Shown in pieces: positions 1 through 64,000 of a DNA stretch of 64,000 nucleotides. Origin of the DNA: Podarcis cretensis (Eukaryota); NCBI GenBank assembly GCA_951804945.1, contig OX638153.1, positions 64,418,001 through 64,482,000 on the forward strand, given 5' to 3'. The position numbers and the translations under genes are program-made. Under the pieces are notes generated by a model, which saw only the letters and a program-made list of their open reading frames with translations, did no database searches and was not told the origin of the DNA. How positions within the stretch are numbered: position 1 is the stretch's first letter; the number at the start of each line of letters is the position of its first letter.

Positions 1-328
1 CTGGCTGCTAAATAAAACAATGGCACCCACCTGAGAGGTGCCGGAACTGAGTTCTGTCGAGTTTTGGCTGTAAAAAGTCCTGGTTGCCACCTTCTTCCTA
101 TCTGGTGGGGCTTCTGCACCTTTAACAGTGGTACATCATACTGAAAACTAGCCGGGGAAGCTTTTGCTCATCATTGCATCACTATACGAAGGCAACTGTG
201 TCATTGGTGGAGGAAGAGGGAGGCAGGGGCAGCACACTGCCCCCGGCAGTGCGATCCCGGTGGGGTTCTATCGCGGCTGCCCCCCCCGCCTGCGCTGGGT
301 GCCCTGCCCCTGCAGGTGGCATGCCACG

Positions 329-412
329 CCCCCATGGGCGGCACGCCATGCCCCCAGGATGTGTGCAACACCCCCATGGGCAGCACACCATGCCCCCAGG
401 ACACATGCCAGC
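329..412. repeat. Two-copy 42-bp GC-rich tandem repeat
   Basis: CCCCCATGGGCRGCACRCCATGCCCCCAGGA starts at 329 and at 371. Confidence 0.8.
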
Positions 413-928
413 CCCGCCCCCACCTGCTCTCCGCCCCCAGTGCCAGAGCATGAAGCTCCGCTCCTGAACTGAGTGGGCCGAATTTCTGCTTATGACAACT
501 GTTTAAGGCAGAGAAGCCCCCTGTCAGGAAAAGAAATTGCAACCTTGGTCGTGATTGGTTGTGCATAGAGATCAAAGTGGAGTGTGCTGTAGATGTTTAG
601 TATCCAAAATCCATATAGAAAGAAACTCCACTTGACTCTTTAAACAAACAAGGTATGTGTGGATTCAAACTCCGTCTCCTGATGCTGAGGGCTGAGGGCG
701 TCTCTTTTGAGCGTTTGGGATTCCAACACTGCCTTTCTTTCTTTTTTGCAGCAGGGGAGAAGGCTGGCTACTAAGGCTGCTAATAGCAAAGAGAGAAACA
801 ATTCAGCATTTAACAGCCTCTGGATCAGTAAAGCTGTGCATCTCCAGAGCTTACTGCTCCCTGCCAGGATGTCATTCTGTCTCATTAGCTGGAATGTTCC
901 GTTTTCCGTGCCCCCAAAGGTCACTTAC

Positions 929-1085
929 CTTGCAAGTTCCTTATTGCGCCACAGTGGAAGCTGCTTCCTTCCCTTGGAAGGTGTAGCAGAAGAGAGCTCT
1001 TTCTCTACCTACTTGCCTGCGCTTCCGAGTGCATTTGTGAAGCTGGCAGGTGGAAGCCGTCAGTTCTGCTATGCTGCTAATGAGT
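929..1085 (-). other. Candidate non-coding first exon of an unidentified host gene
   Basis: Perfect donor AAG|GTAAGT at 929/928, with TATA-like AATAAAA at ~1108-1113 upstream on the minus strand. Confidence 0.3.
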
Positions 1086-2739
1086 GGGGCTGCTCCTTCC
1101 CAACCCCTTTTATTCACTGCAGACTGGGAAGTCTCCCCCTATGGCTATTTAAAACACTGTTAATCTTTCCAAGGTGTTTTTAATTGGTGCAACTCACCCA
1201 TCAGGCTTAGCGGAAGAAGAGGGGAAGGTACAAAGGTCTTTTTTTTATCTTTCAAAGTTACTGATTTTAAATTTAGATCTCAATTAAGAAGATATTTTTC
1301 ATCTCTGGGAAGCCAGGTCTACTGGCTGTTCCTTCCTAACAAGCAATTGGTGTATATTGGGGTGGCTTTAGACTAGAATATTTTTTTAAAACCCTTGAGA
1401 AAGTGGTGCTGGAGCAAGGCAGAATGGTTCTATATATTCAGTTGTACTAGTAGGCAACAAACCCCAGTGTGCTGTTGCTTTCTATCCATCCAGCCCTATA
1501 AAATCAATTTTTGTCCACCTTGCTCTGCACTGCCTTTGAGAGTATGACAAATTGCACAATGGCTCAGCAGATGTAGGAAGGAAACAGAGTGGGCTGGTGC
1601 TGTGGATGCACAGGAAACACACAGCTGAGCAATTTTGGGGGTGGTACCTGTCCACTGGTCCGGTGCTGAAAAACCCTCCTAACTGCTTCCAGTTACTCAG
1701 CGGACACAAAAAGATTAATACTGAATGTTCAGCATTTGGTAGCTGACAGTCGGTATTTGATAGCTATCACTATTCATAATGTGATAGCTTATTAGCGCTG
1801 TGTGATTGGCTGCTATGACTGACATTGTTCCTCAGCAATCAGCCAATTATTGACTTGATGGCTGATGAACAATATCAATCGCACAGTGCTATTTTGTGAA
1901 GCTGTGGCAGGCCTTGACCTCTTCCTTCCTCTCCCTTTTAATTATTCTCTCTGCGTGGGTGGCAGGACATGCGAACCATTAATTTTGCTGACTTGCCATG
2001 TGGAAGCATAACTCTAGGCAGATATATGATGTGCTTCGCCTATATGCCTCTCTGCTGGTGGAGATCATCATGTTGGTGGAAGGGCTCCTACAGAGGCCCT
2101 GCTTTGCTTACACAGAGCTTAAGCAGAAGTTAGATTATGTCCAGACTTTACTGAGCATTTCTTCATGGGGGGGGCAGTTATATGACAATTTAAATTCATC
2201 CTAAGTTGCATGGGGGGTGTTTATATGTATTGCCATTAACCACTGGTTCACACCATACGTTTTAGTGCAATCCTTTGTCACTTTCCTTACTGCAAACAGC
2301 CAATTGTGTGTTTTTTTAAGAGAATCCGTTGCCCTAGGTGACACAGTCCTTTAATCCATTTTAATTTTGCAAACCTAAATTTCTGGTGTGCACTTGAATC
2401 CCTCCAACAAAATCAGGACACTCTGGAGGCTCCTGAAATATGTGGCTAGCTACCACTTACTGGGTGCACTCTTAAATCAGCCACCTGGCTCCCAGCAAGA
2501 CACCTATATGCAGCATTTGCTGAGAGGGAAAGTAGTTTGCCATTGAAGGCAAAACACAATTGTGCCAACATCGTATGCATCCCATCCCTTGCCAGTTGCA
2601 ACATTTTGCTCATAGGAGATGTGCTTCTAGTCCCAATAATACCCTGTCCCAAAATGAATAGTTATGGTTTTTAAGTGGGCATGCTCCAAAGCTCTGAGCT
2701 CTGCAAAAGATCAGAACTTTGATATCCTGGCTATGATAA

Positions 2740-3124
2740 AGGTAAAAAAAGGTAAAGAACCCCTTGACGGTTAAGTCCAGTCAAAGGTGACTCTGGCGTT
2801 GCAGCGCTCATCTCGCTTTCAGTCCGAAAGAGCCGGTGTTTGTCCACAGACAGCTTTCTGGGTCATGCGGCCAGCATGACTAAATTGCTTCTGGCACAAC
2901 GGAACACCTGACGGCAGCCAGAGCACACAGAAACGGCATTTACCTTTCTGCCACAGCGGTACCTATTTATCTACTTGCACTGGCATGCTTTCAAACTGCT
3001 AGGTTGGCAGGAGCTGGGACAGAGCAATGGGAGCTCACTCCGTTGTGGGGATTCGAACTGCACACCTTCCAATCAGCAAGCCCAAAAGCCTCAATGGTTT
3101 AGACCACAGCGACACCTGTATCCC
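2740..3124 (-). mobile_element. Sauria SINE (diverged)
   Basis: AAGGTA tail, the TACCTATTTATCTACTTGCAC core and an approximate TSD TGGCTATRATA. Confidence 0.9.
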
Positions 3125-3576
3125 TATTGGCTATAATAGTATTGTACCCAGCAGAGCCTGCCATGTATAAGCCTTACTTATCTCCAGCTTCCAGTTATCT
3201 AAATTCATTGTGTGTTTGTTGCCCCTTGTTCTGTAGCCCTATATACTTCTGCGTAAAGAGCATTCTATTTTCTGAGAATTTAATTATCCTAGTGTTTTGA
3301 ATTTCCCCCAGGCCATTTAGATAAGTGAAGTTATACCCTGTTACACAATTATCAATTTCTTCTTAAACACAAAGAGCCAAATTGCCTTCACCGGCATCGG
3401 TACAGTGAAACCAGGATTAAATGGAAGGAAAATGTTAATCCTGATTTTATGGGCCAAAGCACAATAGCATCTCAGAAATAAATGTTATTGACTAAGGGAA
3501 GAGGATGGTGTTTGTGTCCTTTCAGGAACATACTATCATGGCTTAATGAATGTTAGAGCAAAATTCTGAATTTTTC

Positions 3577-3596
3577 TATCTCTCTATCTATTTGTC

Positions 3597-3678
<82 letters not shown>
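3577..3678. repeat. (TATC)n microsatellite
   Basis: Read directly. Confidence 0.95.
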
Positions 3679-3679
<1 letters not shown>

Positions 3680-6600
3680 GGCAAATGAAGGGTAAGAAGC
3701 AGATTTGCATACATTGTTCCATTCTGCCTACTGACACAGCTTTGCCTTGTGAAATTCAGGATATTTTGGCAAGGATTCAGGGCTGAGGTTGGCAAGTTAT
3801 GCGACAAATGTCCATAAAGCTTTGCACAGCAGAGGAAATGCTGAGAAGCAGGTGTGTGTGTGTGTGTGTTATTCATAAAGCTATTGTTTGTATTTTCCGG
3901 GTAACGTGTGAATTGGGAACTTGTATAGCTCTCCCATGAGGGAAATGAATAAGGCCCATATTCACACATCATATTGCAGCTGAGGGCTGCCTTGCACATT
4001 ATAGGAAGCACTGGGAAGGGAGTACATGAGTGACTCATACTCTGCTCTGCCTTGCTACATTTGAGGACTGTGCAGGTGTTACATTTATGCATACTGAACC
4101 TATGTATTGTACTGTACTGACCAGACCCACCCCTACATGCATTTAACAGAACATCTGTACAGAGCTTATACTTGTAGGCTATGCGCACATGTCATACTAA
4201 ATGCTCCTGAGGTGAGAAACAGTGCCAGCTGGCATGATCTCACTCCTTCTTGCATATGCAACCAGGGCCAAAATAGATTTTGCACTGAACAATGGATGCA
4301 TTTAATGTGCCTGTTTTCCCCATCGACAAGAGCAGCTGCAAATGGACTGTGCACCTCATGGAAGGGGTTTAATCCTTTCCCCCACACTCAGTGGTAACAC
4401 CAAATACCACCACCCCCAACTACTATAGGACCCAGGTAGGAAACTCCATTTTCCCGGTGGCATCTTCCCTCATGGGGGTAACAGAAACTTGGGGTGAACC
4501 AGAAGGACTGTGATGGGTGGGTTATTGGCCTTCACAGCTGCTATTCTTAAAGGATGATTAAATCCATTCCTTTTCCGCCTCCAATCTATGACAAGGTAAC
4601 AACTGTACAGTCCTGTGCTATTTCTATACAGAAGCTTTTCCCATATAGAAGAGCAACAACCGTTATTCCCTGTCTTTCAGTAAGCAGCTCATGGGCCAAA
4701 TAAACTTCCCAAACTAGCTCACTGGCCCTTCCCTTCATATTGCTTCTGTGACAATTTCTGCATCTTGAAGTGCCTGCTGATGCCCCATTCTCAGCGGCTG
4801 TTTCTTCACCACTCACGTGAAGAAGATGTGCAATTTCATAGGGAGACATTCCTTATACACCATGTCATAAGGAAATGGCAGCTGGAACTCAAGCGCAGCA
4901 GCTTTGGGGGTTGCAGGTCAGGAGGAACCCCAGAAGGCACTAATGGAGGGGTTCAAACAAGAAGCCCAATGGGGAGGGAGGCAGAGGTGAGTGAAAGCTA
5001 TCAATTCCAGCAGAAGCTGGCATGTTGAGTTGTATGTTGGAGGGAGAAGTTTAGAAGAGGCAGTTATTAGTTTTGTTTGTATGGTGTTATGTATTTTTGT
5101 ATTTTTATTCTGTAAACTGCCCTGTGATCCTTGGATGAAGGGCAGTATATAAATCTAACAAATAAATTAAATTAAAAGGGGGTTTCTTAGTCTTTCATAG
5201 CAGATAACACAATGGCAATTGCTCCGAGCATATTAAAAAATTGTTAGATTGATGTCTGCCCTCACCCACCTTTAAACAAACATTCTCCCCAAAATTACTG
5301 AGGCTTAGCAAGTAAGTGAAGACACAGAATCACAGAATTTCAGAAGTTACAGCAAACAAGTCTCCATCTTTTGGCAGTAAAATAGAGAAAGAAAAAGGCT
5401 TCAAACAACTTGAAAAGAAAGAACTTTGTTTCATTACAAAATATGCAGTCTTTGCCTTAGCATAGATGCAGGCTATAAAAATATCCTTTTAGAGAACTTC
5501 ATGTGGTTTTTCATACATGCGCTGGGAGCCATTGCTTAGGGCTACAGAGTCTTCAAGGAAGGGAATGATGGGGACGGGGGGGGGGGGCGGAGACGTAGGA
5601 AGCAAATGCTGTGGGGAGCCTGCTAGGTCCCACCAATAGTAACTTGAGCTCAGGGCGTAGGTTAACCCTTTCTTGCATGCTAGTGTGAGTTGGTAACTGT
5701 GCACTACAACATTGTAAAAATGGAAGCATGGGATGGAAGAATAAAAGCCCTGCAGGAGTCAACAAACCATAGTGTTGAACTGGATGGCTTGGGAGTGGTT
5801 ATCAGAATAAGCTGTATGGATGGAAAGAAGAGGCAGGTGAAAGTTAAGATATTAAAAAGCAAAGGTAGCTAATGTTAATCTGTAAGAAACCCCCTCCCTA
5901 CTAAATCCATTGTTGGACAACACCTTTATTAAGAGCAACTAAAATGTCAAAAAATTCTGGTAAGTATTTGGGTTCTCCCTAACTTTTCCTCAAGGAAGGT
6001 GTTACACAAATTAGGAGGTATGAGGAGTTTTTTTTTTTTTTAATGTACACAAATTAGGCTCAGTTCCAAAATGGAGATTGCAAAGGTAAATAAGTCCCTC
6101 TTGGGTGCTACAGAAATCAGGCCATATGCACCTGGGATTCTGGGATAAACAAACAATGGCTGCTCCCCATGTCTGAGAGATTAAAGTCTGCCTTATAACC
6201 CAGAACTGCCAGAGAGCAGAACTCAAGAGAAACACAGCAGCCTTTAATTCAGCAAAGCCAAGCCAGGGATGAATTCTGGAGGGTGTACTAGGTATATAAA
6301 AAAAGACTCTATTCCCAAAGCCAAATTGTAGAGTATTACCTAGTGGCTGGAGGGGATGTAGCTCTCAAAATGCAAAGTCTTATCTGCAGGGGGTGGAAAA
6401 ACACCTTTGTCTGGTTCCATGCCCAGCTCTTGCTGCTCTCAGACCTGTTTCCTGTACATTGCACCCTGTTGTTGTTTTTTTCATGCCTCTGGGATTGAAC
6501 AGTGCAAACTTGCTTTGACAGGCCCATTTTGCCTCGTTTTTTTTCACTTGGCTGCCCTCTCTCACCTCCAAACAGGAGCCTTTGCCAAGCCCTCATTTCC

Positions 6601-9600
6601 TAGCAATGTGCTGCTTCTAACTCTTGTCAGCTGCAAATGCAATTACTCTTCACTTCCCATCAGCTTCATTAATGACAGAGAAGGAAAAGGGAGTGAAACT
6701 GAGTGTGTGGGTTGTATGGCAATGTTGTTAATAGGAAATGTACGTTTGCCATGCCAGACCACATCATCTTCTTCAGTGGCTGCCATGTTTGTCCAGAAAG
6801 AAAGGAGAGGCAGAGTGTGTAAAATGATACCACCTCTAATATTAGATGGACTTGGGTTGGTGTAGGTGTCTGCAAGCTTTTGACTTTCACAGAAATCTTT
6901 ATCAGACAGCCTGTGGAAGGAGCAAAATTTAAGGTGTGCAATGAATTCCATTCACAAGTCTCTTGCTGACCCCCTTTGCCACATACCCTGCTCTCCACTC
7001 ACAATCCGGATCATATTGCTATTAAAAATTTTGTTCAAGGAAGCAGAGCCTTATCACCCACCTGATTACTGAGATGGCCCCCTGTGTCTTCTGTCTGTAT
7101 GGAGAAAATGTCAGTGGGAGCTTCTCCCCTCTGTGCAACCAGCAGGTGAATGGCCCCCAATCTGGGTTTGAGACTGCTGTGAGGGCTAGGGATGGAGAAG
7201 TAGTACGATTCTGTTCACATTTGAAGGTAAATCGATCTAACGCTCACTTTCTGAAACAATTCGTGAACCAAACCCAGCCATTCACACTTCTCCAAATTTT
7301 ACAGTGCGGTTCTCCAGCCAAGTAATGTTTACAAAAATGCATATACTAAGAGAAATGTGCTTTAAAATGCATGCATCAGTGAAAGCAACAGAAAAATAGC
7401 ATAATATTACAGAAGATATAAGAAAAATTGCTTTGAAAATGTGTACATTAGGCAAGATTGGAAACAAAAAATGTGTACATTTGGAGAAATTTGTACTAAA
7501 ACGGTGAATTTGCATGAAAAAAATGCTAATTGATGAAATGTGGGGAACATGAGAATGGAAAAACAATGAGAAATTGAGAAAATCTGAATTTGACAGGTTT
7601 GTCCATGGGGGGGGGGCACAGGGTTAATCCCCTTTGCACACACACCCATGTCAGTGTCCTCATCAAGATCAGGACTCCCATTCTGGTTATTTGTGCATGA
7701 AAAACCCTCCCTGAAGAGCAAACTAACAGTCTGGCCAGTAAAGGCTGCAGGTTTGATAACCCAGGCTTCCTATCCCAGCTCAACAAATTGCAGCTCATCT
7801 GTTTACCCAGAGGATAGATATTTCTAGCCCCATGCTGACTGTGTCAGATCATTTACAATTAACTAGGTATCTCTAGAGAGTCCAGTATTCCACCCACACT
7901 GTATCTAGTTATAACCATCATTCTGCTCTTATTTAACAGCATCTATTGAAAGAGAAAAGCCCCTGAAGTGTGGGGCTTCAGATTTAAGGGCCATTCCAAC
8001 TGTCAGCTCCCTTTAGCCTCCAGTTCACCTCCTGCACATATAAACAAATCAAGAACTACCTACACATTTAAAGTGAATGCATGTTACTGAGCCCTGCTGA
8101 CATATTTTTAAAGTGAAAAGCAGCTTGGAACCTTAGCTTGATTTCATCGTGTACTAGAATAGATTCAAGCCTTCCTTGAAGAAAACATTGCAGAAAGAAG
8201 TACTGTTTTTGATCATATTAATACTTGACTGCATTGTTAGAAATCTGCAGTTTAAGAACATGAAAAACAGTTTTGAGGAGGGAGATATATATATAGTAAG
8301 AGTAGAGAAGCAACTTGAGTATGTGTTTTCGTAGGCATGCACACACGGGCTCAGTATTAATCCTATCACCAGTTGCTATTCCTCACTTACAAATCCCACC
8401 CACCCCTTCATCCCGATCTGGCTTATCAACAGAAAAACTGTGTTTGTCCTATCATGTGTTTGGAATTTTGCAGGGGGAAGCAATTTGGTAGGTAATTTCT
8501 AGCGGCAGATGGGGAAAGTGTTAAGTATTCCATTCTCCTCTATTGCTGCACTCTAACCCCACCTCACACCACAGCAGCCTTTCATCTTACAAATGGCTTC
8601 ATGGGTCAGATACATGCATTTGTGTAATCTGTAGCTGGCTGCTTATGAGATACTGAAGAGTGTATGCTGCTGACAACAGAAAACCCAATCACCCATGCCC
8701 TTTTTGTGCATTACTCACATGAAGGGATTTTGCATGAGTAAAAAGACTGTGGACCTGTGGCTCTGGTCCCATCTGTTATAATGCATGGCCTGCCTTCACT
8801 CCATGCATAGGCATTCTCAGATCCTGGACTCTTATTGTTTACATTTCCAGGACTGGGGAAAACTACATAATTAAACTAACAACAAATTTAGGTTTTTTTT
8901 TAAGATTTCAAAAGGGAGAAGCTCAACAGTTACAGTAATAATATCACAGATATAGGAATATTATTTCTAGGGGGAACAGGTTTTACAAACAGTTTTGGTA
9001 GCTGACCATAAGAGCAATTAGGAGATGAAAATAACATGGAAAAACACTTCTCTCTAGACCTATGCCATTTCACTACTTTAGCCAAGTTCTTGCAATAACA
9101 CAATTTATACCAGCTCATCCTGGTCTACTGACAATACAGCTTCCAGCCTTCTTGCTTTCAGCTCAGCTTCTTTTATCCCTGGCACAGTGATGGAGAACCT
9201 CTGGTCTGCAAGTCTAATTAGGGCCCTAATTAGGTTTGGCAGGGGTCCTAATTTGGCTTGTGAAGTTGTTTCCTCGAACCACATCCAATTGTCTCACACC
9301 TGATGTCATATGCAGCCTTAAGTGTGGGGCAGGTACAGATGCAGCTGCAAAGGAAACATCAGGATCTTATAAACATTCGTTTTAATATATCTATGTGGGG
9401 GTTTTTTGTCTGTAAGTCACTGGAGTTGCCCTGGGCAAGACAAAGTGACTAACAAATTCAATAACTAATAATACTAGTAGAAAAACACATAATTTATTCC
9501 TTCATATCCTTGGCAATGTGGCTGTAGGAAAACATTGCCCATGTAGTAAGAATGAAAATGTGCCACAAAGCTGAATCAGGTCAAATCGGGAGTTGCTGTT

Positions 9601-10127
9601 CAGGGTTCTGCATGTATGGTGCAAGCAGCTGAGATGGGGATGAAGAGAGCTCATATGTGGTGTGCCTTCTTCACAACACAAAGGGAATCAGAGAGTTCCA
9701 CTAAGAGTGCATTTGGCTAGACTCCCGCCACACTGCACATATCTCATTTAGGTAGGCGATATTTTATATCAACAAAGTTGCAAACTGCTTAATCTTCAGA
9801 ATTGTGAGATGTTTTAATCAAAGCAACATAGAAGTGAGAGAAATTGGTTCATTTTGGAATTTGTTTCCTACATTCTATCAAGAACTTGTGGGCTGTCCCG
9901 GAATCAAAAGGTCAAACCATTCTGTCCGAAAATTTACATAGCACAGATTGCTTGAAATGTGCAGACGCCTCCATGTAATCCAATAATGTTCCCAGTGAGA
10001 TCATTTAAGAAATACTCTTCCCTTTTCATTTCTAAGGATTTTTAATTATGGTAGATGTCAGAAATATGTAAAAGAATTTGTAAAGATGAACTTAGTGCCT
10101 AGGATAAGGCTATGGGTGTCATAAATA

Positions 10128-10378
10128 CAGTACCTCAGGTTATAAAGTGTCATAAAGTGGTACCTTAGGTTAAGAACTTAATTTGTTCTGGAGGTCTGTT
10201 CTTAACCTGAAACTGTTCTTAACCTGAGGTACCACTTTAACTAATGAGGCCTCCCGCTGCTGCCGCCACCGCTGCACAATTTCTGTTCTCATCCTGAAGC
10301 AAAGTTCTTAACCTGAGGTACTATTTCTGGGTTAGCGGAGTCTGTAACCTGAAGCATCTGTAACCTGAGGTACCACTG
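10128..10378. mobile_element. Tc1/mariner-type MITE
   Basis: TIR ...TACCTCAGGTTA / TAACCTGAGGTACCACTG with TA flanks and internal AACCTGA repeats. Confidence 0.75.
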
Positions 10379-12072
10379 TATAAACTTAGTGTGAAAGGGC
10401 TTATGCCCATGGACCACTGTGCCAGAGCCCTACTGCGTGCAGAAACATTAAGCACACAAAGAGGAGGGAGCCTCACACCATGATCATGCCCCCCCCCCCC
10501 CAATTCAGGCATAGAGATGGTGAAAGGTATTAAATTTCTACATAGGACTTGAATAGAGGTTGATCATAGTGGATTAAAGCAATCTAATCTTCCACCATCT
10601 AAACATAATCAAGTGTTACATTGAAACCATATATATCCCATGAATTTAAATGTTTTATACCAGTTAAGTTGTCACAGCTTTCCCCAAACCGTCCTATGAA
10701 TTGTACTATGGTAAGGATGGTGTCCATGCTACATAAATCCTAGTTCTGTCCCCCTCCCACATTCTATTAAGCTGCCCACTAGTAGCTTCCCTTATATCTT
10801 TTCATGAAACGTGGGTGCTGGTGAGCAGGAGGCACTGCACACTATTTTGGAGTTTTTACATTCTCCCCACTACAATTTGAACCCAGGTTCCATAATTGCC
10901 ACCACAACAAAGGTTACTGGTGGTGGGGGGGTTATATTTGGAATGGATCCAACATAGCCAAAAACGGAGTTGGGAGGAATGCAAGAAGGTTCATGTGTGC
11001 AGACTTAAGCATCTTCTTCTGCTTCTCAGTGGCTTGATGAGTTTTTAAGAGCATGAAAATATGCATGATCACATGCTGATAATACCTGCTGTTAGAGGCA
11101 CAGCTGCAGCGGCCAGTTGAAAAATTGGCAGTCTTCTATCTGGATTCTGTTGCTTGGGTTGTGAGGAGGAGACTATGGCTGATGAGCAGTCTTGCAGCAT
11201 AGGGCTGAACTGGATAAACTTTTGTTCGATTCCAGCTCTGATTCTGTTATTTATCTCCCAGCCTTTACGTGGTGCAATATGACTCACTCAGCAGCTGGAG
11301 AATCTGGCCTCCGGTTGCACATTTGGCAGTTATAGAGCTTTCTTTCATCCCATATTCCATTCCCAGCACATTGCACACCTCCGCTCTCACTTAGTGCAGC
11401 CATCCCTCACTCATTTCTCTGACCTGCTCTCCTCCCTTCAAAGCAGCCACTGGTTGGATGAAGAGCACTGAAGAGGAGACACTAACAGTGATGCATTAAG
11501 CACTATCCTTCTTCCAAGTGCTCAGCCTTCAGAAGAAAGTTCCCCAAAGGGGGTCAGTCAAAATAGCCAAATTGGAAGCACCTCCCTTTAAGCATTTATG
11601 CCTCAGTTGGTTTTAATTCTCTGAGGGTCTGATTAAACTGACAAGGAAAAGGATGATTCAGAAGGGCTTATTATGTGGGGAGATGGGGCAGAATGAAACA
11701 AAAGGGGTCACTGGGAGCAGTAATTTTTAAAAGCTTCTGGGGGGAAAAAAATCTTCTTCCATTAAAGCATAAGTGTCTAGTTAGAGACAAATGGGCAGAA
11801 CCTCCAGTAAAACCAGCTCCTGACATCTCATTAATTTTCATTCCATCAGCAAGCTTGGGATAAGCCAGATAACTCCTGGAGAGGGAATGACTGAATGAGC
11901 TCTGCCTCCCAAGTAGCACATGTGCACAGGCCAGTGATGATCAGAAATAAGGAAATCAATATCCTTTATGGACCAACTCAAGATTGGTTTTAGGGTATGC
12001 AAGTTAAGTTTTATAGAACATTCCATTATACTCCCTGATGAAGAATTTTGCCCAGTCCTAAAGCTTACATAA

Positions 12073-12388
12073 AAAGGTAAAGGGACCCCTGACCATTAGG
12101 TCCAGTCGCGGACAATTCTGGGGATGCAGTGCTCATTTTGTTTTATTGGCCGAGGGAGCCAGTGTACAGCTTCCAGGTCATGTGGCCAGCATGACTAAGC
12201 CACTTCTGGTGAACCAGAGCAGTGCATGGAAACACTGTTTACTTTCCCACTGGAGGGGTACCTATTTATCTACTTGCACTTTGATGTGCTTTCAAACTGC
12301 TAGGTTGGCAGGAGCAGGGACCGAGCAACGGGAGCTCACCCCGTTGCAGGGATTTGAACTGCTGACCTTCTAACTGACAAGCCCTAGG
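12073..12388 (-). mobile_element. Sauria SINE, 5'-truncated
   Basis: Tail and core match the other copies; it ends at GCCCTAGG before the head. Confidence 0.88.
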
Positions 12389-13102
12389 ATTGTTTGGGGA
12401 AAACTGTGACAACTTAACTGGTATAAAACAGCTTCCATACTCCTGCACAAAAGTAATCCCTAATATATTACTTTTATCTGTTTTGTCCCTGCAGTACCCC
12501 AGGACTAATGACGTGACAACCTCCATCCTCTAAATCCATGAAATATTTTGAGAGGCAGAATTGAAGAGAGGGGATGCAGATGAATACATAAAGATAATCA
12601 AACATTGAACATTTTTATTCTGCATTAAGGAATTCAGAATAGCCCCAGTTACCTGGTTCTGTATTCTTTGTCACATGTATGGTTTGCATCCCAAAATTCA
12701 TTCTGAGGAATCAAGTGCAACTGGCAGAGCAACTCCAAGCCCCTTTGTGTCTGTAAGGATGGGGAGGGGCTGGGCAAATATATCCCTCCTATAATCCCTG
12801 CCAGCCTCCATCAACCTCCCACTGACAATTGCTTGTAGTGAGACACCAGCATCACTCCACTGGTGCAGAGCTCCCTGCTTCCACCTGCTGAAAGTGTGGT
12901 CAGGCAGAAATGCCACTGGCAGGGTCCTTGCTTGCATCAGCCAGTGGAAAGATGCTAAACAGGCTTTCTGGAGCCAGTTAGGGATCCAATTTAGGCAGTG
13001 CCATATTTACTTATAAGCTAAACAAGCTGTAGCTTAGGGCCTCACTCTCTTGGGCCCCCCCCAAAAAAAAATTAAAAGAAGAAAACACATGGATGTACAT
13101 TT

Positions 13103-13896
13103 GCTTGTTCAGACCTAGAAACCTCCTCCCTAAATAAGTTCACACTTGACTCAAATTTTGATTTTGGTTTTTGGCAGAATTTAGGCCACAGCTTTATTGA
13201 TTACAGAAAGTGAGTGGTTGCATAGGCTCTGGTTTGACTAGCTCCCTGCCATGCAGGTAGCACTGACCCAGGGTTCCAGCATAGGTCAGCCAAGGGTGAA
13301 CATCTGGATAAGCGGAAAGCCGGAAACAGGCTAACTCTGCCACCCAGATGTCCCCCTGGACTCAGGCACGGGCACAAGCCCCTCTCAGGGGTTGACCAAA
13401 CCATTTGAGTCCCTGGATTCCTTTAATGGAATACCCTTCACATAGGGATGGCGAGAGTGTTCCCTCATCCCTCATCCCTATCACCTGAACCAGAGCCTAT
13501 CCACAACCTTACAAGTTGTGATGATTTGCTACGCGGTAGGCAAAACCCAAATGGCAATAGCCAATCAGCCAAGTGGGGGAAATTCCTGCCGTGCCCCTGT
13601 CCCAATGACAGATGACACACAATGGCATAGCTAGATCAAGCGCAAAGCCCTAAAAGTAGGGAGAGGTGGGCTGGTGTTCCGAATGCACGCGCTGAAAGAG
13701 GAAGCTCTGGGTCATGTGCATGAGCAAAAATAGGTCCCTCGAACCATTTGTACTGCGTCCCATTGGCCAGATAGCACCCAGCTACGAGGGACCTACCATT
13801 CGGGTGTTGTGGCTGACCAATCATACCCACCCACAACACAGGGAGTCAGTTGTCCAGGTCTCACAGCAATACATGCCCTCTTTAAGGGAGGACCCG
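13103..13896 (-). mobile_element. Non-coding 794-bp relative of the YR retrotransposon (solo A-B repeat or internally deleted copy)
   Basis: It shares GGCCACARCTTTATTGATTACAG (13184-13206 vs 44127-44149), a 22/26-identical core (13415-13440 vs 44333-44358) and promoter spacing with the 44-51 kb element. ATTT flanks both sides, and it interrupts a hAT-like host. Confidence 0.78.
13222..13500 (-). ncRNA. Predicted structured cis-RNA domain, homologous to 44168-44429
   Basis: A perfect 13-bp closing stem (13222-13234/13488-13500) with internal helices in the same order as in the autonomous element. Confidence 0.6.
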
Positions 13897-14881
13897 ATTT
13901 CCAAAATATAAGATAAAAAACAAAGAATATAAAACCTACATACAGTGTTTTCTGTTGTGTAGGCTCCTATGATGTAAGTAACTAGCCTACTCCCTAAAAT
14001 ATCTCTGGTTTGCTCATTTCTACATATAGGGTACCTACATTCTGCATGGACTGGTTGCATGGCAACATGTGCAAATGGCTTTAGATAACTATTAGGTCCA
14101 TAAATTACAATATAGCATATATTCAACACACACAAAAAACAGTGGCAATTTGTTGTTGACAAAGGACAGCTGGACATATAAAGGGCCCCATTACCTTCAG
14201 GAGCTTAGGGACTTATCAAACCTATATCCGGCCCTGAACTTAGGTTTCCATGCTATGTGTGTTGTGTGTGTGTTGAGAATGTTGGAAACTCTGAGAGGGA
14301 CCTGCTATCAAAGCAAGCCCATATCAAGAAATGTTGGGGATGAGGGGAGCTGAAATGACCTGGGTGCTATAGGGAGGTCAAGACTGAAGAACCAGAACCT
14401 AAATTTAGCTCACTTGGCAAGCTCAGCAATGCTGAACTGTGTTATTAAATATTAATACAATAAATTTTTTTTAAAAAGATTTCAAAGTGTCCTGGGTGCT
14501 TGTCAGTTTTCCCAGTGCCTCTAGAATTCTGAGCAGTCTTGCAGACCAGTAACTCAGATGACTTTAAAAGAGAATTAGACAAATCTGAAGAGGACCAGGC
14601 TGTTAGTGACAACCACGTATGATGGTTCTGTGCAGCCTACATGTTTCAGTAGAAAAATGTATCACACTACCAGTTGCTGGAGAGCAGCAATGGGAGATGG
14701 CTGCTGCCTTCCTGGGAGTTTTCTGAAGGCAGCTGTTTGGATGGTATGACAGCAGGATGCTGACTAGATAGACCTTGGGCACTTCTTTGTGTGTGTTTTT
14801 CACCCGTTTGCCAAGACAGGGAGAGATGTACCTGCATGCTTTCCTTGGTGCCTTCATAAATAAGGAGGCTAGATAGATTTA

Positions 14882-15099
14882 CCGTATTTTTCGCTCTATA
14901 AGACGCACCAGACCACAAGACGCACCTAGTTTTTGAGGAGGAAAACAACAACAACAAAAATTCTGAATCTCAGAAGCCAGAACAACTGTTCTGGCTTCTG
15001 GGATATCTGTGCAGCCTGCATTCACTCCATAAGACGTGCACACATTTCCCCTTACTTTTTAGGAGGGAAAAAGTGAGTCTTATAGAGCAAAAAATACGG
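14882..15099. mobile_element. Tc1/mariner (pogo-like) MITE
   Basis: 23-bp TIRs CCGTATTTTTCGCTCTATAAGAC / GTCTTATAGAGCAAAAAATACGG with a TA TSD. Confidence 0.85.
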
Positions 15100-15732
15100 T
15101 ACTTTAGAGAGAGGGAAAGAATGTCCATGAAAGGGACTTGGAACTCTTCCAGAGGAGCAGCAGGCCCTTCTAGGCCTCTAGTGGCTGCAACTTCAAAATC
15201 AATCAATGGCTGGCATCACACCACTTTCCCCACAGCTATGTGGTTCTCTGGCACCACCCTCAGCTCTACCTAATCTTCTCTAAACCACCTTCTCTGTCTC
15301 CAAGGAGTACAACCTAGTTTTCTGCTAGGTATTATGAACTCTCTCTAACTTTCTCAATCTACCTAAGCTAAAACCTTCCTTACCATCATCTCAAAACCAC
15401 AATTAGTAACAGCTCTGACCCTACTCTGTTTCGCTAACCCTGCCCCAACCACCCAAACACTCTCTTCCACATCCCACTCCAGTTTTTGAATACCTCCCAA
15501 CAGTATTCAAACTCCCTATCAAAACTCCTGTCCAATAACCATTCACGCCCAAGCACACTCCAAGCACACTTCCCCTCCCAGCCCAATACTTACCCTAATT
15601 TACCTAATATATTTATGTACACATTTAGCACAATACATATTATCACATACAAGTTTACCATAATTACTCAAATTTATTTGCATACACATCAGAACATCAT
15701 AGTTGGGAAAAGGAAAACTCATCCTAGGAGTG

Positions 15733-15734
<2 letters not shown>

Positions 15735-15795
<61 letters not shown>
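15735..15795. repeat. (CT)n(CA)n compound microsatellite
   Basis: Read directly. Confidence 0.95.
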
Positions 15796-15796
<1 letters not shown>

Positions 15797-16042
15797 AAGA
15801 AATTGCATAAGCCAGACCTGAAAGAAAGAGTTTGTCAGCTAAGAAGGCTTTGCTTCCAGACAAGACAATGGAAGTGATGGAAAAGAGGGAGAGGAACCCT
15901 TCTAACATTGCCAGAGCATTTGCCTAGATTAGAGACTCTTGTGTGCTGGCAAAGGATGGATGGATATATCTATGTATCATCTATCATCTGCCTGTCTGTC
16001 TGTCTATATCTATCATCTATCATCTATCTTCTATCATCTATC

Positions 16043-16905
16043 TTTTTTTAAAAATAATATTTATTAAGAGTTTAAAGATTACAAAAAGAAAGAAAACGAA
16101 TTAAACAAATCAATATAATACAATACAAAAACAAAAACAAAAACACTATGTAGAACATTGAATTAACAAAACAAAACAAGAACAATTAAAAACACTTCCA
16201 ATATTTTCAAACTTAGCTTTCATTCACTTGTTTCATTGACTTCCTCACGCCTCCCTTTTTGTATTCCACTTCCATTAACTGTTTCAGCAATTCCTTTCCA
16301 CCTTCCTCTGTTTTCTGTCCTGTAATTAATCTTAACATATTCTAACCTTGTTTCCCCCCCTTTTAATACATTAACAATCTATCTGTACCTAGTTCCTTAT
16401 AACATTTCTGCCAAAGCCATATAACTTCATTCCACCTTTTTTCTAAAGCTCATTAATTTTACAATATTTCTGTAAATAATCTTTAATTTTTTTCCAATCT
16501 TCTTCCACCGACTCTTCTCCCTGGTCTCAGATTCTGCCAGTCATTTCCGCCAATTCCATATAGTCCATCAGCTTCATGTGCCATTCTTCCTGGGTGGGTA
16601 AATCTTGTGTCTTCCAATACTTCGTGATGAGTATTCTTGCTGCTGTTGTTGCATACATAAAGAAAGTTCTGTCCTTCTTTAGCACCAATTGGCCGACCAT
16701 GCCCAGGAGAAAGGCCTCTGGTTTCTTCAGAAAGGTATATTTAAATACCTTTTTCATTTCATTATAAATCATCTCCCAGAATGTCTTAATCATTGGCATG
16801 TCCACCAAAGGTGAAAGAATGTACCTTCAGTCTCATTACATTTCCAACATTTATTTTCGGGCAAATGGTAAATTTTTGCAAGCTTGACTGGTGTCATGTA
16901 CCACC
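16043..16905 (-). mobile_element. L1/Tx1-clade LINE 3' fragment inserted in a (TATC)n tract
   Basis: ORF2 C-terminal-like peptide (FWEMIYNEMKK...AARILITKYWK...EW) followed by a T-rich 3' UTR. TATC repeats lie on both sides. Confidence 0.78.
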
Positions 16906-16906
16906 T

Positions 16907-16944
16907 ATATATCATCTATCTATCATCTATCATCTATCTATCTA

Positions 16945-16988
<44 letters not shown>

Positions 16989-17000
16989 ATCTATCTATCT
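16907..17000. repeat. (TATC)n microsatellite
   Basis: Read directly; a companion tract lies at ~15965-16042. Confidence 0.92.
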
Positions 17001-18230
17001 TCCCCAGATGGTGAGCACTTGGTGGCAAAATTCTAGGAGGCAGAAGGTTGGGAGAGGAAGCCCAAATTCAAAAAAAAAAGAAAAGAAAAGCTTAAGAAAC
17101 CCTGGTGCAAAATGCATCCACTCTGCATATATTCTTTGGTCCAGTCTATACAGTCTTGTGTCAGTCATGCAGAAAAGGAGAGGAGAGGAAGAAAGGAAAG
17201 GGGGAAGGGGGCAATGGAAGAAAATGTTCCAATGCCCCATCCAAAGATGCTTGGTGGTCTAGAAGGACTTCAGAAATGCCTGCACTTCTCTCACTTCTCC
17301 ACAAACTGCTTTGTAAGATATGATACACTGCAATCCACGGGCAACACCTTAACTAAGAACCAGCCTTCCCTCATGGGTACAATGGAAGCCTAAAGAAAGG
17401 CAGCTTACTAAAAGAACCAGCTTAGTAATCATGGGCTATCAAAGTGGGCAATATGTTATCACATGGCGAGTTATAACCTTTAATATGCAAGGCACTCAAC
17501 ACTCCAAGGCTTTAATCAACTCCGGCATGTGAAATGAGGGGAAAAGATATATGTTGTGTTTGCCAATTTGTGAGGTGATGCAGATGCCTTTCCAAACACA
17601 AAACAACTGACTGTCCGAACCCAATTAAGGCTGTTGAGTGACAACAAGCATACCTACCTACCACATCATGTGCAAATCACAGGCACTTAAGCAAAGCAAC
17701 GAACACTTAAGAACTAAATTACTCTTGTCTTCATAATAGCCAACATATTCAGAGAGATGAGGAGGAATGTGGATTTCACATGACAGAAGCTTTCAGAAAA
17801 ATTGCAGCTTGAAAACAAAAAGTGCAGAATCCAAATGTGTTGGGTCGGGCAGGCAGAGGGAAGACACCATGAAAATATTAGGATTCAGTGTACATGGGTG
17901 TGCCTGACGTACAGTTATTGAGCAACAACAATGGGGGTCATAGTCCAAGAGCATTCAGAGGGCATCATAATAACCACCCCTGCTCTGCATTGACTCACAG
18001 CAGTTCTCTGGGGTTTCAGGCAGAAACCTCTCAAAACCCTACCTAAAGATGCCAAGGACTGAAGGTGGGGCCTTCTGCATGCACTTTAAAAAAAAAAAAG
18101 TGTCCTGGTGTATGGTTCCATCTCCTAAGTGAGGATGCCCCACTCAATATAGGTAGACTTACATCTGAGTAACCATGACAGGATTGCACTGTGAAGAACA
18201 TGCTGAATTGAGTTGTCTGAGTCAGTTGTT

Positions 18231-19412
18231 TAGACCCCACCTGCAATACTGTGCCCAGTTCTGGGCACCCCAATTTAAGAAGGATATTGACAAGCTGGAA
18301 CGTGTTCAGAGGAGAGTGAACAAGATGATCAAGGGTCTGGAAACTAAGCATTAGGAGAAATGGTTGAGGGAAATTGGTACGTTTAGCCTGGAAAAAAGGA
18401 GACTAAGAGGAGATATGATATGCATCTTCAAATTCCTGCAGGGCTGTCACATGGAAGAGGGAACAAACTTGATTTCTCCTGCTCTGGAGGGTAGGACTCG
18501 AACCAATAGCTTCAAGATACAAGAAAGGAGATCAGGAAAAACTTTCTGACAGTAAGATATGGTTACCAGATGTCCCTGTTTCCCGGGGACAGTCCCCAGA
18601 TTGACGAATCTGTCCCCAGACAAAATTCGTCCCCGGAATGTCGCTGGATTTCATTTAATGTCCCTGGATTTATATTTTAAGTGTTGTAGATTTATTAGCA
18701 GGGAATTAATGCTTCGCGATTGGCTCAAAGGCACAAGACACATCATATGGGGACTTCCAGTGAGGCAAAAATGCTGGCACCATGGTAGCAAGCAGCTCTT
18801 GAAGCCATCTAGAGTCAACTGCACTACCAGGCTGGCTCTGAGCTGCTGAGACTGCCACTGCTGAGGGCGAACTGGGGGCGCGTCAACTGGGGGAACTGCT
18901 GACCCCCCTGACCCAAATCGAGCCAGGAGCAAGAGCGCCCAGCCACCTGGCCGACTGCTCAGCAGCACTCCAAGCCAGAAAAACCCTGGAGCCGACACAG
19001 GGAGAAGGAGGAGAGGAGAAGGAGAAGGGAGAGAGAGGAAGAGGAAGGAGAAAAAAGAAGGAAGCCCCGACTTTGCTGCGCTGCCGCTGCCACTGCTGAG
19101 GAGAGGTGGGAGAGCACCAGGAGGGCAAGGACACGTGGCCAAGCCCAGGCCTGACCAGAGCCTACTCCACAGCGGCTAGCACTCTAAGAGAGCAGGCCGG
19201 GGCCCAGAGGAAGGCCGTGCGACAGAGGAGACCACGGAAGAGAAGATATTACTTCGTTGTTGTTTTTTAAAATCTTTTTTAATAACTTTTTTTCTCATTT
19301 TTTTTGTTAAAAAGTGTTCCCGGATTCTTTGAAAAAAATCTGGTAACTTTACAGTAAGAGCTGTTCAACAGTGAAAGGGACTCCCTTGGGAGGTGTTGGA
19401 CTCTCTCTCATG
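18231..19412 (+). mobile_element. CR1 LINE 3' fragment split by a hAT element
   Basis: [19 protein letters not shown] peptide. The CR1 sequence resumes (CAGTAAGAGCTGTTCAACAGTG) after 19351. Confidence 0.88.
18558..19351. mobile_element. Non-autonomous hAT element with a GC-rich internal segment
   Basis: TIRs TATGGTTACCAGA / TCTGGTAACTTTA. 8-bp TSD CAGTAAGA at 18550-18557 and 19352-19359. Confidence 0.85.
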
Positions 19413-19510
19413 GGAAGAAGGAAGAAGAAGAAAAAGAAACAGTATTTCACTTCCTGTTGCTTTGATAATGCCAATCATTAGCCCTATATGCACATGACTT
19501 GTGTGTATGA

Positions 19511-19861
19511 GGTAAAGGTAAAGAGACCCCTGACCAGTAGGTCCAGTCATGACCGACTCTGGGGTTGCGGCGCTCATCTCACTTTATTGGCCGAGGGAGC
19601 TGGCGTACAGCTTCTGGGTCATATGGCCAGCATGACTAAGCCGCTTCTGGCAAATCAGAGCAGCGCATGGAAACGCTGTTTACCTTCCTGCTGGAGCGGT
19701 ACCTATTTATCTACTTGCACTTTGATGTGCTTTCGAACTGCTAGGTTGGCATGAGCAGGGACCGAGCAACGGGAGCTCACCCCGTCGCAGGGATTTGAAC
19801 CGCCGACCTTCTGATCGGCAAGTCCTAGGCTCTGTGGTTTAACCCACAGCGCCATCTGTGC
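19511..19861 (-). mobile_element. Sauria SINE
   Basis: Full body. TSD TGTGTGTATGA at 19500-19510 and 19862-19872. Confidence 0.92.
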
Positions 19862-20967
19862 TGTGTGTATGATACTCACATGGTAAAACAGGAGTGGGGC
19901 TAGACAGGGCATTCACACTACTCTCTCTCTGGAAGCTGCTCCAAGGACCCCTTTCCATTCCCTCCTGCAGCAGCTTTTCCTGCTGGAGATCCTGGAAGAT
20001 TGCTTCTATTGGCAAAGCAGGTGCTGGAGCACTGAGACAGGGTGTGTGCTGCAGGTGTTGTGGGAAAACTCCAACACTTGAGAGGTGATTTTTGTACATG
20101 CACCCCCTCTGGGCCTTCACCCCCAGCAGAGACCAGTTTTGGTAACCCTTAAGTATGCCTCTGTGAGCATGCCACCACTCTGCCCACCTGCGATTTCTAG
20201 TAACTGGCAGTCAGAGGCAAAATGACTCTGCCTGTGGAGGGAAGACACAGCCATCATAGCTTGTAGTTGGTTCTTCTTCCTCTTTCCCACTGTGCCACAA
20301 TAAACCATGCCTACTTCTCTTACCCAAATCTCATTGCAAGGGAGAACACACTAGAAATTGGGAGGAGGATGAAATCAAGGAAAAGTGGGGGACTTGAGCT
20401 GACAGCACAATGCTTCACTAACATTAATATAGGGCAAACCTCTTGAACCCAGAGATACCCCCATCTCCAGGACGAAGGAGAAGGAAGAAGGAGACTGCTT
20501 TCTGTTCCATTTTAAGAATTTTCACAGGAAAATAAAAATAGTCTTGACTCAACTGCCCCTTGAAAAAACACCTGGAGCACATTTGAAAGCAACCCTCTTT
20601 CGTTTCCCTTGATGATCCTGCCAGAAAATATTGTGGGAACACTTTTCTGACACAAAAGCTTGAGGGCTGGACTGGATGAGATCAATGCAGTTCACCAGGC
20701 CACCGAACAGCCATCAGGCGATAATAACTTTCTGCAAGCTGGATTTGAACTAGTGATCTAAACAGAGAATGGCTTCTTAGCACTTTAATAATCCCTTAAG
20801 ATGTCTTCGCTCTGCCTTACAGTCTGCAAATAAGACCCTGCCGCCTGCCTGCCGGTTGCTGCCCAAAGATCAGAGGAAAAACAGCTCAGAGACTGACCTT
20901 CTTGCAATAATTTTGATACTGATTTCTTTTGTACATAGAGTGGCCTATAGTAAATTAACACACATTA

Positions 20968-20986
20968 TTGCACCAGGGGGCCTATT
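20968..20986 (+). promoter_or_regulatory. Candidate CTCF site
   Basis: TTGCACCAGGGGGCCTATT resembles the CCACCAGGGGGCGC core and lies in non-repeat sequence. Confidence 0.4.
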
Positions 20987-23900
20987 GCAAGTCTAGCATT
21001 GTGTTCCGGTTGTCCTGTGGTTATAAAATACGAGGCTGTGTATGTGGCTCTCCCGTTTCCACCCTAACAAACAAATGGAGGAGCACTAAGTAGGCCTTTT
21101 GAATCTGTAGTAGGGAAAGGAAGAAAGCATGTATAAGACTGCAAAGCACAATAGTGGGAGGGGGGACCCACCATCACCTATTGATAGCATTTTAATAAAC
21201 TAGATGGATCTGGATTGTGCTCTTATCAGTCTCCAGCTCCTACTTTGCTTTCGTGTGACCTCAAGAGTAGCGTCTTGTGACACTGGGCTCCATTGCCATG
21301 GAAACCCCCAGGATATCATCAATAAATGCATGGCAAGGTCACATGGAAATAAACACCAGAACTTTGGGGGTATAAAAGAAATAGAACGGATACGACAAGT
21401 TTCCAGCTCAGAAAATTGATTACGAAATAGCTATGTTTGTCAAATAACGGCAATCTTTTTCAGTAGATTTATTCCTGTGCAGTCCAGCTTAGAGCAGCTT
21501 TCAGCCTTAGGTGTTTTAAACAGGATGCAATACATTAATTGTATTTTTGAAGCTACTTTGTGCAGCTGTTGGAAGGGTGTGGATAAAGGAAGGCAGTGAT
21601 TTTAAATGAATCTGCTGTCATGTGCTTGCTTGGAGACCTCTACGCTGTTTCTCCTTTGTCTTTCCCATTGAGTGGGTTCCATAGGATTGCTGCATATTTC
21701 TCACCATACTGTCCATGTCCTGTGTCCCAGCCAATATTTTTTAGCAGGAGGAGAGTGTTTTAGCACTCTCTGCTAACCTCTTCCAGGTTCCCTGACTATA
21801 ATTGTCAAGTAGAGACTGCTAAACAGTATGCAATCATGCCCAGACACCAGGGATGGAGAATTTTGTTTGGTCTGCATTTTTAATCCAACTGACCTTTTTC
21901 ACACCTCCTGGATTAATACACTGATCAGAATGTAATTATCCTTTGGACTTCATGCTTCTGTGAATTTCATGATACAGTTTCTGTCTCAATTTTTAAAAAG
22001 CACCATGATGCACTTAAAAATGTATTTTATTAAAGGAAAACATTTAGAAATGCATACACTGAGATAAAGTATGTATCTAAATACATATTTTATGATGAAA
22101 TGTATATTTAAGTATAGATTTTTAAAATAAAAACAGTGATTAATGTGGAAACTCAACAGAATGGACACATGTAAAAATGAAATGGTCCAAAAATAGATGG
22201 AGTCATCCATTCCTGCCAGACACTACACCTGGTAGCATATTTCACATCTCCAACCACTTTAAACGGTCATGGCTTTCCTAAAGAATTCTGGGAGCTGTAG
22301 TTTGTGGGGAGATAGGTATAGGCATGCACAGGGGTCAATAACCCCCACCCATGTTTGGTTGAAAAATTGCACATCCACACACAAACTTTCTATATGACCG
22401 GGACACTCTTCTGTGATTAAACATATTGCACTGCTGCTGTCACATCTCGTTTGGCCCCTGAAATGAGAAGTGCTACACAGATGCCCAGCAGTTGGTGGGT
22501 GAATCAAGCAGAGCCAAAGCAGGGGTCCTCAAAGGGCTTTCATTTTTACAAGGGATGCTGAGTAGCTATGAGGCAGGGGATGTGTGATTTATTTCCGAGG
22601 ATATTTCTTTCCACCCCCAATCTCTTGATATTTGCTTTGAAATACAGTCTGCTGTTCTGACACCTTTGTATTACCTTTCTCTGTTCGTTGGAGCCTTTGT
22701 TGTTTTTAACATCAAAGAGATGCTGCCCTGCTCTTCTAGGAAAGCGTCTGTCTCCTGCTCTGTATAATATTTCCAGCCTGGCGTAATGGGTACTAAAATG
22801 GCTTCCTTCAGTCCCCTGTGCTCACATTATGAAATTTTTATAGGGGCCATTTCACCATGCAGTAAGGTTATGGTTGGCAAGGCATGATTTATATTGGAGC
22901 ATCACTGGGTGTTTTGGGTAGAATTGTTTCATTCTGGTGGTGAGGCATCCTGACCTGCTCTTTACCTAATGACAGAACTCTTCCAGCATATGGGAATGCT
23001 CAGGACTACCTCCACATACACATCTGTGCACATCAACAACACTCTCAGGCTGATGATGGGACTCATACTGCCTTGACCTACCAAGAAAGTTCAAGGAAAT
23101 CAGTGAAGTGTCTCACACAGGGCACAGTCAGCATCAACTTTGGCTTTCATTTCCTCTCTCTATTCACTCTTGAAAAACATAGAGGTCATCTGCACTGTTG
23201 TATAAAGAAATATATTTGGAAAGGATTTAAGAGGGACTTGTTTACTTGTTCAGAGTTTCACCCAAGGTCTGTGGCACTGGATACTAAACTATTTGCAAGG
23301 CTATGATCCTTTCCCTCTTTAACCTTGCCAGAATAACTTCTCCTGTGTATAAGTGGAATAATTTTGCAGGTGATCAGCTTCAGACAGGTAGGCTGATAGC
23401 AGAGATAGAATACAAGATGGAGGCCTTCTTAGCTGTAGATAGCCTTCATAGCTAGGAAATTCACTCTCTTCTCCCTTCCCCTCCCAGCTTTTTAGTTGCA
23501 TGAACTTGAGAAAACAAAGACGGATTTGCAGCAGCTAAGGACAAATAGCTGTCGTGGATTCTTCTTGCACCAAAATGTAGGTGGAAAGATCTCCCCACAT
23601 CATCTTTCTCCACTTTGGCTGCATTCACATGGCAGGATATTCCATTTCCCTAATGTTCCCCATGTTAATTTCTGTGTTATAGTTCATCTTTCACAATACA
23701 TAAAACCCATTTACAGAAATCTCATGGAATATAGGTGATGTTCAGCACTCATTTCCTTGTTAATTGGTTCTATTTCTGTGTTAATTACAACCCTATTGCC
23801 CAGAAAGTCACAGGAGTAAAGTGATGACATTTGGGGTGGTATACCAGTATACAGTTCTTTCCTGCTACTTTCATGGGGGAATCATGTGGGAACAGAAGAA

Positions 23901-24886
23901 CGCATGTGTGAACAGGTTGGGGGAGTGTAAGTACGTTCAGTGTCGTATCTCACCACACCCAGTGGCATGAATGAAATGTAGCATGACATGCTGTTATAGC
24001 AGTCATAATTCCACAGTTCCATAATGCAACAGATACTGCAGTGCGGAAGGAACATTAGAAAATGGAACAGAAGTGCTAGCATTATAATCATTATAATTTG
24101 AATGTACCCCTTACTTCTCTTCTCAAATACCACATTTCAAACTATAGTATCTGCTAGGTCAGTGTTCCACAACCTGATGCCATCCAGATACTTTGTGCTA
24201 GCAAGGGCCATGGCTGTGGATGAGGGGAGCTGAAGTCCAAAAAAATCTGGGGGGCATCAGGTTGGAAAATGCTGTGCTGGGTGGAACTGCTGTTATTGAC
24301 ACAAAATGGTACCTGTTGATCTCATCACTTTCTGCAGGGTAGAATTGCCCTCTGTGTTCAAAGGCAGTTGATTATGAAGAACCAAATAGATCACGAGGGG
24401 CCAGATTGAATGATCTTAGGGAGTCAGGGTCATTTTATCCATTCATCTGCCACTTTTTAATCCCACTTCTTAATGGTTAACCCAATGTTTCATAGCACAG
24501 CTTTTCATCTCATGCGCCTAAGTCACCTCCCCACCTTTTTAAAAAAAGAGTTGAACCATCAGCCACCCTACTCATCCTGGGTAGCTAGTATGCTAGCAAA
24601 GTATCTACATTTTGTTTGTCACACTAGAAAATCTTAGTGTCTAACTGCAGAGGAGAGATACTGATCTCTGGAAACACCCAGATGGACCCCAAATGGCAGG
24701 TGAAGTGATGATGGCTAGATCAAGTAAAGATAATGATGTGACCATTCCCAAAGCTTAAGGCACTGGTAGTGGCAATCGCTGCTATCATTTTGCCCTGAGT
24801 GATACTAGCCTAAACCACTGTAAATAAATTCAGGAGTTATATCCAGGAATATTAGATTTTGTACATGAGATCATGCAAGAGCTCAC

Positions 24887-24939
24887 TTCCTAGGCGGGGA
24901 GCCCCACGCTGCGGTCTTTAAAGAAGATGAAGGCTGCAT
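24887..24939 (-). CDS. Candidate alternative first coding exon (MQPSSSLKTAAWGSPPR, phase 2)
   Basis: ATG at 24939, donor AA|GTGAGC at 24887/24886, and TATA-like TTAAATA at ~25135-25142. I do not recognise the protein. Confidence 0.25.
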
Positions 24940-26312
24940 CTGAGAATTATTTCCATTTCCCTACACCGCATTGAAAGTCCTTTTCTTTTTCTTTTGTCTC
25001 CCCGCAAAAGACACAAAGGATTTGATATTTTGCTTTCTGCAGGGAGGAGTAATCTCCCCAGAGCCCATCCGCAGTCCCAGACCACAGGACTTCTGTCTTG
25101 GAATTCTGAGTCTCGGCAGGAGAGGGACTGAACATATTTAAGAGGCCAAGGGCAGCCCGGGGCTATTGACTGGTCTGTGAAGGCTGGTAGAAGGGCTGTC
25201 TTGTTGGTCCCCAGGCAACCAATCAATGCTAATTCCCTGCTGATCCTTGCAGCCGCTGGCCCATTGCTCAAGTGAGAGTGCTGCCCTGCTGAGCAATGAT
25301 TTGTGGGATATAATTGGCTTAATGCTTGACTTGGTCGTTTAGTGTTACTAAATGACATAACATCAGCTGCCTTCCAGCTTCACCAGGAATAAATCTCTAC
25401 AGGGAAGTGGAACTTAGGGCAAATTGTTAAGTTTTTCTCGCAAAGGACAAACAAATGCAATTTTTCGCCACTGAGGTCTAGGGTTGCCCATTTCCATCAA
25501 GGATGAGTGATAGCAAAGATAGTGCTCAGGATTACTCACAGTCCATGGCAGCCTCTCAAGTTCACACTTTATGCATTTGTTGGTATAGGCCTTGCAATAT
25601 TCAGACTTGCCTAACCTTCTCTTACTTACCTAATATGACAAAAGAGGCAATGGCATTTTAGGTATAGGTTTATTGTGACATGAACTTTCACAGGTAGCAG
25701 TCTGATTGATGAGATTGACGAAGCCCTGTTCAGTTGACGGAAACAGGACAGGTAGTGTGCGAAGACTTAGCATCATCCTCAGTTGTCTATACATTGATCT
25801 AGTTCATCTGCACAGAGCCTGATGACTGCAAATTGTGCATAGATAGGCTTTCTATACAATCAGGGACATTGTAGCTTGAAGGGATTTCAGACTGGGATAG
25901 AGAGCATATGCAACCTAAATAATTGCTTGGGTTATATGATTCAGTTCAGTGTCTATTAGGGGTGTGCATTGACTCTGTGTGAACCCCAAATATCATGGGG
26001 ATTTGGAATGATTCAGGTCATGATCTCACATTTCCTGAGTAGGACAGCCATTAACAAGGTGCTTCAATAGGGATTTTTCCATAAAGCAAAATGGCACCTG
26101 CACACGCATTTTTTTCTTTCTGAGAAATGAAAGCAAGCTGACTGGGGAAACACCGAGAGTTTGAGAGGGGAGGGGATGTAGACATGGGGGCATATTTCAT
26201 TTTGATAGAAAGGTCCAGCTTTTAATCACAGTGAAATTATTTCCCCAGTGTACTCCACTCACCGTGTTTGGTTCCAGTTATGGCAGAAAATAAAATAAAA
26301 AGTAAGAGACAT

Positions 26313-26340
26313 TATTTATTTATTTATTTATTTATTTATA

Positions 26341-26379
<39 letters not shown>
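26313..26379. repeat. Head-to-head (TTTA)n/(TAAA)n palindromic microsatellite
   Basis: Read directly. Confidence 0.9.
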
Positions 26380-26380
<1 letters not shown>

Positions 26381-28109
26381 GTAAAAGTTCCCTGCACAAA
26401 CACCCCTTGACAGATCTGCCTGACAATTGGCAGGTATAATCCACTCTGGATGGCTGTCAAATTAGAATAACACAGAGTCGATCCCAAACAGATCAGACTG
26501 TTTCCAAATACTACAGTAAGTTCCTATAAGCTGCTGCTCTAGAAATTTTTTTAGTTCAGAACTGGCTTTCTTCGTGCCACATAGCCATTAGGGCAAAGTC
26601 AGCTAATGCAAAGTGAGATGCTTAGCTACATGACAAAAAGTCACTGAATGCAATCAACTTTAGGCATATGACAGCATTGTCACCACCAGGCAGAAGAAAC
26701 GTGGCTTTAACTGCAACAATACCAGCAACAGCTACAACAAATGTTTTGCAGCCATGCAATGTGTTGGACTGGTCTGGTATGAGGGCATTGGGGGAGATTA
26801 TTCAGGAAAAGTTTCAAGTACTTGAAAGCTTCCTTTTTCACACAGAAAGTATGAGCCCACAAACATCTGGCACAGCCCTAGTACTGAAGTGGTCTCTTTG
26901 CAGAAATGTGTCTTATTTGTCACAGAATGGTTAAAAATAAAAAATAAAAGTTAAATAGTACAGTTCTTTGCCTGGATATGCTGAAAGGGTAGCATATTAA
27001 GAAATGGGTCCTATCTTGAGGGAAACAAAGTGCTGACAAAGGGATTCTTCAGCTTGACTCCAGAAGGTTTTGTACACACATATTTCCCCCCAAAAAAGTT
27101 GGACATTCGACTACCAAATATGAAGGCACAGAGAACTAATACAATAATATTTAGTATTTTGAAAATACCCATTAAAGTAACATTCGTAATCAGCCCCACC
27201 CCAGCTGCACTGAGGCATTTGCTTTGGCTCACAGACAAGCCACAGAATGGCAGTAGGAGCTTTGGGTTACCTTCTTAGGAAAACACCATCTTCGCAATTT
27301 GAGTGTCAGTGGAATCTGCCAAGATGTCATGCGTCAAGTGAGCTGAGTCCATCACTCCAAAAAACTGCATCAAGTCATGGAAGATGAGGCAAGATTTAGG
27401 ACAGATTCAGCCAGTGTGGACAAAAAAATAAGAGCACTTGCAAATTGGTGATTGGCATTAAAATTAGAAATCCACAGATAGAATTAGGGCATGTATCCAG
27501 AAGTAGAGAAGGCCAGACAAGGAAGGGGCCAAAGGAACAGTATCTGCATAACTGCTTATTTAAGGAATTTTGGCCTAACTGCCTGCGTAGAAAATTATTC
27601 ATGGCATAATGAAAGTGAATAGAAATTTTACTCCATTTTTCATATTAATCAAAGCCAGGGTCATCCAATGGAGCTGAATGTCGGAAGATTCAGGACAAAC
27701 CAAAGCAAAGTAGAATAAAACCCAGCCTTCAAGATAAAACACAAACAGCAAGAGGGGCAGGAACAAAAGTGGAAGTTATGTGAACAGCTGCTGTTGGATG
27801 TAGAACCTCTGAAAGACTGAATTTCCAAAGCCAACTTGATTGATATGAGTACTGGGTGATAATTTGACCCTATCATTTAGGCATTATCATTTTTGTTTGT
27901 TGACCACTTATCAATACAAACATATTCTTTTATTCCATTTTTTTTTTGCATTAAAGGGTTTTATTTACTTCTTCGTAAGACTTGAGTAGTAGTTGTTCAC
28001 GCAATTTCTCCTTCTGTTCTTGCCCAACTTGCTGTTTGTGTTATAAAATATTTGGGGCAGACAAAAAGAAGTTCCACTTCCACACAATGCATAGTATTGA
28101 CTACTACAG

Positions 28110-28384
28110 AATGTAGCCATGGCCACCAGCTTGGACATCTTTAAAAGAGGCTCAGAAAAACTCATGGAAGATAAGGCTATCAATGACTACAAGCCACGAT
28201 GGCTGTGCACTGCCTCTCCAATTGGAAGTGACAGGTCTCTGAAAATGTAAATGGTGACGGTGTTGCTGTGCTCATGTCATACTTGTAGGCTTCTCACAGG
28301 CAGATGGTTGGTCACTGTGAAAGCAGGATGCTGGACTAGGTAGGCCAAAGTTCTGATCCAGCAGGATTTTTCTTATGTTCTTAT
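28110..28384 (+). mobile_element. Old CR1 3' end
   Basis: GGCCACCAGCTTGGACATCTTTAAAAGAGG...GGCTATCAATG and a TTCTTATGTTCTTAT tail. A similar remnant lies at ~14545-14775. Confidence 0.7.
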
Positions 28385-28519
28385 CACATTGACTGTCTTC
28401 ATCCTGAAATGCACCATAAACATCATTATTTTATGCCTCGGACTGTGTATATTCTAAAAGTGTAAAAGACCAAAAGCAGTAATATTGAGTGAAGTTGCCT
28501 GAAATGTCATGAGCAACAC

Positions 28520-28565
<46 letters not shown>

Positions 28566-28920
28566 TTATTATCTGTACCCCGCCCATCTGGGCGGCTTCC
28601 AACAAAGATTAAAAATACATTAAAATGTCACACATGAAAAACTTCCCTGAACAGGGCTGCCTTCAGATGTCTTCTAAATGTCAGGAAGTTGTTTATCTCT
28701 TTGACATCAGATGGGAGGGCATTCCACAGGGCGGGTGCCACTACCGAGAAGGCCCTCTGCCTGGTTCCCTGTAGCTTTGCTTCTCGCAGTGAGGGAACCG
28801 CCAGAAGCCCCTCTGAGCTGGACCTCAGTGTCTGGGCAGAACGATGGGGTGGAGATGCTCCTTCAGGTATACTGGGCTGAGGCCGTTTAAGGCTTTAAAC
28901 ACTTTGAATTGTACTCAGAA
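28520..28920 (-). mobile_element. L2-type LINE 3' end with (ATT)n tail
   Basis: An (AAT)n tract adjoins CCCCGCCCATCTGG...CAGGGCTGCCTTCAGATGTCTTCTAAA, which I recall as a squamate L2 3' end. Confidence 0.7.
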
Positions 28921-29758
28921 ACAAATACCGATTTGGCATACGATTCCCCACCCCTGTATTAGACCCCCTATTATTACCCAGTAGTCAGAGATGGAAATTA
29001 TGCTGCCACTTGTGGAAATGTAAAACATTTAACAAGCTTGGTCCCAAATCTGACAGATTTCAGCCACAGGAGGCTTAACCATTCTGCGGGAAGACATCCT
29101 AAAGATCCTTTCTGACTACTATCCTGGCTTTCCTCTTGCCTTTCTTAAAGGCAATAGCCTTGTGTTGTTGTTGATGGCTTGAGACTAAGTAGCATTTGTA
29201 TGCTTACACAGGTCTGCTGCGCTTTGCTTCATGCCTGCTGAAGGATGGCTAAGGGCAAAATTTCCTCAGCCTGAGTCCCTAGAAGACAACTTCAGGCAAA
29301 ACAACAGAAATCCTGCCTTTGCACTTAGAGGATAATCTAAACTGAGCCTTCATGGTAAAGCAGTTTCCAGGAGATTCTGCATCATGGGAGAAGTGCAGTT
29401 TGTTAAAAGTCCAATAAGAAGTTAAGCCTTGCTAAGAAACAGTAAACTTAAAAGCCCAGCTCTAAAATTTTCTGAACTTGCTAGCACCAACTAACTATCC
29501 ATAAATTTGATAAAGGCAAGTGACTGAGGACTGGTTGTTCACTGCAACAAGAGTGGCACCCACTTCAAGTGCTTTCACTCTGTAACCTTAAAACACTTAA
29601 TTGTTCCCTATAACTTTGCTTCTTTCTGTCATTTTTTTTGGTCTGCCTGTCCCTAAATGGACTAACAGAACAAACTTTCCAAGCTTAGCTCCACAACTAC
29701 TTATTTTGCCTCTTGGATAGTTATTCTCAACTGTCTTCTAAAACTATTGAGGTTAGAG

Positions 29759-29881
29759 TAAGGTTACCAGACGTCCCCGTTTCCTGGGGACAGTCCCTGG
29801 ATTTACAAATCAGTCCCCATACAAAATCCATTGAAGTTGAAAAGTGTCCCCAGATTCATTGGAAAAAACCTGGTAACCTTA
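29759..29881. mobile_element. 123-bp hAT MITE, same TIR family as 18558-19351
   Basis: Perfect TIRs TAAGGTTACCAG / CTGGTAACCTTA and an 8-bp TSD GGTTAGAG. Confidence 0.9.
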
Positions 29882-31111
29882 GGTTAGAGAGATGCACTAA
29901 GTCCATATTTGTGAGTCTCTGCACATGGTACCCCTCATGTTGAAAGACTCAAGGCCCATCAATCCTGCTTAATTCTCATATCTGGTCTCTTACTATGGCA
30001 GAGCAGCATCAAGAAAAATGAGGAATATTTGTTTATGAGATTTCTCTAGCCGTGAGTGGTCCTACTGTTAGATAGAGTGAGATGGCTGCCTCAGGCAGCA
30101 GATGCTAAGGGGCAGGGAGTGGACTGAACTGACATAGGTACTGTACCACTTCACTCAGCCTGCTGCCCTCAAGTGCTGTGGAGGACACTGTCCAATTGCC
30201 AGTGTTGAGTAAGATTCATTCAGCAGCCTGGTCAACTTGTGTGCATGGAATAGGGCAGACGCCATCTTGCCCAATGACTCAGATAGCAAAATGCCTATGG
30301 CTCTGTCTCTCCATCCCACCTTCTAATTTAGAAAATGTTAAATATTCTCATGAGGCAGTGCAATGACATTCAGGAGCTTGGACTCCCAATTCCAGAAATG
30401 CCAACATATATTACTCTTCTTTTAGTCAAAGTGCTGCACTTTGCAACCAGCACATTGTAAGCTGCTGCAAACCAGTGATGTGATGCCAATGCGCAATGCG
30501 AAAGAGTAAGGGCAGGGAGATTTATAGAGGAAGCCCTGGTTCTTGATTTCTCCCTTTCCATCTCCCACAGTGTCATGCTGCATATTAAAGTTCCAGAGAT
30601 TTATTCAGGTAACGCTTCTATTTATAAACCCGAGGGCAAGTTACAATCAAGGGAGAGAAGCAAGCACATAGGTGACCATTCATGCAGCTCATCGCAGGTA
30701 GAGAATTGGACATGGGGTACATATGCAGCAGATAATCAATATGCTGGCATTGTTCTCTACAAAATATTCCCTGAATGCCTAAGCACAGCAGATACATTTA
30801 TAAAGAGTATATCCTGCTCTGTAGATAATCCACAGAACAACTGAAGGGATAAATGCCCAGAATTGATGTCATTGTTTGGCCTGGATTCATGATGACAAAG
30901 AATGGCAAGATGATGATGAACCATGAAGGCACATGTTTTTTCTTCATTTTACCTAACAATAGAATGGAGACATTAATAGTGCATCCATTTAACGTGATGA
31001 TTCCAGCTAGGGAAGGGAATTCGTGGGTGAGGGGTGGGGTACAGATGATCTATAGGAAAAGCATGGCAAAGGTTTTCTTTGAGAGCCAGTTTATATACTA
31101 CACAGAGTATA

Positions 31112-31453
31112 AAGGTAAAGGTACCCCTGCCCGTACGGGCCAGTCGTGTCCGACTCTAGGGTTGTGCACTCATCTCACTTAAGAGGCCAGGAGCCAGCGC
31201 TGTCCGAAGACACTTCCGGGTCACGTGGCCAGCGTGACGAAGCTGCTCTGGCGAGCCAGCACCAGCACAGCACACGAAAACGCCATTTACCTTCCCGCTA
31301 TAAAGCAGTACCTATTTATCTACTTGCACTTAGGGGTGCTTTCGAACTGCTAGGTGGGCAGGAGCTGGGACCGAAAGACGGGAGCTCACCGACCATGCAA
31401 TCGGCAAGTCCTAGGCACTGAGGTTTTACCCACAGCACCACCCGCGTCCCTCG
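31112..31453 (-). mobile_element. Sauria SINE, young subfamily, internal deletion near the B-box
   Basis: TSD CAGAGTATA at 31103-31111 and 31454-31462; close to the copies at 35.1 and 46.9 kb. Confidence 0.92.
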
Positions 31454-32899
31454 CAGAGTATAGAGGTGGACTTAAAGCATAGAATTCTGCACAATACCAC
31501 TTCAGCGGAAATAATCCCCCCCCCCAGTAAATTTCCTTCCATGTTAAAGACAAGGTAAGCCAAAATACAAGTCACTGACCACACTGACTCACAAATTATG
31601 TTCTGATGCAAACTCCCTAGTTGCGAAGTTTCTTTCTGTATGAGCACTCCATTAGTTGATTGGGATCTTTTTCAATATGTACATGGTGATTTAAGGGCCA
31701 GATGTAACTAAATAGTTGCACTTGCAGAAGCTGGTACAATAAGTCCCGCTGGTGCAATGGGACTTTCTCCCCTCTCCTCCACCCTGCACCCTAACACACA
31801 TGTTCATCAGTTCTGGGAGACCTGGAGAAACTCCAGAACAGTGGGGTGGGGAGAAGGTGAGGAGAGATTGTTCCATCTGGAAATCTGAAATGTTTTCGCA
31901 GATTGAACAATAGTAGCACAACACTGGATTCCACCCTGTGAAGATTAGAAATCTCTGGCGCTCTTGCTCTCTTCAAGCAACTCATATATTTACCAGCAAA
32001 TGGTTATTAGAAACTATAGCTGTGCTGTGAAAACGCCGACCATCCCAGTACATACCCACTGCTTTTGCCCCTTTTTCAGGAGGGCTAGGTATGGGGTGAA
32101 GTGGGGGTCACTACACGCTCCATGACTGCTCTGCATTCCATCCCCCCCTTTTTCCATACGAAGGCAGGAAGCATTGCACTCCTTCTAAATTTGATTTTAT
32201 GATTATGCCACATAACCAATCAGATTTGGAGATGTGATGACATTTGAAGCCCAATCAGAGAGAGGGTAGTGTTTCCTGTACCCACTCTGACGTCATGTTG
32301 TGTAAAACAAAGGGAAGGGGAATTAAAGGAATTGTAGAGAGTTCTAGGACCAGAGGCAGGTGTCAGAAAATGGGGCCGAAAAGGTTAGTACAGGGCTTTT
32401 GTGAAACCGACCAATCCCTAAAAAGCCTTTGCTTGATTCACCACAGAGCATTTAGCTGGATCCTAATGGAAACAATGTTACAGGCCTACAGCAGAAAAAA
32501 GTAGCAGGTGGGGAGGGGAAATTAAAACTCATTTTTTATGTTTTAGGTCTTGGAATTTTCTTCTAATTCTGATCCTCAAAGAAATGATTAACTTTGACAA
32601 TGAAACTAAGCAACCTGAACTAAAAACATTATTACACCTCATATCACAAACAATGAACGATGCAATAACATCTAAATCCTTGTCTAGGTAGAGAAATAAA
32701 TGTGGATTAGCCCAGTTATTGTATCATTAAAAATCAACACATTATGTAAAAATAGGAAACTATGATAAACCTGCGTGGCAACAGAAAAATAGCGGGATAG
32801 TTAACCACAAAAGGGGTCTCGATTGCCATGGATTTGCTCTTCTCTCTGGGAAAAAGGCTGCAGAAAGCATTGCCTGAAAAGAGAACAAAGGGAAGTGGT

Positions 32900-33200
32900 T
32901 GACTGTTTCTGGCTGTGATTCTACCAGATGTTCACCCTGACAATAATGAATGGAGAGCTCATTGAATGGCAAAACCCACTCAGTATTTACTTCATAGATT
33001 TTCAGAAATCGTTTGTCAGCAGCTTCCATCGTAATTCATTATGGATTGTCTTGAAGTGTTTGGGTATGCCAGCAAAACTAATTAACATAATCAAGGTAGA
33101 GCCTGAGGACTTGAGTGAAGGTTCAGCTTATATCTTGGCATGTAAACCAGGGTGCATATTTTGTGTCACCCCCCTTTTTTTAACATGATCACCAACTTCC
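32900..33200 (+). mobile_element. Old RTE-type LINE RT remnant
   Basis: IEWQNPLSIYFIDFQKSFVS..SLWIVLKCLGMPAKLINIIK resembles the LINE RT block FIDFEKAFDSV...LW..L...GIP.K.I.II. Confidence 0.7.
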
Positions 33201-33633
33201 TGTTATGAAGCATTTTATACCTGAGCAGGCAAAGACGGATGACTTGAACCGCATCATTCTGCCCAACGTGCTATGTCTTGAAGCGCTGTGCCAGTCTTTT
33301 TCCTTTTGAAAAACCGTTCTTAAGACCCCATAGATGCGGAGAAAATGTCAGAGCTGCACAATTATTATTTATTATTTCAGTTTATATTCTGCCCTTCCTC
33401 CCAAAGGAGCCCAAGGTAGCAAACACATTGATGAGAAAAGGTGTTGTTGTTTTCTAAGCATTCTAAAAACATTCCCTCAACCAGTGATTCCAGGGTTGGC
33501 AGGAACAGTATCTTTCAGCCATCAAATGTCTGGGCAAAGAGGAATTTTTAAAAATTCCTCCTGAGAGTCAAAAACGACTTGCGTAATGCTACTGTTTCAA
33601 ATGAATGGGTCAAAGCAGACAGCGTCGAGTGAT

Positions 33634-34084
33634 GTTGTTGTTTAGTCGTTTAGTCGTGTCTGACTCTTCGTGACCCCATGGACCAGAGCACACCAGGCAC
33701 CCCTGTCCTCCACTGCCTCCTGCAGCTTGGTCAAACTCATGCTGGTAGCTTCGAGAACACTGCCCAACCATCTCGTCCTCTGTCGTTCCCTTCTCCTTGT
33801 GCCCTCCATCTTTCCCAACATCCAGGGAGTCTTCTCTTCTCATGAGGTGGCCAAAGTATTGGAGCCTCAGCTTCACGATCTGTCCTTCCAGTGAGCACTC
33901 AGGGCTGATTTCCTTCAGAATGGATAGGTTTGATCTTCTTGCAGTCCATGGGACTCTCAAGAGTCTCCTCCAGCACCATAATTCAAAAGCATCAATTCTT
34001 CAGCAGTCAGCCTTCTTTATGGTCCAGCTCTCACCTCCATACATACTGGGAAAACCATAGCTTTTACTATACGGACCTTTGTTG
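33634..34084 (-). mobile_element. BovB (RTE-clade LINE) 3' fragment
   Basis: Encodes RVPWTARRSNLSILKEISPECSLEGQIVKLRLQYFGHLMRRED and has a (CAA)n tail. 12-bp TSD GCGTYGAGTGAT at 33622-33633 and 34085-34096. Confidence 0.92.
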
Positions 34085-35133
34085 GCGTTGAGTGATAGGC
34101 ATCCATTTTTCATTGGTGCATAAGGGCTAGTTGCTCAAAGGGGGGCAGGAAGACTCATTTCCTCACAGTTTAGCCTGCTGTGTGCATCCCACCATTTGCA
34201 CCCCTCTTTCTGCCCCATTTACTTTGTTTCATATGCTCGGAGTGACCAAAGTTCGAACTACCATTATCTGAGCACCCTTAGGCATTTCTGGAAATCAAAG
34301 TCTCTGTTTAGAAATTAATGATTAATAAAGGAAGATTGCCAGGTTTTCTTGTTTCCAGTATGATACCAACATCCTGCTTGCAGTTATACGTGGTTGAGTG
34401 AACTAATGCATCCTATCCTGCTGGCAAAACCAGCAGGAGGATTTAAGGGCAATGCAGCTATTTCACCCATCCACCATTCAAAAACAAAGTACGATCCATT
34501 GATGTCATGTCATGGCCTCCTATCCTGCAGGCTCAACCTCACTCCAGACAAGAGGAAATAAAGCCAAATTGCAACAGTTCCGGCACAAAACAGGCTCTGT
34601 AGCATTTACTATTCAGTCACACTGATGAGGAGGATCTATGCCAGCCGACATCCATCCATTTTATCAACCACAGATTGGATTCTCCAAGCAGTTCCCAAGA
34701 TTTTAAAGAAATAAAAGGTCACTAATTTAAAAGGTCACTAATTTAATGGCTTTTCAGCAAGCCAGTGTCTTGGAAGCATTGTTTAGAAAATAGGAACAGA
34801 AAAATCTCAGGAATTCCAAATGTTACACCAGATTTTAGTTCTTCGCTCCAGCAGTATTCATGCAGTCAGTTTGGGTAAGTATACTAGTAGTCAGCACAGG
34901 GAAGTTGGAAGCCTGGCTATGCAATGCTGATTGTCTTTTACTTTTATGTATTCATTCATTTCATACGAATAAAGAGATTGTTATATCAAAAAGCACCACA
35001 TAAAATAAAGTAGTTGTACTGCAGAGATGAGATTTAGGAATTACTCTATCAGAGTGCAGAGTATAAACATTTTAAATACATAAAAACCTTCTCTCAATTT
35101 ATTTGTAATTTAAGGTCTGGTACCATTACTATG

Positions 35134-35512
35134 GTGGGACGCAGGTGGCGCTGTGGGTTAAAGCCTCAGCGCCTAGGGCTTGCCGATCGAAAGGTCGGCG
35201 GTTCGAATCCCTGCGGCGGGGTGCGCTCCCGCTGCTCGGTCCCAGCGCCTGCCAACCTAGCAGTTCGAAAGCACCTCCGGGTGCAAGTAGATAAATAGGG
35301 ACCGCTTACCAGCGGGAAGGTAAATGGCGTTTCCGTGTGCGGCTCTGGCTCTGGCTCTGGCTCTGGCCAGAGCAGCTTCGTCACGCTGGCCACGTGACCC
35401 AGAAGTGTCTCCAGACAGCGCTGGCCCCTGGCCTCTTAAGTGAGAGGGGCGCACAACCCCAGAGTCTGTCAAGACTGGCCCGTACGGGCAGGGGTACTTT
35501 TACCTTTACCTT
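35134..35512 (+). mobile_element. Sauria SINE, young and full length, with internal (GGCTCT)n expansion
   Basis: GGGACGCAGGTGGCGC head, B-box GGTTCGAATCC and (ACCTTT)n tail. TSD TACCATTACTATG at 35121-35133 and 35513-35525. Confidence 0.95.
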
Positions 35513-36476
35513 TACCATTACTATGAGCTTATTGTGAAGAATCTGCAAAGCAGGATTCAAAATTCGGATAGAAAAATCTGAAACTTCCCCAGTGGAATGG
35601 ATCTTGCTCTTAAAGAGTGAAAATGAAAATATTGCACCATGCAGTTTTTCTGGGTTTTTAAAACACCCTTCAATATCTGGCACCAGAGGAGCCAATATAG
35701 GCCCACTCGTTAAAGAGCTGTCTTTGGATGCTCAGAGAGAAAGCAATTATGTAACTAAAGAGATGTTTATTGCTAACTGAATGCAATGCAGACATTTGAC
35801 ATGTGGTGCCGTGGTTAGTAGGTTGGACGGGTGAAGTGATGGACATGAGGCAGGAGTTGATAATGCAGGTGAGCTGTGCACAGGTGGGCTGCATGCAAGC
35901 TGCCAGCCAGCTCTGTGGAGCCTCCTTTTTCTGACACAAATATGCTAACCAGGCAGATTCATTTTGGGCTGTGACCTTTACACATCTTCCAGTCTCGAGA
36001 TTGTGGGGTGATACAAAGTTATTTTGGCACCTGTTTCCACCGCATCATTTTCCCCTTGCACAGTGTATGACGAAGCAGACAAAAGGTCTCAGAGACAAAG
36101 GTTACAGACAGGACACCACAGGCTACTGAGACCGCAAAAGGTTAGAGAGAGGGTACGATGTTCAGACAGCTGTAGCTTTGTTTGTGAGGGGGAGGTGCCC
36201 CACACCCCAAGGTCACGCGTGCAGGCAGACTGTGGCTGCCTGCGGGTGGGGAGTGTGCTCCCTCCGGACCCCATGGTCATCCCTACAGACGGGGACTTGG
36301 GAGAGTAGGGTTCAAATCCACACTTGGCCACAAAGCTCACTAGGTGATCTTGGGTAAGTTACAGCCTTTCAGCTAAATCTACCTCACTGGGCTATTGTGA
36401 TGAAAAATATGGGGATGGAAAGAACCATGAATGCCACCTTGAGTTCCTTAGAGGGAAGCTGGGATACAAATGTATA

Positions 36477-36554
36477 GGGTGGGTGGGTGGGTGGGTGGGT
36501 GGATGGATGAATGGATGGATGGATGGATGGATGGATGGATGGATGGATGGATGG
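36477..36554. repeat. (GGGT)n(GGAT)n microsatellite
   Basis: Read directly. Confidence 0.93.
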
Positions 36555-39500
36555 CAAGCCGTGGTTAGCAAAGGCAGAAGCTTCTGAACTCTAAAAAGGT
36601 GGAAATGAAGTCAGGAGGAGCATGTGAGCTTGCACTCATTTGTGTTTGTGAATCTCACACTAAACCGTGGTTTAGTATGATATGTGAACAAGGTCACTTT
36701 ATTGAGTAATTTCACCAAAAGCATTTAAATACATTATACCAATAAGGCTGAAGTGCTTCACTTACAAAGAATTATAATCAGCGATTGAGACATGCCTTGG
36801 TCTTACACATTCCTTGTCTTTATGAATTATAATTTTGTACTTTAAGAAGACATGTCTGAGTGAGGACAACATGCATTATATGAACTGCGCTTGTAAGCAA
36901 AACAGAAGCATTCCGCCTTAAAAATGACAGGTGCTTGCAGGGGTTCCCTATTCTTCTCTCTGATGATAATCTGCTCTGGCTCTCCCCACCCCCTCCACCC
37001 AATTGTCTCTGCTTCTTTGACATTCTTGGAATTGAAGTGCCATAATGTTTGAGAGCTGCATCTCACTGCCCCAGGCAAGAGTATTGATCAGTCAGTAACC
37101 TGAAAAGAGGGGGCACCTGCTGACTTGGTTTAAAAGAAGAGACAAAAAGAGGTGGTGATAAATTGAATTATAATTATCAGTTGGCCCCTCTGTTTGCAGG
37201 GTAGCTTGAGCAGAAGCTGCATTAAGGAATGAGAAGAGCACAGAATGGCTTTATTGGGAGCCTGTGCTTGCAAAGCTGTCAAGCACTTTCAGTTTATATA
37301 ATGACATGTTGGTTCTACGTATACCTTTTGCTTATTAGTCTCTTTTCTCTTGCTTGTTCCTTTTAAAGGCTAGCTAGGCAAATCATAGGCTGTGAAATCC
37401 TCACATTCTATTATGATGACATACATGTGCATGAAGGTTTGTGTGTGTAAAGAGAGAGGAGCGGGGAGGAGAAGGACGGAGAGTCCTAGTGATGAAGAGG
37501 ATGAGACACTGTAGCCCCTGGACCCAACAGTTGGTGTTCAGGGAAGCTTCGTCATGATACCAATGCCAGGAATTCCACAGAGGTAGGAACAGGCATAGAA
37601 GAAATTATTAAAAATGAAAGAGTTATGGCTTGGCTACTCCTAAGGGGAGATATGGAAGTGCTTGAGTGATTTGTGAGGGCTGTTAACACTGAGAAGGAAA
37701 AGGTATTAGTCTGGTACAGGGGAGTTTATCTTCCTGTAGTACGGTGCAATTACAAGTTGGGTCGTACAGAATTAATACTGAAAGAAACTGTCACTCACTG
37801 GCAAGGGCTCCCTGTATTGGTCTTTCTCCAAAGAAAGAGGTAAAGCTTCTTATCCTGGTAATGTAAAGAAGATGTGATCAAAATACAGAGCACTATCTTG
37901 ATGGGGAGTAGAGAAACTAAAGAGTTTCGCTTTCCATTCATTCAGTCCCAAATCAATGTATTCATAAAAAAAGAATCAAAGATGCACACACAAACGCACC
38001 CACCCACCCCCCCGAAAGATGATTCCGAAAGCAGCTTGGTTGAGAATCAATGTGAAATGAGTAAGTTTCCATTCTTCCTGCAACACTGAGTAGTTTGATT
38101 CACCCCATCCATCTGGTCTGCTCCCAGGTGAGCTGATTGTATAAAACAGATACCTATGGTTTCCAATCCATGAGCTGTTAGTGCATCAGAGTGGTCCACG
38201 TAAAGATGCTCATGGAGGATAAACTGTTTGTCAGATAATAGGGATTATAGCAGACACTGAGAGGACCACATTTTCTATCACAGACATCTAAAAAACAAAG
38301 GATTTTCTTTTGGCCAGCAAATAAAGCCAGCTGAAATACTAGTTACAATATAAGCTATTTGGGGCCTCCTGTTCTCTGTGCTCACTAGATCTTCTCCACA
38401 AATTATGAGCTTCCACCTGCATTCTGTCTCTGTGCTTGGCCCTAAATCCTCTCCCCCCACCCCCACTCTCCCAGCTTGCTTAGCCAGACCCTCTCATATT
38501 GCTTTTCTTCATTCTTCTCCACCCGCATCCCCACAACAAGACTCTCAAAAGGGCATCCACTGTAGGTAATGCCTGCAAGTTAAATGCCATTTGTGAAGAC
38601 TGTGAAGAAGGCGGCTGTGGAGTATCCCCACTCAGATGGAATTGAGAAGGAGGTGTGTTCATAGTGCAGTGACATGGAACCTGCGGCTTTCCAGGTATCA
38701 CTAGACTAAGTCCCACCAGCTCCACCCAACATGGCCAGTGGCCACAGATGATGGGAGTTGTAGTCCAGCAACATCTGGAAGGCTGCAGGTTCCCCAACTT
38801 CGTGTGACATGCTCTGTGAAGAGCTGTGTTCCTTCATGTAACCCCTTCTCTTCACTGTGATGCCTGCAGAACAGCTTTTTCATTTGTGTTTCAAACTATA
38901 TAGCCTATCCATATAGCCTCTTTCCTCAAGCCTAATGCTGTGTGTGTCAATTTTGCTGGGATCACAGCAGGGTAGGAAAGTGTTAAACCTCCCCTCCCTT
39001 TACTCTGTGGTTCCAATGAAAATCCTACCCCACTCCACAGCTAGTATCACATGCATTCATATACCAAACTATGTGTAATGATGACTATGCAATTAAAGTA
39101 ATGTCTAGTTTGGCCCTGACTTGCTGATCTGAGTAGGCAGCATTAGCGCTGAAGCACAACATGCCCCCAAGCCATGATCTCCAGCTGTGCTGATGCTGCA
39201 GGTGTAGGAAACCATGAGTTTATGTGATACTAGTGAGATGTGTGAGACTCCACATAGGTACACTGAATGTGGTCCTCCAGTGTCAAACTGGCTCCTAACT
39301 GCCATCAGTGAGGTGGCATAGTCTTCTCATGTGACTTTACCATTTTAGTAAACGAACTCTTGAAACAGATCTAAATTATATGGGCATAAGGAAGTTGCCT
39401 CTTGTAAAAGCAAAAAAATCTTAAATCTACCATAATCTGGGCACAGTTCCTTCCCTATTCTGGCACAGACTAGCTGCCTAATCATGACTACTTTGCAGTT

Positions 39501-42500
39501 TCACTTTTGCTTGTAAAGCAATAATAGCAGCAACCACCTCTACCAAGTGTTTTATCAACCCTTAAGAACATTTAAAAGCCTATGGTAAACAAAATCCATA
39601 GCTCTGCTGCAGCTCATTAATAAACAAAGTGCAAAGCAGAGGCAAAGGCAGCGTCCTTGGAGACACCTTGTTTGTATATACTCTCTCCTCTGTGATCGGT
39701 TGCTTCAATGATCTTCTCTTTTTAACTCCCAATTAACTAGGATGCCGTCCTTGTATCATTTACCTGAGCAAGCCACCTGGATACTCTCCTTTTCACCATC
39801 ACATAGGGACTGGGGGTGGGGGAACCTGTCAATTTCAGTATCTCATTTCTCCAAGCTTACATTCAGCTCTCCACGTTTCCACATGAGTTTGCTTCTTTCT
39901 TTCTTTTTAAGTCCTCATGGAAATTCATCAGGATTTCAGGGAAGTTTCTCCCAACACACACATTTTGTATGCAATTTTGCTTAATAGTCACATTTTTGCA
40001 AAGCAATCCCCCCCTAACATAATGTTATTTTCACTAATATCTGTATTTTTGTGCACACTTTACCTCATATATGCATTTTTGTGTGCTTAGCTGGAGAAGT
40101 GAATTGCAGAATTCAGAGAAATGAGGGTATCAAAGAGGGCTATGTTTTGCATTGCATGTTGATTTGGAATGTGCTAATTAGGTAGGTTCATCTTTAAATG
40201 TAAACTGAATTGAATTTCTCCCCCATCCCTTGTAGTGACCCATCTTACAAGACAAAGGATATTCTATCCAGTGTAATTTCAATTTTTCACATAGCTGACA
40301 AAACACATGTTCTATCAGTGACAGGTGCTGGCCTTCAGGTTTGCTTCTCAGAAAAGCCAGCTGCTAAGAAGACATTCAAGTGTGATTCGTCCTTTTTCCT
40401 CAACAAATTCAGTCTATCCCTGTCCTCTGGTTCCTTCTTCTACTGTGAAGCATCCTAGAGTGGTGAAAGTTTAGTAGTGAGATTGTCTCAGCTGGTGTAA
40501 TCTCACAGACTGAACTGAGCAGGTAACAGAACCTAGGAAAGGAGTACTGCGAATAAGGCAAGAAGAAAATATATGCAGGCCCAGGAGCTGGAGAGCTGAT
40601 TGAATTTCACATCCTTATTGGAAAATATATGAATAATCACCCATCTCTTGAGCTGCAACCATCTAGCTCAGGGATAGGAAACCTCTGTTCCTCCTGATAT
40701 TGCTGAACTACAACACACATCACCCCAGGCCATTGGCCATAATGGCTCAAGCTATTGGGAGTTGAAGGCCAACAACATCTCAAGGACCACAGGTTCCCCA
40801 TTGCTGCTCTAGCTCAATCTATATTGTGCAAGTACATAAATGTTAAGTAGAAGCCATGTTGGTTGTGGCAACAATGGAAGAGAATTTGGGGAGAACAAAT
40901 ATGATTTTTTTTTCAGATTTGACATAGTTCCCATCCAAGTTGGATTTGACTATCATAGTGAAATCATCAGCAATGGCAGCCTTCTCATTCATCCCACTAT
41001 GTTTCCATGTCAGATTGCAAGGAACAGGTCCTTTGAAGAAACAATGATTTTGGCCCATAGAATTCCATGATATAAAGAGCCAACATGTTCTATAGATGCT
41101 GTATAGTGAAGAATCATCACACTGAAGTAACACCTAAACTCTGTTTATGAGAAATGAAGCCTCTAAAAATGTGTTGCTGGAGTAACTCTGATATAGTCTG
41201 CTATCCTACACAAGAACCCCTCAGAGTGTGGCTGCAGCCATCCTACTGTCATGCACCAGCCAGACACCTCACAATACTTATTTATTGCCTTTTAATTAAT
41301 CCTTCTGACAAGGACTTCAAGGTATCAACCATGATGTCTCTTCATTCTATCCTCAAAACAACCCTGTGGGACAAGAGAAATGTCTGAGAGAGAGCCTGGC
41401 CCAAGGTCACGCAATGAAGATCATAGCTGAGTTTCAGAGCTAGAAAATGAGCTGTGCTGTTGAAAAAAATCAAGAGCTGAGAACTGGAAGCTGCAACTGT
41501 TGGTCATAGGAGTTGCAGTCCAAAACATCTGGAGAGCACCAGGTTAGCGAAGGTTGCTCTAACCACTACATCACATTGACCTAAGTATCCTCATCAACCA
41601 TCTCCTCACACATGATGTTGCTCCATTCAGGAGGCACAATAATTCAGTTACGTTCCTCAGTGAGAATTTCCTTACTAACATCTGTAAGGATTCCTTGTAA
41701 GGTCAGGCCCTGTACACTATGGATGACAAAGGTCTATCAAATGGTTAACTCTGGTGTCACTGTCTTTTGGACTCATGATGTCCCCAGATGGCACACAGAG
41801 AGAGCATTATTTACTGAGGACACCAAGCAGGCAATTGTTCTTTGGGAGAAAGTAATAAATCTTGTCACATTTCAGTGAGTCCATCACTGTTACTCAGAGC
41901 TGCAATGATGCAGAGCTCTGTTTATTCCTTCTCCTTGAATATTGATGCTGTAAAGGAAGGCTTAGTTCTCCCTGCCCAGCCAATCCAGAAGGGCACTTAG
42001 GAGTTTAAGTTTAATATAACTGCAGAAGCAAGTAGCTGATTGCAGAGAGTAGCACTGGGTCATGCCATGCAGCCTCTCCACCCAATACATATAGCCTTCT
42101 GCTGGGCTGAGTTGTCCAACTAGCTGTAACAATGCATGAGCCCTTCAGCATTTCAAACACAAGGTCTTGTCTGGCTTAATTTTGCAAGCATGGCCGTGTC
42201 ACAATCTAGCATTCACACTGCCACCACCCCTCTCCTGTTAAAAAGAAGTGGGCACAGAGACTAAGAACGTGTCTGTGTATTCTGAGCCAAGTGATGCTCA
42301 CGTTGTTGTTGGCATCTGTCTGTCTTGAGAGAGAATGGAGTGTCCTTCTGGGCATGAAGTCCAATCCCTGGAGAATCACAGTGGCTAAAGAGACTGGAAA
42401 CTCATAACTGCTGCCTCTAGTGTTGTGACTTTTCCTGGCTGCAAGCCTGGGCGGTGCGTATGAAGGTCCTGGGCTGCCCAGATGACAAGACCCCACTCTC

Positions 42501-44126
42501 AGCCTCACTGATGTGGTCCAAAGGAAAGCAGAGGAATAAGTTTGGCACCAGCTTGGCTGCAGGAGTTGCTGGAAGGAGGTGTACAAGGTGCCATCCAACC
42601 GTCTTAGGGACTCCACTTCAGATATGTGTACAGTTTATTCCTTAGCCTTTTCATCTCCCAAATATGTCCTTCAAGGCAACAGGTATAGATTTTTTCTCAG
42701 CGTTTACTCCTGAAGTCATTCTCATGAATGAGTATAGCCGCCAGGCAGTAGGACCAGAGTTTTCTTCTCCTAGATAGGTTACTTTCCCAGTAAATACACA
42801 AGTTAATATTTATATAAGAAAAAGATAGAGTACAAAGATAATGTGCACACACACACTTAAGTATCCTGTTATAAAATGAAACTGTTTCCATTAAGGCAGG
42901 CTGACAGAGTTTTGCTCCAAAGAAATGTCTGTTTCAAAGTCATAACCCAGTGTCCTTTGGTATGGAAATCACTCAGCTGAGGTGATAATCAACTGCTAAA
43001 GGAGCATCCCAAGCCAAGGCCTTCACCCTTTCCTTATCTTAATGGCCCATCAGTATCTTTGAAGTGGTAAACTCGGCAAGTCTCAATTCTTTAATCTTGT
43101 AAGGAACCACCACTTGGAGAATCTTTTAAGAATATTAAGTGGAGCTGAGCTTCAAAGGAAGTAGTCTCAATTCACCTGACCATGAGAGCCTTGTTAACAT
43201 TGGCTGAGGCAAAGAAATTAGAATTTTAAATTCATTCCTAGCCCCTTGAAGTTGATTGGCCCAGTACCCCAGAGGCCACCACCTCTCCTTCACTCCTATT
43301 GCCTTTGAAAAGAGACTGGGATCCCTACAGCAAGGAATCTCATGTTACTTCCAGGGGACTATCTGCCCATTTGAAAACTTGAGTATAATTGCTTAAGGCT
43401 GCGGGGTGGAGGAGGCAAAGGAATGGTGGGCGGCCAACTGATGTAGAAGCAATAAACATAGATCTGATCTCCCTTGGGCGGAAGATCCCGTCGCCTCATA
43501 TAAGAGCAGGCTAAAAATAATAAATAGTTGTGGGTTTTTATTTATTATTTAAGTAACCATAGCTCTGGCTTGTGCTAACATTCAGAGAAGTCTGTGTATA
43601 GAAGTTAGCCTTATGTTTTGATTTCCTCCTTTTTCACTTGTCCATGCTTGTTGATGCTTCCTATCTCTCTGTATGCTATCAATGAATATACAGGGCCTCA
43701 GAGAGGAATTTTATCAGGGGTATAAAGTTTATTTTGGGCTCCTTTCCTTGCCCATCAGTCATCCTGTTTTTATTCACTAAGGATTTATGCCATGAGCTCT
43801 AGCCTGTGAGATCAAAAAGGGCACTGAAGTCAAGAGGGGGTGGAATGGAGTGCTCTGTTAATTTTATGCATTTAAGGCCTTGTACTCTTATGCTCCCTCT
43901 ACGATAAATATAAATAAATATAAATAAAATAGGATCGGAGATAAGAAAGCATTTTTGACTTGAACATCATTGCTTATGCTACCAATACAGATAAGGAGAA
44001 ATAATTCACAACAAAGCATCCTTTTATATTGCAATGCAGATCAGATTGCGTGGCAATTCCCGCCCCCTCCCACAGTTGGAGAAATAAAGACACTGTACAC
44101 AGACTTTGAGGTTAATGGGCGTAAAT

Positions 44127-44149
44127 GGCCACAACTTTATTGATTACAG
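44127..44149 (-). terminator. Poly(A) signal of the YR element
   Basis: AATAAA at 44136-44141 in CTGTAATCAATAAAGTTGTGGCC, followed by GT/T-rich sequence. The same motif is at 13184-13206. Confidence 0.7.
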
Positions 44150-44167
44150 GTAAGAGCGGTATTGGCT

Positions 44168-44429
44168 TTAGGCATTGGCCCTAACAGACTATCCGGTCTA
44201 ACCGGGAAGGGATTAAAACCGCCAGGGGGAGACCCCGAGATGCACATCCGTAGGCGCTCCCCAATGGGTGGCCGCTCGGGGGCGCGCTTTAGGCCCTAGC
44301 CTCCGTAGGTTTCGGACGAGGCGACGCCCCCCGGAGTCCTTTAACGAACTACCCTTCAAGACCTGGGGGAGGTGATGGCGTCCCTCCCCCCAACTTCATT
44401 TGCATAACAATACCCCTGCCAATGCCTAA
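44168..44429 (-). ncRNA. Predicted structured cis-RNA domain in the 3' UTR of the YR element
   Basis: A perfect 12-bp closing stem (44168-44179/44418-44429) encloses several hairpins. The same topology occurs at 13222-13500. Paired by eye only. Confidence 0.62.
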
Positions 44430-44462
44430 CCGCCACACGAGCCAGGCTCGCCCCCAATACCC

Positions 44463-45029
44463 TCAGACCTGTAACCAATCCCTGATCCCCTGAAAAATGT
44501 CAGCCAGCCAAATATCATTACCGGCATCGGAAAGATGCACGCCATCCCTGCGGTAGAGTGTTTCCTTGCTGAATTGGATGCCTGGGTGCTCGCCCACCAA
44601 TTGCAGCCACTCTCCGCGCCACCGAGCGCTCCAAGAGTCTTCTGGCTCTACCCACAGCCACGGGATTAGTGGCGTCCCGCCAGCAGCGCCTTTCCAGCAA
44701 AGATGACCATATAATTGTAAGCTTTGGATATGAGGCCCTAAGCATCTCAAGATCATTGCAAATGTTCCACATCAAGTCAATCCCCTTTCTATAAGCCAGG
44801 TCATTCTCGCCCAATTGGATGACGAGTGCCTCTGGTGGTCCCTACGCTGCGATTTTATTTGATAAAGTTGGGGAGAATTCCTCCCAACGCATTCCCCGAC
44901 GTGCAATCCAAGAAACTAAAACATTGCTCGGGAGCCGGAGATCGCCACCAAAGCCCCTGGCAACCACCCGCATTCTTGCCCAATGGACGATGCTGTGTCC
45001 AAAGATCCAGATTCGTACGACACCAAGAC
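44463..45029 (-). pseudogene. SGNH/GDSL-family hydrolase ORF of the element (one stop, one frameshift)
   Basis: My translation gives RIWIFGHSIVHW (block I Ser), RRGMRW (Gly), IQLGENDL (Asn) and DGVHLS (His). There is an in-frame TAG at 44842-44844 and a frameshift near 44590-44600. There is no ATG; a splice acceptor lies at 45030-45032. Confidence 0.85.
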
Positions 45030-45093
45030 CTGAAATTAAGAGAGAGCAAGAGAACCAGGTCAGGGGGGGCAGATGGGGGCAGGGAAGGAAGCT

Positions 45094-45972
45094 TTAGCGA
45101 GATTTACGGATGTAACCCTTATATGCGTCCGACTTCCACCGCCCCAAGTCCATTATCCTTTCTGCTGGTAAACCCATATGGACTGCGGTGGTGGCTGCCC
45201 CAATGCGGAAGGAGTGAGCCGCGTACTCCCGGGATGGAAGTCCAATGTCTGTGATCGCTTTGCGCATGACCCTGGTGAACTGGTGCTTCGTCAAGCGAGA
45301 ACCATCAGCATGAATGAAAAAAGGGCCGCTCATTTTGGGTCTTACGCAAAGAAACTTTCTGGCGTCCTTGACTGGACACGGGCCAGCCTTCTGGGTGGCT
45401 TGCAGGCAAACCAGAGCCCCTCTGCCGAGCTGGTCGGTCTTTGAACTGCGGATTTTCAGGATTACCACGGAGCTGGAACAAGAAACATCCTCCAATAGAA
45501 GACCCCTGCTATTACTAACCAGCTGGTCGTCACAGACCACCTCGCCTATGCGTAAGGCACCGAAGAATGCGAAGGAAAATGCTGAGGAAAATAACCTGGC
45601 CTCGTATCTAGACCAGCAGATAACCCGGAGCTTTGAACGGATTTGCATAAGTATGTCAAAAGTTATGGGCCTTCTGCTGTCGGAACTAGGGGGCTGCGAT
45701 CTCCGCCAGCCTTCCAGCATTTTCCGCACCACAAAGTGTGCGCAAGGGTCCACTGAAAATAGAGCTTTGGAGAAGAATGATATTGCTGCGGAATGAATAT
45801 TAAGGGTTTTTGGGGCTCGCCCCAGGTCACGGAGGCACACAAGGTATTCAATAACCTCCGACTTGCGTGGGGGTCTGCCCGGTTTAAAGAGCCCTTTCTT
45901 CTGGCGAAACATTGTGAAATCTAACCAGGCCTTGTTATAAGATCTCAGGGTAGAGGGTGCGACTGCGGACAA
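45094..45972 (-). CDS. Tyrosine recombinase of the retrotransposon
   Basis: The catalytic set is intact: GALRIGE (R), SKTDQ (K), HSFRIG (HxxR), GRW and AYKGY (Y). The frame extends upstream into the RNase H end, through a TGA at 45991-45993. Confidence 0.93.
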   Translation of the reverse strand: MSAVAPSTLRSYNKAWLDFTMFRQKKGLFKPGRPPRKSEVIEYLVCLRDLGRAPKTLNIHSAAISFFSKALFSVDPCAHFVVRKMLEGWRRSQPPSSDSRRPITFDILMQIRSKLRVICWSRYEARLFSSAFSFAFFGALRIGEVVCDDQLVSNSRGLLLEDVSCSSSVVILKIRSSKTDQLGRGALVCLQATQKAGPCPVKDARKFLCVRPKMSGPFFIHADGSRLTKHQFTRVMRKAITDIGLPSREYAAHSFRIGAATTAVHMGLPAERIMDLGRWKSDAYKGYIRKSR

Positions 45973-45980
45973 TACTCCCT

Positions 45981-48354
45981 TTATTGCTTCTCATTGCCAA
46001 TATTCCAGAGGTGCTCTGGAAACGGTTGCGGCTGCAGCTGCGCATCCGGCGCCAATGAGCAAAAGCACTCCATCTGGAAACGAGACAGAGCATCCGCAAT
46101 GTTGTTATCGATACCTGGCACAAATCTAGCAGAAGCATATAGGTTTAACCGGAGGCAAGAAAGGACAAAATATCATAAGAGCGACGCTACCCTGGGCGAA
46201 CGAGAAGATTGTTTATTTAGCACGGACACCACTGCCTGGTTGTCTGTCCAAAAGCAAACCCTGCGGTCTTTGAACTGCTCGGCCCAAAGATGGATTGCAA
46301 CCACAATGGGGAAGAATTCTAAGAATGTTAAATCGCGAAGTATGGGTTTTTCCTGCCATGCGGGGGGCCATCGCTGAGCACACCACTGCCCTCTAAAATA
46401 GACACCAAAACCCAGGGAGCCGGCTGCGTCTGAATGCACCTGAAAGTCAGACTGCAGGGCCAAGGTATCTTGCCAGAGAGAGATTCCATTATAGCCATCT
46501 AAAAATTGGAGCCAAATCTGGAGATCCGACTTTACGGCTTTTGAAAGGTGTACCCTGTGATGAGGTGACCTAAGTCCCGTGGACAGTTTCGCCAGTCGAC
46601 CGCAAAAAGGGCGACTGGGGGAAACCACCCGGCACGCGAAGTTAAGGTGACCCAGGAGTGATTGAATTTGTCTCAGGGTGATTTTCCACAACGGCACAAG
46701 CTGAGAAATAAGGTCTTTTAAGGCAACCAGCTTCACAGAGGGCAGACGGGATGTTTGGGCAACTGTGTCCAACTCGATGCCTAGGTAAGTCAATGAAGTG
46801 ACCGGACCCTCCGTCTTTTCATTAGCCAAATGAACGCCCAGCTCCTCGGCCATGGACATGAAAGCCTGGAGCAAAGCCTTGCAGCTATCGGCATTACTTG
46901 CAACCAAAATAAAAAGGTAAAGGTAAAGGTACCCCTGCCCGTACGGGCCAGTCTTGACAGACTCTGGGGTTGTGCGCCCATCTCACTTAAGAGGCCAGGG
47001 GCCAGCGCTGTCCGGAGACACTTCCGGGTCACGTGGCCAGCGTGACATCGCTGCTCTGGCGAGCCAGAGCCGCACACGGAAACGCCGTTTACCTTCCCGC
47101 TGGTAAGCGGTCCCTATTTATCTACTTGCACCCGGAGGTGCTTTCGAACTGCTAGGTTGGCAGGCGCTGGGACCGAGCAGTGGGAGCGCACCCCGCCGCA
47201 GGGATTCGAACCGCCGACCTTTCGATCGGCAAGCCCTAGGCGCTGAGGCTTTAACCCACAGCGCCACCTGCGTCCCTAACCAAAATAAAGTCGTCCAAAT
47301 AATGCCCGACCCCCTCCGAGCCAGTTTTTTCTTTTAGCGCCCATTCGAGGAAGGTACTAAATGTATCGAAGGCGGCGCAAGCGATGGAACACCCCATAGG
47401 CATAGCCTTATCAATGAAGTAAGACCCTTGGAATTTAAAGCCTAGCCAACGATAGTCCTCCGGGTGAACTGGGAGGAGGCGAAATGCTGATTCTATGTCG
47501 CATTTTGCCAGGAAAGCACCCCTAACGAAAGCTCGAACCAACTTTACGGCTTGATCAAAAGAAGCATACTTCACCGTGCACAGTTCTTGGGGAATGGCAT
47601 CATTAACTGAGGCACCTTTAGGGTAAGACAGGTTGTGTATCAACCTGAATTCACCAGGCGCCTTTTTTGGGACAATACCAAGTGGTGAGATATGGAGCTG
47701 ACCAATGGGGGGTGCTGTAAATGGACCAGCTACTCTCCCCGCCAGAATCTCCTTCTGAATCTTTTTCCAGGCAATGTCGGGTCTCTCTAGGACCGACTTC
47801 TGATTGGGGGGGCAGCCGGTATTTGGGGTAAATACCACTGGGATTCTGAAACCTTGGGAAAACCCTTCCCCAAGGAGAAGGGCGGCCTGTCTATTGGGGT
47901 ATTGATCTAACAGGGTTCTTAGGGGTTGAAGCTTAATCGGTGAGCGGGCTAAATCAAGGGACAAGTTAGTAGCGATTCCCAGCTGCCCCTTGGGCGGGTC
48001 CTGAAGCACCAGAGGGGGCACCCCGGTTTCCCTGGTATGGGTGCCCCCTGCCGCCACGAAAGGGCTGTTGTTTTCCCTTATGGCAGTTAACAGCCGAGTG
48101 GTTGCCCGAACACTTGTCGCATTCGTGCAAGTACTTACAAGAAGTGCGCTGGCAGGCCCCTCTATTGAAGTCCCAGCATTGCCTACGGCGTTTTGAGTCA
48201 ATCTTACCAGACTTAGCTTGGTCATGTGATTTCTTTTCGATATTCGGCCCCACATGCTCCATCCAGTAGTTATTGTCTCTCTGATCCCAACGTGTGGAGG
48301 ACTGCAGCGAGGCATTCCTGCGAAAGTCCTCGTCGTACGAGATGGCGGCCTCAT
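45981..48354 (-). pseudogene. Reverse transcriptase / RNase H (pol), disrupted
   Basis: RT motifs ISPLGIVPKK..FRLIHNLS, KCDIESAFRLLP, MPMGC and YLDDF. RNase H motifs HSDAAG, FLEFFP, WTDN and NNIADALSR. Removing the SINE (46914-47277) plus one TSD restores YLDDFILV-ASNADSC in frame. A premature TGA lies at 46173-46175 and the natural TAA at 45981-45983. The frame overlaps the gag 3' end. Confidence 0.92.
46914..47277 (-). mobile_element. Sauria SINE, young and full length, inserted in the RT
   Basis: 5' GGGACGCAGGTGGCGCTGTGGGTTAAA head and (ACCTTT)n tail. 12-bp TSD AACCAAAATAAA at 46902-46913 and 47278-47289. Confidence 0.95.
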
Positions 48355-49468
48355 CCCCTGCTAATTCCTGAGCCCTTCTTACTTGCGCCAGGTAAGATGC
48401 AAGGTGAAAACCACGTTTTGGATAACAACCTGCCACTATACCCATGGATACCTGGTAGCCATTGAGCCAATTCTCAAATGTCCGTTCAGCCCGCGGGGAC
48501 CTATATCTTTTCTTACCATAATACCATTTCTTCTCTCCTTTCCCCTTCATTTGTGCCGGCGGTAGCAGGGTGAACATGTCTACGAAATCCCCGTTCAAGA
48601 TCTTATCCCTCTTTCTCTTAGATAGGTGATTACCCAGAATAAAGTCAGTGGACAAGTGAGTTGAGACTTTAACATCTTCAACTAACGCCCCATCCTTCCA
48701 CTCCAGGGTACCATTAAAGGTTTGCCTGTGGGAATTGGCCCGCCTCTCATGCACCCACAAAGGAACACCAGTCTCTTCACCCTCACCCCAATACGTCTCC
48801 ATGGGAGCATCACTATCGCTCTCTGACGAAGAAGTACCTGTGTCATTGTCTGAGTCAGATGGATCACTTCTCCTGCTCTTCTTGGACACATGTTTCTTCT
48901 TCGCTTTTCGCTTCCCTCCGTTGGTCTTGTTGACTTGCGGTGCTGGGTCATTGTCAGCTGGAGCTGGCTGCTGGGGAGGTATCTCCTCATCTGAGGACGA
49001 CCCTTCCGAAGGACACTGCTGGGCTGGAAAATCCTGGAAAACACTAGGTATACCAATTTGCTGTTGGTTAGAATTAAGGGGGGCCGCCTGCGGTGCACTG
49101 GGTTTATGCCCGGAGGCCTTAGACTTTTGGGCACCGGACCTGGCCTTCCGCGCTGTAGGTTTGGACTTCTGTGCGTGTGCAGTTTGAGACCGAGTCAGAG
49201 GCCGGTTGGGCTGCCCCCTACCTTGATGGGACGTGCCCACTGTTGCTGTGGAGGGTACAGCCTGGCCCTGTTGGCTGGGAGGAGTGTCTGGAATGCAGTC
49301 CTGAGAAACCTCCACTATATTGGGATTCGGGGCAACAGGCGCGCTGCATTGTGCGTAAAAGGTTTGGATCGCTGAGAAAAATTGTGCCAAGGCCTGAGGA
49401 TTGCAGGGAGCAACAGGCATAAGTGTGCCACTCGATTGTGGCAATCGGGGATTGCCCCTGTTCGCCAT
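47966..49468 (-). CDS. Gag-like ORF1 of the YR retrotransposon, 500 aa
   Basis: Uninterrupted ORF with a low-complexity N-half, a basic patch (KRKAKKKHVSKKSRR), an 'ILNGDFVDMFTLL' block and a C-terminal Cys/His finger CWDFNRGACQRTSCKYLHECDKCSGNHSAVNCH, as seen in DIRS/Ngaro Gags. Confidence 0.88.
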   Translation of the reverse strand: MANRGNPRLPQSSGTLMPVAPCNPQALAQFFSAIQTFYAQCSAPVAPNPNIVEVSQDCIPDTPPSQQGQAVPSTATVGTSHQGRGQPNRPLTRSQTAHAQKSKPTARKARSGAQKSKASGHKPSAPQAAPLNSNQQQIGIPSVFQDFPAQQCPSEGSSSDEEIPPQQPAPADNDPAPQVNKTNGGKRKAKKKHVSKKSRRSDPSDSDNDTGTSSSESDSDAPMETYWGEGEETGVPLWVHERRANSHRQTFNGTLEWKDGALVEDVKVSTHLSTDFILGNHLSKRKRDKILNGDFVDMFTLLPPAQMKGKGEKKWYYGKKRYRSPRAERTFENWLNGYQVSMGIVAGCYPKRGFHLASYLAQVRRAQELAGDEAAISYDEDFRRNASLQSSTRWDQRDNNYWMEHVGPNIEKKSHDQAKSGKIDSKRRRQCWDFNRGACQRTSCKYLHECDKCSGNHSAVNCHKGKQQPFRGGRGHPYQGNRGAPSGASGPAQGAAGNRY

Positions 49469-49577
49469 GATGTCAATTGGAGAAAAGTGGGACCGACTGA
49501 GTAAGTATGACTATGAAACCTTGGTAAATCTGACCAATTAGGTTAACTGTGAATGAGTCAGCTCTTTCAGTTTACAA

Positions 49578-49738
49578 NNNNNNNNNNNNNNNNNNNNNNN
49601 NNNNNNNNNNNNNNNNNNNNNNNNNNNNNNNNNNNNNNNNNNNNNNNNNNNNNNNNNNNNNNNNNNNNNNNNNNNNNNNNNNNNNNNNNNNNNNNNNNNN
49701 NNNNNNNNNNNNNNNNNNNNNNNNNNNNNNNNNNNNNN
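49578..49738. other. Assembly gap (N run) in the YR element 5' leader
   Basis: 161 Ns. Confidence 1.
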
Positions 49739-50976
49739 TTATAAGCAACGTGGTATCTGTTTAACAATCAAGGCAAGAGACCGCTCCGAATAGCCCCGAA
49801 ACAATTAAACAATCCAGGAAGCCGACAGGGGAAAAACTTGAAAGAGAGGGGGGCAAGCGGCAAGTGGGTTAAAATGAGTGATTAGCCGGTAGCTTCCACC
49901 ACCACAGAGCACCTTTAAATTAGAACACTCTCTAAATCACTGTTAAATTACCCCTGAGCTAAATTAGAATTAAAATTAATGGTGTTAATGATGGTCGCGG
50001 ACCCTAAATGAAAGGGGCTGCCGCCTATGGAAGGGGGTACCTAAGCGCTGATACCAGGCAGCGAACCTCCAGCCTCCGCTGTTGTGTAAATTAAAACAGT
50101 GAGCAAGAACTGGACACAAGAAAGCCTAGTTCCCACGTGGCTTGCCTCACCCAAAATGGCTGCCGCCGCAAGACCACGTGGTCACCCAAAATGGCTGCCG
50201 AAGGCTGTCTCGTTGTTTAGCAACGCCACACAAAGACGCAGCAGCAGCCCTTAGGCGGTGAAAACCGGGAAAACCCAAAACAAACTGCTCTCACAATACA
50301 ATAAGCCCAAGTACTAAGCGTGCTGAGAAAAACCAAAACCTACTAAAGGGCACTGAGCGTCAAAGATGTGGCAGCAGGGAAAATGCAGGAAAATAACCAC
50401 CCCACAAGCAAGGAACCCGCGTGCTCCAGCGATCAGCGGCTGAACCCCCCAACAGAATCAATCGCAATTAGCCAGATACAACCTGATCCGAAGCGTAGCC
50501 ACGAGGCCAGCGAGAAGGAGGAAAAAGGGGGGGGAGGCTGCGCAGGAAGCGACCAGCTGGCCAGCGGGGTGAACGCGAGGCCAGGTAGCGCTGCCGCCTT
50601 CGGGTGGCTCACTCTGCCGCGGAGGGTTATCAGAAGCAAACGAAGAAAAGCTGGAGCCTGCCCCGATCCGTGGGCGAGGCGGGAAGTCGGCTGCGTAGCT
50701 AGGGGATGGGCTGCGGTCCTGCCAGTCAGCGTCTTGTCCAAAATACTCCGGGGAAATTCAGCGGCGCTGGAAAGAAGACTAGCTCCGCTCAGAAGCAGTA
50801 GCTCGATAAGTCACACGAACAGGAGAAACGATCATGCAAAGCGATCCCGCGAAACGATCCTGCAAAAACGCAATTCAAAAGGGAGAAGCAAGCACGAGGT
50901 AACAGCAAACAAACCCAATACAAATCAAAACGTGAGGGTGAGCCAGCAGCTGCTAAAAACTGCAGCTGCTGAGAGA

Positions 50977-51050
50977 GAAAGAGGGTGAGCCGGGGCTGCC
51001 CTGACCTTAAGAGGAACCCGGTAAGCCCGCCCCCTGCGCCAGCCGATTGG
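50977..51050 (-). promoter_or_regulatory. Putative Pol II promoter of the YR element
   Basis: On the minus strand: CCAAT (51046-51050), GC box GGGGCGGG, TATA-like CTTAAG (~51006-51011), then the pyrimidine initiator-like CCTCTTTC (50977-50984). The CCAAT-to-initiator spacing is mirrored at 13694-13766. Confidence 0.6.
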
Positions 51051-52700
51051 CTAGCACCGAGGGAGATGAATAAACATGAAAAGGGGAATCCCGGTGTCCC
51101 CGCGGGGCTGACGCCGGCCCCGCGAGATTGTAGTTGGGGGCGTGAGTCCCGCAACCCCACCCCCTCTTAAATTCGGTAGTGGCTTTGTCAGAAGACATTA
51201 GTATTAGTATTAGTAAAAAAAAAAAGGAGATAAACTTACTATTTGCTTTTTAAAAAGAGCTTTTCTGGCCTTTTTTTGGAGAGAAAATGAATCATAGCAT
51301 GAAAATTAATTGCTTTGGCAATGTTTGATTCAATACTTAGCCTGGCCAGATCCACAAGATGTTTTTGAGACATGGTGAACTTTAAACAACTCTTAATTAG
51401 CTTAAGGTTTGCAAACTGACCTCTCTCTAGAAACTACCATTGCTGGAATTGTTAATAGTGTTCCTAAACTAACACAAACATTTGGAAACAGGTCACTGAG
51501 CCTGTACTTTGTTAACAAGTTGGCTTTAATTGTGCATTTACAAAATTTGCTTTGTGTACTGGGGGTAAATGTTGCATTTCTTTTCCAAAATTATCACCAT
51601 TAAGGTCAGCAGGATATTTCTTTGATAAAGTTTTTCTCTCCGTATCATTTTTGGACATGGTGAGATTTTTCTACAGTTTTTCTGCCAACTCCTTAACAGC
51701 ATTGAAGCGGACAGATGAATAATTATCCAGTCTTCTATTCACAGTATTAATAAAGTAAAGCACTATGAATTATCTTAGGTGTGTGGGGGATTGGTTGAGC
51801 AGTTTTTCTTCTTTTTTGCTTTTATTATACCTTTACAAATATGATTTGAATCAATGCAAATATTAACTCTCTCCTAATTCTTAGGAGAGTTGTTTGGAAA
51901 AGATAATTTTACCTCATGTAGTAAATTCTTCATCTGTTCATGATGATAATGGTGGAAATGAGCTATTTTCATACAGGAATTTTCTCAGTTCAGCTCTTGT
52001 TTGGTTGTCCCTGTCCCCTTCTCTATATACTGCACGTGTTTGCTATGTATTCTGTATCTTATTTCAGTTCATGTTATGGAGTTTTCTTCAAGTTTATCTT
52101 GTTTTTAACGGGTGTGTGTGGCTGTACAGCAAACTCTTGATTTGACTTTGATATCCCTGTATTTCAAAAATGTATATTCCACTTTTCGAGATAAACCATT
52201 CCCAAGGTGGCTCACAGTATAACGACAACACTAATAGCAGAATTACCTGATGTTTCTGACAAAGTGAATCCTCCAAATCTTATGCCATAATACATCTGTT
52301 AGTCTTTAAGATGCTACAAAGCTCCGTTGTTTTTACTACAACAGCCTAGCATAGCTTCGATTTGGAGCTGTGAGGGGAAAAAGAGAAGAACCATGACACA
52401 CGGATCTCAAAGGCAGGAGACATGCAAGGCTACAGAATGGGGATGCAGCAAGCTCCTCAGATCTGGCTGTTTTTGTGATGTATGAGCAAAACATAAAGGA
52501 CACTCCTCTGAATGATTTTCTCCCCTTGAAGGAGAAATCTCTTCTCTTGCCTGATTAAATGCTTGTGGAGTTCCTTTTGGCAACTGCAGGGTCCAGCTCT
52601 TCTCCTGATCCTGTCACCCTGCTCTTGGGAGCCATTCGTATTCAGATTATTCAAGTTGGTCACCATTTTCTGTTCCTCATTTGTATTTCAGTGCCCTAAC

Positions 52701-53180
52701 TAGAGATGGGAAGGCCTGGAAAAAAGCGGATTTTTTTGGGGGGGACACCAGGTTTTTCCCCCCTTTGTATTTTTCCAAAGCCGTTTTTTTCTGGAAAAAA
52801 TGGGGGGGGGGGTAGTTTGATATAGTTTGGATATTCCACCCCCCCCCCCATTTTCCCAATATTTTTTTTCCAGGCCTTCCAACACCCACATTTTGGAGCT
52901 CTCCGCTGGCTGGCACCAGGCAAGTGCTCTCACTGTACTCTTTCCAGCAACTGCTCAAAACATTTTTGTTAGGGCCAGCCCTTCTGAACACGTAGAAGCT
53001 GCATGTGATTTCCTTCCTTTTAACCACTGTTGACTTTAATCATCTTTCGAATACTCTTAAATACCTGCTTTTAACTGTGTTTTATCAATCATTTTAATGC
53101 TCTGTTGTATATTTTTGTAAATTCTTTAGAAACTCTCTTACCATCATGCGGTTTATAATGTATAAGAACAAATTCAATTT

Positions 53181-53215
<35 letters not shown>

Positions 53216-55047
53216 ATTTTCCTTTCAAACAGAGTTTGAGCTGAGGCATCTAATCACAGCCTGCATTTTTATTGAGGCTTGATCAGGGCCTGTATTTTAA
53301 AATGAGCTTAAAGATTTTCAAATGTTCATGCCAGGCAGAAGACCAGCTGCCTAAGAACCTTGGCAAGATGTTTATTCTCCTGGATAAGGGGGCCCCCTGA
53401 TTTATAGCAGAAAACAATTCTCAAAGTCAAAGGGAATTACAGGCTGACAGCCAAGGTTACACTGACCCTACATATTACAGAAGATAAAAAAAGAGATAAA
53501 CATAATTAAGAGTGGGTAAATAGTAAAATAAAACCATGTGCCTCCCATTAAACTTGAGCCATATTTTCCTAAGGTTGAAAGGTCAAGAGCAGTGAAAAAG
53601 GCAACTGGCTTGGCTGGAGAAGAGGTTTTCTTTCTATTTTGAGGCTGGAAACTGTTCCTTACTTTGAAAAGGTTTATTCTTCTAAAAAGCTATCTATGTT
53701 ATGTATTAAATATATTGGCTTAAATGTAATTATGCAAAGGAATTAGAAGCTAAGAAATGTTAAATCCTTATGCTAGATTCTTATTTCATATAGTTGGAAG
53801 AGATCACAGGGGCCATCAGCCACCAGCCCAGCCCCCCCTGCCAAGCAGGAAACATCATTAGAGCACACATATGGTTGTCAGGCCTTTGTTTAAGAGACCT
53901 TCAAGAGAAGGAGATCTTTCAATGATGAGGTGAACTCAAGATCCTTGACATCTGTTTAAGATAAAAATTTGAGATTAAACCATTTGTTTTGGAGGGCAAT
54001 AGGGCGAGGTGAGCTGGTAATTAAGGTTCCTTGTTGAGACACATGTAAGATATATTACTACTTATTTGTCATTTATGGATAGAAGAATATATATCTTTTT
54101 GTTTCCCATAAAAGGGCATGAGGAAATGGTTGTATCTGTTGTGATTGGTTCTAGCAAACAGCCAATAGGAATTTCAACCAGGCTGATTGGACAGAGGCAG
54201 CCACAGGAGGAGCAAGGGGGCTGGATTAAGGAAATATAAGTGCTGGCCATAATGGCAGGAGGCCAGGCCAGAGCTTGGTAACCATATACCACTGTGCCTC
54301 ATATTTATTTGTCTGACAAATAAATTATTATTTTAATTTCTCTATTGCTGCGTTGAATATTTCATTCCAGCTAAGTGTTAACCACAAGCAGGGTGCTACA
54401 GAGCCTCAGTGCAACATACTACTCATTAACTGGGTGTTGGTTACTTCTGGGCCCGGTATGCAAAAAAATTGCCTTACGCTTTTCCCTGGCTGCCCTCAAG
54501 TAGAGATGGGAAGGCCTGGAAAAAACCCAGAAAATTGGGAAAAAACAGGTTTTTTCCTGTTCTTCCCCAAAGCCATTTTTTAGAAGTCCATGAGAAAAAT
54601 GACAAAGAGGAAGAGGAAGAAGAAATGGAAAATCATAACAGTAGTTCAGAAAATGAGATAGAATAAACTGCATGTCTATGTTGTGTCTTCTGTTTCTATT
54701 TTTTTTTAAAGGCACTACTCAAAGGGTAGACCTTCTATGGAGCTTAAATACTGAGGTGGACATTACTTTATTTGCTGTTGGTGCTAAGGGGCAAATCTGA
54801 TTATTTTTTTATGTTCAAGGTATCTTGCTTTTTTTGTTGCTTTTGAGGGAAAGGGGGTGGTTACCACTTTTACTGCAAGCAAAATACTTTTATATACACT
54901 GTGTTTCACACAATTTGTAAAACTACCTCACACTGACCTTTTTTTCATTTTTTTCCAAAATTTCTATTTTTCCCTGGAAAAAAAAACAGGGGAGAAAAAT
55001 GTTTTCCCGCTCATGGCTTCAAAATTTTCAGAATTTTTACATCTCTG
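52701..55047. mobile_element. hAT-like element(s) with TAGAGATG ends, possibly composite
   Basis: The left end TAGAGATGGGAAGGCCTGGAAAAAA occurs at 52701 and again at 54501. The right end CATCTCTG is at 55040-55047. GCCCTAAC lies at 52693-52700 and 55048-55055. Confidence 0.6.
53184..53213. repeat. (CA)n microsatellite
   Basis: Read directly. Confidence 0.95.
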
Positions 55048-55565
55048 GCCCTAACTCCTTGCTTAGCTAACCTTTAAAAAAACCAGGACATTGGATCCTT
55101 GACACAAGCTTGCAACTTACCCATCTGACGTTACGCGTCAAGTATCTTCCACCAGTTCCAAATTCATGAACTCTGAGTGCATCCTCCATTCCTGAATGCT
55201 TTTCAGTTCACATCAGCCAAGCAACAGATTTCTAGGTGTGGGTTTTTACCTTGGCATTTCAGTCTTCTAAGACATGTGCAGTCTTCTAAGACTTTGGAAA
55301 CTATCATCTGTTGAAATGTTGAGAAAGAATCTACAAGGAGAATTTTGTTTTCGTGACCCATGAAGACTAATGAACTTGCTAATGATCCACGATATACTCT
55401 TTATTCCTGCAGACCTGGCCATCACTGCATGGGGTTTCCTTGTCCAGCTTTTCTCAGGGAACTTCAGTCACTGCCCTTTCAAATGGAATGAGCAAAGTAA
55501 GGTGAGGAAGGTGTTGATGTCAGACCTTGTACAAAGAGATGAAGGCTACATACAACAATCTAGAC

Positions 55566-55702
55566 CAGGCTTCCTCAAACTCAGCCCTCTAGATGTTTTT
55601 GGCCTACAACTCCCATGATCCCTAGCTAGCAGGACCAGTGGTCAGGGATGATGGGAATTGTAGTCTCAAAAACATCTGGAGGGCTGAATTTGAGGAAGCC
55701 TG
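55566..55702. mobile_element. Palindromic hAT MITE
   Basis: Long inverted arms CAGGCTTCCTCAAA / TTTGAGGAAGCCTG and TSD ATCTAGAC/ATCTAGGC. Older relatives lie at ~24160-24275, 38705-38795, 40668-40805 and 60215-60340. Confidence 0.85.
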
Positions 55703-56372
55703 ATCTAGGCTGATGAAAGAGGGAGCATAACACTATCTCACTAAATGTAGCCTATTTGGTGCCCCATGGGGGCAGTTAGTAATCACTTCGAGAAAGACAA
55801 ATGGGCACTAACTCTATCACCAAAGGACAATAACTCTGCTAATAATGAGGCCCTACTCCCTAATAGTGATCTTTGATAACTGTGAAGTTGCGTAATGAAT
55901 GATATTTCATTAAGCAAGTATGGAACACCAATAATAAATTTTGAGACCATTAGAATTGCTTACAAAAGATTGACGTCTCAAGAAAAAGTTCAAAACCGGC
56001 CTTCTCCCTTCCCTTCTCACAGAAACTCTTGAAAGGTCTGTCATTTTTCTTTCTTCAAAGAACAATTCAAGTTCTGACAACTGATTTCGTTTTCCTTCTA
56101 CTTTGGAAAAACAGCATTGCAGTACGTATAAGATAAAATCATAGTAACTTTATAAACTAAAATCCCATTTCAATGCTTTTCATTCCATTACGCTGTTTGT
56201 TTAATGTCTTCTTTTGTTCTTTGGGTCGGGGTAGGGGTGCCATTTGATATGGTCAAAATGACAATATGTATAAAGTGTACAGTGAACCAAAGAGAAGGTT
56301 ATTTTTTGCTGTACATGCAAAGACTTCCTTGCACCTTATCTGTTAGTTGCTTTTCACTCTAACATTCAGTTA

Positions 56373-56725
56373 AGAAAGGTAAAGGACCCCTGACAGTTAA
56401 GTCCAGTCGCGAACAACTCTGGGGTAGCTTTACAGGCCAAGGGAGCCACTGTTTGTCCGCAGACAGTTTTTCTGGGTCATGTGGCCAGCATGACTAAGCC
56501 GTTTCTAGCGAAACCAGAGCAGCGCACAGAAATGCCATTTACCTTCCCATCAGAGCAGTACCTATTTATCTACTTGCACTTTTTGGGGTACTTTCAAACT
56601 GCTAGGTTGGCAGGAGCTGGGACTGAGCAATGGGAGCTCACCCCATCACGGGGATTTGAACCGCCAACCTCCTGATCGGCAAGCCCAAGAGGCTCAGTGG
56701 TTTAGACCACAGCGCCACTCACATA
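56373..56725 (-). mobile_element. Sauria SINE
   Basis: TSD TAACATTCAGTTA at 56360-56372 and 56726-56738; conserved core. Confidence 0.92.
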
Positions 56726-59700
56726 TAACATTCAGTTAGGTTCCTCCTAAACTAGGTCTTATCAGCTTTTGTGTAGTGACACTGGCCTTATTGGTAAGTT
56801 TTGCAGATTTTTTTAAACCTCAGGAATAGACATTTTCTAACATCTCTCAGAACCCTTAACAAACTACAGCCCCCAAGATTCCTTGGGGGAAGAGATGACT
56901 GTTTAAAGTGGTATGCTGCTGCTTTAAGTGTATAATGCAGATGGAGTCTGGTACTGTTGTTGCTGCTGCTGCTGCTGGATGCGACCTATCCTCTTCCATC
57001 CCTCTGCTGTGAGGGTGGAATAAGAACAAAAGGGAACTGAGAGCAGCCTACCTCAGTATGGGTTGGGCCTTCACACAGAAGATGGACAGGGCCAAATTTA
57101 TGGCCTTTTCCAAGTGTTCAGTACACAGCTGGGTAAAAATGGCATTTTTTGTTTGCATCAAGTGAATTAAAATTTCATTGAAAAACTCCTCCCCCACCCC
57201 AAAGTAAATGAACAGTTTCTCAAAATAAACTCCTCTCCTTGCCTCACAGAGTATTAATAGGAAATTTTCTGCTTCATGTGTCAGCAGCTGAAATGGTTTG
57301 AAGTGCCGTGACAAATTTCTAGAGGCAACAACAAAAAAGTCAGTTTCAGGCCCTTTGAAATGAAAACATCAGTGAACTCGCGAAACCTCCAAGCGGATGC
57401 ATCCATGGGAGGGAAGGGAGCGCAAGAGGAAGTGCTCCATGAATCAGGCACGATGGGCTAAGTTTCCCCCCTATTTCTACTGTTGCAATGCAGTGTTCAT
57501 TCTTCACAGGAAAGGACTGGAAGTCAATCATTCTTCCACGGACCCATTTACCTGAGCACAAGCATCTAAAGCCACATTCACACCACTCATCTAAAGCAGT
57601 ATCACACCACTTTAATCAGTCATGGGGGAACTCTGGGGCAACTGTAGTTTGTTATGGGGCTGAGAGTTCCTAGGAGACCCCTATTCCCCTGACTGAATGA
57701 CAACTCCTAGAGTGGTTTAACAGTTAATGCCTCTTCCCAGAGAACTCTGGGAACTGCAGCTCTGGGGGGGGGGGATTACTGGCCTCCAAACTATTCTCAC
57801 TATCCCTGACAACCCACAGTTCCCAGAATTATTTGGGGGAAAGCCATAGTAAAGCACTAACATCGTGCTTTAAATGGCCCTAGGTATGGTAAGAATCTCC
57901 ATTATTGGGCTTGTCTTTGCTAGCACTGAGTAGATGTCAGGCTTGTCTGGCGTGCTTTTAAAAGAAACAAAACCCCAAGATCCTGTGCCCCTTTTCTAGG
58001 AAAAAAGGTGCCGGTACCCACCACGAAGCAGATAGTTCTGCTCACATCTCTGGGAGAGGAGGGGGGAGAAGGTGAATCACAGGGGGGGAAGCAGCTGAGG
58101 AGCCCAGCACCTGAGCACAACTGCCTGCTCGGCTCACCAGTGGGATTTGTGCACTCCAGCCAGCCATGCTGCTGCCAGAAGGAAGCAGCAGCCATGATCA
58201 GGAGGACAGGGGCTGAGTTCTCTGGCAGCAGCCAGTGCAGACCCTCCTCTATCCTCCCAAGCCAGCCATGACACCCCTCTTCCCACTTTCTCTTCAGTAC
58301 TGAGCTCCAGAGGGCGATGTGGAGCAGGAGAAGACACAGTCCAAACACCTTGGTGTCACCAAGAGGGGGCCTTCTGCACACCCAGTTGTTGTTTCGACTT
58401 TGTCTGTCGTGCACACTTTTAACGAGCATTTAAAAATGAATCCTTACAGTGTGTTAACAACACATTGTTATAATGAATATCTCATCCTATGGGAGCTTTC
58501 ATTCCTATATTCAATCTGCTCCAGTCATGGCTCCTACCTTTCAAAGGACAATGGTGAAAGTGGGAGTGCCTCATTAAATAAAATAATAAATAGATAAATA
58601 ACATTATGATATCCTATTATTGCAGTTAGCTCCCTGGCCAATGGCAGCAAACGAGAGGGTGGAAAGCAGCTATCCACTGTAATTGGCCAGGAGGCTTAAT
58701 ATTTCCTCACAAATACGTGAAATCCTTCTTAGAAATGGGGTGTTTGAAATATCTCTTACAATAAATTCAACAAACCTCTTATAACTACAGCTATCTGTGG
58801 CTGAGTAAACTCTTCACACTTTTTTATAGTTATTTGATAGTGCAGGGTGAGTCAAGGGCAGGCCGCCTTTAAAACCCTTGTTCTCTCATTAATTTGTTTT
58901 ATTCCTGGGTAACAGTCCATATAATGCAAAGCTAGCTGTGTGTTTATAGACACACGGTGTTAGCAAAATCTAAAGAACCATGAAAGTCAGAGGCCAACTA
59001 CTGGCATGCATATGCCTCGAGAACTTTAAGACTCAGTGAATAGTGATGCCGTGCATGAAGAAGTGTGCATGAATGGGAGGACAGGCAGTCCGTGCACACC
59101 TTATTCTGCACACTTGGATGCTCTCCAGTGAAATTCACATTGGTTTCTTTCAACTGACATCCTGCATTATTCAACCCTTATTCAACCCTTATTCAGGGAA
59201 ACAGATACTTCTGGCAGATGCAGCATATATATATGGCTCCATATTTCAAAGAAGTCTCCAAGCAGTTTACAACCTCATAAACAAAAAATAACGCGACCAA
59301 AAAGGCCAAAAAGTACAATTTTTATAAGTCTGCATTTTAAGGCAACACTAAACAATGAGAGAAAATATCCTCTTAAAACATCAATGTAAACTGAAGCATC
59401 TTAACATACTGGCAACATAATAACTGAAAGCAGATCCAAAATGCAGAAATACAACATGAAGTATACATGGATGTATTTATAGGTAGCAGCAGCGCTCACA
59501 CTTTTGCTGCCGTCTCCCTAACTTAAGCTCACGCTAAATAAAACTAGGGTCTATAAAGTTGTTATTAGAAATATTTATAAACTGCTAAACTTTTAGGAAT
59601 AGCATGGTATACAAAAAAATCCCTCAAACCCCAAACAGAGTAAAAACCATTCTCATTCATTAAAAAAATACTGCCAACAAATTCCTAGATTCATCCTTCT

Positions 59701-62181
59701 GGAAAGACCTGCAGAAAGAAAGAATTGTTTGTCATATATTTTCAAGGAGCAGTTCATTCCACAGCACCAACACAGCTGCTGTGCTAATGGCTCTAGTCCA
59801 AACTTCTGGTGCATGGTCCACAAGGGGTCTCCCGCCCCCCAATTGATTACCATAGTAATAGGGCAGGGATATAGGAAATAAGGCAAATCCTTAACCTTAG
59901 TTTATTTGCCACCTATTCAAATAAAACATTGCCCAGCCAGTTGGAGAAAAGGACAGTGCAAGGCAACTCCCCCACCTTGATCCATCTTCTTAAAATAATC
60001 TTTTGCTGCTTTTTCAGTGAACTTTGGTCCCAGGTCTTCTAAAGCCCATTTATTTCAGCACTACTGGATCTGGTTTCTGCTTCCCCCTCTAACCAAGATA
60101 ATTCAATTCCTAGCAGCAGCAGCAACAACAGAAATGCTTACCTCACAAGTTGAAAATCCTAATGGTTGGTACTGAAGCACAGCTTGCCTTACCATTGGCT
60201 GATGTTGACCAGCCTTCCCCAGCTTGGTGCACTCCACATATGGTTGGCCTCCAACTCCTATCAGCTCAAGCCAGAATGGCTGATAGTCAGGGATTATGGG
60301 AGTTAGAGGCCAACAGCAACAGGTTGGAGAAGGCTGGTCTAGGCAGGAGTGCAGGAGCAGCAATTTACTCTAGAGCAGCAGCATGTTGCAATGAAAAGAC
60401 TGAAGACTTTGTGACACGACAGGCAGGAGGCAGAGTGAGAGGGCATATGGGTCTAACACTGGGTGTGAGTAGAGAGCAGCAGCATCAGTGAGTTTGTGGG
60501 TCCTGAGGATTAAGGCACATTGTAGAAGAAGAAACAAGCTCAAAGTATATGTTGGATGCACAGTGGCTGGTGCTGTTATGGGTAGGGAAGGGGATCAGAA
60601 GCAGATCTCTGGGTGGAGCAGAGCCACTATGTTAACTTGCCAGCAGGTGGGCAGCTCTTGCTTACCAGGAGGGGCAAGACATGGAGGTTGGTGTGGTGTG
60701 GACACACTGGCAGAGCCAATCCAGATTTCCTGACAGTGCATTTGCACCACACCAACCTCCCCTTTGCTGATCCCTCCTGGTAAGCAATAGCAACAACCAA
60801 CTGGGAAAATACAGTGGCAAGGGAGGCTGGATGGAGGCAATGGCATCATGTCAATACAAGACCAGGCTGCAATACTTGTCCAAGGGAAGGGCTGTAGCTC
60901 CATAATAGCTCATGTGCTTTGCAACCCAAAAGTCCCAGTTCAGTCACTGCCTGAAACCACAGAGAGATGCCACCAGTCAGGGCAGATGATGCTGAGATAG
61001 ATGGACCAATGATTTGTCTCACTATAAGCTCCCTGTGTTCCAACCACTGAAAAGCCTTGATCTGCAGAAATGACCTTAATCTTCCTTTGGCTTGAAGGCT
61101 TCTGAACAGGCCTTTCACCCTTTCCCAAGCTGGCTGTTCAAAGTGAGGAGAGGCGGAAGTAGACTAATGCTGACTCCTGCCTTTTCAAGGACAGGGACCG
61201 TGAGCTCAGACACATTCTGGAGACCCTTTGTGTGTAAAACAGCTGTGATAGTGTTTGATAAATGCTTCAGGATTAAGTATGGGCTCCCTGATCTCCCTGA
61301 CCAGCTTGTTTCAAACTGGGTCCAGCTGAGAAGCACTGATAATGACTCGGTCCTTTCTGTAGTGTTTGTAATAACATTTCCATTTAAATGCATATTCTGA
61401 CCTTCCTCTCAAGCAGAATAAATAACCAATAAATTATTCAAGCAACTGTTTAACATAGCTGGAAATTAACACTCTTTCAACACTGCCCACGCTGACAACC
61501 AGCTACAAGGTGTGAGCAGGAATGAAATAACCAGTTGCTGAGTTCAGCCGATACATCAGCTTGCCTCGGGACCAATATTCATCTCTATTCATCGGCTCTA
61601 CTGACACATGGTGCAACCCCAGAAAGGTTTATTGTAGCAAAGAGAAAGACCTCATGTTCCTGTCTATAGAAGATACAAGGAGGAAGAGCAACATGGGACC
61701 ACCAGACAGTTTTTAAAGGGATGGAGAAGGCATTCATTCAATCCACATTTTAATATGAACTGACTTAATTTTCTAGTCTCAGGTTCATATGCAGATCAGA
61801 ATGCAACTATCAGTCAGATTCTCTGAATTTTGTGGTTAAGTTTCAGTTCAAAGCAATGAACACAAAAACAAATATATTATGGGAAAATGCATTAAAATTA
61901 CTCTTACAGGATACAAAAAACATACAAAGGGGCATATCTTAGGGGAAGAATGCATATAAAACATGTACAAGTTAGATTTTTTTCATGCTTTCTGTTTTTT
62001 AAACTGAAAAAACCCAGGGTGGAATGAAGCTATGATTTTGCACCTACAAAATTGATATGGAACTAACAGAAGTATAGCGTCCAGATCATAAGAAGGAATA
62101 ATTCCACTCTGGGCAGGTTACATTTGGAATACAGTAGCCAGTTCTAGTGTTACATTTTAAGAAGCCCATTGTCCCAGAAGA

Positions 62182-62704
62182 TCAGACCTCACCTGGAGTA
62201 CTGTGTCCAGTTCTGGGCACCATAGTTCAAGAAGGACACTGACAAACTGGAACGTGTCCAGAGGAGGGCAACCAAAATGGTCAAAGGCCTGGAAACGATG
62301 CCTTATGAGGAACGGCTAAGGGAGCTGGGCATGTTTAGCCTGGAGAAGAGGAGGTTAAGGGGTGATATGATAACCATGTTCAAATATATAAAAGGATGTC
62401 ACATAGAAGAGGGAGAAAGGTTGTTTTCTGCTGCTCCAGAGAAGCGGACACGGAGCAATGGTTCCAAACTACAAGAAAGAAGATTCCACCTAAACATTAG
62501 GAAGAACTTCCTGACAGTAAGAGCTGTTCGACAGTGGAATTTGCTGCCAAGGAGTGTGGTGGAGTCTCCTTCTTTGGAGGTCTTTAAGCAGAGGCTTGAC
62601 AACCATATGTCAGGAGTGCTCTGATGGTGTTTCCTGCTTGGCAGGGGGTTGGACTCGATGGCCCTTGTGGTCTCTTCCAACTCTATGATTCTATGATTCT
62701 ATGA
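62182..62704 (+). mobile_element. Young CR1 LINE 3' end nested in an older CR1
   Basis: Open ORF2 C-terminus (62277-62624: [19 protein letters not shown]...WNLLP..VVES) and an (ATTCTATG)n tail. Older CR1 pieces lie at ~62066-62165, 62708-62804 and 63401-63727. Confidence 0.93.
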
Positions 62705-62804
62705 TCATGTCTAGAGAAGGGCAGCCTGGATGGTGAAAAGCAAGTAGTATGAGAAATGGAACTTGAAAAGCAAGTAGTATGAGAAATGGAACAAAGAGCT
62801 GGGC

Positions 62805-63400
62805 GTTATGAATCCCATGGAGATGTCATGGAGATAATGGTTGGATCCTGAGGAGGAATGGGGTGAGCTCAGGAATTTGAACAACCCTGGGGAGGCTCCT
62901 AGCAGAGGTGTGTGTGAAATCAGGATCCCAAAAAGTATCTGAGCCTGGGGAGGAGACAATTGGCTTAGGGAATGAAGAACTGCATTCAAGTGAGGGAGCA
63001 AATGGGTTGGCAGAGGAATGTTCTGTCCATGTGACATCGGACATCCCTAGCCAGATATCTCCTGTTGCAGAGTCACCCTGGTGCCACCTCCCATCAGTGA
63101 GAAGCCTCCTCCTTCAGGCAAGGTGACTGAGAATACATTGGATGCTGAGCTGGTGCTGATACTACCTCCCAGGACATAGAGACTCCAGCGTGGGTGCAAA
63201 GAAACCATAGACCCAGCCCGCTCGAAAGAGTGCCAGTCCCAGAACTCTGGTCATTTGCCATGCTAAGAGCTGTTCCTCCTCTGCTCACCAAAAGAAAGGT
63301 GCCTTGTCTATACCTCTTATGCACCTGCTTCACTTTTTAACCTGTGCCTTGCCCTAGGAGTCTCAGTTCAATGTTCGGCAGTGACAGCCAGTTCGCTAGA
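62805..63400. mobile_element. ~600-bp insertion in the old CR1, possibly a solo LTR
   Basis: It interrupts the CR1 motif GAGCTGGGC|ATGTTTAGCCTGGAGAAG. There is no clean TG..CA or TSD. Confidence 0.4.
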
Positions 63401-64000
63401 TATGTTTAGCCTGGAGAAGAGAAGATATAAGAAGAGTCCTACTAGTGGTCTACAGATGTTCAGAGGGCTGTCTTGTAGAAGATGGGTCCAGGCTTATTTT
63501 CTTTTGCTCCAGCAGTCAGGACTGTAACTAACGAGTGGAAATTCCCAAGAAGCAAATTTCAATTGAAAATTGGAGGAAAGCTTTCTCATGGTAAGAGCTC
63601 TTTGACAGTAGGAGACTGCTCTGGGAGGTGGGGGCTCTCTTTTTCTGGAGCAGAGGCTGGGCAGCTATCAGTCAAGGATGCTGTAGAGGTTGATATGACC
63701 CTATAGTTCCCCCCAAATTTATGATTCCCTACTAAATTACTCAATTACGCAATACAAACCAAATTGTCATGTGATTGGTTTGTTACTTGAGCCAGATTAG
63801 TGTGGTAACACTACTACCAAGCTGCTTAAAGGGGGGTTGACCAATATTGTGATAAATATGAGCTGAGTACAAGTTAGCCACATTGTAGAGCAAACATGTG
63901 ACCATTGTGTACTGCTTACTCATTATACGTTTTAGTTGAACAGTGCTCCTCTGAAGTTCAAGCATTCAAAACTACTCATGCAACAATCCACTAGCTACAT

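Follow-up and report, generated by a model that had tools for sequence, protein, structure and literature searches.

A solo A-spacer-B unit of an old Ngaro retrotransposon family in the genome of Podarcis cretensis

Introduction

Solo LTRs are gene-less promoter-and-terminator blocks left at an insertion site, and the long copies persist where recombination is low. Solo AB units of split-repeat retrotransposons are already in print, from Cafeteria and as SIRE. In Cafeteria burkhardae, isolated A-B units are described amid Ngaro elements of the order A1-ORFs-B1A2B2, and the authors invoke recombination between the 5′ and 3′ repeats and compare the units to solo LTRs (PMC8547959). SIRE of Trypanosoma cruzi corresponds to the A2-B2 region of VIPER plus a short unique part, and its authors left its origin and mobility open (PMC6681497). 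The Ngaro elements of Xenopus are described as having split direct repeats and ORFs for gag, RT/RH, tyrosine recombinase (YR) and an SGNH hydrolase, with an A repeat of 236 bp and a B repeat of 152 bp, and many of their copies have lost part of the repeats; the word "solo" is absent from the text of that report as available (bioRxiv 2021.08.05.455354). The structural classes of such elements are set out elsewhere (PMC4157794). The replication of split-repeat retrotransposons has been modelled and little tested. In addition, solo units resemble orphan LTRs, and there is a risk that repeat libraries misfile them.

The unit reported here lies in a 64,000-nucleotide stretch of Podarcis cretensis DNA (the window). 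It differs from the Cafeteria units in its vertebrate host, in the ~1,100 copies left by one family, and in the unique spacer between A and B; the reciprocal A-ORFs-B product was also counted here. VIPER belongs to a separate kinetoplastid clade, and the unique part of SIRE is ~30 bp compared with 169 bp here. Relative to Xenopus Ngaro, compared by description only, repeat B is ~400 bp instead of 152 bp. Unlike solo LTRs, the unit has no TG...CA ends and no target duplication, its junction is of the recombinase type, and there are two alternative deletion products.

Results and Discussion

Ends and insertion site of the unit

A preliminary description had placed a piece without ORFs at 13103-13896 and read it as a probable solo A-B footprint of an Ngaro element or, alternatively, as a non-autonomous Ngaro-type element. 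The piece is real and free of ORFs, the longest stop-free stretch in six frames being 73 codons; its true ends were found to lie two bases further out on each side. Comparison of the 41 copies that have both ends intact showed near-invariance at the two bases adjoining each end and independent variation at the outer two, which places the element at 13101-13898 without a true target duplication. A 4-bp target duplication fits the site in the window alone and fails for the family, in which the flanking 4-mers were identical in only 5 of the 41 copies.

13101-13898, reverse strand: solo A-spacer-B unit, 798 bp including two junction bases at each end, delimited by shared ends, flanks and a match on contig C19
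12996-14236, no strand assigned: host MITE, 443 bp without the insert, with short terminal inverted repeats and an 8-bp flanking repeat at 12988-12995 and 14237-14244

The 8-bp repeat flanking the host carries one mismatch. From the terminal inverted repeats and this flanking repeat, judged by the usual rules for such families, we take the host to be a probable hAT-type MITE. A genome search with the host returned 2486 candidates, of which 40 were scored, and comparison with its empty site, as had been proposed, showed a single occurrence of the junction 4-mer there in 14 of 14 MITE copies. At the locus, the contigs assembled from four public sequencing runs are interrupted within the host MITE, with one run spanning the left junction. 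The site would fit an insertion by exchange between the junction motif and a similar motif in the target, by analogy with the exchange described for DIRS elements (PMC7192593).

Gene-bearing relatives and family assignment

The tail-to-head B|A pattern had one match genome-wide, a split-repeat relic on contig C19 with the order A1 (225 bp), RT/RH remnant, start of the YR, B1 (~400 bp) and a whole unit at 87%. When the RT of this relic was used as a query, 19 further loci were detected (78-88%), 18 of which had the unit's A and/or B beside remnants of gag, RT/RH, YR or hydrolase; the A2-spacer-B2 block was absent from the 10 kb around each of these 18 loci. Gene remnants between A and B were identified by tblastn in L105, L107, L109 and others. 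In an old Ngaro family of tyrosine-recombinase retrotransposons, the unit constitutes the 3′ block, A2-spacer-B2, and we have hardly any doubt that the feature is real and is an Ngaro solo end block. The earlier reading thus held in that A and B flank gene remnants elsewhere and that the C19 relic has the unit as its 3′ block; the plain A-B structure did not, as 169 bp between the repeats belong to neither.

13672-13898, reverse strand: repeat A, promoter-like, ~225 bp; matches A1 upstream of gag/RT (L105, L107, L109-L111 and others)
13503-13671, reverse strand: spacer M, 169 bp; confined to the A2-B2 interval, with blocks conserved between families
13101-13502, reverse strand: repeat B, ~400 bp; matches B1 right after the hydrolase ORF (L104, L105, L107, L109, L118, L120 and others)
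44046-51186, reverse strand: Ngaro element of another family, A-gag-RT/RH-YR-hydrolase-B, without the A2-spacer-B2 block; a SINE lies near 46913-47276

Pfam matches to RVT_1 and Phage_integrase were obtained in the 44-51 kb element and in L073, the closest intact relative (69% over 556 bp between the unit and the L073 3′ block), the integrase matches falling below the curated cut-off. L073 has RT, YR and GDSL/SGNH matches (Lipase_GDSL_2, E-value 2 × 10−5, below cut-off), and hydrolase remnants homologous to its own stand before B1 in the parent family. No methyltransferase domain was detected in the four ORFs of L073 (Pfam, E-value 0.1), within the limits of Pfam sensitivity. This domain set matches Ngaro as described for Xenopus. 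A PAT-like element in the DIRS order was also considered and rejected: the split repeats are present, but L073 has the hydrolase instead of a methyltransferase. Overall, the assignment to Ngaro is based on (i) split direct repeats, seen in the C19 relic and in 19 of 40 YR loci of related families that keep the 3′ block; (ii) gag-like, RT, RH and YR remnants in the parent, with a hydrolase after the YR; and (iii) a recombinase-type insertion.

With its promoter-like 5′ part and polyadenylation signal the unit is LTR-like; nonetheless, we regard it as extremely improbable that it is the solo LTR of a Gypsy element or an endogenous retrovirus. It has no TG...CA ends, its flanking 4-mers are seldom identical, and A and B occur separately around the remnants of RT/RH, tyrosine recombinase and hydrolase. 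Moreover, the whole unit is not repeated, as 30 loci that share both unit ends had one match each within 1.5-kb flanks. Paired TG...CA LTRs around an integrase, named at the outset as the contrary case, were not found.

Sequence signals in the unit

Several predicted signals were located in A and B, and their positions were compared with those of young elements of related families.

13762-13766, reverse strand: CCAAT box-like motif, putative; in 12 of 13 young elements it falls between unit positions 105 and 141
13725-13732, reverse strand: TATA-like motif of putative function, ~30 bp upstream of the pyrimidine tract; has counterparts in young families
13694-13701, reverse strand: CCTCTTTC tract, putative start of transcription; in most truncated young copies, A meets other DNA at unit positions 194-220
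13411-13440, reverse strand: short conserved stem-loop in B, from comparison across 15 sequences
13193-13198, reverse strand: AATAAA, predicted polyadenylation signal; at a like place in 13 young elements

The geometry shared by the unit and the 7-kb element at 44-51 kb, on which the preliminary description had relied, was largely reproduced. The CCAAT-to-CCTCTTTC distances are 61 and 62 bp, or 65 and 66 from start to start (CCAAT at 13766 and 51050, CCTCTTTC at 13701 and 50984); the distance from CCTCTTTC to the 5′ end measured 195 and 202 bp, where 195 and 203 had been given; AATAAA (13198 and 44141) is 88-90 bp away from each 3′ end; and the TTAA(A)GAGGG motif is found in both. As had also been stated, the two belong to different families, since only two short matches were found by BLAST: 23 bp around AATAAA (E-value 5 × 10−5) and 30 bp at 13411-13440 (E-value 0.002). 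The latter corresponds to the stem-loop in B, for which double changes were found in 5 of 11 pairs among the 15 sequences, a measure reached by 28 of 500 shuffles; the covariation score was reached by 0 of 500. There is thus modest support for a predicted stem conserved across these sequences. When folded as a single sequence, 13420-13520 gave a weak structure (z −1.83).

In 12 of 14 truncated young copies, A was joined to other DNA at unit positions 194-220 (L131, L134, L137, L145, L149, L156, L162, L171, L129, L141, L166 and L167). These joins just past the pyrimidine tract would be consistent with an incomplete cDNA switching to the A2 end. Spacer M, whose length in 13 young elements is 156-204 bp when taken from the repeat bounds, contains near-invariant blocks and a predicted long stem (12 families), with few compensatory changes (4 of 27 pairs). 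From these features it is a candidate packaging or priming signal.

Predicted hairpin at the B|A junction

The B1|A2 junctions of 12 families were aligned for fold analysis. The predicted fold encloses an inner stem within A and is closed by pairing between A positions ~35-45 and the end of B.

13852-13896, reverse strand: A half of the junction hairpin, including the TTAAAGAGGG motif; covarying stem at the B1|A2 junctions of 12 families, putative role

Double changes were found in 10 of 17 pairs, with a covariation score reached by 0 of 500 shuffles, and 92.6% of cells pair compared with 43-57% in slid controls, these controls being inflated by the relatedness of the junction sequences and by the use of the same sequences to derive the structure. 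The crossover sits in one arm of the hairpin, away from its centre of symmetry; in 11 of 12 families, the better fold is that of the sense strand. The fold resembles integron attC sites as these are described, a likeness that we offer as a lead. The cDNA of DIRS-1 is reported to be linear and single-stranded (PMC7192593). Both halves of the stem lie outside the predicted transcript of the solo, which could therefore not rebuild the junction alone; with the hairpin halves at its opposite ends, the solo is predicted to be a dead end.

The 7-kb element and young families

The element at 44046-51186 encodes gag-like, RT, YR and hydrolase-like frames and has A and B once each, with no internal repeat of either. 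It is the reciprocal A-ORFs-B form. The SINE at 46913-47276 is 95-99% identical to an inverted copy at 35136-35513, 11.5 kb away, and is therefore a young insertion in this element; the SINEs of this DNA are presumably of Sauria type.

Genome-wide, 1552 YR candidates were detected, and most of the 132 that were scored had no stop inside the match. These matches represent many families (55-93% identity), several of them with identical copies, and we conclude from the stop-free and identical matches that Ngaro elements were active recently. To sample the young state, 40 YR loci were picked from the 132. The 3′ block was lacking in 21 of these, the form seen at 44046-51186. Young elements have an A of 200-233 bp and a B of 367-463 bp, with repeats that are mostly 100% identical, and their units of 763-852 bp have the same geometry as that in the window. 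Differences between A1 and A2 and between B1 and B2 could not be used to map transcript ends, the copies being nearly identical.

Both reciprocal products exist among very young copies, as shown by (i) L043, which lacks the block yet is 99.96% identical to the full element L042; and (ii) three solos identical to the block of L155, a gene-less mini element. Many young families hold all forms side by side (full elements, gene-less minis, A-ORFs-B and solos), so that the question of origin, which the SIRE authors call open, can be tested. Classification of all A starts in two young families (29 and 26 sites) found the 3′ block in 17 elements; 13 copies are solos, 7 have the form A-x-B and 5 are fragments of A only. 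The equimolar split of a circle with two junctions had appeared plausible at a first count of 13:13, and was rejected when the reclassification of the 5 A-only fragments and 1 deleted split-repeat copy changed this to 13 solos versus 7 A-x-B.

The gene-less minis (L155/L156, L171/L172, L130/L131 and L234) are 1.4-2 kb long and keep the layout A1-B1-A2-spacer-B2. Their breakpoints differ from one another, and amplification was evident for none of them. They are better candidates than the solos for true non-autonomous elements.

Copy number, distribution and subfamilies of the old family

A genome search with the unit, as the preliminary description had suggested for copy number and shared ends, returned 2998 candidates, of which 39 were scored besides the copy in the window; these were 89-92% identical and nearly full length, and the shared ends were those of the 30 loci noted above. 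Exact patterns counted genome-wide gave 239 A starts, 422 B ends and 578 spacer|B boundaries. By recapture on contigs C1 and C2 (15 of 28 and 30 of 59), the copy number is ~1,100, and a single old family has thus left ~1,100 promoter-like blocks in the genome. The spacer was present in 54 of 56 distinct loci found by end patterns. On the gene side, 37 hydrolase|B boundaries were found compared with the 578 spacer|B boundaries at similar detection rates, and ~1,100 solo copies stand against an estimated ~70 gene-side B ends.

The gene-side copies were found to be clustered. Nine of the 37 in the old family are on contig C19 (P = 3 × 10−6); 14 of 23 on contigs C1-C11 lie within 7 Mb of a contig end, compared with 4 of 72 solo sites on C1-C2; and RT-bearing copies are near contig ends in 10 of 16 cases, compared with 4 of 88 solos (P = 2 × 10−7). 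Near contig ends, the solo:B1 ratio is by hand estimate ~2-4:1, close to that of the young families.

An alignment of 69 units (68 solos and the C19 block, drawn from the ~1,100 copies and from loci without large indels) gave three groups, two with support of 100/99 and one an unresolved star of 50. Each subfamily matches A1 and B1 of gene-bearing relics, and divergence within subfamilies (~0.08-0.13) is similar in the solos and their gene-bearing relics. In 67 of the 69 units, the haplotype agreed across A, M and B; the two mosaics are L089, in which the ends of one subfamily surround the 3′ middle of another, and L093.

We consider it improbable, in light of these data, that the unit is a self-propagating non-autonomous family with its own promoter, packaged through the spacer and supplied with ends from the B1|A2 junction of a helper. 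The promoter-like motifs, spacer and AATAAA are all kept, solos far outnumber gene-side B ends, the L089 mosaic is of the kind such a family could yield, and the question of mobility was likewise left open for SIRE (PMC6681497). However, the unit has no junction template of its own, the sole tail-to-head match being the split-repeat relic, and the solos are no younger than the gene-bearing relics of their own subfamily. Large deletions with identical breakpoints were shared by at most two solos, the largest subfamily is the star of 50 rows, and the excess of copies drops near contig ends. The non-mosaic state of 67 of the 69 units also counts against self-propagation, an argument that loses force if the subfamilies differed in their periods of activity. 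The 578:37 ratio had been taken as an argument for self-propagation and was weakened by the clustering of the gene-side copies: as the survivors are clustered and the ratio in young families is only 13:7, selective loss of long copies can explain the solo excess, and self-propagation is not needed for it.

In subfamily t2 (L107, L111, L122 and the t2 solos), the end variants are those of t3 and the middle is that of t1, and t2 may be a recombinant master. This chimerism was considered as a solo-specific trait and rejected as such, since gene-bearing t2 relics show the same.

Origin of the solo units

We lean towards the view that the solo was left by a deletion between A1 and A2 that removed the genes of an inserted full element. 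The parent would be transcribed from A1 to B2, with the internal B1|A2 junction restoring the missing ends, and the tyrosine recombinase would connect the junction 4-mer with a target 4-mer resembling it. In the inserted element, A1 × A2 deletion would give the solo unit and B1 × B2 deletion the A-ORFs-B copies, such as that at 44-51 kb. The long products were likely purged except in refuge regions, where recombination is assumed to be low, and solos would now dominate as a result. Consistent with this sequence of events, block-bearing copies fall with family age: 17 stand against 7 A-x-B in the young families, and B1 was followed by A2 at 0 of 30 old B1 sites, one of the 30 having no match to the unit. 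We read these data, with the clustering of the gene-side copies, as resolution of split-repeat copies over time together with loss of long copies outside the refuges. The counts of A-ORFs-B forms come from an assembly of 51 contigs, in which collapse of near-tandem B copies could mimic such forms.

Several observations count against the deletion view. No site was seen in both the full and the solo state. Repeat A (225 bp, ~7 kb apart) is expected to be a poorer slippage substrate than B (400 bp, ~390 bp apart), but even the young families have yielded more solos than A-x-B copies (13 vs 7). L089 and L093 are mosaic, and the spacer shows strong conservation and forms part of the predicted short transcript. 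No measurable excess in age over full copies was seen for the young solos (P = 0.21 and 0.65, small n), and reading frames are intact in 10 of 21 copies without the block compared with 14 of 19 with it, a difference that is not significant (P = 0.12). Furthermore, the old family has proportionally fewer short A-x-B forms (2 of 56) than the young families (4, vs 13 solos; P = 0.02); such forms would be expected to escape selection on length, and their scarcity in the old family exceeds what length explains.

The results on age, reading frames and short A-x-B forms leave direct insertion of a short cDNA circle as a serious rival, which we hold to be possible though not the expected outcome. Here, the solos would be replication by-products: reverse transcription would copy B2, spacer, A2 and B1 first, the two copies of B would close the circle early, and the resulting A-spacer-B circle, with a complete junction, would be integrated at a new site by the recombinase. 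Twelve of 13 young solos have 0-4 private changes, like full copies, and the many 5′-truncated young copies joined to A past the predicted start suggest that aberrant cDNAs were often integrated. No gene leader followed A at any of 15 junction-bearing sites in young families, and no permuted A-spacer-B-A-ORFs-B element was found there. A circle with two identical junctions would give a permuted element half the time, and the lack of permuted elements makes a circle with two equal junctions unlikely as an intermediate; the internal junction, unused in full-length circles, might serve short ones only. The scarcity of short A-x-B forms in the old family also favours direct insertion. Against it, old split-repeat copies are almost gone even in the refuges, which indicates that recombination after insertion is efficient; the similar solo:B1 ratios near contig ends and in young families can be explained by one deletion process; and neither the circle nor its cDNA was observed.

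A broader and rather doubtful proposal is that Ngaro end blocks integrate directly in general, with a folded single-strand B|A junction acting in the manner of attC and early closure yielding the gene-less circle. If this were true, solo AB units and SIRE would be replication by-products and not recombination scars, and the lack of permuted elements would reflect a rule governing which junction is used.

Contig C19 makes up 3.4% of the assembly, and on it lie both 9 of the 37 gene-side copies of the old family and the sole split-repeat relic detected for that family. This contig is possibly a sex chromosome that does not recombine.

What the first reader, a model, noticed from the sequence alone, without database searches (positions are those of the whole stretch)
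44168..44429. Covarying multi-stem RNA domain shared by two diverged YR-retroelement 3' ends
Just upstream of AATAAA, the autonomous element and the 13.1-13.9 kb element fold into the same architecture from mostly unalignable sequence. Helices are listed as autonomous vs small element. Closing P1: 12 bp, 44168-79/44418-29 vs 13 bp of different sequence, 13222-34/13488-500. P2 hairpin: 44364-92 vs 13443-80. Long-range P3 (G)AAGGG/CCCUU: 44352-57/44206-11 vs 13433-38/13292-97. P4 hairpin: AGUUC-GUUAAA-GGACU vs AUUCC-AUUAAA-GGAAU, with a G-C to U-A swap, a U-G to C-G change and a conserved RUUAAA loop. P5: 44277-84/44325-33 vs 13358-64/13406-12. P6: 44226-31/44257-62 vs 13298-307/13344-53. P7: 44193-205 vs 13263-89. 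YR retrotransposons have no tRNA primer-binding site and their priming mechanism is poorly understood. I infer this could be the RT/Gag recognition or priming RNA (analogous to hepadnaviral epsilon or a retron a1/a2-closed RNA), or a ribozyme. I know of no description of this fold. It does not fit hammerhead or twister consensus by eye.
Basis: partly seen in the sequence, partly recalled or inferred. Interest (0 to 1): 0.9.

Follow-up and report, generated by a model that had tools for sequence, protein, structure and literature searches.

The report
Folded 3' tail shared by retroelements
The ~270-base stretch between the last gene and the poly(A) signal of a lizard tyrosine-recombinase retrotransposon keeps the same stems, through compensating base changes, in a far more abundant gene-less relative. 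This makes it the likely handle by which the element's copying machinery picks its template, but only two full copies could be compared.

Summary
On the minus strand, a broken gag/RT/tyrosine-recombinase element (about 44.06-50.2 kb) has a 3' UTR that is almost entirely one closed multi-stem domain (44168-44429). A gene-less element has the same domain at 13222-13500. Sequence alone aligns only the P2-P4 part and the poly(A) block. A covariance model built from either copy alone finds the other end to end (27 and 35 bits, E about 1e-7 to 1e-8) and nothing else in the window. P1, P4 and P5 keep pairing through 4, 1 and 4 double changes. P2 shows a phased G-C to A-U change in a third copy. P3 never varies and is a minor conformer. 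The P6/P7 matches are ambiguous. The autonomous copy folds no better than shuffles that keep the P1 arms and the P4 motif in place. Public contigs from three coded organisms give the domain and tail about 100 times the summed depth of the ORFs, so an abundant non-autonomous family shares them. No Rfam family matches and there is no sign of a ribozyme. The best reading is a cis-acting 3' recognition module, analogous to LINE/SINE shared tails or the R2 3' UTR, here in a YR retroelement. The acting strand and the function are unproven.

The parts
44168..44429 (-). Structured 3'-UTR domain of the autonomous element (262 nt), closed by P1
   Evidence: Found end to end by the model built from the small element alone.
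44418..44429 (-). P1 5' arm, pairs with 44168-44179 (12 bp)
   Evidence: probability about 1. Four double compensatory changes against the small element.
44168..44179 (-). P1 3' arm
44365..44390 (-). P2 hairpin (G-run/C-run stem)
   Evidence: A phased G-C to A-U change at 44386/44369 occurs in another copy from run X3.
44333..44353 (-). P4 hairpin with GUUAAA loop and 2-bp extension, inside the conserved motif UGAAGGGUA..UUAAAGGA.UCC
   Evidence: The variant 44347 A>G turns U-G into C-G in 10-39% of summed depth.
44278..44331 (-). P5 helix (44325-44331 with 44278-44284) and the sub-branch it encloses
   Evidence: (7 of 7 pairs kept, 4 double changes).
44226..44262 (-). P6 helix region; variable, and its match to the small element is weak
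   Evidence: Summed depth dips here.
44193..44205 (-). P7 hairpin; its counterpart in the small element is ambiguous
44206..44211 (-). Candidate P3 3' arm (CCCUUC), proposed to pair with 44352-44357; invariant and a minor conformer
   Evidence: probability 0.17. It is in the MFE of the complementary strand.
44127..44149 (-). Conserved tail block CUGUAAUCAAUAAAGYUGUGGCC holding the poly(A) signal; AAUAAA lies 24 nt after P1
   Evidence: This is among the highest summed depths.
44060..44126 (-). Weakly conserved 3' extension of the element beyond the poly(A) signal (end approximate)
44463..44756 (-). Last ORF fragment, whose stop lies 34 nt before P1; possible SGNH-hydrolase C-terminus (a lead only)
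45094..45972 (-). Tyrosine recombinase ORF
47251..48354 (-). Reverse transcriptase ORF fragment; the RT region is interrupted by a SINE-like insertion at 46913-47288
47966..49468 (-). Gag-like ORF with a weak CCCH zinc-finger match
13222..13500 (-). Structured domain of the non-autonomous element (279 nt), closed by a 13-bp P1 (13488-13500 with 13222-13234)
   Evidence: Found end to end by the model built from the autonomous copy alone.
13415..13435 (-). P4 hairpin with AUUAAA loop in the small element
13184..13206 (-). Conserved tail block with AAUAAA, 25 nt after P1, in the small element
13501..13900 (-). Upstream part of the non-autonomous element. It is unrelated to the autonomous ORFs and matches the consensus of the abundant family. 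It carries CCAAT/ATTGG boxes.
   Evidence: (loose ends at 44435).

Best explanation
The domain is a cis-acting structured 3'-UTR module of a lizard Ngaro-like tyrosine-recombinase retroelement. It lies between the last stop codon and the poly(A) signal. A 12-13-bp helix (P1) closes it. Its conserved core is a G/C-rich hairpin (P2), a hairpin with an RUUAAA loop set in an invariant motif (P4), and a helix that starts right after P4 (P5). A variable region (P6/P7) follows. I infer that the element's own proteins, RT or Gag, recognise this fold near the RNA 3' end to select the template and begin cDNA synthesis. I also infer that a very abundant gene-less family keeps the same module and tail so that it can be copied in trans. 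Shown here: the helices, the compensating changes, the shared module and its high abundance. Inferred: protein binding, a role in initiation, and that the sense RNA is the active form.
For: The ORFs identify an RT- and YR-encoding element on the minus strand. The domain fills the 3' UTR: the stop is at 44463, P1 spans 44429-44168, and AAUAAA follows 24-25 nt after P1 in both copies. Only the domain and the tail are shared with the small element. Single-copy structure models find the other copy reciprocally with exact ends, at 27.3 and 35.1 bits, against 15.9 bits over a part for sequence alone. Compensatory double changes occur in P1, P4, P5 and the last hairpin, and 81% of the autonomous copy's aligned pairs are canonical. 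There is a phased compensatory change in P2 in a third copy. Summed contig depth is 240-400k over the tail and core, against 1-5k over the ORF, in run X1. Two further runs from other coded organisms show the same contrast at their own scales. The loose-end consensus beyond 44435 matches the small element's upstream sequence. At least one diverged contig bridges the ORF into the domain, so the module is native to the autonomous lineage (table 8). In P4 the majority allele makes a U-G pair, which is tolerated only on the sense RNA. Literature: the primer of DIRS-1 is unknown, a 3' hairpin has been proposed for it, and its RT acts in trans (PMC7192593).
Against: Only two full copies could be compared, and the structural alignments are fitted to the model. 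The autonomous domain is no more stable than shuffles that keep P1 and P4 in place. P3 has no covariation, and the P6/P7 equivalence is weak. The complementary strand has equal or better z-scores as RNA and as DNA. RNA-seq coverage is low, comes from both directions, and shows no defined ends. No binding or mobility data exist.
Confidence: 0.5

Rival explanations
1. The structure acts in the single-stranded first-strand cDNA (the window's + strand sequence), not in the RNA. It could be a fold for second-strand priming, for joining the ends, or a folded substrate for the tyrosine recombinase, comparable in principle to the folded single-stranded attC sites of integrons.
For: The + strand folds into the mirror architecture with z -3.3 and -6.2 as RNA and z -2.3 and -4.4 as DNA, and P3 is in its MFE for the autonomous copy. 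Watson-Crick compensation is blind to strand. DIRS-1 amplifies through linear single-stranded cDNA (PMC7192593).
Against: The sense fold has 8-9 G-U pairs that become A-C mismatches on the other strand, against 5-6 in the reverse direction. The majority P4 allele is U-G on the sense strand. The comparison with attC comes from general knowledge and was not tested.
Confidence: 0.15
2. It is a host-factor-binding RNA element for nuclear export, stability or 3'-end processing of an intronless retroelement transcript, like the retroviral CTE or the IAP RTE. Autonomous and non-autonomous elements would both keep it for expression rather than for recognition by RT.
For: It sits just upstream of the poly(A) signal at a conserved spacing of 24-25 nt. 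It has a multi-stem fold with conserved loop motifs. It is retained by a gene-less family. That CTE and RTE sit in the 3' region is from general knowledge.
Against: No Rfam family matched, so none of its catalogued cis-regulatory RNA elements did. A closing helix and sharing confined to the extreme 3' module are what stringent RT recognition predicts. There is no direct evidence either way.
Confidence: 0.15
3. There is no selected structure. The likeness would be residual homology plus the ease with which G+C-rich sequence forms stems, and the covariation would be an artefact of aligning to a structure.
For: The autonomous domain's MFE is not better than anchored shuffles. One of three tree metrics is not significant. 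The helix criteria were set after the fact. There are only two sequences.
Against: The P1 arms are anchored by conserved flanks yet differ at 4 of 12 positions, each compensated, with no mismatch. My rough estimate of the neutral chance is about 1e-5. The small element gives z -5.4. The models give reciprocal end-to-end hits and no other hit in 128 kb searched, apart from four short R3 matches with E 0.9-6.7. A phased compensatory change occurs in a third copy.
Confidence: 0.12
4. It is a self-cleaving ribozyme that processes the transcript.
For: It is a compact multi-stem fold in a retroelement, and other retroelement classes carry ribozymes (general knowledge).
Against: No Rfam match on either strand up to E = 10, so none to any ribozyme family. 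No pile-up of read ends was seen in the RNA run (table 6).
Confidence: 0.03
5. P1 marks the terminal inverted repeats of a MITE-like DNA transposon nested in the 3' UTR.
For: It has 12-13-bp terminal inverted repeats, TA dinucleotides at both ends, a size of 262-279 bp and high abundance.
Against: High depth and a shared consensus continue beyond both P1 arms, at 44104-44167 and beyond 44435. The flanks on the 3' side are homologous in both copies at the same spacing.
Confidence: 0.02

Closest known systems
Shared 3' tails of stringent LINEs and their partner SINEs (eel UnaL2/UnaSINE1; zebrafish LINEs), PMC1636434 and PMC4176376
   Same: An autonomous retroelement and an abundant non-autonomous partner share only the 3' end. 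That end holds a conserved stem-loop required for recognition by the element's protein.
   Different: Those are non-LTR elements that use target-primed reverse transcription, and the signal is one short hairpin plus a repeat tail. Here the element encodes a tyrosine recombinase, the module is a closed domain of about 270 nt with several stems, and it sits upstream of a poly(A) signal. Recognition was not tested here.
R2 retrotransposon 3' UTR RNA, PMC11194090 and PMC10499050
   Same: A structured 3' UTR bound by the element's RT protein to start cDNA synthesis. From general knowledge, it is a few hundred nucleotides long and its fold is better conserved than its sequence.
   Different: R2 is a site-specific non-LTR element, and its fold includes a pseudoknot bound in solved complexes. 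No pseudoknot or binding is shown here, and no Rfam family matched.
DIRS-1 3'-end hairpin proposed as a self-primer (Poulter and Goodwin, as cited in PMC7192593)
   Same: It belongs to the same order of elements (YR retrotransposons). The primer is unknown, and a 3' structure is suspected to start reverse transcription. The RT acts in trans.
   Different: That is a 14-nt hairpin in a Dictyostelium element with inverted terminal repeats and an internal complementary region. Here it is a large multi-stem domain in a vertebrate Ngaro-like element where no terminal repeats were found.
Retron msr-msd RNA closed by a1/a2 inverted repeats
   Same: A short inverted repeat closes a structured template RNA that a dedicated RT recognises.
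   Different: Retron priming uses the 2'-OH of a branching G next to the closing stem, at the end of the transcript. Here roughly 45-60 nt of tail and a poly(A) signal follow P1. No branching G can be inferred.

Membership tests
YR (DIRS-order) retrotransposon | Reverse transcriptase domain | tested here: met
   RVT_1, E 3.7e-6, 27.2 bits, just under the 29.6-bit cutoff. The ORF is cut by a SINE-like insertion.
YR (DIRS-order) retrotransposon | Tyrosine recombinase instead of a DDE integrase | tested here: met
   Phage_integrase match. Homologs in Podarcis, Lacerta and Zootoca share 57-65% identity, with E down to 1e-122.
Ngaro-like superfamily | Split direct repeats A1 ... B1-A2-B2 | tested here: not met
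   No direct repeat of 18 nt or more around the autonomous element, and none of 14 nt or more that is meaningful in the small one. The models find no second copy of the domain. The 5' region is partly hidden by the N gap at 49578-49738.
Ngaro-like superfamily | SGNH hydrolase ORF after the recombinase (in amphibian members, PMC9210276) | tested here: inconclusive
   The last ORF fragment has no Pfam, NCBIfam or PDB match. The atlas neighbours are GDSL/SGNH fragments at 0.89, which is a lead only.
DIRS1-like superfamily | Inverted terminal repeats plus an internal complementary region | tested here: not met
   Only one 21-nt, 86% inverted pair lies far outside the shared ends.
Stringent LINE/SINE-type 3' recognition RNA | 3' module shared by an autonomous element and an abundant non-autonomous partner | tested here: met
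Stringent LINE/SINE-type 3' recognition RNA | Conserved secondary structure kept by compensatory change | tested here: met
   P1, P4, P5 and P2. P3, P6 and P7 are not supported.
Stringent LINE/SINE-type 3' recognition RNA | Non-LTR element with an endonuclease, using target-primed reverse transcription | tested here: not met
   The element encodes a tyrosine recombinase. It is therefore an analogue, not a member.
Stringent LINE/SINE-type 3' recognition RNA | Bound by the element's protein and needed for mobility | not testable with these tools
   This needs binding and mobility assays.
Any Rfam family, including self-cleaving ribozymes | Covariance-model match | tested here: not met
   Within the domains there was no match up to E = 10, on either strand, in 43000-51000 or 12400-14600.
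MITE / TIR DNA transposon | The repeated unit ends at the inverted repeats and has unrelated flanks | tested here: not met
   Depth and a shared consensus continue beyond both P1 arms.

The most novel reading that the evidence does not exclude
The domain is the initiation RNA of YR-retrotransposon reverse transcription, which has not been identified so far. P1 and the P4 motif would position the RT and the 3' tail for self-priming or protein priming, functionally like hepadnaviral epsilon or the retron a1/a2 stem. Non-autonomous elements would spread by carrying it.
Probability: 0.15. Interest if true: 0.85.

Novelty: new variant of a known kind. Interest (0 to 1): 0.6.

Why it matters
How tyrosine-recombinase retrotransposons choose their template and prime cDNA synthesis is an open question. 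For DIRS-1 the primer is still unknown (PMC7192593). A conserved fold in the 3' UTR, shared between an autonomous element and a much more abundant parasite family, would be the first defined candidate cis signal for this order of elements. It would extend the LINE/SINE rule of a shared 3' tail to a third class of retroelements. It would also give a concrete RNA of about 270 nt, with named helices and motifs, for binding, probing and mutational tests. In addition it is a candidate new RNA family that is absent from Rfam.

Tried and rejected
- **Fetching homologous 3' ends from other species.**
The Podarcis, Lacerta, Zootoca, Eublepharis and Anolis loci behind the recombinase homologs could therefore not be read.
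  - Motif scans of viral contigs found nothing.
  - The metagenome scan gave 11 unrelated chance hits.
  - The bacterial-genome scan gave 6 unrelated chance hits.
  - Earlier-findings look-ups by place, sequence and words gave no usable copies.
- **Known RNA families.** Rfam scans of both regions at E up to 10 matched nothing within the domains. There are no tRNA-like genes in the window.
- **Split direct repeats or ITR/ICR.** None were found.
- **SGNH identity of the last ORF.** Pfam, NCBIfam, PDB and a BLASTP against P0002 were blank. Only a weak atlas lead remains.
- **Assigning the strand by energy or by G-U count.** This was indecisive.
- **MITE reading of P1.** Rejected on the depth profile.
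- **A peptide-based hunt for more copies.** I considered using spurious ORFs across the domain and dropped the idea: the ORFs are 67 aa or shorter, and nucleotides cannot be recovered from peptides.

Full report
**Anatomy**

The feature lies on the minus strand. ORFs on that strand give:
- a gag-like protein (47966-49468, weak CCCH finger);
- a reverse transcriptase fragment (47251-48354, RVT_1);
- a tyrosine recombinase (45094-45972, Phage_integrase).

The recombinase has 57-65% identical homologs annotated in the lacertid lizards Podarcis muralis, Lacerta agilis and Zootoca vivipara. Identity is about 46% in a gecko and about 41% in Anolis sagrei. This copy is dead:
- a SINE-like repeat, with six other copies in the window, sits in the RT region at 46913-47288;
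- the frames are broken;
- an N gap lies at 49578-49738 in the 5' region.

The last ORF fragment stops at 44463. P1 begins at 44429 and ends at 44168. AAUAAA follows at 44143-44138. The small element has the same layout: P1 at 13500-13222 and AAUAAA 25 nt later.

**What the two elements share**

BLASTN and a local alignment find only two alignable stretches: the tail block with the poly(A) signal (identical at 22 of 23 bases) and the P2-P4 part at about 70% identity. Weak similarity runs on to about 44082 in the autonomous copy and 13132 in the small one. Upstream of P1 the two are unrelated.

**Are the helices there?**

Yes.
- In the Boltzmann ensemble, P1, P4, P5 and P6 have probabilities of about 0.8-1.0 in both copies.
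- P3 has only 0.17 and 0.29. It costs about 1 kcal/mol to force, never varies (AAGGG/CCCUU), and competes with a conserved 2-bp extension of P4.

**More than chance?**

- Perfect inverted repeats of 12 bp or more with 200-320 nt between the arms occur at only four loci in the window, and two of them are these.
- A covariance model built from the small element alone, using its own predicted structure, finds the autonomous copy from first to last model position at exactly 44429-44168. The score is 27.3 bits, E 1.1e-7, with no other hit up to E 10.
- The same alignment modelled without structure scores 15.9 bits and covers only model positions 28-93.
- The reverse model, built from the autonomous copy alone, finds the small copy end to end at 35.1 bits, E 1.7e-8. 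Its only other hits are four short matches with E 0.9-6.7.
- On the model-guided alignment:
  - P1 keeps 12 of 13 pairs with four double changes;
  - P4 has one double change and one U-G to C-G change;
  - P5 keeps 7 of 7 pairs with four double changes;
  - the last hairpin has four double changes;
  - P6 keeps only 12 of 18 pairs.

  Overall 56 of 69 aligned pairs in the autonomous copy are canonical. RNAalifold gives -79.5 kcal/mol, of which -9.75 is covariation. These alignments are fitted to the structure, which inflates pair counts.
- P1 is the cleanest case, because conserved flanks fix both arms. My rough estimate of four exactly compensated differences and no mismatch arising without selection is about 1e-5 (inference, not a tool result).
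- Anchored shuffles keep the P1 arms and the P4 motif and shuffle the rest. They give MFE trees less like the partner on two metrics (7/300 and 1/300) but not on a third.
- A P5-like helix arises in about 5% of shuffles, and P5 plus P6 in about 1%. Those criteria were chosen after seeing the data.
- Against the structure: the autonomous domain is no more stable than anchored shuffles (z +0.5) and only z -1.75 against plain shuffles. The small element gives z -3.8 and -5.4.

**Evidence from public reads**

Runs from five coded organisms hold parts of the stretch. I laid contigs from three DNA-type runs of different organisms, and raw reads from one RNA run, on 43900-44900 at 80% likeness.
- In run X1 the summed contig depth is 1-5k over the ORF part. 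It is 240-400k over 44104-44171 (the tail and the P1 3' arm) and over much of 44274-44375 (the 5' side of the P5 sub-branch, P4, the P3 5' arm and the start of P2), easing to 60-75k over the rest of P2 and the P1 5' arm (44376-44443).
- Depth dips to 16-89k over 44172-44273 (P6 and P7).
- Runs X3 and X10 show the same contrast at their own scales.
- Summed depth is not a copy number, but the contrast of about 100-fold is clear.
- Beyond 44435 most copies leave the autonomous sequence. They continue with a consensus that matches the small element at 13505-13535. The small element is thus a member of an abundant family that shares only this module and the tail.
- At least one diverged contig (run X3, record 18) bridges from the ORF into the domain, so the module is native to the autonomous lineage and not a nested insertion.
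- The depth profile also rules out reading P1 as the ends of a MITE.
- Variants fit the stems.
  - 44347 A>G turns the P4 U-G pair into C-G.
  - 44418 G>A, together with a T at 44179 in the loose-end consensus, would turn a P1 C-G pair into U-A, but these two are not phased.
  - One loose-end consensus carries 44369 G>A together with 44386 C>T, a phased G-C to A-U change in P2.
- RNA reads are few (94) and mostly from paralogs. In the domain they come from both directions, and there is no pile-up of ends.

**Which molecule?**

This is not settled. The complementary strand folds into the mirror image with z -3.3 and -6.2 as RNA and -2.3 and -4.4 as DNA, and P3 is then in the MFE of the autonomous copy. 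The sense fold has slightly more G-U pairs (8-9 against 5-6). The majority P4 allele is a sense-only U-G pair. These lean towards RNA but only weakly.

**What it is not**

- Within the domains there is no Rfam match up to E 10, and there is no tRNA-like gene.
- No split direct repeats or ITR/ICR were detected, and there is no second copy of the domain that could serve as an A1 repeat.
- The element resembles Ngaro in gene order. The last ORF may be an SGNH hydrolase remnant, but only a weak atlas lead supports that. Amphibian Ngaro elements do carry such an ORF (PMC9210276).

**Mechanism**

The best-supported reading is a cis-acting recognition module near the RNA 3' end. It would be used by the element's RT or Gag and borrowed by a non-autonomous family. 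The closest analogues are the shared 3' tails of stringent LINEs and SINEs (PMC1636434, PMC4176376) and the R2 3' UTR (PMC11194090, PMC10499050). For the YR order, the literature states that the primer is unknown, that a 3' hairpin has been proposed, and that the RT acts in trans (PMC7192593). I found no paper describing a structured 3' UTR domain in Ngaro or DIRS elements. The rivals are a fold of the single-stranded cDNA, an export or stability element, no selection at all, a ribozyme, and a MITE. They are scored in the Rival explanations section.

**Limits**

- The scan's earlier notes list similar first-reader claims elsewhere in this genome. They are unchecked and give no sequence.

**Verdict**

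A real conserved core (P1, P2, P4, P5) lies in a 3' module shared with an abundant parasite family. It is probably a new structured cis element of YR retroelements. Its function and acting strand are unproven.

Noticed in passing
window 46913-47288; also 35126-35513, 31110-31451, 19510-19858, 12073-12388, 56375-56718, 2916-3126: A SINE-like repeat of about 350-390 bp has seven copies in the window at 74-93% identity. One copy is inserted in the RT region of the autonomous element. ARAGORN finds no tRNA-like part.
   Followed up: partly
window 50147-50200 (minus-strand sense): Two direct copies of a 19-nt motif, CGGCAGCCATTTTGGGTGA, are each followed by a CACGTG E-box, upstream of the gag-like ORF. 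This looks like a promoter with YY1-type sites. A similar GCCATTTGGGT lies about 45 nt upstream of P1 in the small element, at 13545-13560.
   Followed up: no
window 44463-44756 (minus strand): The last ORF fragment ends with a DGVHLS..G stretch that recalls block V of SGNH/GDSL hydrolases. Pfam, NCBIfam and PDB are blank. The atlas neighbours are GDSL fragments at 0.89.
   Followed up: partly
window 44430-44460 and 13501-13525 (minus strand): Both copies have a small hairpin immediately 5' of P1 (CGAGC-CUG-GCUCG in one, ACAAC-UUGUAAG-GUUGU in the other). A short UGUGG motif also lies both just before P1 and in the tail block after AAUAAA.
   Followed up: no
window 10130-10373 and 27738-28042: These are the only other perfect inverted repeats of 12 bp or more with 200-320 nt spacing in the window (13 and 15 bp). 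They may be small TIR elements.
   Followed up: no
window 49578-49738: A run of 161 N lies in the 5' UTR region of the autonomous element. I left it as it is.
   Followed up: no
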